From an uncultured Planctomycetota bacterium (GTDB lineage Bacteria; Planctomycetota; Planctomycetia; Isosphaerales; Isosphaeraceae), in the NCBI GenBank assembly GCA_963737655.1, contig CAVTTN010000002.1:992001-1056000 (forward strand): DNA of 64,000 nt, given 5' to 3'. Of this stretch, positions 1-64,000 are shown in pieces (the stretch's first letter is position 1; each line of letters begins with the position of its first letter). The notes beneath the pieces were generated by a model. It had not been told where the DNA came from. It saw nothing but the letters and a program-made list of their open reading frames with translations, and did not search any database. The position numbers were made by a program, and so were the translations under genes.

Positions 1-668
1 ACCGTCGGGCGGCCTTCGAACGGGTCGTCGGCGCGATATTCGCTCTCGACCCACCGGCGAAACCTCTGAGGAGAGTGGGCGAGGCCGCGCTCCCGGAGCC
101 ACCCGGCATACTCGCGGAACGGCTCGTGGAGCCGCTCCGGGCCGAACAGCGGCACATGGCCGTGACTCACGGTGAAGGCGTCCCAGGCGGTCTCGGGGGC
201 CTCGCCCAGGACGTCCATCCGATACAGGGCCGCCACCAAACCCGTCCGGTCCGAGCCCCACTTGCAATGGATCAGCAACGGGTACGGCGACCGATCGAAC
301 AGGGCCAGGATCGTCAGGAGCTCGCGACGGGTCGGCCGCCTCGTGGCCGACATGGGCAGGTCGTAGAACGCGACGCCGAGCCGGCCGGCGGTCTGGGCCT
401 CTTCGGCATAGAAGGCGTCGGACTCCGACCCGCCCCGCAAATTCACGACGGCCTTCAGGCCCAGGGCCCGGATCGTCGCCTCCAGGCCGCTCTGGGGTTG
501 GGCCGACCGATAGACCCGGCCCGGATCGACCACCCCGAAGTTCCCCTGGAACAACGGCCGGCGAAGCCCCACGGCGCAGGCCAGCAGCAGGACCGCGAAG
601 GCGGACAGACGGACAAGGCGCCCTCGCCGCCATCGAGACGGGCGGGGCTCGGGACCTTCGGCAAGCAT
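1..668 (-). CDS. Protein tyrosine / dual-specificity phosphatase family protein (3' end runs off the window; possible frameshift near 60)
   Basis: Manual translation from ATG at 668 (not in the ORF track): MLAEGPEPRPSRWRRGRLVRLSAFAVLLLACAVGL...NFGVVDPGRVYRSAQP...VVNLRG...PLLIHCKWGSDRTG. Contains the HCxxGxDRTG P-loop and an N-terminal hydrophobic anchor. Confidence 0.85.
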   Translation of the reverse strand, partial: MLAEGPEPRPSRWRRGRLVRLSAFAVLLLACAVGLRRPLFQGNFGVVDPGRVYRSAQPQSGLEATIRALGLKAVVNLRGGSESDAFYAEEAQTAGRLGVAFYDLPMSATRRPTRRELLTILALFDRSPYPLLIHCKWGSDRTGLVAALYRMDVLGEAPETAWDAFTVSHGHVPLFGPERLHEPFREYAGWLRERGLAHSPQRFRRWVESEYRADDPFEGRPT

Positions 669-801
669 GGGCCGTCCTGGCGAGCGAAATCCCGGGGACG
701 ACCGCCCGGTCGATGTCCCGAACCTCCTCGACCCCGGGCCGGTCAGTCTAGCGACGCCCGATCCCGGGTCAAGACCACTCGATTCTGCCCGACGGACCCG
801 A

Positions 802-830
802 TTGACGCGCCCGGCAGGCATTGATAAAGT
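802..830 (+). promoter_or_regulatory. Putative sigma70-type promoter for tRNA-Ser
   Basis: TTGACG (802-807), 17-nt spacer, TAAAGT (825-830), with a TGn extended -10; about 40 nt upstream of the tRNA. Confidence 0.6.
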
Positions 831-868
831 TCCCTACTGGGGTCGGCCCGCCGCCCCCAAGACTCGCG

Positions 869-957
869 GGAGAGGTGGCTGAGTGGTCGAAAGCGACGGT
901 TTGCTAAACCGTTAGGGTGGGAAACCGCCCTCGGGGGTTCGAATCCCCCCCTCTCCG
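869..957 (+). tRNA. tRNA-Ser (anticodon GCT), CCA not encoded
   Basis: GGAGAGG/CCTCTCC acceptor stem with G discriminator, D arm TGGCTGAGTGGTCGAAAGC, anticodon arm ACGGT-TTGCTAA-ACCGT, long variable arm, T arm GGGGG-TTCGAAT-CCCCC. Confidence 0.97.
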
Positions 958-982
958 TTTGGGAATCGATTGGAGCCGACAG

Positions 983-1031
983 GACACGCCCGACGCCCTC
1001 GATCACGAGGGTTTCGGGCGTGTCGGCGTTT
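983..1031 (+). terminator. Hairpin after the tRNA, probable terminator or processing stem
   Basis: GACACGCCCGA..CCCTCG ATCA CGAGGG..TCGGGCGTGTC stem followed by a short T run. Confidence 0.5.
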
Positions 1032-1262
1032 CCGGCCCCGCGAAGGCTTGATCCGCCAGGAGCCGACGGGTCCCTACGCTCCCCGATGCGTCCCTCGCCT
1101 CGGGCATCGGTGGCGTCGGAGATGCTCGCGGCATCGAGATGCGACGGGATCGCCTGACCTTCTCTTGATGGGTCGGAAGGACGCACTTCCCGGCGGGCTG
1201 ACCGTTCCCGAACCGAGGCCGTTGGGCTGGCCCATCGGGCCCGGACGGCTAGTGGATGCGTT

Positions 1263-3101
1263 GTGAAACGGTTGGAGTCGGCCGATTCGGATGGTCGATG
1301 GAGTAGATCGTGGAAGACAGGAGAGATGGGTCGGGACCGTCTTGCGGGTAAGGCGGGACCAAGGAGGAGAGCCGTGGACCCCACGATCGCGAAACCTCTG
1401 CGCAGATGGGCGAGCGTCGCGTTCGCCCTGGCCCTCGGGGGGCGTGCGAGCCTGGCCGCCGAGGCGCCGCCGGTGCCGAATCCGGCCCCGGGTGCGGCCC
1501 AGGCCGTTCGGCCCCCGGCACCGGCCGCTCCGGCGACGTCGGCCCCGGTCCCCGGCCCCTCGTCCGGCTCGTCGATCCCCGAGTCGCCGCCGACTCTGCT
1601 GGATCCGAGGAGCCAGCCGATCGACCTGAACACGACGTTGAGGCTCGCCGGGGTGCAGAACCCCGACTTGCTCCTGGCCCGGCAACGGGTCGTCGAGGCC
1701 GCCGCGCTCCGGCAACTGGCCGCCGCCCAGATCCTGCCGACGATCAACCTCGGGACCAACTACGACAGCCATACCGGCGTGTTGCAGCAGTCCAACGGCA
1801 ATATCTTGACCGTGAACCGAAGCGCCCTGTATGTCGGGGCCGGTGCCAACGCGGTCGCGGCCGGAACCGTGAACATCCCCGGCGTGGTCCTGTCCGGGAA
1901 CATCGCCGAGGGGGTCTATGCGTTCCTCGGGGCCCGTCAGGTGGTCCGGGAGCGGGAATTCGCGAGCCTGGCGGTGCGGAACCAGGTGTTCCTGAGGGCC
2001 GCCTCGGCCTATAGCGAGCTGATCCGGGCCGAGGGCAGGCGGGCGATCGCCGTCCAGACGCGGGATGAATCCAAGGAAGTGGCCCGGCTCACGGCCGATT
2101 ACGCCTCGCAGGGCCTGGGCCGGCAAGCCGACGCCGACCGGGCCGCCACCGAGCTCGCCCAGCGTGAGGCGAACGTCCAGCAGGCCGAGGGGGAAGTCCT
2201 GACGACCTCCGCGCGGCTCGCGGCGGTCCTGAACCTCGATCCCTCGATCCGCCTGCATCCCACGGACGCCTTCGCCGTGCCGATGCCGATCATCCCCGAC
2301 CCCACGCCCCTGGCCGAGCTCGTCGCGGTCGCCCTCTTGAGGCGGCCGGAGCTGGGCGAGAGGCGGGCCGTGATCCGCGAGGCGCTCCTGGCCCTGGAAG
2401 GGTCGAAGGTCCTGCCGTTCTCGCCGACGGTGCTCGTCGGGTTCAGCTCCGGCGGCTTCGGGGGCGGCTCGAACCTGGTCAAGCCGGTCTTCGGCGGGTT
2501 CGGCTATCGGTCGGACTTCGACACCGTGGCCTACTGGTCGATCCGCAACATGGGCGTGGGCAACCTCGCGTTGATCCGCGTGGCCGACGCGAACCTGAAA
2601 TCGACCCGGTTCCAGGAGATCGGGGTCTTGAACCTCGTCCGCTCCGAGGTGGCCGAGGCGTACGCGAAGACCCATGCCCGGTTCGCCCAGATCGGGACGA
2701 CGGAGATGGCCGTGCGGTCGGGCCTGAACGCGTTCCGCGAGGACTACGACCGGATCAAGCTCCGGGCCCAGAGGGACGTCCTGCCGATCGAGCTGCTGGA
2801 CAGCCTGAGGCTGCTGGCCCGGTCTCGGGCGGCGTACCTCGACGCGATCGTGGATTTCAACATCGCCGAGTTCGAGCTGTTCGTGGCGATGGGCCAGCCC
2901 CCGGCGGACGCCCTGGCCCGCCCGGTCCCGGCCGAAGGGATCGCGCCGAGCAACATCCCGGGCCCGGTATCCCCCCCCCCGGCCGGCCCGAATCCCGCGG
3001 CCCCCGCGCCGTTCGCGGCGCCTGGCGGGAACACCCTCGGAGGCACCCCGGCGCGATCCGGCGAGGTCCGTCGCGCATCGATGGCAACGATCCGTCGCTG
3101 A
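1263..3101 (+). CDS. TolC-family outer-membrane efflux protein (true start may be at 1327 or later)
   Basis: Signal-like segment and Pro/Ala-rich linker, then IDLNTTLRLAGVQNPDLLLARQRV, ALLRRPEL, and C-terminal ELLDSLRLLARSRAAYLDAIVDFNIAEFELFVAMG, all typical of OEP repeats. Confidence 0.9.
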   Translation: MKRLESADSDGRWSRSWKTGEMGRDRLAGKAGPRRRAVDPTIAKPLRRWASVAFALALGGRASLAAEAPPVPNPAPGAAQAVRPPAPAAPATSAPVPGPSSGSSIPESPPTLLDPRSQPIDLNTTLRLAGVQNPDLLLARQRVVEAAALRQLAAAQILPTINLGTNYDSHTGVLQQSNGNILTVNRSALYVGAGANAVAAGTVNIPGVVLSGNIAEGVYAFLGARQVVREREFASLAVRNQVFLRAASAYSELIRAEGRRAIAVQTRDESKEVARLTADYASQGLGRQADADRAATELAQREANVQQAEGEVLTTSARLAAVLNLDPSIRLHPTDAFAVPMPIIPDPTPLAELVAVALLRRPELGERRAVIREALLALEGSKVLPFSPTVLVGFSSGGFGGGSNLVKPVFGGFGYRSDFDTVAYWSIRNMGVGNLALIRVADANLKSTRFQEIGVLNLVRSEVAEAYAKTHARFAQIGTTEMAVRSGLNAFREDYDRIKLRAQRDVLPIELLDSLRLLARSRAAYLDAIVDFNIAEFELFVAMGQPPADALARPVPAEGIAPSNIPGPVSPPPAGPNPAAPAPFAAPGGNTLGGTPARSGEVRRASMATIRR

Positions 3102-3151
3102 GGATCGAGGGCGACGTCCGAATATCTCATCTCTCAGGAGGAGAGGATCTG

Positions 3152-4882
3152 ATGAGCGCGACCCGCCGTCCGGGGGGATGGCCGAGGTATGCCCGGCGAC
3201 TGTCTCGATCGCTCTCGGGCGTCCTGACCGTCGCCTCGCTGGCCGGGTGCATGGTCCATCGGGCGAGCCCCCTGGGGCCGCCCGGCCCGGAGGTCGGCAC
3301 GGCCGCCCGGGACGCGGAGCCGGGCGACCCCGCCCGCGACGTGGACGTCAGGCCGACCGCCGCCCAGGCCCCGGCCCCGCCGCCTCCCGAGGCCCGACCG
3401 GCCGGCCCGCCCCCGGCCGAGGCGGTCCCCGGCCCCTCGGCCCCGCAGCCGGTCCCCCCGGCCCCGAGGACCGACCCGCCCGATACCCCCGCCGTCCCCC
3501 CCCCGGCGATGGAATACCCGATCGACCTGTCCACCGCCCTGCGGCTGGCCGACGCCGAGAACCCGAGGATCGCCGAGGCGAGGACGCAAATCCTCTCGGC
3601 CCTGGCGTTGCAGACCGGGGCCCGCGCCCTGCTCCTGCCGACCCTCAACGCGGGAACCAACTATCACGGCCACATCGGCAACCTCCAGAGATCCTCGGGC
3701 CGGATTCTGAGCCTCTCGGAGCAGTCGCTGTATGTCGGCGGCGGTGCCCGGACGCTCGCGGCCGAATCACTGGGCATCCCCGCCGTGAACATCACCAGCC
3801 CGATCACCGAGGCCCTGTTCGAGCCCCTGGCGGCCCGGCAGAACCTCGACGGGGCGCGGTTCCGCGTGGCCGCCACGACCAACGCCGTCCTCCTGGAAGT
3901 GGCGCTGCTCCAGGTCGATCTGATCGCCGCCGACGCGGCGTTGCAGATGCTCCGCCGGTCGGAATCCGAGGCCCGGGAGATCGCCCGGACGGTCGTCGAG
4001 TACGCCGAAGCGGGCCGGGGCCGGCAGGCCGACGCCGACCGGGCCGAGACCGACTTGCGGCTCCTCCGCTCCGAGGTCCAGAGGGCCGAGGAAGAGGTGG
4101 CCGTGGCGTCCGCCCGGCTCTGCCGGAGGCTCAACCTCGACCCGGCCATCCGCCTCCGCCCCCTGGCCGGGCCTCTGGAGCCGTTCGAGCTCGTCGATCC
4201 CCACCGATCGACCGAGGAGCTCCTGAGCATCGCCCTGAACCGCCGGCCCGAGATGGGCGCGGCCGGGGCCGCCATCGGAGTGGCCGAGACGAGGTATCGT
4301 GAGGAGAGGGTCCGGCCGTTCCTCCCCCTGTTCTGGATGGGCGTCAGCGGAGGCGGATTCGGGGGCGGGAGCAACCTCGTCCAGCCCCTGCTCGGCAATT
4401 TCGGCGGCCGGACCGATTTCGACGTCCGGGCGATCTGGACGTTGCAGAACCTCGGGCTGGGGAACCTCTCCCAGCAGAAGAGGCGGAGGGCCATGGTCGG
4501 CCAGGCCCAGGCCGAGCAGTCGCGGACGGTCAACACGATCCGCCGGGAAGTCGCCCAGGCCCAGGCCGTGGCGATCGCCCAGGTCCAGCCGATCGAGCAG
4601 GCCCGCCGCGGCCTGAGGCTGGCCGAGGAAGGGTTCCGGGACGACCTGACCCGGACTCGCAACGCCCAGGGCCGTCCCCTGGAAGTCCTCAACAGCCTGA
4701 GCCTGGTGACCCGCGCGAGGCTGGACCTGGTCCGCGCCGTCACGGCGTTGAATCAGGCGCAACTCGCCCTGTTCGTGTCGCTCGGCTCGCCCCCTCCGGT
4801 CGAAGGGCCGCCGGGCCCGCCTCCGGGAGGCCCGCCTCCGGTCTCCACCCCGTTGCATTCGCCGATCGTCTCGGGGGGCTGA
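3152..4882 (+). CDS. TolC-family outer-membrane efflux lipoprotein (paralogue of the upstream gene)
   Basis: Lipobox LAGC; IDLSTALRLADAENPRIAEAR, ALNRRPEM and GGFGGGSNLV shared with the upstream TolC. Confidence 0.9.
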   Translation: MSATRRPGGWPRYARRLSRSLSGVLTVASLAGCMVHRASPLGPPGPEVGTAARDAEPGDPARDVDVRPTAAQAPAPPPPEARPAGPPPAEAVPGPSAPQPVPPAPRTDPPDTPAVPPPAMEYPIDLSTALRLADAENPRIAEARTQILSALALQTGARALLLPTLNAGTNYHGHIGNLQRSSGRILSLSEQSLYVGGGARTLAAESLGIPAVNITSPITEALFEPLAARQNLDGARFRVAATTNAVLLEVALLQVDLIAADAALQMLRRSESEAREIARTVVEYAEAGRGRQADADRAETDLRLLRSEVQRAEEEVAVASARLCRRLNLDPAIRLRPLAGPLEPFELVDPHRSTEELLSIALNRRPEMGAAGAAIGVAETRYREERVRPFLPLFWMGVSGGGFGGGSNLVQPLLGNFGGRTDFDVRAIWTLQNLGLGNLSQQKRRRAMVGQAQAEQSRTVNTIRREVAQAQAVAIAQVQPIEQARRGLRLAEEGFRDDLTRTRNAQGRPLEVLNSLSLVTRARLDLVRAVTALNQAQLALFVSLGSPPPVEGPPGPPPGGPPPVSTPLHSPIVSGG

Positions 4883-4902
4883 CCCGGACCGTCGCATGCC
4901 AT

Positions 4903-4927
4903 GTAGGGTGCATGAAATGCACCCTAC
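4903..4927. repeat. GTAG-type REP palindrome
   Basis: GTAGGGTGCA-TGAAA-TGCACCCTAC, between convergent genes; related copies at 31074, 31100, 38831, 50960 and 51074. Confidence 0.8.
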
Positions 4928-4982
4928 GGGTCGGCGTGAAGACGGTTCATGTCGTTCGCGCCAGGAGATCGGCAGCCTCGGC

Positions 4983-5696
4983 TCACTTCCTCGCCGGGCC
5001 GACCCTCAGGATCGGGAACGCGGCGATGAGCTGGTGGCCGAACGGGTCGATGATCTCGTACTCGGTGTTGGTGAGGAAGTCGGTGAGGGTCAGGTTGTAC
5101 GAGAAGCGGCCCTGGGCGTCGGTGGCGAGGGCCTTGCCGTTGAAGGCGTAGTTGCCGGTTCCGTTGTCGGTGAAGACGATCGAGCCGGGGGTGGTCTGGC
5201 CCTCGATCGTGATGTGATCCAAGCGTGTGATCCCGCCGGAGTTGTGGATTCCGGTATGCTGGACCCCTTGCCCGGGGGCCAGGGCGATCTTGACCCTCAA
5301 GGGGATGTCGGCCGTCAGCGGCTGTTCGTGGCGGACGAGGTACTGGGCGTCGCCGTGGCCGATGAAGCCGTTGTGGTTGAAGTCGTAACTGGGGTTGTAG
5401 AAGCCGCTGCCCTTGGTGCTCAGGTAGGCGACGCTGAACGTCCTGAGGTCGGCCAGGGTGAACTCGCCGTTGGGTCCGGTGCCGGGCGACGAGGCGGGCA
5501 CGGTGGGGACGGCGTGGGTGTGGACGTGGGCGCGGGCCTGGTGTTTCGGCGCGGAGGCGTCGGGGGCCGCCGAGACGGGCGGGGCGACCTCGGCGGAGGC
5601 CGCCGCGGCGGGCGGGGTGATCGCCGAGGCGCTCAGGGCCAGCCGGCCTTCCAGGGCTTCGAGGCCGGGGCGCGGCCGGGCGAATCGTGACCTCAT
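4983..5696 (-). CDS. Secreted-type protein with planctomycete 'LE..R.LL' N-terminal motif and a dockerin/EF-hand-like loop
   Basis: MRSRFARPRPGLEALEGRLALS; YNPSYDFNHNGFIGHGD; Ig-like beta-rich C-terminus; GGAGG upstream of the ATG. Confidence 0.75.
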   Translation of the reverse strand: MRSRFARPRPGLEALEGRLALSASAITPPAAAASAEVAPPVSAAPDASAPKHQARAHVHTHAVPTVPASSPGTGPNGEFTLADLRTFSVAYLSTKGSGFYNPSYDFNHNGFIGHGDAQYLVRHEQPLTADIPLRVKIALAPGQGVQHTGIHNSGGITRLDHITIEGQTTPGSIVFTDNGTGNYAFNGKALATDAQGRFSYNLTLTDFLTNTEYEIIDPFGHQLIAAFPILRVGPARK

Positions 5697-5791
5697 GGCG
5701 ACCTCCGTGTAAGACCCCGGCGCGGCTCGAGGCGCCGGGGCTCTACCAATTTGGGGCACGGATCGCGGCCCGTCCAACCGTGGGCGGGCGA

Positions 5792-7222
5792 TCAATGGGC
5801 CGGCTTTGCCGATTCTCCGCCCTGGGCCTGTTCCACCTCCACCGCCATGTTGTCGGCCAGGGCGCCGTTGTATTTGATGACGACCTCGTCCTCGGCCCCC
5901 AGGCCCGAGGCGATCTCGGCGGCCACGCCGTTATCCAGGGCCACGACGACCGGGGTCTTGTGGAGCTTGCCGTCGCGGACCACGTAGACGAACCCCTTGC
6001 CCTCGCTGCCTTCGAACAGGGCCGAGGACGGGACCGACAGGTTCTTCGACGCCGGCTCCAGGACGATCGTCACCCCGCCGTACATCCCCTCGCGCAAGAG
6101 GTTGTCCGAGTTGGGCAGGTCGATCTCGGTCCTCATGGTCCGATTGCCGGGGTCCTGCGAGTAGGAGAAGCGGGAGACCGTCCCCTTGAACTCGCGGCCG
6201 GGGAGGCTGTCGATGTGGACGATGGCCGGGTCGCCCACGTCGACCAGGGGGACGTCGGGATCGGGGACCTGGACGACCACGCGCACCTTGTCGATCCGGG
6301 CCACCGAGAGGATCGGCTTCTCGTTGCCGTCGGAGGCCGAGCGGATGAAGGCGCCGGGGTGGAAGTTGCGGAGGGTCACCACGCCGTCGTAGGGCGAGAC
6401 GATCTTGGTGTACCCGACCAGGACCTTGGCCTTGTCCAGGGCGGCCTGGGCGACCTCGACGTTGGACTTGGCGCCGACGAGGTCGGCCTGGGCCTGCTCG
6501 ACCTTGGCCTGGGCCTCGGCCACCGAGGCGTCGGCCGAGAGGACTCCGGCCTCGGCGGCGTGATAGTCGGCGATCGAGGCGTCGTACTTGTCCTGCTCCT
6601 CGTCCTGGAGTTGCTCCTCGACGGCGTGCCGGAGGACCAGCCCCTTGATCCTCTCGAACTGCTTCTTGCGATATTCTCGGGAGGACTTGCGCCTCTCCAG
6701 CTCGCTCCGGGCGGTGGCGACGTTGGCGACGGCGGTCTTCTTCATGGCGTCGGCGGTGCGGACGTGGGCCTCGGCCTGGGTGACGGCGGCCTGGGCCTGA
6801 TCGACGGCGGCCTTGGCCTGGTCCTGGGCCTTGACCAGCTCGGGGTCCTCGATCTCGGCGAGCTCCTGGTGGGCCTTGACCGGGGAGCCGATGTCCACGC
6901 TCTGGGACTTCATGTAGCCGGAGACCTTGGCATAGAGGTCCGCGGCCTCGAAGGCGCGGACGTCTCCGGGCTGCTGGACCACCCGCTCGATGCCGTGGGG
7001 AGTCGGCCGAGAGACGGTGACCTTGGTGACGCCGGTGTGCGACCCTTCGCCGGCCTCGGCGGACTTGCGGCTCTTGCTGGCCACGCCGAAATACCAGGCC
7101 GCCCCGGCCCCTCCGGCCAGGATGGCCAGGCCGAGGAACAACCAGATCCCCGAACCCTTCTTCTTCGCCGTCACCGTCGTTCGGGGCCGTTCGGCCGCCG
7201 GAGCAATTGCCTGGTCCGCCAC
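5792..7222 (-). CDS. RND efflux periplasmic adaptor (membrane fusion protein)
   Basis: N-terminal TM, LYAKVSGY, long coiled coil, YTKIVSPYDGVVTLRN, RTMRTEIDLPN, LREGMYG. Start placed at GTG 7222; the ORF is open to 7291. Confidence 0.92.
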   Translation of the reverse strand: MADQAIAPAAERPRTTVTAKKKGSGIWLFLGLAILAGGAGAAWYFGVASKSRKSAEAGEGSHTGVTKVTVSRPTPHGIERVVQQPGDVRAFEAADLYAKVSGYMKSQSVDIGSPVKAHQELAEIEDPELVKAQDQAKAAVDQAQAAVTQAEAHVRTADAMKKTAVANVATARSELERRKSSREYRKKQFERIKGLVLRHAVEEQLQDEEQDKYDASIADYHAAEAGVLSADASVAEAQAKVEQAQADLVGAKSNVEVAQAALDKAKVLVGYTKIVSPYDGVVTLRNFHPGAFIRSASDGNEKPILSVARIDKVRVVVQVPDPDVPLVDVGDPAIVHIDSLPGREFKGTVSRFSYSQDPGNRTMRTEIDLPNSDNLLREGMYGGVTIVLEPASKNLSVPSSALFEGSEGKGFVYVVRDGKLHKTPVVVALDNGVAAEIASGLGAEDEVVIKYNGALADNMAVEVEQAQGGESAKPAH

Positions 7223-7378
7223 GAGAGTACCCTCATTCCGAAGAATGGTCCGTTCCGACCCGTTCCCTGAAGGCCCCGGTCGCGCCCTCACGAGAGGGAG
7301 GAGGAGCCAGACGGCATGGACGCGAGGGCCCGATTGGCTCGGGGTCCTCCGCGGCGAGATCGTGGGCGAGCGCCCGTC

Positions 7379-7726
7379 TCAGCAACGCCGATGAAGGCGG
7401 GGGGGGTCGCTGGGGACGTGGGCCGGGTCTCCGGGCCTCGCCAGGAGGCCGTGAGACCCGTCGGAAAGCAGCAAGGGCCGGGCCCATCGGCCCGGTCCCT
7501 GGAGAGCATCCTCGTCGCCGGTCTCCTCCTCGGAGATCAATGCCGAGAAACGGAGGCGGAGCGGCCGGCCGCCCAGGCCGGCGACACGGCGGCCGAACGA
7601 CGGTTCCCCCTGGCGGACCGCCGAGGCGGGGCGAGGGCCGTCGGCCCGGACGCCGACCCGGGGCGGGGCCGAGGCGAGCACGGCCGCCACGACCAGGCAC
7701 CAGGCGATCGTCGGGGACCTCCTCAT
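7379..7726 (-). CDS. Small leader-like ORF (about 115 aa) upstream of the MFP gene, ending PPRLHRRC
   Basis: MRRSPTIAWCLVVAAVLASA signal-like N-terminus, acidic patch EEETGDED, C-terminal RC-stop. Mirrors the ORF at 7973-8314. Confidence 0.55.
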   Translation of the reverse strand: MRRSPTIAWCLVVAAVLASAPPRVGVRADGPRPASAVRQGEPSFGRRVAGLGGRPLRLRFSALISEEETGDEDALQGPGRWARPLLLSDGSHGLLARPGDPAHVPSDPPRLHRRC

Positions 7727-7972
7727 CGGCATGACCGGACTCCTGACCGACTCGCGCCGCCCCGGCATTCCGGGGCTTCGGGCCGGGCTTCGTCGCCGAT
7801 CCGGTCGCGAGGGGCCGGATCGCCGCTTGACCTTTCCAGTCTACTCGGCTCCAATGGAGGAGATCAAGACGACCTGGGGCGCCCGGCCTTCCCAGAGCCT
7901 TCCGATCGCCCGGTCGGACGTCCCTGCCGGCCCCGGTGCCCGGCCCTCTCGGCCTCGATCCTTCGGGTTTCG

Positions 7973-8314
7973 ATGCGAACCGTCGCCCTGCCCATCCTGC
8001 TCGCGGTCCTCATCGCCCTGCCGATGTCGGTCCTGATCCGCCAGGCGGACGCCAGGGGGACGGCGGCCCCTCGACCCGGGGCGTGGACCGAGGGTCAGTC
8101 CAAGCCGGTGAAGAGGCCGAGGCATCGCGGGACCTCCCCGCCGAGGGCCACGGCCCTGGTCTCCCGGGCGGCGATCGGCCGGAGGGCCGACGGCCCGTCG
8201 TTCGCGTCGCCCCGGCTGCGGAGGCCGTTCCCCGCCTCGGCCCGACGTTCGATCGCCTCGGCTCGCGAGGCGAGGCCCTCTCGCCTTTCCCCCCCCACCC
8301 CTCTCCGGTGCTAG
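7973..8314 (+). CDS. Small leader-like ORF (113 aa) upstream of the RND permease, ending PPTPLRC
   Basis: MRTVALPILLAVLIALPMSVLI signal-like N-terminus, Arg/Pro-rich body, C-terminal LRC-stop about 130 nt before the RND ATG. Confidence 0.55.
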   Translation: MRTVALPILLAVLIALPMSVLIRQADARGTAAPRPGAWTEGQSKPVKRPRHRGTSPPRATALVSRAAIGRRADGPSFASPRLRRPFPASARRSIASAREARPSRLSPPTPLRC

Positions 8315-8445
8315 GGCGCTCGAATCGCCATCGCGGCCGGGCCCGTTGCGCCCGCCGCGCCCCCGTCGCGCCCCGCGACGGCCCCGAGTTTCCGCGTGCG
8401 CTTCCAGACCGCATCCAGCCCGAGGCCGGTGAGGACTCCCCGTCC

Positions 8446-11400
8446 ATGAATGGGTTAATCCGCGCATCCCTGAAGAACCCGTACGCCGTGACGGTCATGG
8501 CCCTGACCATCATCGCCGTCGGCTACGTCTGCGCCACGAGCTTGCCGATCGACATCCTCCCCGTGTTCAAGAGCCCGGCCGTCCAGGCCCTGACGTTCTA
8601 CGGCGGGATGCCCGCCACCAGCGTCGAGAACGACATCACCAACCGGATGGAGCGCTGGACCGGCCAGGCCGCCGGGACCCAGCGCCAGGAGTCGCGGTCG
8701 ATCACCGGCGCGAGCATCGTCCGCAACTACTTCTTCGGCGACGTCGACCCCAACGGGGCGTTGACCCAGGTCAATTCGCTGGCGCTCTCGACGTTGCCGA
8801 ACCTGCCGCCGGGCACCCTGCCGCCGGTCGTCCTGCCGTTCGACCCGACGAGCACCACGCCGGTGGCCCTGGTGGCCCTGGACAGCCAGACCGGCGGTCC
8901 CACCGGCAAGGGCTGGGGCGAGTCGATCCTCTACGACGTCGGCCGCTACGAGGTCCGCAACATGATCGCGGGCATCCAGGGCGCCGTCGCCCCGGTCGTC
9001 TACGGCGGCAAGGTCCGCGCCGTGATGCTCTACCTCGATCGCGACAAGATGCAGGCCCGAGGCCTCTCCGCCCTGGACGTGATGAGGGCCGTCGACGACT
9101 ACAACCTCTTCCTCCCGACCGGCGACGCCAAGTTCGGCACCACCGACTACGCGCTGGACTCCAACTCGATGTACGCCGACGTCAAGGACATGGGCGGCAT
9201 CCCCCTGAGGACCAAGCAGGGCAATTCGGCGTACGTCCGCGACGTGGCCACGCCCGAGGACGCCAGCTTCATCCAGACCAACGTGGTCCGCGTCAACGGC
9301 GCCCGCCAGGTGTACATCCCGGTGTTCCGCCAGCTGGGGGCGAGCACCCTGAAGGTCGTCAACACGCTGAAGGACCAGCTCCCCGGGATGGAGGCCCGGC
9401 TGACCCGGCCGGACATCAAGCTCAAGACCGTGATGGACCAGTCGATCTACGTCCGCAAGTCGATCGAGAGCCTCGTCCAGGAAGGTCTCCTCGGCGCGGC
9501 GCTGTGCTCGCTGGTCATCTTGCTGTTCCTGGGCGACTGGAAGATGACGGTGATCGCGGTCCTGACCCTGCCGTTGTCGGTGCTCGGGGCGCTGATCGGC
9601 CTGTACGCCACGGGCAACTCGATCAACGTGATGACGCTGGCCGGGCTGTCGCTGGCCATCGGGCCGATGGTCGATAGCGCGATCATCTGCCTGGAGAACA
9701 CCCACCGCCACCTCGGCCTCGGGGCGAAGCCCGAGGAAGCGGCGTTCCTCGGGGCGAGCGAGGTGGCCCTGCCCGAGCTCGTGGCCATGCTCTGCACGCT
9801 GCTGGTGCTCTCCCCCCTGGCGCTGATGCCGGGCCTCGGCCAGTTCCTGTTCCGGCCGATGGCCCTGGCGGTCACCTTCGCCATGGTCTCCTCGTACCTG
9901 CTGTCGCGGACGTTCGTGCCGGCGCGTTCGGCGGGCTGGCTGAAGGCCCACGCCCACCCGGCCGTCGGCCCCGGCCACGAGGTCCCCGGCCACCGCGAGC
10001 CCGAGGAGGCGGAGACCTTCAAGATCAACGGCAACGGCAACAATCAGGGCTACGACCACGACCACGCCTCCCGACCCGGGCTCGTGCAACGCGCCTTCGC
10101 CTGGTGGGAGGCCCGGATCGAGGACGGCATCCGCTGGTATACCCGGCTCCTGAACCGCATCCTCAACGCCCGGATCTTCGTCGTCCTGACGGCCGTGGCG
10201 CTGCTGGCGGTGGTCCTCCTGGGCTTCGGCTCGCAGCTCCGCCGCGAGTTCTTCCCCGAGGTCGATGCCGGCGCCTTCGAGATGTACGTCCGGGCCCCGT
10301 CCGGGACGCGGATCGAGGACACCGAGGCCCGGATCGCCAAGGTCGAGGAGTTCCTCGTCAACACCATCGACAAGGCGTCTCTGCCGCCCGAAGAGTACGA
10401 GCGCCGCAAGAAGATCCGCGAGGACGTCAAGCTCGGCAAGGCGGCCCCCGCCGAGGCGGAGAAGGACGGGGAAGGGCACGGCGAGAAGGCCGAGTCGGAC
10501 CTCCAGCTCTACATCTCCGAGATCGGCGTGACGCCCGACTGGTCGGCCGCCTACACGCCCAACGCCGGCCCGATGGACTCGGTCGTCCGCGTCCAGCTCG
10601 AAGGGGAGCGGAAGCACTCGGCCCAGGAGTATGTGGACATGCTCCGCCGAGGGTTCGCCAACGACCCGAGCTTCGGCGACCTGGAATTCTCGTTCGACGC
10701 CGGGGGGATGATCCGAGGCGCCATGAACGAGGGCAAGGCCACCCCGATCAACATCCGGGTGACCGGCAAGAACCAGCAGAAGGCCTACGACGTGGCCGCC
10801 GCGATCAAGGCCAAGGTCCAGCCGATCGACGGCGTGGTCGACGCCCGGATCATCCAGAGGTTGAACTATCCCGAGTACATCATCAACGTCGATCGGGCCA
10901 AGGCCGCCGAGCTCGGCCTGAACCAGGAAGACGTGATGAGGACCATCGTGGCCGCCTCGAACTCGTCGATCCAGTTCAACAAGAAGAACTTCTGGATCGA
11001 CCCGATCAGCCACAACCAGTACTTCGTCGGCGTCTCCTACCGGCCCAAGGACATCAAGTCGATCGAGACCCTGCTGGACATCCCGATCACCGGCCGGAGC
11101 ACCAGCAACCTGGACAGCGCGACGCGGACGGTCCCGCTGCGGAACATCGTCAAGATCGACCGGACGCAGGTGCCGACCGAGGTCGTCCACTACAACGTCC
11201 AGCCGACGATCGAGCTGACGATGGGCGTCCAGGGCCGCGACCTCGGCCACGTGGCGGCCGACGTCGAGCAGGCGATCTACGAGTTCGGCGAGCGCCAGGC
11301 CGACGGCACCTGGGTCCCCTTCGAGAGGAAGTCCGGAGGCGCCGAGAAGGCGCTCATGAAGGGCACGAAGATCGTCCTCTCCGGCGAGTACGAGCGGATG

Positions 11401-11976
11401 CAGAACACGTTCCGCGACCTGGGTTTCGGCCTGGTCGGGGCGTCCCTGCTGATCTACTTCCTGATGGTCTCGCTGTTCAAGTCGTACGTCACGCCGCTGG
11501 TCATCCTGTTCGCCGTGCCGATCGGCCTGGTGGGCGTGGTGACGCTCCTGTTCGTGACGGGGACGGCGATCAGCGTGCAGTCGCTGCTCGGGGTGATCTT
11601 CATGGTGGGCATCGTCGTGTCCAACACGGTGCTGCTGGTGGACTTCGCCCAGAACCTCAGGACCGAGGAAGGGCTCACGCCCGACGCGGCGATCCGCAAG
11701 GCGGCGTCGGTGCGGGTCCGCCCGGTGGTGATGACGGCCCTGGCCGCGTTCTTCGCGCTGATCCCGATGGCCCTGGGCGTCGAGCGCGGCAGCGAGGCCA
11801 ACGCCCCCCTGGGCCGGGCGGTCATCGGCGGCCTCGTGGCCGGCCTGGTGACGACCCTGCTGGTCGTGCCGTCGCTGTATTCGCTCGTGGTCAAGGACGC
11901 GCCGGGAGCCGGCCCGAGGCGCGAGCCCCGGCCGGAGACCGAGCCCGAGCCGACGCCCGATGCCGGTTGGGCCTGA
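8446..11976 (+). CDS. RND efflux transporter permease (AcrB/CzcA/CusA superfamily)
   Basis: MNGLIRASLKNP; LPIDILP; GPMVDSAIICLEN (TM4); RVRPVVMTALAAFFALIPMALG; APLGRAVIGG; His-rich cytoplasmic insertion. Confidence 0.95.
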   Translation: MNGLIRASLKNPYAVTVMALTIIAVGYVCATSLPIDILPVFKSPAVQALTFYGGMPATSVENDITNRMERWTGQAAGTQRQESRSITGASIVRNYFFGDVDPNGALTQVNSLALSTLPNLPPGTLPPVVLPFDPTSTTPVALVALDSQTGGPTGKGWGESILYDVGRYEVRNMIAGIQGAVAPVVYGGKVRAVMLYLDRDKMQARGLSALDVMRAVDDYNLFLPTGDAKFGTTDYALDSNSMYADVKDMGGIPLRTKQGNSAYVRDVATPEDASFIQTNVVRVNGARQVYIPVFRQLGASTLKVVNTLKDQLPGMEARLTRPDIKLKTVMDQSIYVRKSIESLVQEGLLGAALCSLVILLFLGDWKMTVIAVLTLPLSVLGALIGLYATGNSINVMTLAGLSLAIGPMVDSAIICLENTHRHLGLGAKPEEAAFLGASEVALPELVAMLCTLLVLSPLALMPGLGQFLFRPMALAVTFAMVSSYLLSRTFVPARSAGWLKAHAHPAVGPGHEVPGHREPEEAETFKINGNGNNQGYDHDHASRPGLVQRAFAWWEARIEDGIRWYTRLLNRILNARIFVVLTAVALLAVVLLGFGSQLRREFFPEVDAGAFEMYVRAPSGTRIEDTEARIAKVEEFLVNTIDKASLPPEEYERRKKIREDVKLGKAAPAEAEKDGEGHGEKAESDLQLYISEIGVTPDWSAAYTPNAGPMDSVVRVQLEGERKHSAQEYVDMLRRGFANDPSFGDLEFSFDAGGMIRGAMNEGKATPINIRVTGKNQQKAYDVAAAIKAKVQPIDGVVDARIIQRLNYPEYIINVDRAKAAELGLNQEDVMRTIVAASNSSIQFNKKNFWIDPISHNQYFVGVSYRPKDIKSIETLLDIPITGRSTSNLDSATRTVPLRNIVKIDRTQVPTEVVHYNVQPTIELTMGVQGRDLGHVAADVEQAIYEFGERQADGTWVPFERKSGGAEKALMKGTKIVLSGEYERMQNTFRDLGFGLVGASLLIYFLMVSLFKSYVTPLVILFAVPIGLVGVVTLLFVTGTAISVQSLLGVIFMVGIVVSNTVLLVDFAQNLRTEEGLTPDAAIRKAASVRVRPVVMTALAAFFALIPMALGVERGSEANAPLGRAVIGGLVAGLVTTLLVVPSLYSLVVKDAPGAGPRREPRPETEPEPTPDAGWA

Positions 11977-12125
11977 TCGTCGCGGATGGGAGGCTCACGG
12001 CGGCGCGCCCCGGGGAAAAACGCTGGCCCGGGCGCGCGCCGGCCTTCCGATCCTCATCAGGAATCGCAGGTGAGACCGGCCCTCGACCGCCGTTCGGGGG
12101 CAGACCGACCGAGAGGGCCCCGTCC

Positions 12126-12940
12126 ATGATCCGTCGCCGCCGGGCCGCCCGATTCCGGCCGGAGGTCGCCTCGCTGGAAGCCCGGGCCCTGCTCTCCGGG
12201 GCCGGCGTCCACACGCCCCGGCCGTCCGACTTCCACAAGGCGTATACCAACCTGCTGACGATCCGCCTCCAGGCCTCGGCCAGTTCCACCTCGCGGGTGA
12301 GCTCGGCCTTCCAGGCATTCGTCCAGAACTACCTGGGAATCCCGGTGGCCGCCCAGGGCAAGGCGCCCACGTTCACCGGCTCGACCAGCCCGGGGCCGGG
12401 CGGCGCCCCGGCGGCGGCTCGCCCGGCAGCACCCCGCCCAGCGGGCCGCCGGCCTCGGCCGGGGTCGTCCCGGTCGGGACCGTCCCGGCCGTCCCGTCGC
12501 TGGACAACTACCTCAGCCAGCTCAGCGACCAGGTCTCGCTCGCCCTCCAGACCTACATCCCCACGACCAACCGAACCCAGCCGTCGGTCCAGACCGGGCC
12601 GAAGTTCACGCCCGACGCCGCCCGGGCCCTGATCCCGTTCGCCCAGCAGCAGATCGAGACGCTGGGCGAGGAGATCCGGGCGAATCCGCCGATCTACAAC
12701 GCCAACGGCACCCTGGCCAACGCCCAGCCGTACAACGCGACGGAGGCGGCGTTCAACGCGATCCTCAACGCCGAGGCGGAGAACAGCGTTCATCCGAATC
12801 TGTTCACCTCGCCGGGCGACTACTACATCAACCCGTCCGTCCAGTTCAAGTTCCCGTTCACGACGGCCCCGGCCGATGCGGGCTCCGGGTACTTCGTGAA
12901 GGGGCCCGGCGGCGCCCGCCTCGGTCCGGGTCGCCGCTAA
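12126..12940 (+). CDS. Hypothetical protein with 'LE..R.LL' N-terminal motif (frameshift near 12410)
   Basis: MIRRRRAARFRPEVASLEARALLS; protein-like sequence continues in another frame (SLDNYLSQLSDQVSLALQTY...YFVKGPGG) to TAA at 12938-12940. Confidence 0.7.
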
Positions 12941-13019
12941 CGAATGGGGCCGGAGGGGACTTCCCTCGGTCTCGCCGCCGTCTTTCCTTCCCCCTATGGG
13001 CCCCTCGGGACGTTGCATC

Positions 13020-14013
13020 ATGAGTGAGCCGATTCGGATCGCCATCTCCGGGGCCGCCGGCCAGATCGGCTATGCCCTCACCTTTCGCATCGCGGCCGGG
13101 GCCATGTTCGGCCAGGATCAGTCCGTCGAGCTCCAGCTCCTGGAGGCCCCGGGTCGGCTCGGCCCCCTCCAGGCCGTGGAGATGGAGCTGAAGGACTGCG
13201 CCTTCCCTCTGCTCTCCAACGTCCGAATCGGCACGTCTCCCCGAGAGGTCTTCGCCGGGGCCGACTGGGTCATCCTCCTCGGGGGGCCCCGCGATGGGGC
13301 GAGGGGCAGTCCCGCCGCGAACTCCTGCTGCACAACGGGCCGATCTTCATCGAGCACGGCCGCGCCATCAATGACTCCTGCCCGTGCGCCCGGGTCCTGG
13401 TCGTCGCCAACCCGTGTAACACCAATTGCGCCATCGCCCGGTCCTTCGCCCCGGACGTCCCCCAGGAGCACTGGTTCGCCCTGAACCGCCTGGAGCGGAT
13501 GAGGGCCACCGCCATGCTCGCCGAGAAGGCCGGAGTCCCGGTCAACCACGTGACCCGGATGACCGTCTGGGGCAACCGGGGCCCGTCCATCTTCGCCGAC
13601 TTCCACAACGCCTTCATCGGCGATCGCCCGGCGCCGGAGGTCATCCGCGACGACGCGTGGGTCCGGGACGTCTTCGAACCGGCCGTCGGCCGTCGGAGCC
13701 TGGAAATCATCCGCCTCCGGGCGCCTCGCCCGCGGCCACCGCCGCCCAGGCCATCCTCGGCACCATCCGCTCGATCACCACGCCCACCCCGTTCGAGAGG
13801 CGGTTCGGCGCCTCGGTCGTCTCCGACGGCAGCTACGGGGTGCCCCGGGGTCTGGTCTTCGGCTTCCCCCTGACGTCCGAGGACGGCAAGACCTGGTCGG
13901 TCGTCGAGGGCCTGTACCTCGACACCTACGCCCAGGAACGGATCTCCGCCAACATCGCCGAGCTCCAGCATGAGCTGACCATCGCCAACGAGTTCATGGG
14001 CACGGCCGTCTGA
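13020..14013 (+). CDS. mdh: Malate dehydrogenase (two frameshifts, near 13290 and 13720; likely sequence errors)
   Basis: IRIAISGAAGQIGYALTFRIAAG, MELKDCAFPLL, then LLLHNGPIF, VLVVANPCNTN, VWGNRG, SDGSYGVPRGLVFGFP, spread across three frames. Confidence 0.9.
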
Positions 14014-14200
14014 CCGATCGCCCGCGTCCGCCGGACCGCGCGGCCGCCGCCTGATCGCTGAGCCTTCCTCCCCAGACCTCCCAATCGACGGCGACCGCCG
14101 GCCCCCATGCTCCCGGGGCCGGCGGTCGCTGTTGCATGCGCGTCGCTCGGGATCACGACGGCCCGGACCCCGACGGAGCGGTCCGGAATCCGGGGGCGGC

Positions 14201-14434
14201 CAGGGCCGTTTCCTTCTCGGTGGAACGATTCTTCCCAAGTGCCCTGTGGAAAACCCATCGAAGCATCGACACGAGTATGTCCGAATTCAGTCGGACCTAC
14301 TCGGTTGACCTCTTCGATCGGGGTTTACTACAGAGCACTTCCGAAGGGTTTTGTGTGGCACGGATTCCGAGGACGGAACCCGTGCCACACAAAATGCTCC
14401 CGGCCGAAATCTCTGGGAAGAGGAAACGGCCCTG
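14201..14434. mobile_element. Non-autonomous MITE-like element (234 bp) with ISAs1-like ends
   Basis: Perfect 14-bp TIR CAGGGCCGTTTCCT (14201-14214) / AGGAAACGGCCCTG (14421-14434), flanked by a 10-bp direct repeat CGGGGGCGGC (14191-14200 and 14435-14444). Lower GC than the surroundings; no transposase. Confidence 0.8.
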
Positions 14435-14725
14435 CGGGGGCGGCCGATTTCGTTGCAAAGAAGCAACACGGCGAAAAACCTCCAGCGAATTGGACTCCGA
14501 ACGGATGGCGCCCCTCAGGATTGCCTTAGTTACCTGGGGAGACCCGATGCAAGCCGTCCCCGCCTCCGAGAAATGGACGTCGGAGGACGGCGTCCCCTCG
14601 CCTTGACCGGAAGGATGTCTTCCGACGTGCGACCTCGTCGAGCGAGGTCCAACCGACGGCCCCGGTGCTCCGCCCTCTCAGGCCCCCGAAACGGCGCTCC
14701 TCCAGCCAGCTCCGGAGAATCCTCG

Positions 14726-17700
14726 ATGAGCCTGCCGACGATGCCGCCCTCTCCCGGCTTCCTGTCCCGTCTGCGGAGACGAGGACGGCCCCGCAGACTT
14801 CTGCGCTCGGTCCTCGAGCCGTTGGAAGGGCGTGTCGTCCCGGCCACCGTCCTTGACGGGGGCACCTCGACGCTGACGATCCACCTCGACGCGAACGACC
14901 ATTTGAGCCTGGAGGCGAACGCCTCGTCCTACACGATTTCGATCACCGCCCCCTCGGGTGTGGACAGCGAAAACGGCCCGACCTCCGGGAAGCTCGTGAA
15001 CAAGGGCATCCAGTCGGGGAATTTCGACAACCCCCCTCCCCAGAACCTTTCGACGACGTCGCTGACGGTCAATTCGAACGGGGTCAGCGACTACCAGTCG
15101 ATTCTGATCGATGATTCCCTCGGGACCGGCTCCGCGGTCAATCTCCTCGATAGCAACGGGAATGTCTATGCGGCCAATATCGGGATCGATCTGGAGAACA
15201 GCCCGGGGCCGCAGTCGGTCCAGGTCCAGAGCACGGCCTTCTCCGGCAACGCCGGCCTGACGGTGAAGACGACCGACCAGATCCAGGTCCTCTCCGGGTC
15301 GCAAACCTACTCGATCGCGACGGGCACCGGCGCGGTCAGCCTGACCGCGGGGATCGGCGGAGGCGCCAACTTCGCCTCGGGGGACTACATCGGAGTGGAG
15401 GTCGAGGCCCCGATCGAGACGAATTCGGGCCCCGTCACCGTCGTCGGCAACGGATCGACCGCCGCGGACCCCTCGAATGATTCCAGCGAGGGCGTCCGGA
15501 TCATCAACAACGGCCTGATCCTCACCTACTTCGGCTCGATCTCGGTCTCCGGGACGGCCGGCTCGGCCAACTACAGCGCCGTGGCCCTCACCAATACCGT
15601 CGGCGCGTACACGGGTATCATCTCCACCTTCGGCAACATCAGCATCACGGGCGACGGCGGGACCACGACCTCCGGCGTGTACGTCGGCGACGGGAGCTTC
15701 GTCAAGTCGCTCGGCACCGGGGCGAACGCCGGGACGGTCTCGATCCACGGGACCTCGACGAACTACTTCGGCGTGGATGTCAACGACGCCGCGGTATCGA
15801 CCTCCGCCGGGAACGCCTCGATCACCGGGACGACGGCCTCGACCAACGGCGGGATCGGCGGGGTGGCGGTCATCAACGACGGAGCCGTCACCTCGTCCGG
15901 CAACGGGTCAATCACCATCGCGGGCCACGCCGACGACCCGAATTCGACCGTCGATGGGATCACGGTCTACAACGGGGCCTCGATCACCGCCACCGGGGCC
16001 GGCGGCGTCTCCCTGACCGGCACCTCGGTCGGCCACTACGGCATCGTGATCACCGACGGCGGGACGACGGTCTCCGCGGCCGACGGCCCCCTGAGCCTCG
16101 ACGGCACGTCGAGCGCGACCGGAGGCGGGCTCGGCGGAGTGGCCGTGATCAACGGCGGGGCCATCGGCACGACCGGCTCCGGCTCGATCACCGTCCACGG
16201 GACCGGCACCGGGGCCGGGTCGATCGCCAACGGCACGCTGGTCTACGGGGCCGGGGCGATCACGACGACCGGCACCGGGGGGATCGCCATCACCGGCTCG
16301 TCGGTCGGGCAGGACGGCGTGAACCTGTCCGACTCGAACTCGAAGGTGACGACGGCCGGCGGGAACATCTCCATCTCCGGGACGACCGCCGCGACCGACG
16401 GATCGCCCGCGGTGGCGATCCAGAGCGACGCCTTGTTGGGATCGACGGGCGCCGGGAACATCTCCATCGGGGGGACCGCGACGGGCTCCGCCCAGGGGAT
16501 CGGGCTCTACAACTCGTCGAGCGTCCAGTCGGCCGGAGGGGTGATCTCGATCATCGGCCAGGGGTCCGGCAACGGCGGCATCGAGGTCTCCCAGGGCGTG
16601 ACCCTCGGCACGACCGGCGGCTCAGGGATCACCCTCCAGGGCACGGACACCGCCTCCTCCGGCGACAACAGCGACGGCATCCGGTTCGGCGGCACCGGCC
16701 CCAGCATCACGACCGTCGATGGCGACATCGCCCTGATCGGCCAGGCCGGAGGCGACGACGCCCTCCAGCTCGACCCCGGCTCGACGGCGACCCTCAGCGC
16801 CTCGGGCGCCGGCTCCATCACCCTCTCCGGCACGAGCACCGCTTCGGGCTCTTACGGCGAGGGGATCGAGGCCGGGAGCCTCGCCATCACCACCAAGACC
16901 GGCAACATCTCCATCTCGGGGACCACCAGCAGCGAGCACGGCATCTCCCTGAGCAACTCGACGATCCAGGCCACGGCCGCCGGGGCGATCTCCTTCGACG
17001 GCACGAGCACCACCACGGCCACCTACGGCGACGGCGTCCAGTTGGATACCGTCACCGTCGGCTCGGCCGGCGGCGGGATCTCGTTCACCGGCCACTCCGC
17101 CTTCAACAGCGGGATCACGCTCCAGAACTCGGGCGTCTCGACGACCGGCTCGGCCACGATCACCCTGGACGGCACGAGCACCACCACGGCCTCGGCCGGG
17201 CAGGGCATCGAGCTCGACACCGCCTCGATCGCCTCGGTCGACGGCAAGATCGCCCTGACCGGCTCCAGCACCGACAACGACGGCATCGCCCTCTACAGCA
17301 GCTCCACCATCCAGGCCACCGGCGCCGGGGCCGTGGACCTCAACGGCACGAGCACCGCCACCGATTACAGCTACGGCAACTATGGGGTGGCGGTCAGCCA
17401 GTCGCAGGTCAAGGCGGCGGGCGGGGCCCTGACGGTCGAAGGCTCGTCGTCGCTGACCAGCAACCCCATCGGCATCCTGATCCAGGACGGCTCGACGGTC
17501 GGCTCCTCGGCGCCGGGCTGACGATCACCAGTTCCCGGGCCTTTTCCGAGGATTCCAGCAGCACCCTCTCGGGCTCGGTGGTCTCGATCGCGATCGACTC
17601 GGGCCAGAGGGCGCCGGGAACTTTCGCCGACGTCTACGGGACGATCAACAGCGGCTCGACGATCACCCTGACCGGCAATTCGCTGGCCGAGACGATCGAC

Positions 17701-18745
17701 TATCGAGCCCAGCTCGGCCGGGGCCCGCGTCTCGCTGATGGGCGGCGGCGGAGGCGACGATTACATCCTCACGCCCGGCACCCTGGGCGAGTTGATCTAC
17801 GTCGTCGAGGGGGCCGATTCGGCCTCCGACACCGTCAGTGTGATCGGCACCAGCGGCGACGATTCGGTGATCATCCAGCCCGAGACGCCCGGCTACGGCC
17901 TGGTCTCGTTCGTGAACCTGGACGGCCACATCGTCAGCTTCAACGCCGCCCCGGGGAACCTCTCGGTCGCCGGCGGTCTCGGCAATGACTCCTTCAACGT
18001 CACCCCCCTGGCCGGGACGACGATCTCGGTCGACGGCCAGGCCCCGTACTCCACCGCCACCGGCGACTCCTTGACGGTGACCGCCCCCCCGGGCCAGACG
18101 TCCTCGCCCAGCTTCAGCGACGCCTACGACGGCACCTTCCACACCACCGGCGGATTCGGCGACGTGAACTTCGCCAGCATCGAATCCGTCACCGTCCCCC
18201 TGGTCACCGTCGTGCACTTCTACGCCCTCTACGGCAACGGCCTGTCCTACGACCTGTCCACCACGCCGACCCGCGACCTCCCCTGGCAGGTCACCGGGTT
18301 CCGTGCCGTCTTCAGCGAGGCCGTGAACGCCTCGGCCGGGAGCCTCTCCTTCACCGGCACCGGGGCGCCGACGGTCGGCTCGTTCTCCGGCTCGGGGACG
18401 GCCACGGTGACCTGGACCCTCTCCAGCCCGGCGACCCTGGCCAATGTCACCGCCTCGATCGCCTCCAGCGGCCCGTACGCGGTGACCGGGGCCTCGGACA
18501 ACGCGATGCTCGACGGCAACCCGAACAACCCCGGCCCCGACCCGTACTCCGAGGCGATCAAGATCCTCTACGGCGACGTGGACGGCGATACCACCATCGG
18601 GGCCCGCGACACGGCGATCTCGCTCGCGGCCTCGCAGATGAGGGCCGTCCCGGTCGCGGCCCTCTACCTCGACGTCAACGGCGACGGCAAGGTAGACTCC
18701 GCCGATTACAACATCGTCCGCAGCCAGGCCGGCAAGCATCTATGA
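14726..18745 (+). CDS. Giant secreted Gly/Ser/Thr-rich repeat protein (beta-helix adhesin-like) with C-terminal dockerin-like domain; frameshifts near 17510 and 17710
   Basis: N-terminal RSVLEPLEGRVVPA; many repeats of the type ITTTGTGGIAITGSS; C-terminal LYGDVDGDTTIGARD...YLDVNGDGKVDSADYNIVRSQAG (duplicated Ca-binding loops). Assembled from track ORFs 14351, 17578 and 17738. Confidence 0.85.
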
Positions 18746-18803
18746 TCCGATCCCGGCCCCGCCATCCTCCGATCCCTGGCCCGCACCAACCCGAGGACCG
18801 CTC

Positions 18804-19427
18804 ATGATCCGCATCCCCAGACGTCCCGCCGGCCTCCTGCTCGCCCTGATCGGCCTGGTCCTCCTCCCCGGGCCTCGGGCCTCGGCCGACGTCTTCATCG
18901 AGGTCGATCCGATCCTCAACGTGGCGGCCGGGTCCACGGGGAACGTGTTCGACGTGTACCTCTACACCTCGGCCGACGTCCCGGACCTGGTGTCCTTCGG
19001 CGTGAGCATCTCGGTGCCGACCGGGTCGGGGATCAGCCTGGTCAGCGGCAGCGAGGGGACGACCGATCCCTACATCTTCTCGGCCAACAACACCGGTCTT
19101 CAGTTCAACAACCCCTCCGGGCCCGAGACGGGCTACCTCGGCGACGACGCGAGCCCTTCCACGTCGCTGACCGGCGGCCAGTACTACGGGCTCGGACGGA
19201 TCTCATTCGACGTCAGCGGCTCCACCCCGACCGGGGACTACGCCCTGACGATCGACCCGGGCGACTCGCTGTTCGACTCCTCGTTCAACCCGATCGCATT
19301 CACGCCGCTCAACGGGGTCATCCACGTGACCAATGCCGTCCCCGAGCCGGCGTCGATCGTCCTCCTCGGCCTCGGGGGCATCGCCCTGGCGCGCCGGGAC
19401 CCCCTCCGGAAGCGTGCGTCGGCCTGA
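18804..19427 (+). CDS. PEP-CTERM sorting-domain protein with a cohesin-like beta-sandwich
   Basis: Signal peptide; FDVYL..SFGVSISV..LGRISFDVSGSTPTGDYALTID..NGVIHV; C-terminal VPEPASIVLLGLGGIALARR. Confidence 0.85.
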   Translation: MIRIPRRPAGLLLALIGLVLLPGPRASADVFIEVDPILNVAAGSTGNVFDVYLYTSADVPDLVSFGVSISVPTGSGISLVSGSEGTTDPYIFSANNTGLQFNNPSGPETGYLGDDASPSTSLTGGQYYGLGRISFDVSGSTPTGDYALTIDPGDSLFDSSFNPIAFTPLNGVIHVTNAVPEPASIVLLGLGGIALARRDPLRKRASA

Positions 19428-19511
19428 GCCGGGACCCTCGGACCGCGATCCGCCCGACCGATCCCCTCCCGAAGGGACCGGCGGGCGTTCCCGCGCGCCG
19501 AGGCCGGCCGA

Positions 19512-20731
19512 TCAGCCCTCGATCAGGTCCCGGTAGAAGTCCAGCGTCCACCTCGCGATGCTCGTCCAGCTGAAGAACTGCTCGACCCGCTCCCGCGATC
19601 TCTGCCCCATCTGCCGGAGCCGCTCCGGGTCGTCGAGCAGCTGGTTGATCGCCGAGGCGAGGTCTCGCGAGAACCCGTCCGGGTCCTTCGGGTCGAGCTC
19701 GGCGTGCCCTTTCGGGGCGAACGGGACGAGCAGGCCGGTCTCTCCGGGGATCACCACCTCCTTGATCCCCCCCACCGCCGACGCCACCACCGGGGTCCCG
19801 CACGCCATCGCCTCCAGGTTGATGATCCCGAACGGCTCGTACACCGACGGGCACACGAACAGCGAGGCGTGCGTGTTCAGCGCGATGATCTCTTCCTTGG
19901 ACACGACCTTGGGGATCCAGACGATCGGGTTGGCCGTCTGGCGGCGGGCCGCCTCGACATGCTCGGCCATCTCCCGGCCGATCTCCTCGGTGTCGGGCGC
20001 CCGGCGCACAGGACGACCTGCACGCCCGGCCGGATGTGCTGGATGGCATCGACGAGGTAGATGATCCCCTTCTGCCGGGTGATCCGCCCGACGAACAGGA
20101 TGAAGGGCATCGCCGGGTCGATCCCGTGGCGAGTCAGGACCGACGGGTCCGTCGTCGGCCGGTACTGATCCAGGTCGATCCCATTGTGGATCACCCGCAC
20201 CTTCTTGTACGGAACTCCATACAGCATGTGGACATCTTCGCGCATCGCCTCGGAGACCGCCACCACGCCGTCGGCGTTCTCGTAGGCCGTCCGCTCGACC
20301 CACGAGCTGGCCCGATAGGCGGTGCCGAGCTGCTCGACCTTCCACGGCCGATGGGGCTCGAGCGAATGGGTGGTGAGGACGAGCTTCCCGCCGGTCAACT
20401 GCTTCGCCAGGCAGCCGGCGAATTGCGAATACCAGGTGTGGCAGTGGACGATGTCCACCCCGGAGAGCATGCCGGCCATCACGAGGTCCTTGAGCATCGT
20501 GCCCAGGAATTTCTCGTGGCGGGGGTCGGAGGCGGGCAGGGGGAACTTCGGGTCCACGCCCCGGACCGTGAGGTTCCCCTCGCGCACGTCCTGATCGCCG
20601 AAGCAGAGGACCTCGATCGAGTGGCGGCCGTCGTCCAGCTTCGCCAGCTCCCGGGTCAGGTACTCGACGTGGACCCCGGCCCCCCCATAGATGTGGGGCG
20701 GATATTCGTTGGTGAGGATGGCGATACGCAT
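19512..20731 (-). CDS. glgA: GT4 glycosyltransferase, GlgM / actinobacterial-type GlgA (maltose-1-phosphate synthase); frameshift near 20000
   Basis: MRIAILTNEYPPHIYGGAGVHVEYL, HCHTWY, TTHSLEPHRPWKVEQLG, FVGRITRQKG, CPSVYEPFGIINLEAMAC. Confidence 0.9.
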
Positions 20732-20822
20732 CGAGATCAGCTCGGCTCGGAGAGGATCGACCCGGGTCCGTCGGCCGCCGCCGATCTTGCCCGAACCGGA
20801 CGCCCCGGGCAAGACGGCCGAT

Positions 20823-23800
20823 TCAGCGGCCGTCCCCGGGGGGCCGCCACCGCAGGGCGATCACGGCCAGAGGCGGCAACGTCAGGTTGAGCGACTGCGG
20901 GTGGCCGTGGGCGGAGACCGGCACCGTGGAGGCCCCGCCGATGTTCCCCTGCCCGCTCCCGCCGTAGATCGGCGCGTCGCCGTTGAGGACCTCGGCCCAC
21001 CGGCCCCCCCTCGGCACGCCCACCCGGTAGTTCGCCCGGGGGACCGGCGTGAAGTTCGCCACGACCAGGACGATCGCCTCCGACGATCGACCCCGCCGGA
21101 TCAGGCTGATCACGCTCTGGGCCGAGTCGTTCGCGTCGATCCACGAGAACCCCGAGGGGTGGCAATCCAGCTCGTGGAGCGCCGGCTCCCCGCGATAAAG
21201 CGTGTTCAGATCCCGGACCCACCGGCGCAAGCCCGAGTGCATCGGGGACCCGAGGAGGTCCCAGTCGAGGCTCCCGTCGTGGTCCCACTCGCGCCCCTGG
21301 CCGAATTCGTCCCCCATGAACAGGAGCTTCTTGCCGGGCTCGGCGAACTGGAGGCCGATCAGGAGCCGCACGCTCGCGAACTTCTGCCAGTCGTCCCCGG
21401 GCATCTTCCCCAGGAGCGATCCCTTGCCGTGGACGACCTCGTCATGCGAGAGCGGCAGCACGAAATTCTCCGAGAATGCATAGATCCCCCGGAACGTGAG
21501 CCGATCGTGATGGTGGGCGCGGAACAGCGGGTCCTTGCTCATGTAATCGAGCGTGTCGTGCATCCAGCCCAGGTCCCACTTGAGGCTGAACCCGAGGCCG
21601 CCCACGTTCGTGGGCGCGAGACCATCGGCCACGCGGTCGATTCCTCGGCGATCGTCAGGACGCCCGGGAAGAGGGCGTGGACCCGGTCGTTCAGCCTCCG
21701 CAAGAACTGGACCGCGTCGAGGTTCTCGCGCCCGCCGAACTCGTTGGGCGACCACTCGCCGGGCTTCCGCGAGTAATCGAGGTAGAGCATCGACGCCACC
21801 GCGTCCACCCGGAGGCCGTCGATGTGATATCGGTCCATCCAGAACAGCGCGTTGCTGACGAGGAAGTTCGCGACCTGCGGCCTTCCGTAGTCGAATGTGT
21901 ACGTGTCCCAGTCCGGATGGACCCGGCGGAGCGGGTCCTCGGGCTCGAAGAGGTGGGTGCCGTCGAAGTCGCCCAGGCCGTGAGGGTCGCGAGGGAAATG
22001 GGCCGGGACCCAGTCCAGGATCACGCCGATCCCTCGTCGGTGGAGCGTATCGACCATCGCCGCGAAGTCGTCGGGCGTGCCGAACCGCGATGTCGGCGCG
22101 AAGAACCCGGTCGGCTGGTAGCCCCACGACCCATCGAACGGGTGCTCGGCCACCGGCAGCAGCTCGACGTGAGTGAACCCCATCTCGGCCGCATAATCGG
22201 CGAGCTTCGGCGCCATCTCGCGATAGGACAACCAGCGCCCTCCCTCTTCCGGGACGCGCATCCACGAGCCGAGATGGACCTCATAAATGGAGATCGGCGC
22301 ACCGAGGTCGTTGTTCCCGCGGCGGTGACCCATCCACTCGGAATCGCCCCAGGAGAACGCGGAGACCTCCCAGACGACCGACGCCGTCTCGGGCCGGAGC
22401 CTGGCGGCGAAGCCGAACGGGTCGGCCTTCTCGACCGTCGTGCCGTCGCCGGACACGATCGCATAGCGATACGCCGCTCCCTGGGTCACCCCGGGGACGA
22501 ACCCCTCCCAGATCCCGGACCGCCCCCGAGGGGTCAGCCGATGGGCGTCGGCCGACCAGCCGTTGAAGTCGCCGACGACCGAGACGGACCTCGCGTTGGG
22601 GGCCCAGACGGCGAAGGCCACCCCGCTCGCGCCGTCCTGATCGGCCCGATGCGCGCCCATCTTCTCATAAAGGCGATCGTGCGTCCCCTCGCCGAACAGG
22701 TGGAGGTCGAAGTCGCTGATCCGCGACGCCACGGCGATCGGCGGGGCCGGGACGGCGTCGCTCGGGGGAGCGGCTTCGCCCGAGGGCGGCGGCGTCCCGA
22801 CCTCGATCAGCCTCAGGACGCCCCTCAACGGGATGCCCACCCAGTCGGGACGATTGTTCAGTTCGTAAAGCAGCTCATACAACGCCTTGTCCAGCGTGAA
22901 CGCCTCGAGGAGGAGCGCGAAGTCGGCCGGATCGGCGGGGAGGAACGGGGCGCCGGAGGCGACCGCGAGGTATTCGCGGAGGAACGCGGCCGAAGTCCAG
23001 ACCTGCCAGAGCCTCGCCCACGGCCCCAGCCGCTCGAGCCGATCCGGCCGGTCCTTCGCGAAGGCGAACAGGGCGGCGAACGCGGCGTAGTCGAACGAAC
23101 GGAGCATCCCGACCACGTCCTTCGCCGGCGATTGCTTCTCCAGCCGGACGCCGAGCGGCTTGGCCGGCTCGCCCTCGAAATCCAGGATCACGAAGTCCTC
23201 GCCGGTGCGGAGGACCTGTCCCAGATGGTAATCGCCATGAACTCGCGTCTTCATCGCGAGGAGCGACGAGCCGGGCAGGCGATCGAGCGAGAGGACGAGC
23301 CCCGGGCCCCGGTCAGGACCGCCGTCGCCGGCTCGCGGAGCCGTTCCGGGAGCCGTTCGACGTGCTCTCGAAGGGCGAGCAAGGCCCGCTCGACCTGCTC
23401 GCGGATGTCGGCCGAGAGCCTGGCCAGGTCGTCGGCCGAGATCGGCTCGGGGGCGAACGCCGGGTCGTCCTCCAGAGACGCCAGGGCCCGATGCATCTCG
23501 GCCGTCCGTCGGCCCAGGACGCCCGCGGCCTGGAGATAGCCGCCGGCCAGCTTCTTCACCTCGGCCGGGGGCTCGGCGCCGGCCAGGTCCAGGGCCGATC
23601 GTCCCTCGGGGGCCGCCGGAGGCTCGATGCCGGGGCGGCGGTCGATCTCCTCGTAATACCCCTTGAGCTCGTGGAGGGCGTGGTCCCAGCCCGTCCCCTC
23701 GTTCTTGACGAGTTCCTGGAGGATGGCCAGGACGATCGGCTCTCCGCCGTCGTTCGGGGCGTATTCGAGCGACCCGGCGGGCCGGGGGAGGCGGTCGAAT

Positions 23801-24429
23801 GCGGTCTTCTCCGCCAGGGCCCGGCCGATCTCCAGGTCGGGGTTGGTCCCCGGTTCGAGGCGTCGAAAGATTTTCATGATGAGTCGATCGCCGAAGAGGA
23901 CGGCCGAATTGCTCTGCTCGGCCGACCCGCGAATCACGGGCAACGGTCGATCGACGGGCCCCCGGGCCTGGTCGAACGTCCGGGTGGGGACCCCGTGGAT
24001 CGAGCCGAATTGGGCCGGGAACGTCGCCCCGGTGCCGATCGCGTCGAGGATCGTCAGGCACGCCGCGGGCTCGGACAGGGCGTCGAAGACGACCCGGGTG
24101 CCATCGCCCGGCGAGATCACCCGGGCCGGCGCCTCGCGCGCGATCCGGGCCGCCTCGGCCCCCTCGGCCGTGCCGATCGGCACGGAGTAGAGGTCGGGCG
24201 GCCCGTCGCGATAGCGGACCTCGACCAGGGTCAGCCGGGTCGAGCCCGCGAACTCGCCCGAGACCTCCACGACTCGCGCCCCGGTCAATTCGCGGGCCTT
24301 GCCGGCGAACCATCGCTGCTTGCGGAGGAAGGCCGGGAGGTCACGCTCCAGCCCCGAACCAAGCTCCTCGGCCTTCGCCTCGAACACGCTCGCCATGCCG
24401 TCGGCCCCTCGCTCGTCGCCCGGGATCAC
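20823..24429 (-). CDS. glgB: Maltokinase (Mak/Pep2-like) fused to 1,4-alpha-glucan branching enzyme; frameshifts near 23300 and 21615
   Basis: [50 protein letters not shown] (maltokinase) read in frame into [51 protein letters not shown] (GH13 branching enzyme). Confidence 0.9.
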
Positions 24430-26447
24430 ATGTAATAATCAAAATCCCGCTCGGTCTTCACCCAGCGCCGGACCCGGAACACGTGGGCCGGGCAGGCCTG
24501 GGGGTCGAGCTGGACGAAGTTCGACTCGCCGTGCCAGAGGTAGCGGGCGTCGCTGATCAGGTCGTGGACCTGGAACGACTGCCCCGGCCCCGAGCCCAGC
24601 CCCAGCTCGTCCAGGGGCAGCCGGACCCAGCCGGATTGGACGTGGTACGGGTCGAGGCTGACCACCGAGATGAGGATGTTCGATCGATCGGGCGAGCTCT
24701 TGCCGAACGCGACGATCTGGTCGTTATCGACGTGGTAGAAGCGGAGGTTGCGGTCGAAATGGAGGGCCGGGTTCTCCCGGCGGATCGCGTTGATCCGGGC
24801 GATGAAGTCGCGGAGCGTGCCGGGTTGGTCGAGGTCCCAGTGGCGGACCTGATACTTCTCCGAATCGAGATATTCTTCCGAGCCCGGCCTCCACGGCGTC
24901 CCCACGCACAGCTCGAACGGCGGGCCGTAGATGCCATAGGTCGCCCCGAGCATCGCCGCCAGGACCAGCCGGATCTGGAACGCCGGACGCCCGCCGACCT
25001 GGAGGAACTCGTGGAGGATGTCCGGCGTGTTGGCGAACAGGTTCGGCCTCATGTACTCCGCGGCATCGGTCTGCGTGAGCTCGGTGAAGTATTCGATCAG
25101 CGGCCACTTCGTATTCCGCCACGTGAAATAGCTATACGACTGCGGATATCCCCCCTTGGCCAGCCGGTGCATGATCTTCGGCCGGGTGAACGCCTCGGCG
25201 AGGAAGATCGTCTCGGGGTGGCGGTCCCAGACCTCGCGGATCGTCCAGTCCCAGAACCGGAACGGCTTGGTGTGCGGGTTGTCGACGCGGAAGATCGTCA
25301 CCCCGTGGCCGATCCAGAAGAGGAACACGTCGCGGAGCTCGGCGTACAGGGCCTCCCAGTCGTCGGTCTCGAAGTCGATGGGATAGATGTCCTGATATTT
25401 CTTCGGGGGGTTCTCGGCATATTTAATCGTGCCGTCGGGCCGATGCCGGAACCACTGGGGATGCTCCTTCACGTAGGGATGATCGGGCGAGCACTGGAAG
25501 GCGATGTCCAGCGCGATCTCGATGTTCAGCTTCCGGGCCGCCTCGACCAGGTGGTCGAAATCCGCCATCGTGCCGAGGTCGGGGTTGACCGACTTGTGGC
25601 CCCCCTCGGGCCCGCCGATGGCCCAGGGGCTGCCGGGGTCGCCGGGGCCGGGCGTCAGCGTGTTGTTCGGCCCCTTGCGATAGGCCCGGCCGATCGGGTG
25701 GATCGGCGGCAGATAGAGGACGTCGAACCCCATGCCCGCGACGTACGGCAGGCGGGCCTCGGTGTCCCGGAACGTCCCGTGGCGCCCGGGCTCGGCGGCC
25801 GCGGACCTCGGGAACATCTCGTACCAGGCGCCGTACCTCGCCCGTTCGCGCTCGACCATCACGCCGAGGGCCCGATCGTAGGAACTGCCCCGCGAGCGAT
25901 CCGGGTGGCGGTCCATGATCGCCGAGAGCTCGGGGTCGAGCGCCGCCGCGATCCTCGGCCCCTGGTCGCCCGGGGAGGCGAGTTCCTCGGCCTTCCTGAG
26001 GAGCCAATCGGCGTCGGCCCCCGAGGCCCTCGCCGAGCCCTCGCGGACGTGCTGGGCCCCTTCGAGGAGCTCGCTGGAGACGTCCTGACCGGCCTCGGCC
26101 TTCTTCGCCAGCTCCTTCCGCCACGACTCGAACCGATCGATCCACGCCTCGACCGTGTACTCCATCCGGCCCGGACCCTCGGCCACGAACTTGCCGCTCC
26201 AGCGGTCGTTCCCTTGCGCCGTCATCGGCGATTCGGACCAGGCCGACGCGTCGAGCGTCCGCGACTTCACCACGGCGGCGAGCACGTCGTGGCCATCGGC
26301 GAAGATGTCGGCCGAGACGGTCACGTCCTCGCCCACGGTCCTCTTGATAGGAAACCGTCCGCCGTCGATCTCCGGTTTCAGGCCCTCGACGATCACCCGG
26401 GACGGGGCGATCGTCCTCGTCTTCGCGACGTTCTCAGCGGTCCCCAT
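24426..26447 (-). CDS. glgE: Alpha-1,4-glucan:maltose-1-phosphate maltosyltransferase
   Basis: WYEMFPRS, YLPPIHPIG, FQCSPDHP, YAENPPKKYQDIYP, FRVDNPHTKP, FLAEAFTRP, NTPDIL, SEKYQ. Confidence 0.95.
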   Translation of the reverse strand: MGTAENVAKTRTIAPSRVIVEGLKPEIDGGRFPIKRTVGEDVTVSADIFADGHDVLAAVVKSRTLDASAWSESPMTAQGNDRWSGKFVAEGPGRMEYTVEAWIDRFESWRKELAKKAEAGQDVSSELLEGAQHVREGSARASGADADWLLRKAEELASPGDQGPRIAAALDPELSAIMDRHPDRSRGSSYDRALGVMVERERARYGAWYEMFPRSAAAEPGRHGTFRDTEARLPYVAGMGFDVLYLPPIHPIGRAYRKGPNNTLTPGPGDPGSPWAIGGPEGGHKSVNPDLGTMADFDHLVEAARKLNIEIALDIAFQCSPDHPYVKEHPQWFRHRPDGTIKYAENPPKKYQDIYPIDFETDDWEALYAELRDVFLFWIGHGVTIFRVDNPHTKPFRFWDWTIREVWDRHPETIFLAEAFTRPKIMHRLAKGGYPQSYSYFTWRNTKWPLIEYFTELTQTDAAEYMRPNLFANTPDILHEFLQVGGRPAFQIRLVLAAMLGATYGIYGPPFELCVGTPWRPGSEEYLDSEKYQVRHWDLDQPGTLRDFIARINAIRRENPALHFDRNLRFYHVDNDQIVAFGKSSPDRSNILISVVSLDPYHVQSGWVRLPLDELGLGSGPGQSFQVHDLISDARYLWHGESNFVQLDPQACPAHVFRVRRWVKTERDFDYYM

Positions 26448-27318
26448 GACAGGCGGCCCCCTTCGGCGGCGATTCAATTCCGTCCGGCCCGGTCCGACCC
26501 GGGCAATCTATCCGATCGGCCGGTGCCGAGAACAGGCCGAGCAGGCCGTCCCGGGCCCGATCCAGGAGCGATGGCGGGTCGGGCCACTGCTCGAGGACCA
26601 CCGAACCGCGAAACCCCCGCGAGCGAAGCCCCGCGACGAGCCGCACCAATCGCGACGGATCGGCGCCGAGAGGTCCCGAGAACAACGTCAGGTGGCTGTC
26701 GCGGTCGCCGAGGTTCTCGTGGGCGTGGACGTGGACGATCGGCACGTGAGGGCCCAGCCGATCGAGGTACGCCGGGAAGTCGCCCCGGGTCTCCGGGAAC
26801 AGATTCGCGTGGCCGATGTCCAGGCACATCCCGACGACCCCCGGGGGCCATCCGAAATCTTCCCGGAACAGCCGATCGAAGACCTCGGGGCCATCCGGCG
26901 GATTGTTCTCGATCGCCAGAATCAGCCCGACCTCCGCGCATCGCCGGGCCAGGGGCGCGACGCTCTCGGCATAGGCGTCCGGGGGAACGGTCCGGGTGAA
27001 ATGGACGTTCAGCAACCTCGCGCCGAGGTCGACGGCCAGGCGAAATCCGTCCTCGACGCCCTCGGGACGGGCCGGGTCGGAGGGCAGGGGGGCATGGACG
27101 GACAGGGTCATCCCGCGATCTTCCGCGATCCGGCGGATCTCCGCTCGACGGGCGGAATCCAGGTCGGCGGCCCGCCAGCCCCGGCCGTTCGGGCGGCGGT
27201 CGGGGAACCACTCGAAGGCGTCAAAACCGCGAGAAACGGCGTACTCGAACGGCGCCAGGATCGGCTCGGCCCGATACGACGTCTGATTGCCGATCCGAAC
27301 GCGGTCGCCGATCTCCAT
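26434..27318 (-). CDS. Sugar phosphate isomerase/epimerase (xylose isomerase-like TIM barrel)
   Basis: GFDAFEW, LSVHAP, LAIEN, CLDIGHANL, HVHAHENLGDRDSHL, VVLEQW. The exact 3' end is uncertain. Confidence 0.85.
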   Translation of the reverse strand: MEIGDRVRIGNQTSYRAEPILAPFEYAVSRGFDAFEWFPDRRPNGRGWRAADLDSARRAEIRRIAEDRGMTLSVHAPLPSDPARPEGVEDGFRLAVDLGARLLNVHFTRTVPPDAYAESVAPLARRCAEVGLILAIENNPPDGPEVFDRLFREDFGWPPGVVGMCLDIGHANLFPETRGDFPAYLDRLGPHVPIVHVHAHENLGDRDSHLTLFSGPLGADPSRLVRLVAGLRSRGFRGSVVLEQWPDPPSLLDRARDGLLGLFSAPADRIDCPGRTGPDGIESPPKGAACHGDR

Positions 27319-27402
27319 CCACGCCTCCCGGAAACTCCCCGCAACTGCACGCATCTCCTGGGCCATTTGGGATTGGGCGGGATAGAACCGCCCGGAGGGG
27401 AG

Positions 27403-27628
27403 GGGAGATGAACCGCCAAGACGCCAAGGCCGCCAAGGGCAGAGAAGAGGAAGAGGAGAACGAGTCGGAGAGGGAGAGGATCGAAACGCAGATGACGCAG
27501 ATGACGCAGATTTAAGAATGTAATTGAGTTTCAAATCTGCGTCATCTGCGTCATCTGCGTTTCGATCCTCTCCCTCTCTCCCTCTCCTCTGCCCTTGGCG
27601 ATCTTGGCGTCTTGGCGGTTCATCTCCC
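27403..27628. repeat. Nested long palindromic element made of triplicated short units
   Basis: Outer arms AACCGCCAAG-ACGCCAAG-GCCGCCAAG / CTTGGCG x3; inner arms AAACGCAGAT-GACGCAGAT-GACGCAGATTT / AAATCTGCG-TCATCTGCG-TCATCTGCGTTT; purine and pyrimidine tracts pair; AT-rich loop. Confidence 0.85.
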
Positions 27629-27644
27629 ACTTCCCTGGGCACGT

Positions 27645-28676
27645 TCAATCCCCCGCCTGCCGCCCCAAAATCCGGTCCAGGGCGTCGGAGGTCTGATCGA
27701 TCAGGGCCTCGGGGTAGTGGCGGAACGGGTGGAAGTATTCGAACGTGACGTAGCCGCGATAACCGATCGCGTCCAGCGCCGCCGTCACCGAGGGCCAGTC
27801 GGTCGAGCCGTCGAGCAGGGGGCGGAAGCTTTCGAGCGAGTGGTCGGTGCCCTTCCTGGTCCACTCCTTGAAGTGGATGTTGCGAATCCTCTTGCCGAGG
27901 AGGGGGATCCAGTGCTCGGGGGACTGGTATTCCATGATGTTGCCGGTGTCGAAGTGGACGCCCACGGAGTCGTCGCCAAACCCATCGACGAACGCGGCCA
28001 TCTCCGCCGGGCTCAGCAGGAACCCGTTGAAAAAGATGTTCTCCAGGTTCAGCGAGACGCCCTTGGACTTCGCCAGGGGGATCATCTTCGCGATCGCCTC
28101 GCGGGCCCGGCGGTCGCAGACGTCGTTGGGGACCGGAGAATGGTCGGCCCTCCAGGGGATCGTCACCGCTCCGGGGACCACCAGCAAGTTCGAGGTCCCG
28201 AGCTCGTGGGCCGCCTCGATCATGGCCGAGCCCAGCTCCAGGCCGCGGGAGCGCCTGGCGGGGTCGTTGTCCGTGAGCGAATAAGGCCAGTACAGGAAGG
28301 AGCAGACGCCGCTGATCGCGATGCCGATCTCCTCGGCCTTCGCCCGGATCGCCCGGTAATGCGCGGCGTCTCGCTTCGGGGAGAGGTCGTTCTCCAGGTC
28401 GTAATTCAGCTCGATCCCGTCGAACCCGGCCCGTTTCGCCAGCCGGAGGCATTCTTCCAGGTTCATCCGTTCGGGATACGGAAACGCCCACAAATTGATC
28501 GATTTCTTCATGTCGTACCGGCGAGGGGACGCGCGGCGATCGTCCGCCGGGGAGGGCGAGGCCGAGGCCGAGGCCGCGGCGGGAGTGGCCGCCGCCAGCA
28601 GCGCGCCTCCGGCGAGCGAGGCCCTGAAGGCGTCTCGGCGGGTCAGCGAGTCGCGTCCGAACGGGTCGATCGGCAT
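27645..28676 (-). CDS. Tat-signal sugar phosphate isomerase/epimerase
   Basis: LTRRDAFRASLAGGALLAA twin-arginine signal; GFDGIELN, LNLENIF, VHFDTGN, IHFKEW, VTFEYF. Confidence 0.88.
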   Translation of the reverse strand: MPIDPFGRDSLTRRDAFRASLAGGALLAAATPAAASASASPSPADDRRASPRRYDMKKSINLWAFPYPERMNLEECLRLAKRAGFDGIELNYDLENDLSPKRDAAHYRAIRAKAEEIGIAISGVCSFLYWPYSLTDNDPARRSRGLELGSAMIEAAHELGTSNLLVVPGAVTIPWRADHSPVPNDVCDRRAREAIAKMIPLAKSKGVSLNLENIFFNGFLLSPAEMAAFVDGFGDDSVGVHFDTGNIMEYQSPEHWIPLLGKRIRNIHFKEWTRKGTDHSLESFRPLLDGSTDWPSVTAALDAIGYRGYVTFEYFHPFRHYPEALIDQTSDALDRILGRQAGD

Positions 28677-28765
28677 CGGCGGAGGCTCCATCGGGTCGGG
28701 GGTTCCCCGCATCGTAGGGCGAGACGGCCCCGGAGTCGAGGCGCCAGGGGAGCGGGCCCCTCGGC

Positions 28766-29495
28766 TCATCCGTCCGCCCGCAAATCGGCCACGAATGCCC
28801 CGGGCGCGAGGTCGTCCACGACCAGCCTCGCCAGGTCGAGCCACGGGCCGCAGCGGTCGAGCACGCCCGAATCCGCCGAGGCGATCGCCCCGGGGCCCGG
28901 ATCGATCAGGACCCGGTCGGGATCGGGCACCACCTCGGCCGTCCACGGCCAGCCCCGAGAGGCACCGAGGGCCTCGATGATCCCCTTGAGCCTGCCGCTG
29001 TTGGAGACCGGGGCGTCGAGAAGCCAGGCGCACGGGCCGATGGCGCGATCGGCCAGCCATCGCCCGAACATCTCCAGGGCGGGGGCGGTCTCCTCGACCC
29101 GGCGATACGTCCCGTGGACGCCCATCAGGTCGCGGGCGCATCCGTCCCGGCCGATCAGGACCACGCCTCCGCCCAGGGCCGCCTCGACCGTCAAGAGGGC
29201 GTTGAACCCGTCGATCCGCAGCGGGAGGCCGCGGAGCGACTCGGGATCGGCCCGGCGGGCCCGGCGATCGGCGAGGCTCCGGTCGGTGCAGGACGACCGG
29301 CGGACGGCCATCCTCTGCCGATCGACGAGCGAATGGCGGTCCCCCACGATCTTCAGCGACGAGGGGCTCGGCATAGCCCCGGCCCAGGAGCCAGGAGAGG
29401 TCCGCCACGGCCGATCGCAGGGCCGGCAGGGCCTCCGGCCCGAAGAGACGGGCATCCTCGGGGCCGGCGCCTCGGTGGGACCGGGAATCGGGCAC
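28766..29495 (-). CDS. DUF434-like protein (frameshift near 29370)
   Basis: VPDSRSHRGAGPEDARLF...DLSWLLGRGY joined to SLKIVGDRH, IDGFNALLTVE, GRDGCARDL, LDAPVSNSGRL, ASADSGVLD. Confidence 0.75.
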
Positions 29496-29578
29496 GGGAC
29501 ACCTCTCGCGAACCGGGCCATCGGGATGGCATAGTAGCCGATCGGACCCGATTCCGCCCGTTTTTCGGAGACCCACCG

Positions 29579-30268
29579 ATGGCCACCCGAATCCAGTGGC
29601 TCGGCCACTCCTGCCTCCTGATCGAGAGCGACGGCCACAAGGTCCTGATCGACCCGTTCCTGACGGATAACCCCTCGGCGGCGACGACCGCGAAGGACGT
29701 CGAGGCCGACACGATCGTCATCTCCCACGGCCATTCCGACCACGTGGGCGACGCCGTGGCCATCGCCGCGAGGACCGGCGCCACCGTCGTCGCCAACTAC
29801 GAGATCGCCCAGTGGCTGATCAAGCAGGGCCTGGAGCACGTCCACGGGATGCAGCACGGGGGCGGCCACGGCTTCCCGTTCGGCCGGCTCAAGCTCACGA
29901 TCGCCTTCCACGGATCGGTGCTGCCCGACGGCACGTATGGCGGGAATCCCTGCGGCCTCTATTTCCGAATGAAGGACGGGACGACGATCTACGACGCCGC
30001 CGACACCGCCCTGTTCGGCGACATGAGGCTGATCGGCGAGGAAGGCATCGACCTGGCCATCCTCCCCATCGGCGATAATTTCACCATGGGCCCCGACGAC
30101 GCCCTCCGCGCCGTGAAGCTGCTCATGCCGAGGCGGGTGATGCCGATCCACTACAACACCTGGCCCCTGCTGAATCAGGACGCCAAGGCCTGGGCGGCCC
30201 GGGTCAAGGCCGAGACGGGCGTGGATGGGATCGTGCCGGGCCCCGGGGAATGGGTCGAGCTTTCCTGA
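29579..30268 (+). CDS. Metal-dependent hydrolase, metallo-beta-lactamase fold (UPF0173-like)
   Basis: IQWLGHSC, LIDPFL, SHGHSDHVGD, AFHGS, ILPIGDNFTMGP, PIHYNTWP. Confidence 0.92.
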   Translation: MATRIQWLGHSCLLIESDGHKVLIDPFLTDNPSAATTAKDVEADTIVISHGHSDHVGDAVAIAARTGATVVANYEIAQWLIKQGLEHVHGMQHGGGHGFPFGRLKLTIAFHGSVLPDGTYGGNPCGLYFRMKDGTTIYDAADTALFGDMRLIGEEGIDLAILPIGDNFTMGPDDALRAVKLLMPRRVMPIHYNTWPLLNQDAKAWAARVKAETGVDGIVPGPGEWVELS

Positions 30269-30293
30269 GATCCATCCACGCGCACTCTTGCCA

Positions 30294-31061
30294 TCACGGG
30301 ACGATCTTCGCGATGACCTGGCGCTCGCGGACGACCTCGCCCTCGGCGATCTGGGGGGCGTTGGGCCTGTCCTCATCCGGGCCGGAGTAGAGGATCATCC
30401 CGTCGATGGGCGCCTTGATCTTGCATTTGGCGATCTGTTCGCGGAGCTTCTTCTCGCGAGCCTGGGCCAGGAGCAAGGCGGCCTTGGCGGCGAGCTCGAC
30501 GGCCTTCGCCTGGTCGAGATCGGACTCGAACGCCCGGACCCGCTTCGGCCCGTCCACCTCCTTCAACACCTTGGCCGTCTCCTTCGCCTTCTTCAGGGCG
30601 ACCTCGGCGCGGGTCTTCACCGCCCCGGCCTTCTTCATCCCGGCGGGGTGCTTCGATTCCTTCGCGTCCTTGGACGCCTTGTCGGCCTCGGCCAGAGCGA
30701 TCTCGGCCAGGCGGACGTTGCCCTCGGCCACCTTCACCGATTCGGCGATCGAGGCCTTCTCGGCCGCGACGAACACCTCGGCCGTGGCGCGTTCGGTCTC
30801 GGCATTCTCGGCCTCGGCCTCGAACCGCTTCAACTCCAGCTCCTGGTCGAGCGAGCGATCGCGCAGGGCGGCCGAATCGAGCTCGCAGACCATGTCCCCC
30901 TTCTTCACCCGGCTCCCCTCGGGGGCGAGGAAGAGGATCGTCACCTGCCCCTCGACGTCGCTGGAGATCACCGCGGGCTTCGGCCCCTTCGCGACCGGCT
31001 TCGCCCCCGGATCCTGCCCCGAACCCAGCATCAGGCCAGAGACGATCGCCAGAGCGAACAT
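30294..31061 (-). CDS. Stand-alone HlyD/MFP-like secreted protein
   Basis: Signal-like N-terminus; PEGSRVKKGDMVCELD, coiled coil, CKIKAPIDGMILY, EGEVVRERQVI (lipoyl-hairpin halves). Confidence 0.75.
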   Translation of the reverse strand: MFALAIVSGLMLGSGQDPGAKPVAKGPKPAVISSDVEGQVTILFLAPEGSRVKKGDMVCELDSAALRDRSLDQELELKRFEAEAENAETERATAEVFVAAEKASIAESVKVAEGNVRLAEIALAEADKASKDAKESKHPAGMKKAGAVKTRAEVALKKAKETAKVLKEVDGPKRVRAFESDLDQAKAVELAAKAALLLAQAREKKLREQIAKCKIKAPIDGMILYSGPDEDRPNAPQIAEGEVVRERQVIAKIVP

Positions 31062-31073
31062 GGCCAAACCTCC

Positions 31074-31120
31074 GTAGGGTGCAGGAAATGCACCGTTGTG
31101 TAGGGTGCAGGAAATGCACC
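31074..31120 (+). repeat. Two tandem GTAG-type REP copies
   Basis: GTAGGGTGCAGGAAATGCACC at 31074-31094 and 31100-31120. Confidence 0.85.
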
Positions 31121-31342
31121 AACCACGCGGCGGCCCTCGGCCGCCCACCACATCCCCTCCACCAGCACTCCGCACGCCGATCCGCCCCGCACGCCGAAGC
31201 GCCCCGCACCCGCGAGCCCGCGAATCCATCCCCCTCATCGTTGCAGATCGACCGGGGAAAGGCTAGCCTGAGCCTCGGAGATCGCTCCCATCCCGCCACG
31301 CCCCATCCCGCCCCTCCGAACCGAATCGAATCGAGGCCCGCC

Positions 31343-32098
31343 ATGCCCGAGACGACCCGCCGCGAGTTCACCCGCCAGGCGCTCCAATCGCTCACGGCCG
31401 TGGCCTTGATCGAAGGGCTCGCCGCCCGCCGCCTCTTCGGCAAGGACGTCGCCCCGATCCTCGACGAGTGGTTCCGCGAGCTCGACACCATCACCCGGGA
31501 CCTCAAGGACCACAAGGCCAAGGACGTCGAGTTCCAGAAGAGCCTGGAGAAACTCTACGAGCGCGTCGACCTCCCCTCGCTCCTCAAGACGCTCGACTTC
31601 GACGCGATGGCCAAAGGCGTCGAGTACCCGGCCCACGGCGCCAAGAGCCTGCCGGTGGACTTCACCCACGTCTCGGGCCTGCCGACGAACCTGGTCTTCG
31701 GCCGGCAGATCTTCGCCATGAAAAAAGGCCGATCCGTCGTCCCCCACGGCCACGACAACATGGCCACCGGCTTCCTCATCCTCAAGGGCAAGTTCCGAGG
31801 CCGCCACTGGGACCGCATCGAGGACAACAAGGACCACTACATCGTCCGCCCCACCATCGACCGAGCGTTCAAGGAAGGCGAATTCTCGACCATCTCCGAC
31901 CACAAGGACAACGTCCACTGGTTCACCGCCGAGGACGACGTCGGCTTCCTCTTCAACGTCCACGTCGTCGGCTACAACCCCGAGAACCCCAAGACCGGCG
32001 GCCGGGTGTACGTCGATCCGATGGGGGAGAAGCTCTCGGGCGGGCTGGTCAAGGCGCCGAAGATCACTTATGGCAAGGCGAACCAGATGTATGGATGA
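31343..32098 (+). CDS. Tat-signal cupin-fold protein (cysteine dioxygenase-like metal site)
   Basis: TTRREF signal; VVPHGHDNM, LILKG, DNVHWF. Confidence 0.75.
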   Translation: MPETTRREFTRQALQSLTAVALIEGLAARRLFGKDVAPILDEWFRELDTITRDLKDHKAKDVEFQKSLEKLYERVDLPSLLKTLDFDAMAKGVEYPAHGAKSLPVDFTHVSGLPTNLVFGRQIFAMKKGRSVVPHGHDNMATGFLILKGKFRGRHWDRIEDNKDHYIVRPTIDRAFKEGEFSTISDHKDNVHWFTAEDDVGFLFNVHVVGYNPENPKTGGRVYVDPMGEKLSGGLVKAPKITYGKANQMYG

Positions 32099-32153
32099 TG
32101 CCACGAGAACGGCCCGATCCGCGAGCGCCCGCCCGGAGGGTCCCGAGAGGAAA

Positions 32154-32696
32154 ATGCGCCCCCGGTGGACGATCCTGGGGCTGATCGCGGTCGTGTTCTT
32201 GCTGGCCCTGGGGTTCGCGGCGGCCCGTTCCGGGACCTACTGGAGCTATCGCGCCCTGTATTCGGGGACGATCGTGGCCCTCCTGGGCGCGATCGTGGTC
32301 GCCCGTTGCGAGGGCGCGGATCGGTCCCGGTTCGCGTTCGGATTCGCGGTCTTCGGCTCGGGATACGTCTTGATGGCCCTGGCGCCGTGGTATGAATGGG
32401 GCGTTGATGCGAAGGGGCGGGATTCCGTCCTCCGGGTCAACCGCTGGCTGCTCACGAGCGAGCCGATCGCGGGGCTCGCCGAAGTCGTGAACGACCGGCT
32501 CTCACCGGCCCCGACCCTCCCCCCGGGGCCGGTCTCGACGGAGTTCCGCCGGGCGGAGGCGGATTACTTCTCGCGACGGACCCACCTGATCGGGATCGGC
32601 CACCTCCTCGCGGCCTGGGCGTCCGGGGCGCTCGGGGGACTGTTCGCCTCGGCGCTCGTCGGGCGGAGGCGAAGGCCCGGGGAGGTCGATGGATGA
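32154..32696 (+). CDS. Hypothetical multi-pass membrane protein
   Basis: MRPRWTILGLIAVVFLLALGFAA; FAFGFAVFGSGY; IGHLLAAWASGALGGLFA. Confidence 0.7.
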   Translation: MRPRWTILGLIAVVFLLALGFAAARSGTYWSYRALYSGTIVALLGAIVVARCEGADRSRFAFGFAVFGSGYVLMALAPWYEWGVDAKGRDSVLRVNRWLLTSEPIAGLAEVVNDRLSPAPTLPPGPVSTEFRRAEADYFSRRTHLIGIGHLLAAWASGALGGLFASALVGRRRRPGEVDG

Positions 32697-33148
32697 AGCG
32701 GTTCCGCGTGACGATCTTCGGCCTGATGGCCGTCGTGCTCGCCTCGGCCCTGGCGTTCGCGGCGCTGAAGACAGCCAATGTGCTGTGGCTCCTGGGCCTC
32801 AGCGGGACGACCTGGCTGGCTCTGGCCGCGGTGAGCGTCGCCGCTCGGGTCCGACCGGGCCGCGAGGGGACGTTCTGGTTCGGGGCCGCAGTCTTCGGTT
32901 GGGTCGCCTTCCTGCCTCTGCAACCGCCATTCGCGAGCGAACTGAATCCAGTGTTCGACCTCTGTGAGTGGATCGCCTCGGCCCTCACGCCGGACCCTCC
33001 GCCGGGACCGGTGAATGTCGGTGACGTGGAAAACCGGGCGGGACTGTTGATCTGGATCCTGGGCGACTTGATCGCGTGGGGTTCGGCCCTGATCGGCGGC
33101 CTCTTCGCCCTTTTGATCCGCCCGAGGGAACGGAAGGAGCCTTCATGA
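32693..33148 (+). CDS. Hypothetical multi-pass membrane protein (paralogue of the upstream gene)
   Basis: ATGA overlap; MKRFRVTIFGLMAVVLASALAFAAL; FWFGAAVFGW; LIAWGSALIGGLFA. Confidence 0.7.
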   Translation: MKRFRVTIFGLMAVVLASALAFAALKTANVLWLLGLSGTTWLALAAVSVAARVRPGREGTFWFGAAVFGWVAFLPLQPPFASELNPVFDLCEWIASALTPDPPPGPVNVGDVENRAGLLIWILGDLIAWGSALIGGLFALLIRPRERKEPS

Positions 33149-33648
33149 GGTCGGTGCCGGTCCTGGCGACGATCGCGCTGGCCTCGGGCGCGGCCCTGGC
33201 GGTCCAGGTGGGGATGAACAATGCGTTGCGGGCCCGGGTCGGCCATCCGATGCTGGCGGCCCTGGTCTCGTTCGCCGTGGGGACGACCGTCCTGGCCGTT
33301 TATGCGTTGATCGCCCGGCCATCGCTCCCGGATCGCTCCGCATTGGTCGAAGGGCCGTCGTGGATGTGGCTCGGCGGGGTGGTGGGGGCGGTGTATGTGG
33401 CGTGCGCGGCCGCGTTCGCCGCGAGGCTCGGCGCGGCGGCGTGGCTGGCCCTGATCGTGACCGGGCAGATCCTCGCGTCGCTGGTGATGGACCATTTCGG
33501 GCTCGTCGGCTTCCCCCGGAGGCCGATCAGCCCGACTCGCCTGATCGGCGCGCTCCTGCTGCTGATCGGGGTGGCGATGGTGTTGAAACCCTCGGCCGCC
33601 CGACGGCCCGAACCGGCGCCGGCCGAGGCCGGCGAGGCGCCTCGCTGA
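33145..33648 (+). CDS. DMT superfamily transporter (YdcZ/DUF606-like)
   Basis: ATGA overlap; AVQVGMNNAL, SFAVGT, WMWLGGVVGA, GQILASLVMDHFG. Confidence 0.88.
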   Translation: MRSVPVLATIALASGAALAVQVGMNNALRARVGHPMLAALVSFAVGTTVLAVYALIARPSLPDRSALVEGPSWMWLGGVVGAVYVACAAAFAARLGAAAWLALIVTGQILASLVMDHFGLVGFPRRPISPTRLIGALLLLIGVAMVLKPSAARRPEPAPAEAGEAPR

Positions 33649-33661
33649 CCCTCTCGGCTCA

Positions 33662-33840
33662 TCATTTGCCGATCATCTTGGACAGGCCCACGATCGCCAC
33701 GCCGATCACGATCACGCTCGTGCCGACCCAGCGGGTGATGTTCACGTCCTCGCCCAGGTAGTACTGGGCCATCAGGGCCTTCAAGACGATATCACCACCG
33801 CGACGCCCAGGATCCCCATCACGCCCCACTTCCCGCCCAT
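33662..33840 (-). pseudogene. Internally deleted small EamA/SMR-like transporter remnant
   Basis: GGAGG + ATG 33840 gives MGGKWGVMGILGVAVVI, abutting out of frame a C-terminus LKALMAQYYLGEDVNITRWVGTSVIVIGVAIV; only about 180 nt in total. Confidence 0.55.
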
Positions 33841-34143
33841 GGCGCCCTCCCGGCTCCGATCCGAACTCGGCCTCCCCGGGGCGGTCCTTGCGAATCATGG
33901 ACCAATTCGGAGGCGAGTGCGCGAAGACCAATCGGAGGAGGCGATCCGAGCCGAGCCGGTCATTCAACCTCGGCGACGATCCTCTTCGGGCCGCGCGGGT
34001 CCTTCGTCGGATTCGTGCGGTCGATCCGGAAGTCGAGGTCCTCCATCACGATGGCGCGGTCCAGGGGATGAGAGCGGCCCGGCGCCTTGGGAGGGCGCCG
34101 GGCCGGAAAGTCGCTCTTCGAGGGATTGCAGGTCGGCCGCGGC

Positions 34144-35613
34144 TCAGCCGAACAGGCCGAGGACCGGCGCCGCCTTCACCAGCTCTCTCGGCTGGTTCAG
34201 GTGGTTGTACATCAGCGTGGCAGGGTCGATGCCCAGGGCGTGGTAGATCGTCGCGAGGACCTCGGTCGGGTGCACCGGGTTCTCGATCGGCGAGGAGGCG
34301 TGCTCGTCGCTCTTGCCGAAGACGCCGCCCCGCTTGATCCCGGCGCCGGCGATGCAGGCGGTGTAGCAGTACGGCCAGTGGTCGCGGCCGTCGGGCGCGT
34401 TGCCGTTGCCCGAGGTCGAGACGCCCATCCGGGGCGACCGGCCGAATTCGCCGATGGCGACCACCAGGGTCTCGTCCAGGAGGCCGCGGCCGTCGAGGTC
34501 CTCGATCAGGGACGTCAGCGCCGAGTCGAGCTTCGGGCAGTGGAGCTCCTTCAGCGGCTTGAAGTTCGCCGCGTGGGTGTCCCAGGCGGTCGAGTTCGGG
34601 TCGCCGTTGGCCACGCTCGGCCAGTTCAACTGGACGAACCGGGTGCCGGCCTCGATCAGCCTCCGCGAGAGCAGCGCGCCCTGGCCGAAGGCGTGGCGGC
34701 CGTACTTGTCGCGGGTCTTCGGGTCCTCGGCGTCGAGGTCGAACGCCTTGCGGGCCCGGCCCGAGAGGATCAGGTCGAACGCCTTGGCCTGGTAGCTGTC
34801 CAGGGCGGAGCTGGAGGCCGCCTTCTCCAGCTCGGGCATGCCGTCGTTGATCGTCGCGACGAGGCCCTTGCGCCTCTTCAGGCGAAGCTCGGAGACCTCG
34901 GGCCGGCGGGTCAGGTCGTCGATGTTCACGCGACCATTCGCCAGCTCGTTCTCCTGGAACATGTAATACGGATCGTACTTCTTGCCCAGGAACCCGGCGT
35001 TCCCGGCCTTGCCGATCACGTTCGACTCCTGGAGAGGGCGGGGCAGCATCACGAACGGGAGCATGGCCTCGCTCGGCGGCTTGAGCTTGACCACGTTCGA
35101 GCCGACGTTCGGGTAGTCGGCCGGGCTGGGCGGGTCGAGCTGGCCGGACGGGCTGACCTTGTCGGGCGTGTAGCCGGTGAGCATCTGGTACATGGCCGCC
35201 GTGTGGTTGAACAGGCCGGCGGGCGTGTAGCTCATCGAGCGGATCATCGTCAGCTTGTCGGTGATGCTCGCGAGCTTCGGCATATGTTCGCCGAAGAAGA
35301 GGCCGGGGGTCTTCGTGGCGATGGGCTTGAAGAGGCCGCGGATGTTGTCGGGGGCGTCGGGCTTGGGGTCCCAGAGGTCGATGTGGCTGGGGCCGCCCTG
35401 GAGGAACAGGAGGATCACGTTCTTGGCCCGGCCGAACCCGGGCATGGTCTTCGGCGGCTGGGCGGACGTCCCCTCGGCGGCCGAGAGCCGGCCCTGGAGC
35501 CGCAACACCTGGGGCAGCGACAGGCCGAGCAGGCTCGCCCCGCCGACCCTGAGGAACTCGCGGCGGCTCGGGCCGTCGCACAACCGGGCCGACTGGCCGG
35601 GGATCGAGAGCAT
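34144..35613 (-). CDS. DUF1501 domain protein
   Basis: SRREFLRVG, AKNVILLFLQGGPSHIDLWDPKP, RRLIEAGTRFV, WDTH, GEFGRSP, GRDHWP. Confidence 0.93.
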   Translation of the reverse strand: MLSIPGQSARLCDGPSRREFLRVGGASLLGLSLPQVLRLQGRLSAAEGTSAQPPKTMPGFGRAKNVILLFLQGGPSHIDLWDPKPDAPDNIRGLFKPIATKTPGLFFGEHMPKLASITDKLTMIRSMSYTPAGLFNHTAAMYQMLTGYTPDKVSPSGQLDPPSPADYPNVGSNVVKLKPPSEAMLPFVMLPRPLQESNVIGKAGNAGFLGKKYDPYYMFQENELANGRVNIDDLTRRPEVSELRLKRRKGLVATINDGMPELEKAASSSALDSYQAKAFDLILSGRARKAFDLDAEDPKTRDKYGRHAFGQGALLSRRLIEAGTRFVQLNWPSVANGDPNSTAWDTHAANFKPLKELHCPKLDSALTSLIEDLDGRGLLDETLVVAIGEFGRSPRMGVSTSGNGNAPDGRDHWPYCYTACIAGAGIKRGGVFGKSDEHASSPIENPVHPTEVLATIYHALGIDPATLMYNHLNQPRELVKAAPVLGLFG

Positions 35614-35694
35614 CGCGGGGGCCTCCGGGAAAAGGGAGCGGCAGGTCGGTATCCATGTAAGATCGGGCCCGGCCAGGCGCGACCGGGAGACGGT

Positions 35695-36399
35695 TCAGTC
35701 GAGGGTCAGGATCTCGGCGACGGAAAGCCGGCCGAGGTCTCTCCCCTCGAGGCGGAACGGCACCGAATCGGCGAGGCCATGGTCCTCGCGGCGACGGTAA
35801 TCGGGCGAGGCGTCGGGGCCGGTCGGGTCGGTGTAGGCCTCCACCCGGTTGTCGATCAGGTTGACGATCCAGTACTCGGCGATCCCCGCCGCGGCATAGC
35901 GGGCCTTCATGACGGTCCGATCGGCGCGGAGAGAGCTTTCGGAGACCTCGATCACGATCGCGACGTCCTGGGCGGAGACGCGACGGTGGCGATAATCCCT
36001 CGGGCGGCCCCGGACGACCTGGAAATCGGGCTCCGGTTCCCCCCGGGTCGAGACCACGACCGGATTCTGATTCGACAGGTGCCAGCCCTCCGGCATGAGC
36101 CTCACGAGCATCGGCGTAAGGTTGTCCATGGCGATCACGTGGGGCGCATTCTTCGTCATCTTGTGGACCAGGAGCCCGTCGATCAGGAAGACCCGTTCGT
36201 CCGGGTCGAGGATCTCGGATGCCGCCAGGCGATGGTATTGCTCGACCGTGAACTGGTAGAGCCGGAACCCCTCATACGCCGGATCGGGACCGGACGACAG
36301 GCCCGGCGCCCCGGCCGTGAACCCGGCGCGGGGGGCCGCGACGCCCTCGGGCAAGGTCGTCAAGGGGAGCGGTTCGGTCGTCGGGTGGACGGTGGCCAT
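35695..36399 (-). CDS. Uma2-family (DUF820) putative endonuclease
   Basis: FTVEQYHRL, LIDGLLV, EPEPDFQVV, VIEVSESSLRADR, YAAAGIAEYWIVNL. Confidence 0.92.
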   Translation of the reverse strand: MATVHPTTEPLPLTTLPEGVAAPRAGFTAGAPGLSSGPDPAYEGFRLYQFTVEQYHRLAASEILDPDERVFLIDGLLVHKMTKNAPHVIAMDNLTPMLVRLMPEGWHLSNQNPVVVSTRGEPEPDFQVVRGRPRDYRHRRVSAQDVAIVIEVSESSLRADRTVMKARYAAAGIAEYWIVNLIDNRVEAYTDPTGPDASPDYRRREDHGLADSVPFRLEGRDLGRLSVAEILTLD

Positions 36400-36422
36400 C
36401 GGTTCGCCTCGCGCACTCGGGG

Positions 36423-38819
36423 TCACCGATTGAACAGGAACGCCGGGCTGTTGATCAGGGCCCACAGGAGGTCCTGCGCCCCTTCCGCCTTGCTGTCGGC
36501 CTTCGCGAGATAGTCGATCGCCTTGGTCAGCTCGTCGGGCCGGGGGAACCTTGACAGGGCGGCGAGGTACATCTCCTCGACGATCGCCTTGTCGTCGGGA
36601 TTCGTCTTCAGGAGCTTGCTGATCCGGCCGTTGGGGTCGATCAGGGCGTCGGCGATCGTCGGGCCGTTCAGGAGGTTCAGCGCCTGGGAGAGGCTGACCT
36701 CGCTCGATCGCTCGCACTCGCACGGGGTGTCGCGGGTCGGTCGGCCGAAGAGGTCGAGGAACGTCCCGCCGACCTGCGAGTCGGGCAACTGGTCGGCCCG
36801 GAACCCGACGGGCACGCCCGCGAATTGCGGCCTCCGACCGGCCGCCTGGTCGATCGCGTCGAGCAGCTCCTCGGCCGTGAGCCTCCGGGGTGTCGCGTGC
36901 GAGAAATTGGTCGCGTCGTCGGCGTTGAACTTGTTCGTGTTGATCGACGCCTGATACGTCCTCGATCGCGCGATCGTCCTCATCAGATGCTGGAGGTCGA
37001 AGTTGTGCGCGAGGAAGTCCTTTTCGAGGGCGTCGAGCAGCTCGGGGTTGCTCGGCGGGTTGCTGGAGCGGATGTCGTCCACCGGGTCGATGATCCCCCG
37101 GCCGAGGAAGTAGCTCCACACCCGGTTGACCACCGAGCGGGCGAAATAGGGGTTCTCCGGCGCGGTCAGCCAGTCGGCCAGCTGCTCCCGGCGGGAGACG
37201 TTCTTGGCGACCTTGCCGGGATGGTCGTAGGGGAAGGTCGGCGGCATCACCCGGCCGTCCTTGGGGTGGGTGACCTCGCCGCCGCCCTGGTCGAACACGA
37301 CCTGCTCGCCCGGGGTCATCCCGCCCTTGGTGCCGACCTGGCCCCAGAACGCGGCCATCCCGTAGTACTGGTTCTGGGTCCACCGCTCGAAGGGATGATC
37401 GTGGCACTTGTTGCACGAAAAACGGATGCCGAGGAACAATTGGGTGGCGTTTTCGAGGGCGACGGTCGGCTCCTTCTGCGCCCGGTAGTAGTTCACCGCC
37501 GGGTTCTCGATCGAGCCTCCCCGGGCGGTCATCAGCTCGCGGACCATGCGGTCATACGGCATGTTCGTGGCGACCGCCTTCTCGATCCAGCGGTCGAACG
37601 CCCAGGTCGCCTTGTCGCCCAGGAGCTTGCGGTTGGCCTGGAAGAGGTCGGCCCATTTGTGGGTCCAGTGCGACACGAACTCGGGGCTGCCGATCATCGC
37701 GTCGATGGCCCGGTTCCGCTTCTCGACCGGATCGGCCTTGTCGGCCAGGAACGCCCGGACCTTTTCCGGGGTCGGCGGGAGGCCGGTCAGGTCGATCGAC
37801 GCCCGGCGGAGGAACTCCTCGTCGGAGCAGGTGTCCGAGGGGAGGATCTTGACCTTCTGCAGCTTCTGATGAACGAGCGTGTCGACGTCATTATTCTCGG
37901 GCCGGGGCGTCCACTGGTAGCCCGAGCGGTCGCCCATCACCGTGACGTTGTCCACGCCGTAAACGCCCTCGTAGCGGACGAGGATCGACGCCTCCCCTCG
38001 GCGCACCGAGGTGACGAGGCCCGAGGCGGTCACGGTGGCGACGTCGGGGATGCTGCTGGTGAACACGGCGTCGCCGGTCACGTCGCGAGAGGCGCCGTCG
38101 GGGTAGTGCGCGAGCACCAGCATCTGCTGGGACTGGCCCTCCCTCGCCAGGTCGATCGTCGGCGGGAAGACCTCCAGCCGGGCCGCCCGCGAGGTCCTGC
38201 CGACATCCGAGACCACCCCCTCGGCGATCCAGTCGCGGAGGAGGGCATATTGCGAGGACTCGGGAGGGAGGACGTAGCCGCCCTCGTGGGGGACGTTCGC
38301 CGAGGGCTTCAGGAGCATCAGCGACTGGTCGGGCGCCGAGCGGTTGAACCGGCGGCCGGCGAGGTCGTCCACGAGCTGGGCGTAGTCGTAATCGGGGTCA
38401 TACCCGCGGAGGCTGAGCTTGAAGCCTTTCTTGCCCTTGGCCGAGCCGTGGCACGTCCCGGCGTTGCAGCCGATCCGCGACAGGGTGGGCATCACGTCTC
38501 GGACGTAGCTGACCGGCTTCGGGGCCTCGGCCCCTTTCACCTCGATCGGCAGCTCGGCCGTCCGGCCGCCCGCCGCGACCCTCATCACCGACTTGCCGTC
38601 CTTCTTCGGGTGGAAGAAGCCGGACGAGTCGAGCGTCACCGCTTCCGAGGCGTCAAACACGGCCTCGCGGGTCAGGTCGATGGTCGAGCCGTCGGCCATC
38701 ACGCCCGAGACGATGACTCGTCGGGCGTCTCGGGGGCCGTCGAGCGTCAGGGACGCCGGGGTGATTCGGAGGGCCGTCGGGGAGTCGCCCACGAGGGCCA
38801 GCAGGAGCAGGAATGGCAT
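36423..38819 (-). CDS. DUF1549/DUF1553 (PSCyt2/PSD1) protein with Ig-like domain and heme-type motifs
   Basis: GCNAGTCHG, FLRRASIDLTGLPPT, CNKCHDHPFERW, NPYFARSVVNRVW, PPSNPELLDAL, CECER, WALINSPAFLFN. Confidence 0.93.
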   Translation of the reverse strand: MPFLLLLALVGDSPTALRITPASLTLDGPRDARRVIVSGVMADGSTIDLTREAVFDASEAVTLDSSGFFHPKKDGKSVMRVAAGGRTAELPIEVKGAEAPKPVSYVRDVMPTLSRIGCNAGTCHGSAKGKKGFKLSLRGYDPDYDYAQLVDDLAGRRFNRSAPDQSLMLLKPSANVPHEGGYVLPPESSQYALLRDWIAEGVVSDVGRTSRAARLEVFPPTIDLAREGQSQQMLVLAHYPDGASRDVTGDAVFTSSIPDVATVTASGLVTSVRRGEASILVRYEGVYGVDNVTVMGDRSGYQWTPRPENNDVDTLVHQKLQKVKILPSDTCSDEEFLRRASIDLTGLPPTPEKVRAFLADKADPVEKRNRAIDAMIGSPEFVSHWTHKWADLFQANRKLLGDKATWAFDRWIEKAVATNMPYDRMVRELMTARGGSIENPAVNYYRAQKEPTVALENATQLFLGIRFSCNKCHDHPFERWTQNQYYGMAAFWGQVGTKGGMTPGEQVVFDQGGGEVTHPKDGRVMPPTFPYDHPGKVAKNVSRREQLADWLTAPENPYFARSVVNRVWSYFLGRGIIDPVDDIRSSNPPSNPELLDALEKDFLAHNFDLQHLMRTIARSRTYQASINTNKFNADDATNFSHATPRRLTAEELLDAIDQAAGRRPQFAGVPVGFRADQLPDSQVGGTFLDLFGRPTRDTPCECERSSEVSLSQALNLLNGPTIADALIDPNGRISKLLKTNPDDKAIVEEMYLAALSRFPRPDELTKAIDYLAKADSKAEGAQDLLWALINSPAFLFNR

Positions 38820-38830
38820 GGTGATATCCT

Positions 38831-38851
38831 GGAGGGTGCATGAATTGCACC
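38831..38851 (+). repeat. Degenerate GTAG-family REP
   Basis: GGAGGGTGCATGAATTGCACC: same hairpin as the 4903 and 50960 copies. Confidence 0.7.
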
Positions 38852-38882
38852 GGGCATCCCGGGTTGCGAAGGAGCGATCCCA

Positions 38883-40280
38883 TCAAGGCGTCAGGGGCAC
38901 CGGCACGAAGCTCGCGACGGGGTTGCCCGTCGCCGGATCGAACAGTTTGACCGGCCCCTCGAACCCTCCCACGGCGACCCTGGAGCCGTCGGGCGAGAAG
39001 GCGATGGCAAAAATCCCGCCGGGGAGGTTCTTGAGCGTGGCGAGACGGGCGCCGTCGGCCGCGTTGTAAATGCGCACTTCCCCGCTCGTCCCGCCGACGG
39101 CGATCCGGGCGCCGTCGGGGGCGAACGCCACGGCCGAGATCGGCCCGCCGGGCTGCGTTTCGAACGCCTTCAACAGGTTGAAATCGGTGTAATTCATGTC
39201 GCGGGCCTGGGTGCGGAAGACCTTGTAGAGCCTCGGCACCCGCTCGTCCCCGCCGATCACGAGCTGGTCGGCCTTCGGGTTCCTCGCCAGGACTTTCAAT
39301 TCCCCGTAATTCTTGCCGATATCATCAATGAACGATCCCGTGGCCGCCTCGATCAGCTTGATCGAGCCGTCCCGGCCGAGGGTGATCAGGTTCTTGCCGT
39401 CGAGCGAGAAGGCGGTGGCGAAGACCCAGTCGGAATGCTGGTCGACCCGGAGGATCTCCTTGCCCGACTCGACCTCGACGATCCTCGCCGAGTTGTCCGC
39501 GCAGCCGAAGGCGAACTTCTTGCCGTCGGGCGTGAAGGCGCCGCCGTACAGGGTGTCATATCCGGTGCGGATCGCATGCTTGAGCTTGAACGTCCTGGCG
39601 TCCCAGAACTGGACCTCGCCGAACCTCCCGGGGGAGCCGCCGACGGTGGCCAGGATCGAGCCGTCGGGCGAATAGACGAGGCTCTCGATCCTCTGGGATT
39701 GCCCCACCAGGCGGTGGAGCAGGCCGGAGCCGTCGCTCTTGTGGATCAAGACCTCGCGATAGCCGGACACGGCGAGGGTCTGGCCGTCGGGCGAGTAGGC
39801 GAGGGCGGTCGTCAGCGGGGCGACCTTGTAGATGGGGGGGTGGTCGGCGTCGATGGCGTCCTTCGCGGAGGGCGGGGTGTCGTCCTTCGCGCCCTGGGCG
39901 ATCCATCGCTTGACGAGGGCGACCTCGTCCTTCGTCATCGGGGCGCCCATCGGGGGCATGATCGGCTTGTCGCCGTCGATCTGATCGACCAGGGTGCTCT
40001 CGTCGGGCTTGCCCAGCTCGACCCCGGCCCCGGTCTTGCCGCCCTTGAGGAGGGCCTCGAAGGAGGTCAGGTCGAGCTTGCCCTGCGCCTTCGCCGGCTG
40101 GTGGCAGCCCTGGCACTTGCGCTGGAGGATGGGCATGACCTGGCGGGCGAAGCTGACCGGGGCGTTGGGATCGACGGCCGGGGCCTTGGCCGGGTCATCG
40201 GCCCGGGTCGGGGCCGCGATCATCAGGGACGCCGCGACGATCGCCAGGGCAGGGGGTCCGAGGCGGGAGGGCCGGATCAT
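38883..40280 (-). CDS. Planctomycete cytochrome c domain + WD40 repeat protein
   Basis: VSFARQVMPILQRKCQGCH...MPP...WIAQGA, followed by repeats ALAYSPDGQTLA, VYSPDGSILA, AFAPDGARIA. Confidence 0.92.
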   Translation of the reverse strand: MIRPSRLGPPALAIVAASLMIAAPTRADDPAKAPAVDPNAPVSFARQVMPILQRKCQGCHQPAKAQGKLDLTSFEALLKGGKTGAGVELGKPDESTLVDQIDGDKPIMPPMGAPMTKDEVALVKRWIAQGAKDDTPPSAKDAIDADHPPIYKVAPLTTALAYSPDGQTLAVSGYREVLIHKSDGSGLLHRLVGQSQRIESLVYSPDGSILATVGGSPGRFGEVQFWDARTFKLKHAIRTGYDTLYGGAFTPDGKKFAFGCADNSARIVEVESGKEILRVDQHSDWVFATAFSLDGKNLITLGRDGSIKLIEAATGSFIDDIGKNYGELKVLARNPKADQLVIGGDERVPRLYKVFRTQARDMNYTDFNLLKAFETQPGGPISAVAFAPDGARIAVGGTSGEVRIYNAADGARLATLKNLPGGIFAIAFSPDGSRVAVGGFEGPVKLFDPATGNPVASFVPVPLTP

Positions 40281-40594
40281 GGGGCGACCTCAGCGGGCGG
40301 GAATCGGCGGGGTGGGGCGGGGAGAGGACCGGGCGGCCTCTCGCAGGGCTCGCCGGGGGGCTCAAAACCTCGGACGGTCACCCTCCACTCTAGCGAGCCC
40401 GTCGCCAAGATCAACCGAAAAGTTAAACAATCCGGCCGCGGCGTCGCCGGGTTGCGGCCCTCGATTCGGGAGATCCCTCGCGAGCGAGGGCCGAAACGGG
40501 CGCCCCGGTCGTCGAACCGGGGCGGCGGCGCCAGGAGAGGCCCGGGGACGCTCGATCCCTCCCTCGGACCTCGGGGCCTCGGCGCGAAACGGCT

Positions 40595-41551
40595 TCACTC
40601 CGCCGCCGAGTCCCGGCCGCGAGCCTCGGGGGCGGCCTTGAGGGCTTTTTCGACCTTCTCGATGTCGGCGGCATCCATCTTGCGCGCGGTCTTCTTCAAC
40701 ATGGCGACGAAGTGGGCGATCTCCTCGGGCGCGGCCGGGTATCCGATGTTCCCCTTCGGGCCGTCGCCGTTGATCAGCACCTCGCCCCGGGCGTCGAGGA
40801 TCGCCATCCAGGGGATGCCGCCCTCCGCGTTCTTGCGGTACTTCGCCTCGACCTCCTTGCCGCCTTCCATGCGATCGACGTCGATCTTCACGTCCACGAA
40901 GTCCTTGCCGAGCGCGGCCTTCATGTCGTCCCGGGCGAGGAAGTCGTCGAGCTTGTGGCACCAGCCGCACCACGGGGCCCCGAAGTGCAGGAGGACGCGC
41001 TTGTCCTCGCCGGCGGCCTTGGCCAGCGCCGCGTCGAGCACCTTGGAGGCCACCTGCGGCTCGGGCGCCCACTTCTTCAGGAAGGCGCGGACTTTTTCCG
41101 GGTCGTGATGGTCGCCTTCTTCCAGGGGGCCGGTCGGCTGGCGGGTCAGGAGATTGCCGTCGGCGTCGAGAACGGCGAGGAACGGATAGCCGACTCGGGA
41201 GAGATCGCCGCGGCACTCCGTGAGCAATTCCTCGGCGTGCGGGGCCTTCGTGTCCACCATCACGAGCTTGTAGTCGTCTCGGAGGGCCTTGGCGATTTGC
41301 GGGTTCGAGCGGAAGAGGTCGTGGAGCTTGTGGCACCAGCCGCACCAGTCGCCGCCGAACATGACCAGCAGGCGTTGATTCTCCCGCCGGGCGATCGCGC
41401 CGGCCGTCTTGACCTGCTCCCGGGCGTCGAGCTTGGGGTCGTAGATCGAGGGCCGGGCCTTCGCCTGGGTTGGCTTCGGGGCCTCCTGGGCCGTCGCCGC
41501 GACGACCGGCAGACCGAGCAGGGCGACCAGGGCGAATCGATGAGCGCGCAT
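40595..41551 (-). CDS. Secreted double-thioredoxin-domain protein
   Basis: Signal peptide; two WCGWCHKL active-site motifs; GYPFL and GIPWM cis-Pro loops. Confidence 0.9.
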   Translation of the reverse strand: MRAHRFALVALLGLPVVAATAQEAPKPTQAKARPSIYDPKLDAREQVKTAGAIARRENQRLLVMFGGDWCGWCHKLHDLFRSNPQIAKALRDDYKLVMVDTKAPHAEELLTECRGDLSRVGYPFLAVLDADGNLLTRQPTGPLEEGDHHDPEKVRAFLKKWAPEPQVASKVLDAALAKAAGEDKRVLLHFGAPWCGWCHKLDDFLARDDMKAALGKDFVDVKIDVDRMEGGKEVEAKYRKNAEGGIPWMAILDARGEVLINGDGPKGNIGYPAAPEEIAHFVAMLKKTARKMDAADIEKVEKALKAAPEARGRDSAAE

Positions 41552-41673
41552 CGCGAGGGGCCTCCATCCGGGGAAGGGTCGGTGGTGGGTCAGGGTAGCC
41601 GAACGCCCCCGGACCGGGCAACGAAATTCTTCGGTGATCGTCGAGGAGGCCGGGCGATTTCGAGTCGTCCCGA

Positions 41674-41762
41674 CCGGCTGGCGTGCTTACGTCTTCGGAA
41701 GCATGTCTTTGGCCAAATTTGAACTGAAGTCATGCTCACGAAGACGTAAGCATGCCACCCGG
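41674..41762. repeat. Inverted REP pair (REPIN-like), second REP family
   Basis: CCGGCTGGCGTGCTTACGTCTTCGGAAGCATG on + and CCGGGTGGCATGCTTACGTCTTCGTGAGCATG on -; each copy is itself a hairpin. Confidence 0.7.
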
Positions 41763-41898
41763 CCCTTGGCGGAATCCGGGACCGTCCCTTACCATCAACT
41801 TCGGAACGAATCCGCCGGAATCCTGTATCCGACGCCCGACCCGGCGGCAGTACTTTCCAGACCGACCGCGAGAGAGAGCCAGAAGGGGGCCGACGCTC

Positions 41899-43930
41899 AT
41901 GGCCAGCGCACCGATCGGGGCCGCGATCCGAGGGGCTCGGCCGTCTTTTCGGCGAGGGGACCGTCTCGGGGCTGACCGAAGGGCAGTTGCTCGACCGGTT
42001 CCGCCGGACGAAGGACGAGGCCGCGTTCTCGGCCCTGGTCCAGCGGTTCGGGCCGATGGTGTTGGGGGTCTGCCGGCAGATCCTGGACGACCCTCACGCC
42101 GCCGAGGACGCCTTCCAGGCCGTCTTCCTCGTCCTGGTCCGCCGGGCGGGGTCGATCCGCGACGGCCAACTCCTGGGGAACTGGCTGTACGGGGTGGCCC
42201 TGAAGGTCGCCCGGCGGGCCCGGGCCGACCGGCTCCGCCGTCTTTCTCGGGAAGCGGAGGGCCTGGACGTGGCCGACCAACCGACCGCCGACGGCCCGGA
42301 CGACCTCGACCGGCTCGACCTCGGGCCGATCCTCCACGACGAGGTCGGCCGGCTGCCGGAGAAGTACCGGGCGCCGATCGTCCTGTGCTTCCTCGACGGC
42401 CGGACCCACGACGAGGCCGCCCAGCTCCTGAAGTGGCCGGTGGGGACGGTCAAGGGCCGACTGGCCCGGGCCAAGGACCTGCTTCGAGACCGGCTGGGCC
42501 GCCGGGGGGTCACGGTCGCCTCGGCGGTGATCGTGGCCTCGTTCGCGAAGGCGAGCGGGGCGGCGGTCCCGGCCAGTCTCGCCGAATCGACGATCAAGGC
42601 CGCGATGGGCGTCGCGGCGGGGGGGGCGGGCGTCGCCGGGGCGTGCTCGGCCGGCGCCTGGTCCCTGAGCGAAGGGGTGGTTCGTTCCATGGCTACGACG
42701 AAGATCAAGATCCTGGCCGCCGCGCTGGTGGCCTCGGGAACCATCGCCACCGGGGCCGGCGTGATGGCCCGCCAGGATCAGCCCAACCCGCCCGTCCAGG
42801 GCGTCAGGACCGAGAAGACGGCCACGGAGAAGGTCAGCAACGGCGGGGTCCCGCCGGAGGGGCAGGTCGGCAAGACCGAGGTCACCACGGAGAAAGGCGC
42901 GATCAAGGTCGAACCCGCCCCGGCCGACGAGCTGGCCCAGCTCCTCAAGGGCCTACCCCCGAACGACGGGCCGTTCAAGTCGGTCGATCAGCTCAAGAAA
43001 GAGCGCGTCGAGGCCGCGAAACGGGCCCTGGATCTGGCCGTCGCCAGCCATCGGACCGGCAGTTCCGGGTTCGACTCGGTCCTCAAGGCCGCCCGGGCCC
43101 TGTCCGACGCCCAGGCCAACGCCACGAACGACTTCCCGGCGAGGATCGAAGCCCTGAAGCAGTCGGTCCGCCTGGCCCGGGCCCTCGCCAGTTCGGCGGA
43201 GGCCCTGGCCCGAGCCGGCGAGGTCTCCGAGGCGAGCGTCGCCCAGGCCCAGCTCGACGTTCTCGACGCCGAATTGAGGTTCGCCCAGCCGCAGGTCGGC
43301 GAAGCCCCGCCGCCCCGGGTGGGCGGCGGATTCGGCGGCGGATCCGGCGGCGAAGCGGGCGGCGAAGCGGGCGGCGGATTCGGCGGCGGCGACGCCGGAG
43401 GCGCGATCGACCGCGGCCCCGACCCCGAGGACGAGGACGACGCCGACCGCGACGAGGCCATCATGAAGGTCCTGAGCAACCCGGTCGCCATGCCCTTCGC
43501 CAACGAGACCCCGCTGGGCGAGCTGATCAAGTACGTCAAGACCGCCACGGTCAACGCCAACATGCCCGAGGGCATCCCGATCTATCTCGATCCCGAGGGC
43601 CTCCAGATGGCCGAGAAGACGATCGATTCGCCGATCTCTTTGAATCTCGAAGGGATCAAGCTCAAGACGACCCTGCGACTGGCCCTGAAGCAGCTCGGCC
43701 TGGGCTACTACGTCCGCCACGGCCTCCTGATCATCACCTCGCTGGACGACTTCAGCCTGAAGGACGCCAACGACCCCCAGTGGAGGGAGCGCGCCCGCAA
43801 CCGGATGCAGAGCATGGGCGCGATGGGCGGGATGGGCGGCATGGGCGCGGCCCTGCCGAAGAACGCCGCGCCGGCCGGCGGAGGCTTCCGCTCGATCGGG
43901 ACGACGAAGCCTACCCCGACCCGGCCCTGA
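41899..43930 (+). CDS. ECF RNA polymerase sigma factor with long C-terminal extension (frameshift near 41940)
   Basis: EAAFSALVQRFGPMVLGVCRQIL, AEDAFQAVFLVL, LPEKYRAPIVLC, GTVKGRLARA; TM segment; C-terminal STN-like domain. ATG 41899 joins the 41987 ORF via a frameshift. Confidence 0.9.
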
Positions 43931-43959
43931 GCCTCCCGGCCCCGAAACCGATCGAAGCC

Positions 43960-44000
43960 CCACGCCCCGCCCTTTCCGGCGGGGCGTGGTCGTTTCGTTT
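43960..44000 (+). terminator. Intrinsic terminator between convergent genes
   Basis: CCACGCCCCGCC-CTTTCC-GGCGGGGCGTGG 12-bp stem followed by TCGTTTCGTTT. Confidence 0.7.
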
Positions 44001-44446
44001 CACGGGCCGACCACGCTCGACGGATGGACCGCCACGATCCCCGGATAGCGGGCGAAGTCGCCGGTGTTGAACGTCAGGATGCGGTCGATCCCATGAACCC
44101 TCATGGCGGCCACGAGCCGGGCGTCGTGGACCTGCTTGCCGATCACTCCGTGGGCAACGACCAGCCGCCGCCACTCCGAGAAAATGGCGGGGGTTTCGGG
44201 CAAGATCGTGAACTTGTGCTCAAGACGCCTCACGATCCGATCGACTCGCACCGCCCCGAGCCCGAGGCCGTTGACCGAGGCCGGCCGGGTCGCCACGGAC
44301 CAGAACTCGACGAGGTTCTGAGGTGCCAGGAAGAGACCGGCCCTCTGACGTCTCAGCGCCGTGAGTGCGGCCACGACGACCGGATGGTCGCGAGCCTGAA
44401 GGTCGATCCGTCGCAAGGCAATATTGGTATCGACCAGAAGATTCAC
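44000..44446 (-). CDS. vapC: PIN-domain toxin (VapC family)
   Basis: LLVDTNI, QNLVEFWSVATRP..NGLG, GKQVHDARLVA, ILTFNTGDF. Confidence 0.92.
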   Translation of the reverse strand: MNLLVDTNIALRRIDLQARDHPVVVAALTALRRQRAGLFLAPQNLVEFWSVATRPASVNGLGLGAVRVDRIVRRLEHKFTILPETPAIFSEWRRLVVAHGVIGKQVHDARLVAAMRVHGIDRILTFNTGDFARYPGIVAVHPSSVVGP

Positions 44447-44748
44447 AGGCCACGATCCTCATACAGATTCTCCCGCCGGAGAGCCTCCATCGGGATCTCG
44501 GGCAGGTCGAGGTCCGCGAGTTCTCGGTCGAGGGCTTCGGACTCCCTCTCCCATTCCTCCGGCGTGATCGGCCCCCGGCTGGCGAGGTCGTCGGGGTCGT
44601 ACGGCGCCGAGGGGTCGTCGGGCTTTATCGGAGGGAACGCGGCCTCCAGCGAGGATCGCGCGAGATCCCCAGGGGCGATGCCCCGGCGGGCCGCCTCCGC
44701 TTCCAGGCGGTTGGCCAGCTCGGGCGAAAGTTCGATGTGCAAGGTCAT
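44443..44748 (-). CDS. Putative antitoxin
   Basis: MTLHIELSPELANRLEAEAARRG (RHH-like), C-terminal EALRRENLYEDR; GTGA overlap with the PIN gene. Confidence 0.8.
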   Translation of the reverse strand: MTLHIELSPELANRLEAEAARRGIAPGDLARSSLEAAFPPIKPDDPSAPYDPDDLASRGPITPEEWERESEALDRELADLDLPEIPMEALRRENLYEDRGL

Positions 44749-44771
44749 GATCGGGCCTCCTGGAATCCAGG

Positions 44772-45728
44772 TTATCGCCCGGCGATCGGCTCGACAACGA
44801 CCTCGGATTCCCTCCGCCGGACCTCCTCCGGGTCGATCGCCCCGGCGTCCCACACCAGGGCGTTCGCCACGGCGCACCCGACGGCGTGCCTCAGCAGGGC
44901 CTCGGGTTCGAGCTTCGCGAGCCAGCCATCGACCATGCCGGCGAGGAGGCAGTCTCCCGAGCCGATCGGGTTCACCGCGACGATCTCCGGGGGCGAGACC
45001 CGGTACGATCGGCCGCCGACCCGGGCCAGGACCGGGTTCGGCCCGTCGGTCACCACGGCCGCGGCCACCCCTCGACGAATCCACGAATCCAGGAGCCCGA
45101 GGATCTCGCCATCGCCGGGCGGCTCGCCCTTCCGGCCGAGGTGCGACGCCGCTTCCCTCCGGTTGAGCTGGATCACCTCCGGCCAGAACCCCCAGATCGC
45201 CTTCAATGCCGGGCCATAGGTGTCCAGGAACGCGGGGATCTTCCGGGATTGGGCCAGCGCGACCAAATCGCTGAAGATCCCGTGAGTGCTGGCCGCCGGG
45301 CTGGAGCCGGAGAGCGTCAGGGCCGAGATCGTCTCCGCGATCATCGCCCCTTCGACCCGGTAGATCAGCGCCTCGGCCTCCTGGGGAGTGATCGCCGGAT
45401 CGGGGTCGAAGAACGCGGACTGATCGGGCGATCCCTCGGTGCGGACGGTCAAAATGACGCGGGTTGGCGCCTCGGTGGGCGTGACCAGGGGGTCGAACCC
45501 GTCGTCGGTTCGGAGCAGGTCCTCGCAGTGGCGGCCGACGGCCCCTCCGAGGAGCGTGACGGGCCGGACCGGGCTCCGGCCGAGCGTCTTCAGGGCGCGG
45601 GCGACGTTGTTCCCCTTGCCGCCGACGACCTCGCGGAGGGCCGTCCCCCGGACCGAGTCGCCCGGCGACCACGGGGGGACGGTCAACGTCTTGTCCAGGC
45701 AGGGATTCAGGGTCACGCAGAGGATCAT
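44772..45728 (-). CDS. PfkB-family hexose kinase (1-phosphofructokinase-like)
   Basis: VTLNPCLD, GGKGNNVAR, LSGS, NPIGSGDCLLAG. Confidence 0.92.
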   Translation of the reverse strand: MILCVTLNPCLDKTLTVPPWSPGDSVRGTALREVVGGKGNNVARALKTLGRSPVRPVTLLGGAVGRHCEDLLRTDDGFDPLVTPTEAPTRVILTVRTEGSPDQSAFFDPDPAITPQEAEALIYRVEGAMIAETISALTLSGSSPAASTHGIFSDLVALAQSRKIPAFLDTYGPALKAIWGFWPEVIQLNRREAASHLGRKGEPPGDGEILGLLDSWIRRGVAAAVVTDGPNPVLARVGGRSYRVSPPEIVAVNPIGSGDCLLAGMVDGWLAKLEPEALLRHAVGCAVANALVWDAGAIDPEEVRRRESEVVVEPIAGR

Positions 45729-45866
45729 ATCTGGGCCGACCGTCCGGAAGGAGGAGCCCGCCCCGAAGCGAAGAGACGCCCCGCGCCGAGCAAGAAGACG
45801 GGGCCGGGCGGGCCGTCCCCATTGTCGCCGGAAGCCCCGGCTCCGCAACCGCGAGGCGGCGCCGAA

Positions 45867-45967
45867 TTCACCACGGAGCCACGGAGGGCACGGAGGAAGA
45901 CACGAAGAAGAGGAAAGATTTACCTCCTTTGTGTCTTCCTTCGTGCCCTCCGTGGCTTCGTGGTGAA
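45867..45967. repeat. Palindromic element with triplicated 9-nt units
   Basis: TTCACCACGGAG-CCACGGAG-GGCACGGAGGAAGACAC ... GTGTCTTCCTTCGTGCCCTCCGTGGCTTCGTGGTGAA. Confidence 0.85.
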
Positions 45968-45979
45968 CCCCGAAGGGGC

Positions 45980-47644
45980 CTAACGAAGGGCCCGGACCAC
46001 CAGCCAGCCCACGACCGACCCCACGCCCGCCATCATCGCCAGGAGGATCAAGGCGATCGCCGCCAGGCGGCTCTCCACGCCGGTGTGGAGCATCCCCCAG
46101 ACGAACCGGGCGATCGGGTCGTAGCCGGGCCTGGAGAGCGCATACGCCACGGGAAGCTCGCCGACCGACAGGACGAACGCCACGCCCCACGCCGCCAAAA
46201 GGGCCGGGCGGGTCAGCGGCAGGCCGACGCGCCGGGCCACGCCCCAGCCGTCCAGGCCGTCGGTCGAGGCCGCTTCGAGGTGCTCTTTCGGGACGTTCCG
46301 GACCGACGGCCAGAGCACGAGCAAGGCGAACGGCAGGGTCCTCAAGACATAGCCGAAAATCAGGAGCGCCGGCGTGTCGCGGACGAACCCGACGAGGTTG
46401 TACGCCCGGATCAACGCCTGGCCGACGATCGGCCCCGGGGCCGCCAGCGCCGCCGCCGAGACGATCGCCGCGACCCATCGCCACGGCCCCTTCTCGCGGG
46501 CGAGATACGCCAGGGGCCAGGCGATCGCGACCGTCGCCACGGCCGCGACGGCCGACCAGAGCAGCGTCCCCACCACCGGCCGGCTCTCCAGGACCTCCCA
46601 CGGCGAACCGAGGACCGTCGGCGCCGTGAGGTCGATCCACGCCCGGCTCAGCGAGCCGGACAGGCCCGAGAACGACCATTTCGGGTCGAGCGTCGACCCG
46701 GAACCCTCGGCGCTGACCCGCCCGGCCCTCCAGAGCAATCCATAGATCGGCAAGCCCGTGACGGTCCCGACCAGGGCCCACATCGCCAGGCCGATCGGCA
46801 CCCGCCACCGGCCGAGCCGCCACGTCCTCGGGCGGCTCGCCGCCGTCGGCAGCCTCGCCGGGTCGGCCTTCAACACCGATCGCGCGGCCCAGACGATCAA
46901 TCCGCCGACCACCAGCATCGCCGGGAGCGCCACCCTCGCCGCCGAGGCCCCCTGGCCGACTCCCAGAGGGGCCTGCAAGTACGCTTCCTCGGCATAGGTG
47001 CGCACTTGCAAGATGTCCGTGACCGTCATGTCCCCCGCCGCGAGGACCACCACGGCCACGAACCCGCCGAGGATCGCGCCGACCGACCTCCGCAGGGTGA
47101 TCGTCCACGCCACCCGCCACGCCGGGAGGTCGAGCAAGGCCGATTCCTCGAGCTCCCGCTCGACGGCCATCATCCCCACGCCGCTGAGGAACACGACCCA
47201 GGGGATCGCCGCCATCGCATGGACGAATGCCGCCCCGCGCAGGCCCACCAGGATCGCCACGCCCCCGATCGCCTGGTCTCTCCCGGCGTTGCCGAACGAC
47301 CCGAGCCACGCCACCGCGTTCAAGGGCATCGGCACGAGCAGGGCCAGGCCCATCAGCCCCATCATCGCCCGGCCGCCCCAGACGTCCGTCCGGAACAGGA
47401 GCCATCCCAGGACGATTCCCGGCGGCATCGCGATCGCGGCCGTGAGGACCACGAGCTTGACCGTCTCGATCGCCAGGATCAGGGGGCGGACCGAGGCCAT
47501 CCCGCCCCCCTCGCCGAGCCGGACGTCCTCGGCCGTCTGGATCGCCATCGCCATCGCGGGCCAGACCATCAGCGCGACGAGCACGACGACCATCGCCGCC
47601 AGCCCGAGCCCTTGCTTCGCCACCGCAGCCCGGCCGCTGTTCAT
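45980..47644 (-). CDS. ABC transporter permease (two-module FbpB/ThiP-like)
   Basis: Two EAA loops (ELEESALLD, HLEAASTDG..LPLTRP) and many TM helices; ATGA overlap with the upstream stop. Confidence 0.85.
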   Translation of the reverse strand: MNSGRAAVAKQGLGLAAMVVVLVALMVWPAMAMAIQTAEDVRLGEGGGMASVRPLILAIETVKLVVLTAAIAMPPGIVLGWLLFRTDVWGGRAMMGLMGLALLVPMPLNAVAWLGSFGNAGRDQAIGGVAILVGLRGAAFVHAMAAIPWVVFLSGVGMMAVERELEESALLDLPAWRVAWTITLRRSVGAILGGFVAVVVLAAGDMTVTDILQVRTYAEEAYLQAPLGVGQGASAARVALPAMLVVGGLIVWAARSVLKADPARLPTAASRPRTWRLGRWRVPIGLAMWALVGTVTGLPIYGLLWRAGRVSAEGSGSTLDPKWSFSGLSGSLSRAWIDLTAPTVLGSPWEVLESRPVVGTLLWSAVAAVATVAIAWPLAYLAREKGPWRWVAAIVSAAALAAPGPIVGQALIRAYNLVGFVRDTPALLIFGYVLRTLPFALLVLWPSVRNVPKEHLEAASTDGLDGWGVARRVGLPLTRPALLAAWGVAFVLSVGELPVAYALSRPGYDPIARFVWGMLHTGVESRLAAIALILLAMMAGVGSVVGWLVVRALR

Positions 47645-48466
47645 CCCCGGAGTCCCGCCGCCTTCATCAGGGCCGCCGTCCGGTCGTACGCCTCGCGGAC
47701 CCACTCGGCGATCCGGTCCGGCTCGGGCGAGTATTCCAGCTCGATCGAGACCGTCCCGCTGTCCACCCCGAATTCCTTCAGTTTAGCGAGATACGGCGCG
47801 AAGTCCACCACCCCGCGACCCGGGGGCAGGTCGCCATGGACCTTGCCGTCACAGTCGGAGATATGAACGTGGCCGATTCGACCCTTCAGGAGTTCCAGGG
47901 TCTCGGCCGATTGATGGGCCAGGGCCATGTGGGAGATATCAACATTCGCCTTGACGGCCGGGTTGTCCACCTCGTCGAGGAACCGGGCCATCTTCGGCAC
48001 GTCGTTCAGGAGAGAAAGAGGAAACGGCTCCATCTCCAGGGCGATCTCCAGGCCGAGGCTCGGAGGCGTACTCGCCCAGGTCGCGGACGTTCTTCACCCC
48101 GGCCTGCCATTGCTCGGCGGGGGGGATGACCTCGCAGTTCCAGATGTATTCGCCCAGGACGAGCAGGACGTTGCGGGCTCCAAAAGTCCGGGCCATGTCG
48201 AGATAGGCGCGGACGCGCTCGACGTGGAACCTCCGGACGCTCGGGTTGAAGTCCACGAGCCCCACGGCCACGCACGCCAGGCTCACGATCGGCAGGCCCG
48301 CACGTTCGCACTCGTTCTTGACCAGCTTGCGCTCGAGGGGGGAGGTGTCGAGCGGGTCGGCGAAGATGTCGATCGAGTCGAAGCCGATCTCCCGGGTCAT
48401 CCAGATCCCGTAGGAGGTCTCCTTGCCGGCCTGGGCCCAGGCGGAATTGATCAGGCCGAGTTTCAT
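47641..48466 (-). CDS. Sugar epimerase (D-tagatose/psicose 3-epimerase-like TIM barrel); frameshift near 48060
   Basis: MKLGLINSAW, GFDSIDIF, EIALEMEPF, ANVDISHM, HVHISDC..HGDLPPGRG, SIELE. Confidence 0.85.
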
Positions 48467-48573
48467 GGGGAAGTCCTCCGGGCGGGTCGGGATCGGCAAC
48501 GATCACCATAACCCACCCGGGCGATTTCGCAACCGGGGCGCGGCGTGACCCGGCGATTCCTCCCTCGCGGATT

Positions 48574-49263
48574 TCACCCGAGAGTCGCGGCGCCGCCCGT
48601 CTTTTTCCGCCGCCTCCTGGCCCAGAGGCCGAGGGAACCGACCGCCAGGCTCGCCACGCTCGCCGGCTCGGGGACGGACCGGACGACGTTCACCGTCCGG
48701 TTCGAGCTCGTGCCAACCCGCTCTCCCGCGTAGTAAATCCCCGGCACGGCGTACTTCGAGTAAATGTTCACCGAGTCCGAATTGCCGCTGTGATCGGAGA
48801 ACGCGGTGTTGTCCGGGAATGGCAGGCCGGCGATGTCCGGGCTCTCGAAGCTGGCGTCATCCAGGGTCTCGAACGTGACCCCGGCGAGGTTCCCGCCGGT
48901 GATCCGGAGCTCGAAGAGGATCGAGAACTTCACGTCATACGACCCGGAGGGGTTGACCGTCACCGTCCCGGTCGTGGTCGTGTTCACGAGCGAATAGCTC
49001 AGGAACCCGCCGGGGTTCTGCGGGTCCGGCAGGTCGGTCCCGGAGAACATCGAGGTGACGCTGGCCGTCCCGCCGGCCGGGTCGATGGTGAAGTGCTGGG
49101 TGCCCGTCGCGGTGATCACGAACGGGTTCAGCGAGAGCTCGGCGATCGAGATCGTCTGGGTCGCCGTGCTCTGGGTGTCGAACTGATAGTCGGCCCGGGC
49201 CCGAGAGGGCAGGGAGGCCGCCAGGGCCGCGACGGCGATCAGGCCGATCTTGAAGACTCGCAT
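48574..49263 (-). CDS. PEP-CTERM sorting-domain protein
   Basis: Signal peptide ending ARA; C-terminal VPEPASVASLAVGSLGLWARRRRK. Confidence 0.9.
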   Translation of the reverse strand: MRVFKIGLIAVAALAASLPSRARADYQFDTQSTATQTISIAELSLNPFVITATGTQHFTIDPAGGTASVTSMFSGTDLPDPQNPGGFLSYSLVNTTTTGTVTVNPSGSYDVKFSILFELRITGGNLAGVTFETLDDASFESPDIAGLPFPDNTAFSDHSGNSDSVNIYSKYAVPGIYYAGERVGTSSNRTVNVVRSVPEPASVASLAVGSLGLWARRRRKKTGGAATLG

Positions 49264-49381
49264 TCGTGAGGACTCCTTCGGGGGGAAAAGGAGTCCGATT
49301 ATGGTCGGAAGGCCGCGCCCGGCCAAGCGCCGTCCCCGAAAAACCACGGGATGTGTGAAGCTCCCGAATCTGGTGGATTTC

Positions 49382-49413
49382 GGGTGCCCCCGGTTCGAGA
49401 ACCGGGGGCACCC
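49382..49413. repeat. Perfect hairpin (REP-like or terminator)
   Basis: GGGTGCCCCCGGTT-CGAG-AACCGGGGGCACCC, 14-bp stem. Confidence 0.65.
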
Positions 49414-49516
49414 CAGCAAGTCCCCGATTCCAGGGCTCTAACCCACGGGATTTCGGCGATCCGGGACGAGAAACGGGGGCGATGCATGCCACCGGGTCCG
49501 CCCCGGGAAGGCCCGG

Positions 49517-49948
49517 TTATCGCCCCGCGCCGACGGCCTGCCTGCGCTCGCGGGCCCGTCGGGCCAGGCTCCGGCGCTCGGGGTCGTTCCTGGGCGGGGC
49601 CTTGGGACGGGCGATCTGGCCCGACGTGCCTCCGGCCCCCTTCTCGCCGATCATGACGGTCATCCACTGCCCCTCGACGGGGGCGGCGGTCTCCTCGGCC
49701 GCCTCGGACCGCTTCGCGACGATCCGGCGGGCCTCGGTCGCCCCGACGATCGCGGCGACCATCATCGCCGCCAAAATGCCGAGCTCGGCCCAGGGGACCG
49801 TTCCGGCCGACGGGCGGATCAGCGAGGCGCCCAGGACGCAGGCGATCCCGCCCACGACCAGCCCCCTCCGGGGGATCGACGACGTTCCTCGGGTCGGCGA
49901 GGTCAGGGGCGGGCGAATCCCGCCGAGGCAATGAGGGGTCGCGGCCAC
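49517..49948 (-). CDS. Hypothetical membrane protein
   Basis: GGAGG before GTG 49948; two hydrophobic segments. Confidence 0.5.
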   Translation of the reverse strand: MAATPHCLGGIRPPLTSPTRGTSSIPRRGLVVGGIACVLGASLIRPSAGTVPWAELGILAAMMVAAIVGATEARRIVAKRSEAAEETAAPVEGQWMTVMIGEKGAGGTSGQIARPKAPPRNDPERRSLARRARERRQAVGAGR

Positions 49949-50237
49949 GGTGCGCCTCCGTTCGTCTCGTCGAGTCGAGGGGGTCAATCGAGCCTGAACG
50001 TCCGAGACGGGGGAAACCTAGGTCACGTCCGGGGGGCTGTCAAAATCGGCCCGACCCGGGCGTTCGGATCGCCTCGTCCCGAAGGGTCGAGGCCCGCGTT
50101 TCCCCATTTCGGCCATCGACCCGTGGCGTCACCAACGAATCCGGGTGCTCGGCCCGGGGCGCGATCGGATAGAATGAACAACCCGAGCCGGCCCGTCGCC
50201 CGGATCGGGCCGCCTCCTCCCGCTCGCGAACCCGTCG

Positions 50238-50963
50238 ATGACCCCCTCCGCCCTCGCCGACTCGCCCGAGATCGCCGCCGCCCTCTCCCGGAGGCTCCGC
50301 CCGCTGGACCTCAAGCCCGAGGGCTCGCTGGTCGTCCACGAGATCTACCGGAGCCTCCAGGGCGAGGGGACGTTCGCCGGCCTCCCCTGCGCGTTCGTCC
50401 GCCTGACCGCCTGCCACCTCCGCTGCGTCTACTGCGACACGCCCCACGCCTTCCAATCCGGCGAAATCCTCACGGTCGATCAGGTGATGGAGAAAACCCT
50501 CGCGCTGGGCGACGCGCTCGTCGAGATCACCGGGGGCGAGCCTCTGCTCCAGCCCGAGGCGCTCGACCTGATGGCCCGCCTGGCCGACCGGGGCAAGACG
50601 GTCCTCCTCGAGACCAGCGGGAGCCTGGACATCGCCCCGGTCGATCCGCGGGTCCGGATCATCCTCGACCTCAAGACCCCCGGCTCGGGCGAGGCCGCCG
50701 CCAATTTCTGGCCGAACCTCGACCGATTGAAGCCCACCGACGAGGTGAAGATCATCGTCTGCGACCGCCCCGACTTCGAATGGGCCGCCGAGACCGTCCG
50801 GAAACACGAGCTCACGGAGCGCTGCCCGGTCCTCGTCGGCGCCTCATTCGGCCGGGTCGAGCCGGCGGAGCTCGCCGCCTGGGTCCTGGAAAGCCGTCTC
50901 GCCCTGAGGCTCCAGCTCCAGCTCCACAAGCTCCTCTGGGGCGCGGAGACGCGAGGGGTGTAG
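50238..50963 (+). CDS. queE: Radical SAM protein, 7-carboxy-7-deazaguanine synthase-like
   Basis: EIYRSLQGEG, FVRLTACHLRCVYCDT, ITGGEPLLQ, LETSG, DLKTPGSGE, QLQLHK. Confidence 0.85.
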   Translation: MTPSALADSPEIAAALSRRLRPLDLKPEGSLVVHEIYRSLQGEGTFAGLPCAFVRLTACHLRCVYCDTPHAFQSGEILTVDQVMEKTLALGDALVEITGGEPLLQPEALDLMARLADRGKTVLLETSGSLDIAPVDPRVRIILDLKTPGSGEAAANFWPNLDRLKPTDEVKIIVCDRPDFEWAAETVRKHELTERCPVLVGASFGRVEPAELAAWVLESRLALRLQLQLHKLLWGAETRGV

Positions 50964-51096
50964 GGTGCATGAAATGCACCGTGATGGAGGGCGGGTGAAA
51001 CCCGTCGACATGCGGCGGCCATCCATAAGGAAAGGAACGCGTATTGTTGGCGGGCTTCGCCGGCCTTACCTAAACGGTGGATTTCATCCACCCTAC
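50960..51096. repeat. Inverted pair of GTAG-type REPs (REPIN-like)
   Basis: GTAGGGTGCATGAAATGCACCGT on + (50960-50982) and GTAGGGTGGATGAAATCCACCGT on - (51074-51096). Confidence 0.85.
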
Positions 51097-51539
51097 ATTT
51101 CTCGGATGGCCGCCTCGATCGCGTCGTGGTCCTTCTGGACGAACGCGACCACGTTGTTCGCCACCTTGGCCTTGCCGGACGAGCTCAGGAAGCCGTCGAA
51201 CTTGCTGAGCTTGACCTTCACGTCCTTGGGCCTGGGGTTGTCCAGGTCCGTGGTGAACTTCACGTAAACGCTCAAAGACCCGACGAGCTTGACCTTGTAG
51301 ACCTCCACCACCGCGCCCGAGACCGTGTTGGTCGCCGGGTCGGCCGAGAGCTTCTCGACCACGATCCGTTGCCTCGTGGGGCTGGGGGTCGAGTAGGTCA
51401 CGGCCTTCAGCAGCTCCACCCGGATCGGGGTGGCCTTCAGGTCCACGACGCCGTCCGCGTGGACGGTCGCCGAGAGGAGGCGCCGGGCCTCCAGGCCGTC
51501 GAGCGACGGTCGGAACGTCCGTGTCTTCGGGCCGGGCAT
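51093..51539 (-). CDS. Small protein with 'LE..R.LL' N-terminal motif
   Basis: MPGPKTRTFRPSLDGLEARRLLSA; codon usage typical of the host. Confidence 0.75.
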   Translation of the reverse strand: MPGPKTRTFRPSLDGLEARRLLSATVHADGVVDLKATPIRVELLKAVTYSTPSPTRQRIVVEKLSADPATNTVSGAVVEVYKVKLVGSLSVYVKFTTDLDNPRPKDVKVKLSKFDGFLSSSGKAKVANNVVAFVQKDHDAIEAAIREM

Positions 51540-51801
51540 CGCGCATCCTCGCGAGGGACGTCGGAAAAGGGACGGACAGTCGCCCCGGAGGGCCTCCGGG
51601 ACGGGCCGGGAGGATACCGCGGATCGGCCGTCCTCGCAATCTCGCCCGGCGATTTGTTCACAAGTCGGGGCGAGGCATGGGGATCGGTCTCCGGTTGCGT
51701 TTCGGAGGCCGGATGTCTAGAATATTCTGCCCGACCGCACGGCTTCGCTTCGCGCCGCTCCCGCGCCTCGCCCCTTCCCTCCTCGCCGAGACCCCCCGCC
51801 C

Positions 51802-53502
51802 ATGATCCGCCTGGTCAACGCCCGCAAGAACTTCGGACGCCAGGTCCTTTATGATGGCGTGGACGCCTCGATCGTCCGGGGGGACCGCGTCGGCCTCCTC
51901 GGCAAGAACGGGGCGGGCAAATCGACGTTGTTCAAGGTTTTGATGGGGGCCGAGCACCTCGACGGCGGCGAGATGCTCCGCGACCGCAAGGTCTCGATCG
52001 GCTACCTGCCCCAGGAGATCCACCCGCTCCGGGAAGGCACCGTCTTCGAGAACATGCTCGCGCACCTCGGGCCCTGGACCCAGGCCGACCGTCGCCTGAA
52101 GACGGTCATGGCCGGGCTGGAGGTCGGGGACCCGGCGGCCCTGGCCGACTACGACGACGCGATGGAAGCCTTCCTCACGGCCGGCGGCTACGAGATGGAG
52201 GCCCGCGCCAAGGCGATCCTGCTCGGCCTGGGCTTCCGGGTCGAGACGCTCGACGCCCCCGTGGCCACCCTCTCCGGCGGATGGGCCATGAGGCTCGCCC
52301 TCGGCGGATTGCTCGCCTTCGACCACGATCTGCTCCTGCTCGACGAGCCGACGAACCACCTCGACCTCCTCAGCGTGAAGTGGTTCGAGGAGTTCCTGAG
52401 GGGCTACTCGGGCGCCATCCTGATCACCTGCCACGACCGCGACTTCCTCGACCGCGTGATCACCAAGACGTTCGAGCTGGAGCTGGGCAGCCTCCACATG
52501 TACTCGGGGAATTATTCGGCCTACATCCCCCAGAAGGAGCACCGGCTCGCCGTCCACCAGGCCAGCTTCGACGGCCAGCAGAAGAAGCTCAAGCAGATGC
52601 AGGACTTCGTCGATCGCAACCGCGCCAACGCCGCCACGGCCTCGCGGGCCCAGAGCCGCCTCAAGGCGATCGAGAAGATGAAGTCCGAGGAGAAGATCGA
52701 GGCCCCCCAGACCGACAACTCGGCCCTGAGGATCAAGCTGCCCGAGCCCCCGCGATCCGGCCAGGTCGTCGCCAAGCTCGTGGACGTCTCGTTCGCCTAC
52801 GGCACCAAGGTCGTGTACAGCGGGATGGACCTGGAGATCGAGCGAGGGGACAAGGTCGTCCTCGTCGGCCCCAACGGCGCGGGCAAGACCACCCTGATGA
52901 AGCTCCTCGCCAGCGTCCACACGCCCACGCGAGGCGAGGTCACGCTCGGCTCCAACGTCTTCTCGACCTACTTCGCCCAGCACCGGGTCGAAGCCCTGAA
53001 CATGAAATCGACCGTCCTGGCGAGCCTCCGGGAGAACCATCCCGGCGCGAGCGAAGGCTCGCTCCGGCACATGCTCGGCGCCTTCCTCTTCAGCGGCGAC
53101 GCCGCGGACAAGCCCGTGAGCGCCCTCTCCGGGGGCGAGAAGACGCGGCTCTGCCTCGCGAAGATCCTCACCGTCGCCCACAACTTCATCATGATGGACG
53201 AGCCGACGAACCACCTGGACATCGCCTCGCGAGACATCCTGGAAGAGGCCCTCCAGGGCTACGCCGGCACCCTCTGCTTCATCTCCCACGACGAGCACTT
53301 CATCCGCGCCGTCGCCAACAAGGTCATCGAGGTCGATCGCGGCAAGCTCACGGTCTTCCCGACCGACTACGAGACCTACCTCTATCAGAAGTCGAAGGCG
53401 AAGGACGACTCCAGCCCGTTCGCCGTCCTCACCCGCGGCCTGCCGAAGCGGGACGCCCGGCCCGCCGAGAAGGGCAGCAAGCGCGGGGCCTCGGTGGCCT
53501 GA
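51802..53502 (+). CDS. ABC-F family ATP-binding protein
   Basis: Two ABC domains (GKNGAGKST / LSGGW / [18 protein letters not shown] / LSGGEK / MDEPTNHLD), linker, no TM. Confidence 0.95.
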
Positions 53503-53514
53503 ACGGCCATGGCC

Positions 53515-54912
53515 CTACGGGATCGCCGGCCGCCCCACCAGCTCGGCGCCGTCGCCGTCGGGCACGCCGGCCGCGTCGCGCCCGTCGGTCGTCCGGAGGT
53601 CCCGGATCCGGACCGGGACGTTGCGGATGCGGCCGGTCAGGTGGTCCCGGACGTAGTAGCCGAAGTGGAGGTGGGGCTCGGAGCTGCTCCCGGCGTTCCC
53701 CACCCGGCCCAGGACCGTCCCGGCCTTCACCGCCTGGCCGACCTTCACCCGCGCCCCTCCCTTGTGGATGTGATAATAGGCCGAATAATGGGGGCCGGGG
53801 TGCTCGACCCACACCAGCCCGTTCCTCAACGGGTCGTTGGCCGGGTTGGCCTTCCGGCCGAAGTTGTCCTCGACGTCGTCCAGGACGGCGACCACCTTGC
53901 CGTCCTCCACGCAATAGATCGGCCGGTCCCAGCCGAAGAAGCTCTCGTTGCGCTCGGGGTCGCCCCGGAGGCTGTCGCGGCCCCCGTCCACGTCGTCGAG
54001 GACCAGCAGATCGTAGCAGTAGCGCTGCGTGGGCGTATGGAGGTGGCCCGAGTAGCCCGAGTCGCCCGGCCCGTTGCCCCAGCGCCACCGGCCATCGACG
54101 GGCGACGCCACGGAGACCGGCTTCGCCACGTCCACGCCGACCTCGCGGACCAGGGGACCGACGTGCCCGCCCAGGTCGATCTCGGCCGAGATCCTCAGCC
54201 GGCCCCGCTCGTAGCCCCTCGGCACGACGATCGAGCGGTAGAAGTCGTTCGAGGTCTCATTCGAGCCCTCGACCTTGAACTCGGGCGTCCACTCGGCGTC
54301 GTACGCCACCCGGCCCAGGGCGTCCTTCACCTGGACGTGCCATTTCCTCACCGTCAACGGCTTCCCCGACACGTTGATCAGCCGGACCGCGCCGGGGATC
54401 TTCGTCTGGCCCGAGGCCGTCTCCAGGGCCTCCAGGGGCTCCTGGACCCCGATGAAGACCGGCCCCGACAGCGTCATCGGCGGCGGGTTGGCGAACCCCT
54501 TGCGCGGCAGGGGGACCTGGACCCAGTGCTCCTGGAGCGGCGCCCCGGGATGCGAATACTTCATCGCCAGCAGGTAATAACAGAAGTCCATGTCGTCATT
54601 ATATTCGAACCCATAGCCGTAGTTCCCCCTCTCGGCCAGGACCGGATCGCTCCCGAAGAACTTCCCCTCCCGGGCGATCATGTCGCCCAACGGGGCGGAC
54701 CATCCGCCCCGGCTCGCCAGGATAACCTCGGCCCTGGCGATGGTCACGGGCTTCGGCGTCGGGTTGCGCATCTCCAGCTTGATCTCGACGGTCCCCTCCG
54801 GGAGCTTGCTGCCGGGCTTGTATTCCCCCCGGCCCACCGCCCCGATCGGGTTCGGCCCCTGGGCCGTCGCCACGCCCGCCGCCAGCACCACCAGACACGC
54901 CGCCCACCTCAT
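53515..54912 (-). CDS. Secreted M23-family metallopeptidase domain protein
   Basis: Signal peptide; H..QRYCYD, YYHIHKG, VGNAGSSSEPHLHF. Confidence 0.85.
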   Translation of the reverse strand: MRWAACLVVLAAGVATAQGPNPIGAVGRGEYKPGSKLPEGTVEIKLEMRNPTPKPVTIARAEVILASRGGWSAPLGDMIAREGKFFGSDPVLAERGNYGYGFEYNDDMDFCYYLLAMKYSHPGAPLQEHWVQVPLPRKGFANPPPMTLSGPVFIGVQEPLEALETASGQTKIPGAVRLINVSGKPLTVRKWHVQVKDALGRVAYDAEWTPEFKVEGSNETSNDFYRSIVVPRGYERGRLRISAEIDLGGHVGPLVREVGVDVAKPVSVASPVDGRWRWGNGPGDSGYSGHLHTPTQRYCYDLLVLDDVDGGRDSLRGDPERNESFFGWDRPIYCVEDGKVVAVLDDVEDNFGRKANPANDPLRNGLVWVEHPGPHYSAYYHIHKGGARVKVGQAVKAGTVLGRVGNAGSSSEPHLHFGYYVRDHLTGRIRNVPVRIRDLRTTDGRDAAGVPDGDGAELVGRPAIP

Positions 54913-55016
54913 GGGACGCCTCCTCGCTCGATGCCGAGGGACCGCTCGCGACGACTCCCCGGTCGATTAGACCGGGCGCCGGGGCCGAGGGCCAGCCGGA
55001 ACCCCGGGACCGCCCC

Positions 55017-56297
55017 TCAATCCCCCCCGCGGACGATCCGCAGCTCCAGGACGACCGGCCTCGCCAGCCGGCGAATCTCCTCGGCGATCCCCGCCGCCTC
55101 CGTCTTCGCCCGGTCCAGAGGCGTGCCCTCGGGCGTGTCCGGCCGCTTGTGCCCGACGCTCGAAAGCCACGCCCGGCCCAGCAATTCCGAGCGTCTCTCG
55201 ACCAATCGCCCGATCTCCGCCGCCCGCCGACGGGTCGAGAGCCCCGATTCGGCCGCCAGGTCCACCGCCAGCCGCCCCCCGCGAGACTCCGCGATCCCCA
55301 GGGCGGACGACCCCTCGTAAAGCCGATATCGGCCGTCGTCCAACCCCGAGACGACCAGGTCCAGGCGATTCAGCCCGGCCGCCGAATGGGCGAGCTTCGC
55401 CACCTCCGGCGAAAGCCCCGGATCGACGGGCATCGGCACGCGAACGGTCATCTTGAAACGAATCCCGCCCGATTCACGGCGGATTTCCTCGATCTCCCCC
55501 TCCCGGGCCTTCATCGCCTTCGCGTCGATCTCGCCCGATCCGACGTCCTCCGGCGCGTGCCACGCCTTCAGGATCTCCAGGGCCATCAAAAAATGCCCAT
55601 CGGCATTTAAATGAACGCCATCACCGGCGAACAAGTAATCCGCCGACCCCTTCCGCGCCCGCGTCTCCTTCAAGAATCGTTCCAGGGGAGAGCCCGCGTC
55701 GATCGTCGAGAACCCGACGCCCGAGAACGTCTTCAACCACTCGCCATAACGCGCCAGCACGTCTGTTTGATAATTCTCATAAGGCGCCATCCACCCGTAT
55801 TCCGCCGCCCCCTCCGGCCGGACCTTCCCCTTCAGCGGCGACGGGTCGAACGGAGGGGGCGTGACGAGATAAACCGAGATCCCCCGGTCCCGGCACCGGG
55901 AAACCAGCTTCAGGATGCCGTCCTGGTACTTCGCGAACCGTTGCCGGGAAAATGGCGCGTAGATCCCATCATTCATCCCATAGCAGGCGACCACGACCTC
56001 GGGCCTGATCCGGTCCAGGGCCCGTTCCAGGCGCTCGTGGACGTCCGGCCGGGGGAACGGATGCCCCGGCTCGGTCAGCCCGGTGACGGTCTCGCTCGGC
56101 AAACCCAGGTTGATGATCTCATATTCCCGATCGGGCAACCTCGTGGCGAGATATCCCTCGATATCCCGCACGTATCCGCCCGCGAACGTGTTGCTATCTC
56201 CGAGGAAGAGGACCCGTCGGGCCGTCTCCAGGGCGAACGGGGCGGGGGCCGGATCGTCGGCGGCGATCAGGGCGGAGAGCAGGGCGAAGGCGATCAT
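55017..56297 (-). CDS. SGNH/GDSL hydrolase
   Basis: FLGDSNT, NLGLPSE, CYGMND, DGVHLN. Confidence 0.92.
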   Translation of the reverse strand: MIAFALLSALIAADDPAPAPFALETARRVLFLGDSNTFAGGYVRDIEGYLATRLPDREYEIINLGLPSETVTGLTEPGHPFPRPDVHERLERALDRIRPEVVVACYGMNDGIYAPFSRQRFAKYQDGILKLVSRCRDRGISVYLVTPPPFDPSPLKGKVRPEGAAEYGWMAPYENYQTDVLARYGEWLKTFSGVGFSTIDAGSPLERFLKETRARKGSADYLFAGDGVHLNADGHFLMALEILKAWHAPEDVGSGEIDAKAMKAREGEIEEIRRESGGIRFKMTVRVPMPVDPGLSPEVAKLAHSAAGLNRLDLVVSGLDDGRYRLYEGSSALGIAESRGGRLAVDLAAESGLSTRRRAAEIGRLVERRSELLGRAWLSSVGHKRPDTPEGTPLDRAKTEAAGIAEEIRRLARPVVLELRIVRGGD

Positions 56298-56316
56298 GGG
56301 CGAGGTCCCCGGACGG

Positions 56317-58950
56317 TCAGCGGACGGCCTGGAACGGGTTGACGGGGAGCTCGCGGGGGGCGGCCCCCTCGCGGAGGCGGCCGAGCTCCCGGGCGATCTC
56401 GTCGAGGTTCTGCGCGACCCTCGGGTCGCCCGGCAACGCGGCCTCGAACCTGCGGAAGTCCCGGACGGCCCCGGCCAGGTTGCCCCGGAGGAACTGGAGC
56501 CGGGCCAGGACGTGGAGGCGTTCCGGCGTCTCCCCGAATCGTCGGATCAGATCCGCAGAGATCGAATACGCCAGGTCGGGGTCTTCGCCCACGAAGGCGA
56601 CCTTCCACAGCGTCTCGGCCTCGTGCTCTCGCGGAGGCCCCGAGGCCAGGAACTCGCGGATGTGTCCCTGGAGACGCCCGCAGGTCGCCGCCGGGTCCGG
56701 GGCCTTCCCTCGATCGAGCTGGGTGGCCTCGTTGATCGCCAGGTGGAACAGGGCGTAGCGGCGGACTTCCGTCGAGACGCTCGGCGCCTTCAGGGCCGAC
56801 CGATAGGCGGCGTCGGCCTTCTCCAGCTCGCCGGAATCGTGGAGGAAGATCCCCCGGCCCAGCAGGAGCAGCCCCTCGGGCGAGATCGCCGCGGCCCGGT
56901 CCATCGCCCGGAGCAGGCGCGTCCGGCCGATCGCGAACGACCCCAGGGGCAAGGCCATGATCACGTCACGATAGGCGGTAATCACCGACTTCAACAGCGG
57001 GGGAGGCGAGCCGAGGAGAGACAGCCCCCGGACGTCCTTCGACGCCCCGAGCCTCGCCATCTCGCCCATCATCCTCGGCAGGATCGCCACCAGGGCCCGC
57101 GAGGTGTCCGCCGCGTGCAACGCCTCGTCGATCGCGCCGAGGAGGCCCCGGACCGTCCGGAGGTTCGCCTCGTCCATCTGCCCCCGGCACCGATCGACCA
57201 GGGCCAGGGCCTCGGCGCCTCGGCCCCTCCCGGCCAGCATCATGGCCATCAGGATCTTGAAATCCGGGGCCGAGGGGAACAGGGCGTCGGCCGCGAGGAA
57301 CTGCTCGCGGACGTCCTCGAACCGCCCCTGGACGCTCAGGACCAGCATCAGCAACGCCCGGGCCCGGAGGTGGTACGGCTCCGTCTCCACCGCCCGGAGG
57401 AAGTGCTCGGTCGCCGAGGGCAGCGTCTCGGACAGCAGCCCCAGGGCGAACTCGCGGTCGGCCGGCTCCAGCGGCAAGTCCAGGGCCCGGCGGATCAGCC
57501 CCACCCCCTTCTCGCCCTCCTCGGCCGACCGGCCCAGGAGGTAATCCCCCCGGGTCAGCAAGTACAAGCCTTCCAGGGCGCCGAGGTCCGAACGGCCTTC
57601 CAGGGCGTCGAGCTCCCGGAGCGCCAGGCCCATCTCGTTCATCCCCGAGAACGCCCGGGCCCGGTCCAGGCGGAGCCGGGGCGAGTCGGGATAGCCTTCG
57701 CGGAGGGCCGTGTCGGTCGCCTCGATCGCCTCTCGCCACTGGCCGCGCCTCAGCGCGAGCGTCCCGGCCGTCCCGAACGATTCGGCCAGCCTCTGCCGCG
57801 AGTTCGCCCTCTCTTTTTTGCCATATTCGGACTCCGCGTCGCGCAGCTTCTTCTCGTTCAGGTACGCCGATCCCGCCGCCGCCGCCAGGGACGCCGTGAC
57901 CACGAACGCCGCCGCCACCGCCGAGACCAGCGCCGGGTTCCTCCTCGCGAACTTCCGGGCTTGCTCCATCGCCCCGGGACGCCTCGCCGCGATCGGCCGG
58001 TCGGCAAGGTGCCTCCTCAGGTCCTCGGCCAGCGCGGCTACCGTCTCGTACCGCCCGGACCTCTCCTTCGCCAGCGCCTTGCCCAGGATCGTCTCCACGT
58101 CCCCCCGGTACGCCCGATCGACTGACCCCAGCCGCGACGGCTCCTCCTCCGCGATGATCTTCGCCGCCTCGAACAGCCCCCGGCCCCTCAGCTCATACGG
58201 CATCCGCCCGGCCAGGAGCTCGTACAGGATGACGCCGAGCGAATAGACGTCCGTGCGGACGTCGATCAGGTCCGGGGCGCCCGCCACCTGCTCCGGGCTC
58301 ATGTACGAGAGCGTCCCCAGGATCTCCCCCGAGAGCGTCGAGGGCAGAGACACGGACGCCTCCGCGTCGTCCAGCCGGGCCAGGCCGAAATCCAGGACCT
58401 TGGGACGGCCCGGCGCCTCCACCAGGATATTCCCCGGCTTCAAATCCCGGTGGATGATCCCCCGTTGATGGGCATGCGCCACCGCGTCGCAGACGTCCAG
58501 GAACAGCGCGATCCTCGCCCTCGATGACAGCCTCTCGTCGTCGGCGAACTTCGTCAGCGGTCGGCCGTGGATCAGCTCCATCGCGAAGAACGGCCGGGGG
58601 CCGGCGGGCGTTTCGATCGACCCCGCCTCATAAATTTGCGCGATCCCCGGGTGATGCATCTTGCCGAGCAGATAATATTCATGCTCGAACCGCCGGAGCG
58701 CCTCGCGGGTCGTCCTCTCCGGCCGGACCACCTTCAGCGCCACGGCCCTGCGCGGCCTGTCCTGCTCGGCCCGATAGACCCGGCCCATCCCGCCCTCGCC
58801 CAGGATTTCCAAAAGACGGTACGGGCCGATCCGTTCGGGCCACTCGAACCCCGCGCCTTCCCCCATCGCCGGGCCGAACCGGGCGTCGGTCGTGGGGACC
58901 TGGAGATACTCCGCCGTCGGCGGGTCGGTCGGGGAACCATCGTCGGTCAT
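56317..58950 (-). CDS. Hanks-type Ser/Thr protein kinase with TM segment and TPR-like C-terminus
   Basis: LGEGGMGRVY, VALK, HRDLKPGN, DFGLA, GTLSYMSPEQ, DVYSLG. Confidence 0.95.
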   Translation of the reverse strand: MTDDGSPTDPPTAEYLQVPTTDARFGPAMGEGAGFEWPERIGPYRLLEILGEGGMGRVYRAEQDRPRRAVALKVVRPERTTREALRRFEHEYYLLGKMHHPGIAQIYEAGSIETPAGPRPFFAMELIHGRPLTKFADDERLSSRARIALFLDVCDAVAHAHQRGIIHRDLKPGNILVEAPGRPKVLDFGLARLDDAEASVSLPSTLSGEILGTLSYMSPEQVAGAPDLIDVRTDVYSLGVILYELLAGRMPYELRGRGLFEAAKIIAEEEPSRLGSVDRAYRGDVETILGKALAKERSGRYETVAALAEDLRRHLADRPIAARRPGAMEQARKFARRNPALVSAVAAAFVVTASLAAAAGSAYLNEKKLRDAESEYGKKERANSRQRLAESFGTAGTLALRRGQWREAIEATDTALREGYPDSPRLRLDRARAFSGMNEMGLALRELDALEGRSDLGALEGLYLLTRGDYLLGRSAEEGEKGVGLIRRALDLPLEPADREFALGLLSETLPSATEHFLRAVETEPYHLRARALLMLVLSVQGRFEDVREQFLAADALFPSAPDFKILMAMMLAGRGRGAEALALVDRCRGQMDEANLRTVRGLLGAIDEALHAADTSRALVAILPRMMGEMARLGASKDVRGLSLLGSPPPLLKSVITAYRDVIMALPLGSFAIGRTRLLRAMDRAAAISPEGLLLLGRGIFLHDSGELEKADAAYRSALKAPSVSTEVRRYALFHLAINEATQLDRGKAPDPAATCGRLQGHIREFLASGPPREHEAETLWKVAFVGEDPDLAYSISADLIRRFGETPERLHVLARLQFLRGNLAGAVRDFRRFEAALPGDPRVAQNLDEIARELGRLREGAAPRELPVNPFQAVR

Positions 58951-59162
58951 CGCCGAGTCTCCGGGGGGTCCGGCCAGTCTACCGCAACCCAACCCCGCCC
59001 GCGAGCACCCCGCGAACCGCCCCAATGGCCCATCGGCGGTCCGATCGGGAACCCCGGACGCCCGCTCCCACGTCGCGCAGGGAAAGCCCGCCCCAACGTG
59101 CCGACCAGGAACTCCGTCGTCCCAGGACCGCCTCGCCCGAATCGATCCGGGCCACTCCCGGG

Positions 59163-60672
59163 CTATCGCACGATCCACCCCGACCATCGGCGGATCGACG
59201 GCGGCAGCAGAGGCTGAAGGGTCTCCCTCAGGAAGCTGTCCTCATCGCGGGGGTCGATCTCGACCAAGGCGAATTCTAGCCAGTCGCCCGCCGGCAATTC
59301 GGGCCAGCCCCGAGGCAATCCGTCCGGGCCGTCCTGGCGGCGAAAGGTGCTGGAGAGGTGGCCGCCGGGCCGCGAGAGCAACGCGCTAGCGCGGCCCGGC
59401 CGATGGGACGCAAGTCCTGACTCCTCCGCCCGCGGAGGAAGACACTGTCGCCCCACCGGACGACCCGGTAAACCGAGCCAACCCGGGGGGGAGACTCGTC
59501 CCCAGGGCGGGGGATCGGCTTGCACGAGATCGTCTGGCCATCCCGTTTCAGAAATCCATACTCTCGAATCCCCGACCCGAAACAACTGAAGGTCTCGTAG
59601 CGATATCGGCCGTCCGCCCGGATTTGGAGCGGCGCCAGGCCGGTCCGCAGGCCCCATCCATAGTCGCCGGCCAGGTCGCGGAACGCGCCTTCGGATCGGG
59701 GACCCCGGGCGAGGACGACCGTCCGGGTCCGGCCCCGGCCGACGTCGCCCTTGGCGCCGACGATGTCGTTCAACGGCCGATGCACGGGGCGGAACCCGGG
59801 CGTCGAGACCTCCAACCATCGGCCCCAGCTCTCGAACGTCGCCTCGGCCCAGAACGCCGAGCGCATCCCCTCGGCCCAGACGGAGAGGGTCAGGCAAGCC
59901 CGGCCGTCCTCGCCGGTGAAGTCCGACGAGGGGTCCCGCATCGACGAGAACGCATGCTCAACCCGGACGAACGCCGAGCGAACCGGCCGACCCGACTCAT
60001 CCACGACCCGGAATTCGAGGGACACGTCCCGGTCTTCGTCGAACGGCCGGGCTCGGTCCCGATCGCCAGGATGATCCCCGCGAAACCCAGGCTGGCACCG
60101 ACGCCCAACGCGCGGAACCGCCACCGAGGCATCGTCCTCGCCAACCGCCTCGCCAGCCACCAGCCACCCGCCGCCACCGCCAGGGGAGGGCCGGAGATCG
60201 CGACGAAAAGAGCCGAATACATAAAAATCTGATAGAACACAACACGGCCATCATACGACCATGAATCGATAAAACTCGTCACGGTTTCAAAAAGGTCGCC
60301 CAGGACCAGGAACCGCCAGTAGCCCGTCACGACATCGGGCAGGAAGGCGACGACCATCCAGGCCAGGGCGAGGAGGTGCAGGGCGAGGAACGTGAACCCC
60401 GGCGGAGACGGCCGCGGACTCCCCTCCCCGGACGATCGCCACCGGCGGACCCGGCGGATCGCCCGCCTCGCCAACCCGATCCCCGCCGCGCTGGCCAGGG
60501 GGAACAGGCCGGCAAGACCGATCAGCTCCGCCCGCCATTCCGAGAAGTCCGCCAGGTATTTGGATTGCTCGATCCAAAGAAAGACCGCACGGAACGCCGC
60601 CAGCTCGACCGCCACGACGGCGATCCAGAAGGCAAGCCCGCCGAGATGAATCCGAACTCGAGGGCATCTCAT
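59163..60672 (-). CDS. Hypothetical membrane protein with carboxypeptidase-regulatory-like domain, paralogue A (frameshifts near 60060 and 59380)
   Basis: MRCPRVRIHLGGLAFWIAVV; PPGFTFLALHLLAL; RPFDEDRDVSLEFRVVDE; FESWGRWLEVS; C-terminus in a third frame aligns with paralogue B (EDSFLRETLQPLLPPSI vs EDGALRKTARACLPPSI). Confidence 0.7.
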
Positions 60673-60730
60673 GATCGAACGACTCCATCGCGAGGGCCTG
60701 CGGTGCGCCCATCGAGAACCCGCCCCGCGG

Positions 60731-62343
60731 CTATTCCTCGCCCGTCTCGAAGCAAGCCAGGATCGAGGGCGGGAGGCAGGCCCGGGCGGTCTTCCTCAGC
60801 GCACCGTCCTCGTTGCGGAGGCTCAACTCCCCCAGGACGAACCGCGCCCAGATGCTCGCAGGAATTCGCGGACGGCCCTCGCGCGGCCGGGACCGATCGA
60901 GGGGGCGAGTCAGGAGGAACCACGGCTCCTCGATCGGCTGGCTCTCGGGCGTCAACGCGATCCAGCAGAGTTCCGACAGAGCCTCGTCCTGGACGGGGCA
61001 GAGGTACCGGCGGTCGCCCCAGGTGATCCATCGATATCGGGAAGACCGGGGTGAGGACCTCCACGACGGTCCATATCGGGAAGACCGGGGCGAGGACCTC
61101 CACGTTCGATATCGGAAAGACCGGAGTAAGGACCTCCGCCATAAAGGGCTGTTGAACGCGATGAAATGGACCTCGTCGCCGTCGCTCTCCAATCGCCCAT
61201 GAAACCACTTCCAACCGACATGATCCTCCTCGGACAAGGCATATCGCCCGTCCGGCTCGATCCGAAGCCAGTCTTCCCGGCGATCGGAAGGGGACCACGT
61301 CGCCGGGCGGTAGGTCCCCGCGAAGTCACGAAACGGCCCTTCGGGCGTGACGCCCCGGGCCAGGGGCACGTCCCATCGCCGGGTCGGCACGAAGTCGGCC
61401 GTGCCGCCCAGTCCGTCCTTCAAGGGCAGGCGGACGGTCCGGTAGCCGGGCGCGGAGACCTCCAGCCAGCGGCCCCAGGTCTCAAAATCGCCCAGCGCCC
61501 AGAACGCATTTTGCTCGCCCGTCACCAGGAATCGATCGGCCACGGTCGCCCGGCCATCCTCGCCGACCAGGGCTCTGGCAGGGCCCGGCCCCGGCTCCTT
61601 CCGGAACGCATCGGTGACCGCGACGAACGCCCCCGGGATCGGCCGCCCCGAAACCTCGTCCAGGACCCGGAACACGAGGGGGACGTCCACTTCCTCCTCG
61701 AACGGCCTGGGCACCGTCAGTGCCGCCACGAACGCGCCGACGAAGACGAGGCTGACCCCGGCCGCCACCGCCCGGAACCGCCACCGGGGCAACCCCCTCG
61801 CCGATCGCCTCGCCGCCCATCCGCCCAGCGCGCCGACGATCGCCGGGACAAGGGAGAGGGCCGCGACATGAGTCAAGATCTGCAAACCCGCCTGGATTTG
61901 CAATCGATATTGATAATAATAATTTGCACTTGTGAACCTTTGGACCTTCAGGACGAGCTTGAGCAGGCCCATCGCCAGTACATTGAGGTAGATCGAGTCT
62001 TCCCGCAACAGGTCGGGCCGGAACAGGCCAATCAGCCCCACCAGGGCGAGGATGTGGATGGCCAGGAACGTGAACCCGGGGGGTCGGCGGCGCGGGGCCT
62101 CGCCGACCCCGCCGCGAGGCTCTCGGGCCCCCGCCGAGAGGTAGGCCGCCGCCCCGATCAGGCCTGCGTTGGCCAGCGGCAAGCACGCGATCACCAGCAA
62201 TGCGAGCGGGGGCTCCGGAAGCATCTCCTCCAGCGCGTCCCAGGACGACGGCACCAGGGCGCAAAGACCCAGGCATCGACGGCCGCCAGGCCCACGATCC
62301 CCAGCATCCAACTTATCGAGATCCGAACGCGCGGGAATTTCAT
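60731..62343 (-). CDS. Hypothetical membrane protein, paralogue B (frameshift near 62260)
   Basis: MKFPRVRISISWMLGIVGLAA; PPGFTFLAIHILAL; RPFEEEVDVPLVFRVLDE; FETWGRWLEVS; same upstream GGAGTCGTTCGATC-ATG as paralogue A. Confidence 0.75.
61034..61140. repeat. Three degenerate in-frame tandem repeats (39 and 36 nt period) inside paralogue B
   Basis: ATATCGG(G/A)AAGACCGG(G/A)G(T/C)(G/A)AGGACCTCC starting at 61034, 61073 and 61109. Confidence 0.85.
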
Positions 62344-62770
62344 GATCGAACGACTCCGTCCCGGTCGTCGAATCCACATCGATGGACTCTACAACGACGG
62401 AGCCCACCCGTCCATGCCGCTCAACGGGCGGGGCCGGCCTCGCAATCCACCAGATGTGTCGAATCGTTTTCGCGACCAAACTTGACTACACTTCGGCCGA
62501 ACTTGACAACACTTTTTCGCGAAAAACGTCCCAAAGGGCGGAAAAACGGCCGTTTCCCGGTGCCAGTCGGTCGTACCAGCGGACAGGCGCGCATATCACA
62601 ACTCGTCGCAAGTCCAGGCCGATAAGGCCCGCCCCCAAAGAGGTTCGGTCCGCCTTCAACGAATTTCCTCGGACCCCAAAATGCGTCCCAAATCGGCGAA
62701 TCCGGCGGGCGGACCGCGACGCCCCATTGGATCGACGGCGCCTCCTCGACGACCCTGGACTCAAGAACGA

Positions 62771-62871
62771 GCCTTCGGCAACCGCAGATGACGCAGATTA
62801 CGCAGATGAAAATCTTAACCCATCTGTTCCCCAAATCTGCGTAATCTGCGTCATCTGCGGTTGCCGAAGGC
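62771..62871. repeat. Palindromic element with perfect 37-bp arms and triplicated 9-nt units
   Basis: GCCTTCGGCAACCGCAGATGACGCAGATTACGCAGAT and its exact reverse complement; same unit as the inner element at 27484-27562. Confidence 0.9.
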
Positions 62872-63053
62872 GCTTCCCTCCAACGTCGAATCCCATGTCG
62901 CCCGGCCCGTTCCGAAAATCTCTCAAGGATTGGGTGATCGCCGGAGAGGGCCGGTCGCGATGGTGTCCCTCGTCAGGGCTGCGATCCGTCGAGCGAATTT
63001 CATCGGGGGTCCTTCCATCGAGGGCTCACCCCGCGAGCATATTTTCCCATGCG

Positions 63054-64000
63054 TCACTTCTTCCCCTCGAACGCCACCCGCCAGACCGTCCCCGAGCCGT
63101 CGTCGGTCACGAGCAGGGCGCCGTCCCTGGCCACGGTCACGCCGACCGGGCGGCCCCAGACGTTGCCGTCGGGGGTGACGAAGCCGACGAGGAAGTCTTC
63201 ATATTCCCCGGTGGCCTTTCCGTCCTTCATCGGCACCCGGATCACCTTGTAACCCGTCCGCCTCGCCCGGTTCCACGAGCCGTGTTCGGACGCGAAAGCG
63301 TCGTTCTTGTACTCTTTGGGAAACATTTCGCCGGTATAGAACGTCATGTCGAGCGACGCGGAGTGGGACTGGAGCAACACGTCGGGCACGATCACCTTGT
63401 CCTGGAGCTCGGGGTGCTTCCCCTTGTGCCGGGGGTCCTGGTGGCCGCCGATGTAATAGAACGGCCAGCCGTAGAAGCCGCCTTCCTGGACGTGGGTGAT
63501 GTAATCGGGGACGAGGTGATCTCCGAGGCCGTCCCTCTCGTTGACCGAAGCCCAGAGCTTGCCGGTGGTTGGGTCGATCGCCAGGCCCACCGCGTTGCGA
63601 ATCCCCGACGCATAGATCCGCTCGTTCTTCCCCTCGGGGTCGAACGCCAGGATGTCGGCCCGACGGGCCTCGGCCTTCGCGGTGTCGGTGTCGTCCACGT
63701 TCGAACGTGAGCCCACCGAAACAAACATGGTCTTGCCGTCAGGCGAGAACAGGACGTCGCGGGTCCAGTGGCCGCCGCCGGTCAACCGGCCGCCGCCGGG
63801 GAGGTCGGCCACGACCGTCTCGGGCTTGCCCTCCGCCTCGGTCTGGCCATTTTTGTACGGAAACCGCACGACCGAATCGGTATTCGCCACATAAACGAAC
63901 GCCGGCTCCGGGCCCGGAGGATAGAACGCGACCCCGAACGGCTGGCGGAGGCCGGTGGCGAAGTCCTTCACCAGCTCGGGCGTGCCGTCGCCGTCGGCGT
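63054..64000 (-). CDS. Glucose/sorbosone dehydrogenase-family (PQQ-type beta-propeller) protein, 5' end outside the window
   Basis: GHWTRDV, FVSVGS, GIRNAVGL, VNERDGLGD, GFYGWP, HGSWNR, WGRPVGV, LLVTDD. Confidence 0.92.
   Translation of the reverse strand, partial: ADGDGTPELVKDFATGLRQPFGVAFYPPGPEPAFVYVANTDSVVRFPYKNGQTEAEGKPETVVADLPGGGRLTGGGHWTRDVLFSPDGKTMFVSVGSRSNVDDTDTAKAEARRADILAFDPEGKNERIYASGIRNAVGLAIDPTTGKLWASVNERDGLGDHLVPDYITHVQEGGFYGWPFYYIGGHQDPRHKGKHPELQDKVIVPDVLLQSHSASLDMTFYTGEMFPKEYKNDAFASEHGSWNRARRTGYKVIRVPMKDGKATGEYEDFLVGFVTPDGNVWGRPVGVTVARDGALLVTDDGSGTVWRVAFEGKK

Follow-up and report, generated by a model that had tools for sequence, protein, structure and literature searches.

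Architecture of the divergent efflux locus

The window, a 64,000-nt stretch of DNA from an uncultured planctomycete of the family Isosphaeraceae, carries an efflux locus in which an RND permease gene and a periplasmic adaptor gene are transcribed away from each other, each preceded by a short putative leader ORF. The features of the locus are listed below.

1263..4882, plus strand: two TolC-like outer-membrane efflux genes (1263-3101 and 3152-4882)
4983..5795, minus strand: conserved 270-aa protein of no family, located after the adaptor in orthologous loci
5792..7222, minus strand: RND periplasmic adaptor (HlyD/CusB), TIGR01730 over cut-off
7223..7378, minus strand: 156-nt spacer from ORF- to the adaptor, with a C>G excess over roughly its first 100 nt that weakens across the whole spacer (skew 0.09)
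7732 (or 7726)-7379, minus strand: ORF-, putative adaptor-side leader of 117 aa (115 from the second ATG), with a hydrophobic head, an acidic patch and the tail LHRRC-TGA
7379..7393, minus strand: variant tail His-Arg-Arg-Cys-stop of ORF-
7508..7531, minus strand: acidic patch EEETGDED of ORF-, residues 68-75, with 42 residues between its end and the C-terminus
7838..7867, minus strand: sigma70-like site TTGATC-18-TAGACT 5' of ORF- (8/12 matches, below the 9-of-12 threshold used in one promoter scan)
7827..7855, plus strand: near-miss sigma70-like site TTGACC-17-TCCAAT 5' of ORF+, read from the sequence and overlapping the opposite-strand site
7973..8314, plus strand: ORF+, putative RND-side leader of 113 aa, with a hydrophobic signal-like head, a basic disordered body and the tail PLRC-TAG
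8300..8314, plus strand: conserved tail Pro-Leu-Arg-Cys-stop of ORF+, candidate arrest-at-termination motif
8315..8445, plus strand: C-rich 131-nt spacer from ORF+ to the RND gene, candidate Rho loading/termination zone
8446..11976, plus strand: RND permease (ACR_tran), 1176 aa, nearest solved chain MdtB

The initial annotation described two divergent ORFs with signal-like heads and RC-stop tails ahead of efflux genes, and this arrangement is confirmed. The RND ATG at 8446 lies 131 nt past the ORF+ stop, and the adaptor GTG at 7222, with a GAGGG site 7 nt 5' of it, lies 156 nt past the ORF- stop. ORF+ encodes MRTVALPILLAVLIALP...SPPTPLRC, with stop codon TAG, and ORF- encodes MPMRRSPTIAWCLVVAAVLASA...DPPRLHRRC, with stop codon TGA; a protein identical to ORF- is present among gene-caller representatives (P0002). 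Both heads have a basic n-region followed by a hydrophobic segment (hydropathy 3.0 and 2.8 over 12 residues), an assignment made from hydropathy. AlphaFold places helices only at residues 5-15 and 18-21 of ORF+ (pTM 0.23, 77-row alignment) and predicts no folded domain for the leader. Neither window ORF matches a Pfam or NCBIfam family at E up to 0.1, four leader homologues match none at E up to 1, and leaders and spacers have no match in Rfam. Under NCBIfam, the RND permease itself falls below every subfamily cut-off.

Outside their tails, the two ORFs share no detectable similarity (z 1.9). ORF+ is strongly basic, with 20 Lys/Arg against 4 Asp/Glu in its last 90 residues, and the acidic patch is found only in ORF-. 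The common RC-stop tail proposed in the initial annotation stands insofar as both proteins end in Arg-Cys, with the qualification that the tail of the wider family is LRC and that the HRRC of ORF- is a variant, its orthologues reading RPLRC, IRLRC, RRLRC or RHLRC at this position. Inverted duplication is not supported as a general explanation for the back-to-back arrangement, as similarity outside the tail was found in just one of six pairs (L207, z 7.4).

The locus, comprising the two TolC-like genes, the 270-aa protein, the leaders, the adaptor and the RND gene, recurs in rearranged form in relatives. No leader of the LRC type precedes the two TolC-like genes. The plus-strand site at 7827..7855 fails both promoter scans, and orthologues of ORF+ carry good sigma70-like sites at this position.

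A conserved Leu-Arg-Cys-stop tail

To avoid circularity, leaders were sought with a rule that sets no condition on the tail, requiring only that a hydrophobic segment precede the stop by 78-127 residues and that the stop codon lie 60-350 nt upstream of a gene. Of the 36 ORFs that it returned 5' of RND orthologues, 34 have a terminal Cys and 29 a terminal LRC. On the whole source genome, this geometry returned 811 ORFs with just five ending in RC, and all five are leader candidates: the two window ORFs and one each 5' of another adaptor/RND pair, of sbtA and of a DUF1559 gene. Among relatives, 14 of 29 RND-homologue loci have an ORF ending in LRC, LLC or PRC 107-237 nt upstream, and all 14 fall in the RND family of the window (22 loci, of which two lack upstream DNA). 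From a broader collection of 151 RND loci, 132 were left once 10 duplicates and 9 loci with less than 700 nt upstream had been removed; a leader lies directly 5' of the RND gene in 43 of these and is absent from 89.

Starting instead from the tail, 60 PLRC-stop sites and 20 PLRC-TGG controls were taken among the matches listed (150 of 483). An in-frame hydrophobic head at the right distance was present in 11/60 PLRC-stop sites against 0/20 controls, and a head in another frame in 8 further sites and 3 further controls. A profile built from 21 leaders matched 73 representatives at an E-value of 0.001 or better; counting one additional match, 68/74 end in LRC, a partly circular figure in that the profile includes the tail and some matches are query rows. 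The family tail is (P/R/C)-L-R-C-stop, and the 73 members, one of which was later discarded as a chance match, end in LRC (62), PRC (4), RRC (2), MLC (2), LLC (1), FRC (1) or WLC (1). The arrest motif for macrolides is +X+, and it was rejected here as it fits the RLRC minority alone (15/73). Most members are assigned to Isosphaeraceae, with at least one in a Pirellulales MAG (L123). Word-indexed homologue searches with leader alignments were nearly empty because the family is too divergent, yielding no match at E up to 1 among 3854 candidates and one among 6102. The leader profile recovers just 2/6 local candidates when run on the source genome and hence cannot show absence.

Selection on the tail acts at the level of the peptide. 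Stop codons in the 73 members are TGA (31), TAG (27) and TAA (15), compared with 73/18/9% in the plus-strand genes of the source genome, and the Leu, Arg and Cys of the tail are written with many codons whose synonymous positions vary freely. Since both synonymous codons and stop type vary, the constraint lies on the peptide and on its ending there. Across 15 non-overlapping pairs of at least 40% identity, dN/dS is 0.04 for the last four codons, compared with 0.42 for the signal, 0.52 for the body and 0.58 for the 16 pre-tail codons, values that the identity filter biases downward. The reading frame is kept in 6/7 close pairs, with net indels of 0 or multiples of 3, and in the seventh the gaps offset each other, leaving a net change of two codons; DNA-level indels over all 15 pairs (25/94 gaps multiples of 3) are uninformative because distant pairs misalign. 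In seven members the head and the tail lie in different frames; this suggests sequencing indels, as the adjacent RND gene is likewise split in the assembly for three of them. The dN/dS of the body, near 0.5, and the subfamily motifs RVCxWP, KGRxR and VKALPSExEE show that it is more than a plain spacer.

At a GC content of 69%, long spurious ORFs are common, and 41/60 PLRC-stop sites and, in two genomes, 72/78 [LF]RC-stop sites are not leader-like, so the leaders might be shadow ORFs or a DNA/RNA motif that reads LRC-stop by chance. This reading is refuted for the family by codon-level conservation, as third positions vary while the amino acids stay, and is opposed as well by the in-frame heads found before stops and not before TGG, and by the lack of an Rfam match; we consider it close to negligible. 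Sequence evidence thus confirms both window ORFs as real genes rather than shadow frames. The initial annotation had suspected an undescribed planctomycete class of cis-acting leaders with the layout of arrest peptides. The enrichment of Cys and LRC endings over the genome-wide background, the constraint on the last four codons and the kept reading frame support such a conserved class of cis-placed leader ORFs.

Leaders accompany the head of the transcription unit

The leader keeps to the first position of the unit. Of about 46 loci (counted by eye) where the adaptor gene precedes the RND gene, 7 carry the leader 5' of the adaptor and none carries it between the two genes; many of these loci have too little upstream DNA to judge leader presence. 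Of 16 divergent RND/adaptor loci, six carry both leaders, six only the RND-side leader and four neither; one of the RND-side-only loci has an adaptor-side variant ending RPLCY. A sigma70-like site occurs within 250 nt upstream of 49/63 leaders, against 5% of shuffles, and no such site was found in tail plus spacer (0/50). Because its position goes with the head of the unit, the leader is argued to act in cis.

Six leader candidates were identified in the source genome: the two window ORFs and others 5' of an AcrB-like pair, a second RND subfamily and sbtA (PF05982), the sixth being doubtful as it overlaps a DUF1559 gene. The best-conserved target outside the RND genes is sbtA, with a leader in 15/22 loci of its homologues, the source genome counted. 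Some leaders head a gene for a secreted Gly/Met-repeat protein of no Pfam family, and in the second RND subfamily a leader is found in 2/30 loci and none in 28/30. In two further genomes (G024 and G018), 6/78 [LF]RC-stop sites are leaders, preceding adaptors (3), sbtA (2) or no clear target (1). The identified downstream genes all encode membrane or exported proteins. The initial annotation had cast the ORFs as candidate regulators of a split efflux operon; with sbtA and the secreted Gly/Met-repeat protein among the genes that it heads, the family reaches beyond such an operon.

On metals, the RND targets give a mixed picture. Among 12 RND clusters in the source genome, four that are CzcA- or CusA-like by motif have no leader, and the three that have one are of other types. 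In G024, one leader (locus L490) lies 5' of an adaptor and a CzcA-like RND gene with a GAIDFG motif, which is typical of CzcA. At another locus, L489, a leader lies 5' of a CzcB/IhpB-like adaptor.

Spacer composition and RNA structure

The spacers have a median length of 123 nt (82-333, n=50). In the 110 nt before the RND RBS, C-G skew reaches 0.216 at the 43 loci that have a leader, against 0.060 at the 89 that lack one and 0.041 genome-wide (n=1109); the p-values of this comparison are overstated, as related genomes are not independent. The C>G bubble starts within the last 80 nt of the leader ORF. The skew is modest, and it is weak on the adaptor side of the window. A Rho gene is present in the source genome. 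The terminator scan found no intrinsic terminator in the spacers, including that at 8315..8445, whose structure is not above that of shuffles.

The initial annotation had suggested RBS-occluding hairpins in the spacers, a suggestion that the family does not bear out. Base pairing of the stop region with the RBS shows no conservation (median 0.3 base pairs, 44 spacers), the spacers are no more stably folded than shuffles (mean z -0.56), and a ribosome footprint placed on the stop gives no more RBS opening than one 45 nt upstream (median 0.10 vs 0.36 kcal/mol, p 0.38, n=40), so that a general RBS-hairpin switch was rejected. The sequence points instead to Rho-type termination. As the cruR Rho site is marked by a C>G bubble (PMC9426467), the spacer appears to match the CruR arrangement better than the stem-loop of CutF.

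Fixed distances and an acidic patch

The hydrophobic start lies a median of 105 residues before the final Cys (10-90% range 100-114, n=65), and 115 residues before it in sbtA leaders. An acidic patch is present in 73/150 distinct members and ends a median of 40 residues before the Cys (10-90% range 38-46). Its occurrence differs between groups: it is found in 15/15 sbtA leaders, 7/17 adaptor leaders, 44/62 profile matches and 4/10 pattern matches, and in only 3/46 RND-side leaders, most of which are basic, ORF+ included. Constant distances to the stop are readily understood if the chain remains attached to a ribosome that waits at the stop codon.

Five Asp residues have been shown to pull a SecM-stalled chain in a membrane-potential-dependent manner, with a force peak at L+n of about 50, n=5 (10.1101/310698). 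Relative to that peak, the natural acidic patches lie at it or a few residues short of it, nearer the C-terminus. Since RND-side leaders are mostly without an acidic patch and basic, a single charge-pull input cannot cover the family. The division between basic RND-side leaders and acidic-patched others makes the leader body look like an exchangeable module on a common tail. Other roles for the acidic patch are conceivable, such as contact with the ribosome exit or cation binding.

Relation to known leader systems

The arrest peptides that monitor Sec and YidC (PMC10987492) resemble the LRC leaders in having an N-terminal signal or transmembrane segment, a poorly conserved spacer of more than 30 residues and a short C-terminal motif at the stop. 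Six rows of one of their classes, uA_LPPP, are 106-134 aa long, and five of these have 69-164 nt to the next gene (PMC10987492). These arrest peptides head secA, secDF or yidC, whereas LRC leaders head RND, adaptor, sbtA and secreted-protein genes. The string LRC does not occur in the main text of PMC10987492, nor in passages of PMC12992588 and of the LudP preprint. Descent from uA_LPPP by truncation was considered and set aside as coincidence: PLRC occurs inside the chain in one supplement row and is absent from six others, and an in-frame LPP or PPP past the leader stop was found in just 5/70 cases.

CruR, a DUF2946 protein of Bordetella pertussis (PMC9426467), is likewise the product of the first gene of an operon, with a signal peptide, a poorly structured body, fixed spacing to a C-terminal motif, a long spacer (162 nt in CruR) and a C>G bubble. 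It differs in its CXXC sensor, which neither window ORF has, in its RAPP motif, of which no like was found in 63 LRC leaders, and in its target, copper uptake, as opposed to exporters and SbtA. CruR stalls in elongation, whereas LRC leaders are proposed to stall at the stop codon, and the Rho read-out reported for CruR (PMC9426467) is a proposal for the LRC leaders. No Pfam or NCBIfam model match to DUF2946 was found for LRC leaders.

CutF-like leaders (CzcI, CopL, SilD, CusD; PMC9973294) are also shorter than 150 aa, carry a signal peptide, have a same-strand gene within 1000 nt and lie 5' of OEP, ACR_tran and HlyD_D23 genes; the main text of PMC9973294 makes no mention of planctomycetes. The PP of CutF-like leaders within the last 15 residues is present in both window ORFs, yet in just 19/150 members, and is thus no family trait. 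Neither their Cys/His metal motif nor their RBS-masking stem-loop is conserved in or behind LRC leaders, in which, unlike in CutF-like leaders, LRC is conserved at the very end. CzcI (PF28244) has an Atlas feature score of 0.89-0.92, with just 68-77 of 256 features shared, and gave no match in the Pfam copy searched, which may lack PF28244.

TnaC is a short cytoplasmic peptide that senses free tryptophan. In Escherichia coli, its stall at translation termination blocks Rho-dependent termination in a long spacer (PMC9973294), which resembles the termination stall proposed here to guard a long Rho-terminated spacer. TnaC is short and without a signal, whereas LRC leaders are 100-130 aa long (window ORFs 113-117 aa) with a signal-like head. 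As all three stop codons are used, LRC leaders are not tied to one release factor.

Judged by its motifs, the LRC family lacks what defines the known classes, having no RAPP, no general CxxC or PP and no sec target. We found no description of an LRC-stop family in the literature, on which the CutF protein list and bioRxiv supplements could bear; signal-bearing leaders of sec genes whose stall leaves a stop codon in the A site (PMC10987492) and CutF-like leaders 5' of RND components (PMC9973294) are already published.

A proposed export-coupled brake and its alternatives

We propose that arrest at LRC-stop shields a Rho site and that export pull on the signal-tethered chain releases the arrest, a reading to which we give a probability of about 0.5. 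The leader is placed first in each divergent unit and would act as an export-coupled brake in cis. With Arg-Cys at the catalytic centre and the stop codon still unread, the ribosome would halt and cover the C-rich RNA where Rho is predicted to load, so that transcription would proceed into the pump gene. Meanwhile, the signal-like head would deliver the emerging chain to the Sec translocon. Under normal export, the pull on the chain would relieve the pause and allow Rho to shorten the transcript, whereas sluggish export or a low membrane potential would hold the ribosome longer and increase expression of the pump. The parts of this reading differ in strength. The leaders are very probably translated and active in cis, and ribosome arrest at their stop codon is probable; leaders that carry a signal and arrest the ribosome with a stop codon in its A site are known, with NSP-stop, NAP-stop and DGMK-stop endings (PMC10987492). 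Rho as the read-out is slightly favoured, and export force or membrane energy as the input is a tentative suggestion, somewhat short of even odds. The signal peptide of CruR does not release the CruR stall (PMC9426467), and a leader signal is therefore no proof of export sensing. Besides the patchless, basic RND-side leaders and the modest skew, it counts against the export-brake reading that the leader body is more than a spacer, that the leader is missing from most close RND relatives (89/132, and 28/30 in the second RND subfamily) and that the plus-strand promoter of the window is just a near-miss.

The stall could also be kept and its input changed. A soft metal or thiol-reactive compound might act on terminal or body Cys/His residues of a chain stalled in cis at the stop, the signal merely exposing the sensor to the periplasm or clearing the peptide, as in CutF and CruR. 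The nearly invariant Cys (34/36 tails in the set selected without a tail condition), the CxxC formed by CLRC or CPRC in 9/73 tails, the RVCxWP kept in one subfamily and the His-rich loops of downstream RND proteins, adaptors and SbtA would suit such a sensor. So would the CzcA- and CzcB/IhpB-like neighbours of the leaders at L490 and L489, the position of CutF-like leaders 5' of OEP, ACR_tran and HlyD_D23 genes (PMC9973294) and, as a lead only, the presence of CzcI and DUF2946 among the nearest named Atlas clusters at 0.89-0.92. However, neither window ORF has a CxxC or a His cluster, CxxC/CxxxC occurs in just 19/150 members and His clusters in 12/150, all four CzcA-/CusA-like RND clusters of the source genome lack a leader, and the best-conserved non-RND target is sbtA, so that we regard a metal or thiol input as doubtful. 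If the read-out were translational, as in SecM, MifM and CutF, the stalled ribosome would open RNA structure over the downstream RBS. Local structure at the RBS is slightly stronger behind leaders (-9.6 vs -7.9 kcal/mol), and the stop footprint gives more than 2 kcal/mol of RBS opening in 32% of 44 spacers, the RND side of the window included; yet the missing stop-region pairing, the shuffle-like folding and the equal performance of the upstream footprint, together with a spacer length of about 120 nt, make this distinctly improbable.

Alternatively, the product might be a stable exported or membrane-anchored small protein whose C-terminal LRC binds a partner (a pump subunit, a protease, or a disulfide or lipid attachment) with no ribosome stall. 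A body dN/dS below 1 with subfamily motifs and the calling of these ORFs by gene callers agree with this reading, under which a free C-terminal Cys would likewise be conserved flush with the stop. A diffusible partner needs no copy per transcription unit, nor both copies in back-to-back loci; the same tail lies 5' of unrelated targets (RND, adaptor, SbtA, Gly/Met-repeat protein); no fold is predicted; and the distances counted from the stop and the C-rich spacer would go unexplained. We therefore consider a small protein without a stall improbable, and return to arrest at the stop. A bolder extension of the export-coupled brake takes LRC-stop to be a portable termination brake on varied bodies, with the acidic-patch leaders serving as a membrane-voltage gauge through Rho attenuation. 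The Asp/Glu run would sit at the translocon mouth while the ribosome waits at the stop, and the membrane potential would draw it through and end the pause; a drop in potential, as under acid stress, uncouplers or weak acids, would turn on proton-driven pumps and the SbtA bicarbonate importer. We offer this extension as speculation and think it unlikely.

Implications

The known design of signal-bearing arrest leaders, which serve export genes and metal operons, gains a new terminal motif in LRC-stop, which is used with any stop codon. Its target set is unexpected, comprising RND pumps, adaptors, SbtA-family bicarbonate transporters and a secreted Gly/Met-repeat protein. Should the arrest be confirmed, LRC-stop would be a new way of blocking peptide release. 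The fixed 40-residue distance of the acidic patch would offer a test in natural genes of the long-standing idea that membrane potential is read through force on the nascent chain. The common leader defines a regulon, and thereby gives a handle on the role of unclassified pumps and of SbtA in heterotrophic planctomycetes.

Surroundings of the window efflux locus and duplicates of its RND type

The efflux locus of the window, in which the RND permease and adaptor genes are each preceded by a leader (a small ORF with a hydrophobic signal-like head and an Arg-Cys-stop tail, mostly LRC in the family), may occupy a tRNA integration site. In many of the orthologous loci the adaptor gene is followed by a gene whose product is probably a component of the efflux system and belongs to no Pfam or NCBIfam family.

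Window 869-957, + strand: tRNA-Ser(GCT); the first TolC-like gene follows after ~300 nt
Window 4983-5795, - strand: 270-aa protein

Two related genomes, G028 (L096) and G005 (L110), have RND genes of the window's type duplicated in tandem. Within G000, the genome carrying the window, the RND gene downstream of the leader at C2 7096277 (+ strand) is interrupted by stops or frameshifts in the present assembly.

A small hairpin, GGAC...GTCC, is found between the Shine-Dalgarno site and start codon of the window RND gene (8430-8448), and a hairpin in this position is recurrent (L155, L160, L161, L185, L199, L204, L207 and L211), reading GGTCC...GGACC in one subfamily. The hairpin is local, and its coupling to the leader's stop is not predicted. 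G000 carries a Rho gene and a second gene that is Rho-like.

C2 812001-813248: Rho, full TIGR00767 match
C2 5188888-5190006, - strand: second Rho-like gene, scoring under the TIGR00767 cut-off

Variant and doubtful members

Leader-like ORFs with the right geometry end in RPLCY-stop on the adaptor side of L114 and in IRLQV-stop at L224; these may have arisen by natural variation, by decay of a copy or by sequencing error. Family membership is doubtful for a hydrophobic-headed ORF that shares bases with what may be the start of a DUF1559 prepilin-type gene.

C2 5612867, - strand (L094:2368-2901): ORF with tail LLRFRC-stop

Leader subfamilies

LRC-type leaders head 15 of 22 sbtA (PF05982) loci, where the acidic patch, a D/E run ~40 residues before the terminal Cys, is strong; tandem sbtA genes in the related genome G018 (two copies) each have a separate leader.

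C2 3311677, - strand (L093:2678-3025): sbtA-side LRC-type leader, strong acidic patch
L358-L379: further sbtA loci

The body motif WKARPKIV marks a PLRC subfamily ahead of genes for a large secreted Gly/Met-repeat protein that belongs to no Pfam family; these genes are tandem copies, each with its own PLRC leader.

L289, L290, L311-L313, L269-L271, L068: WKARPKIV-type PLRC leaders

In another subfamily, RVCxW(P) is conserved inside the chain, downstream of the signal, and the tails are often CLRC or CPRC, forming a C-terminal CxxC.

L009, L012, L015, L130, L141, L153, L167, L181, L192, L241, L480: RVCxW(P) leaders

For a branch of the leaders that would sense metals or redox state, the RVCxW(P) subfamily offers the strongest candidates.
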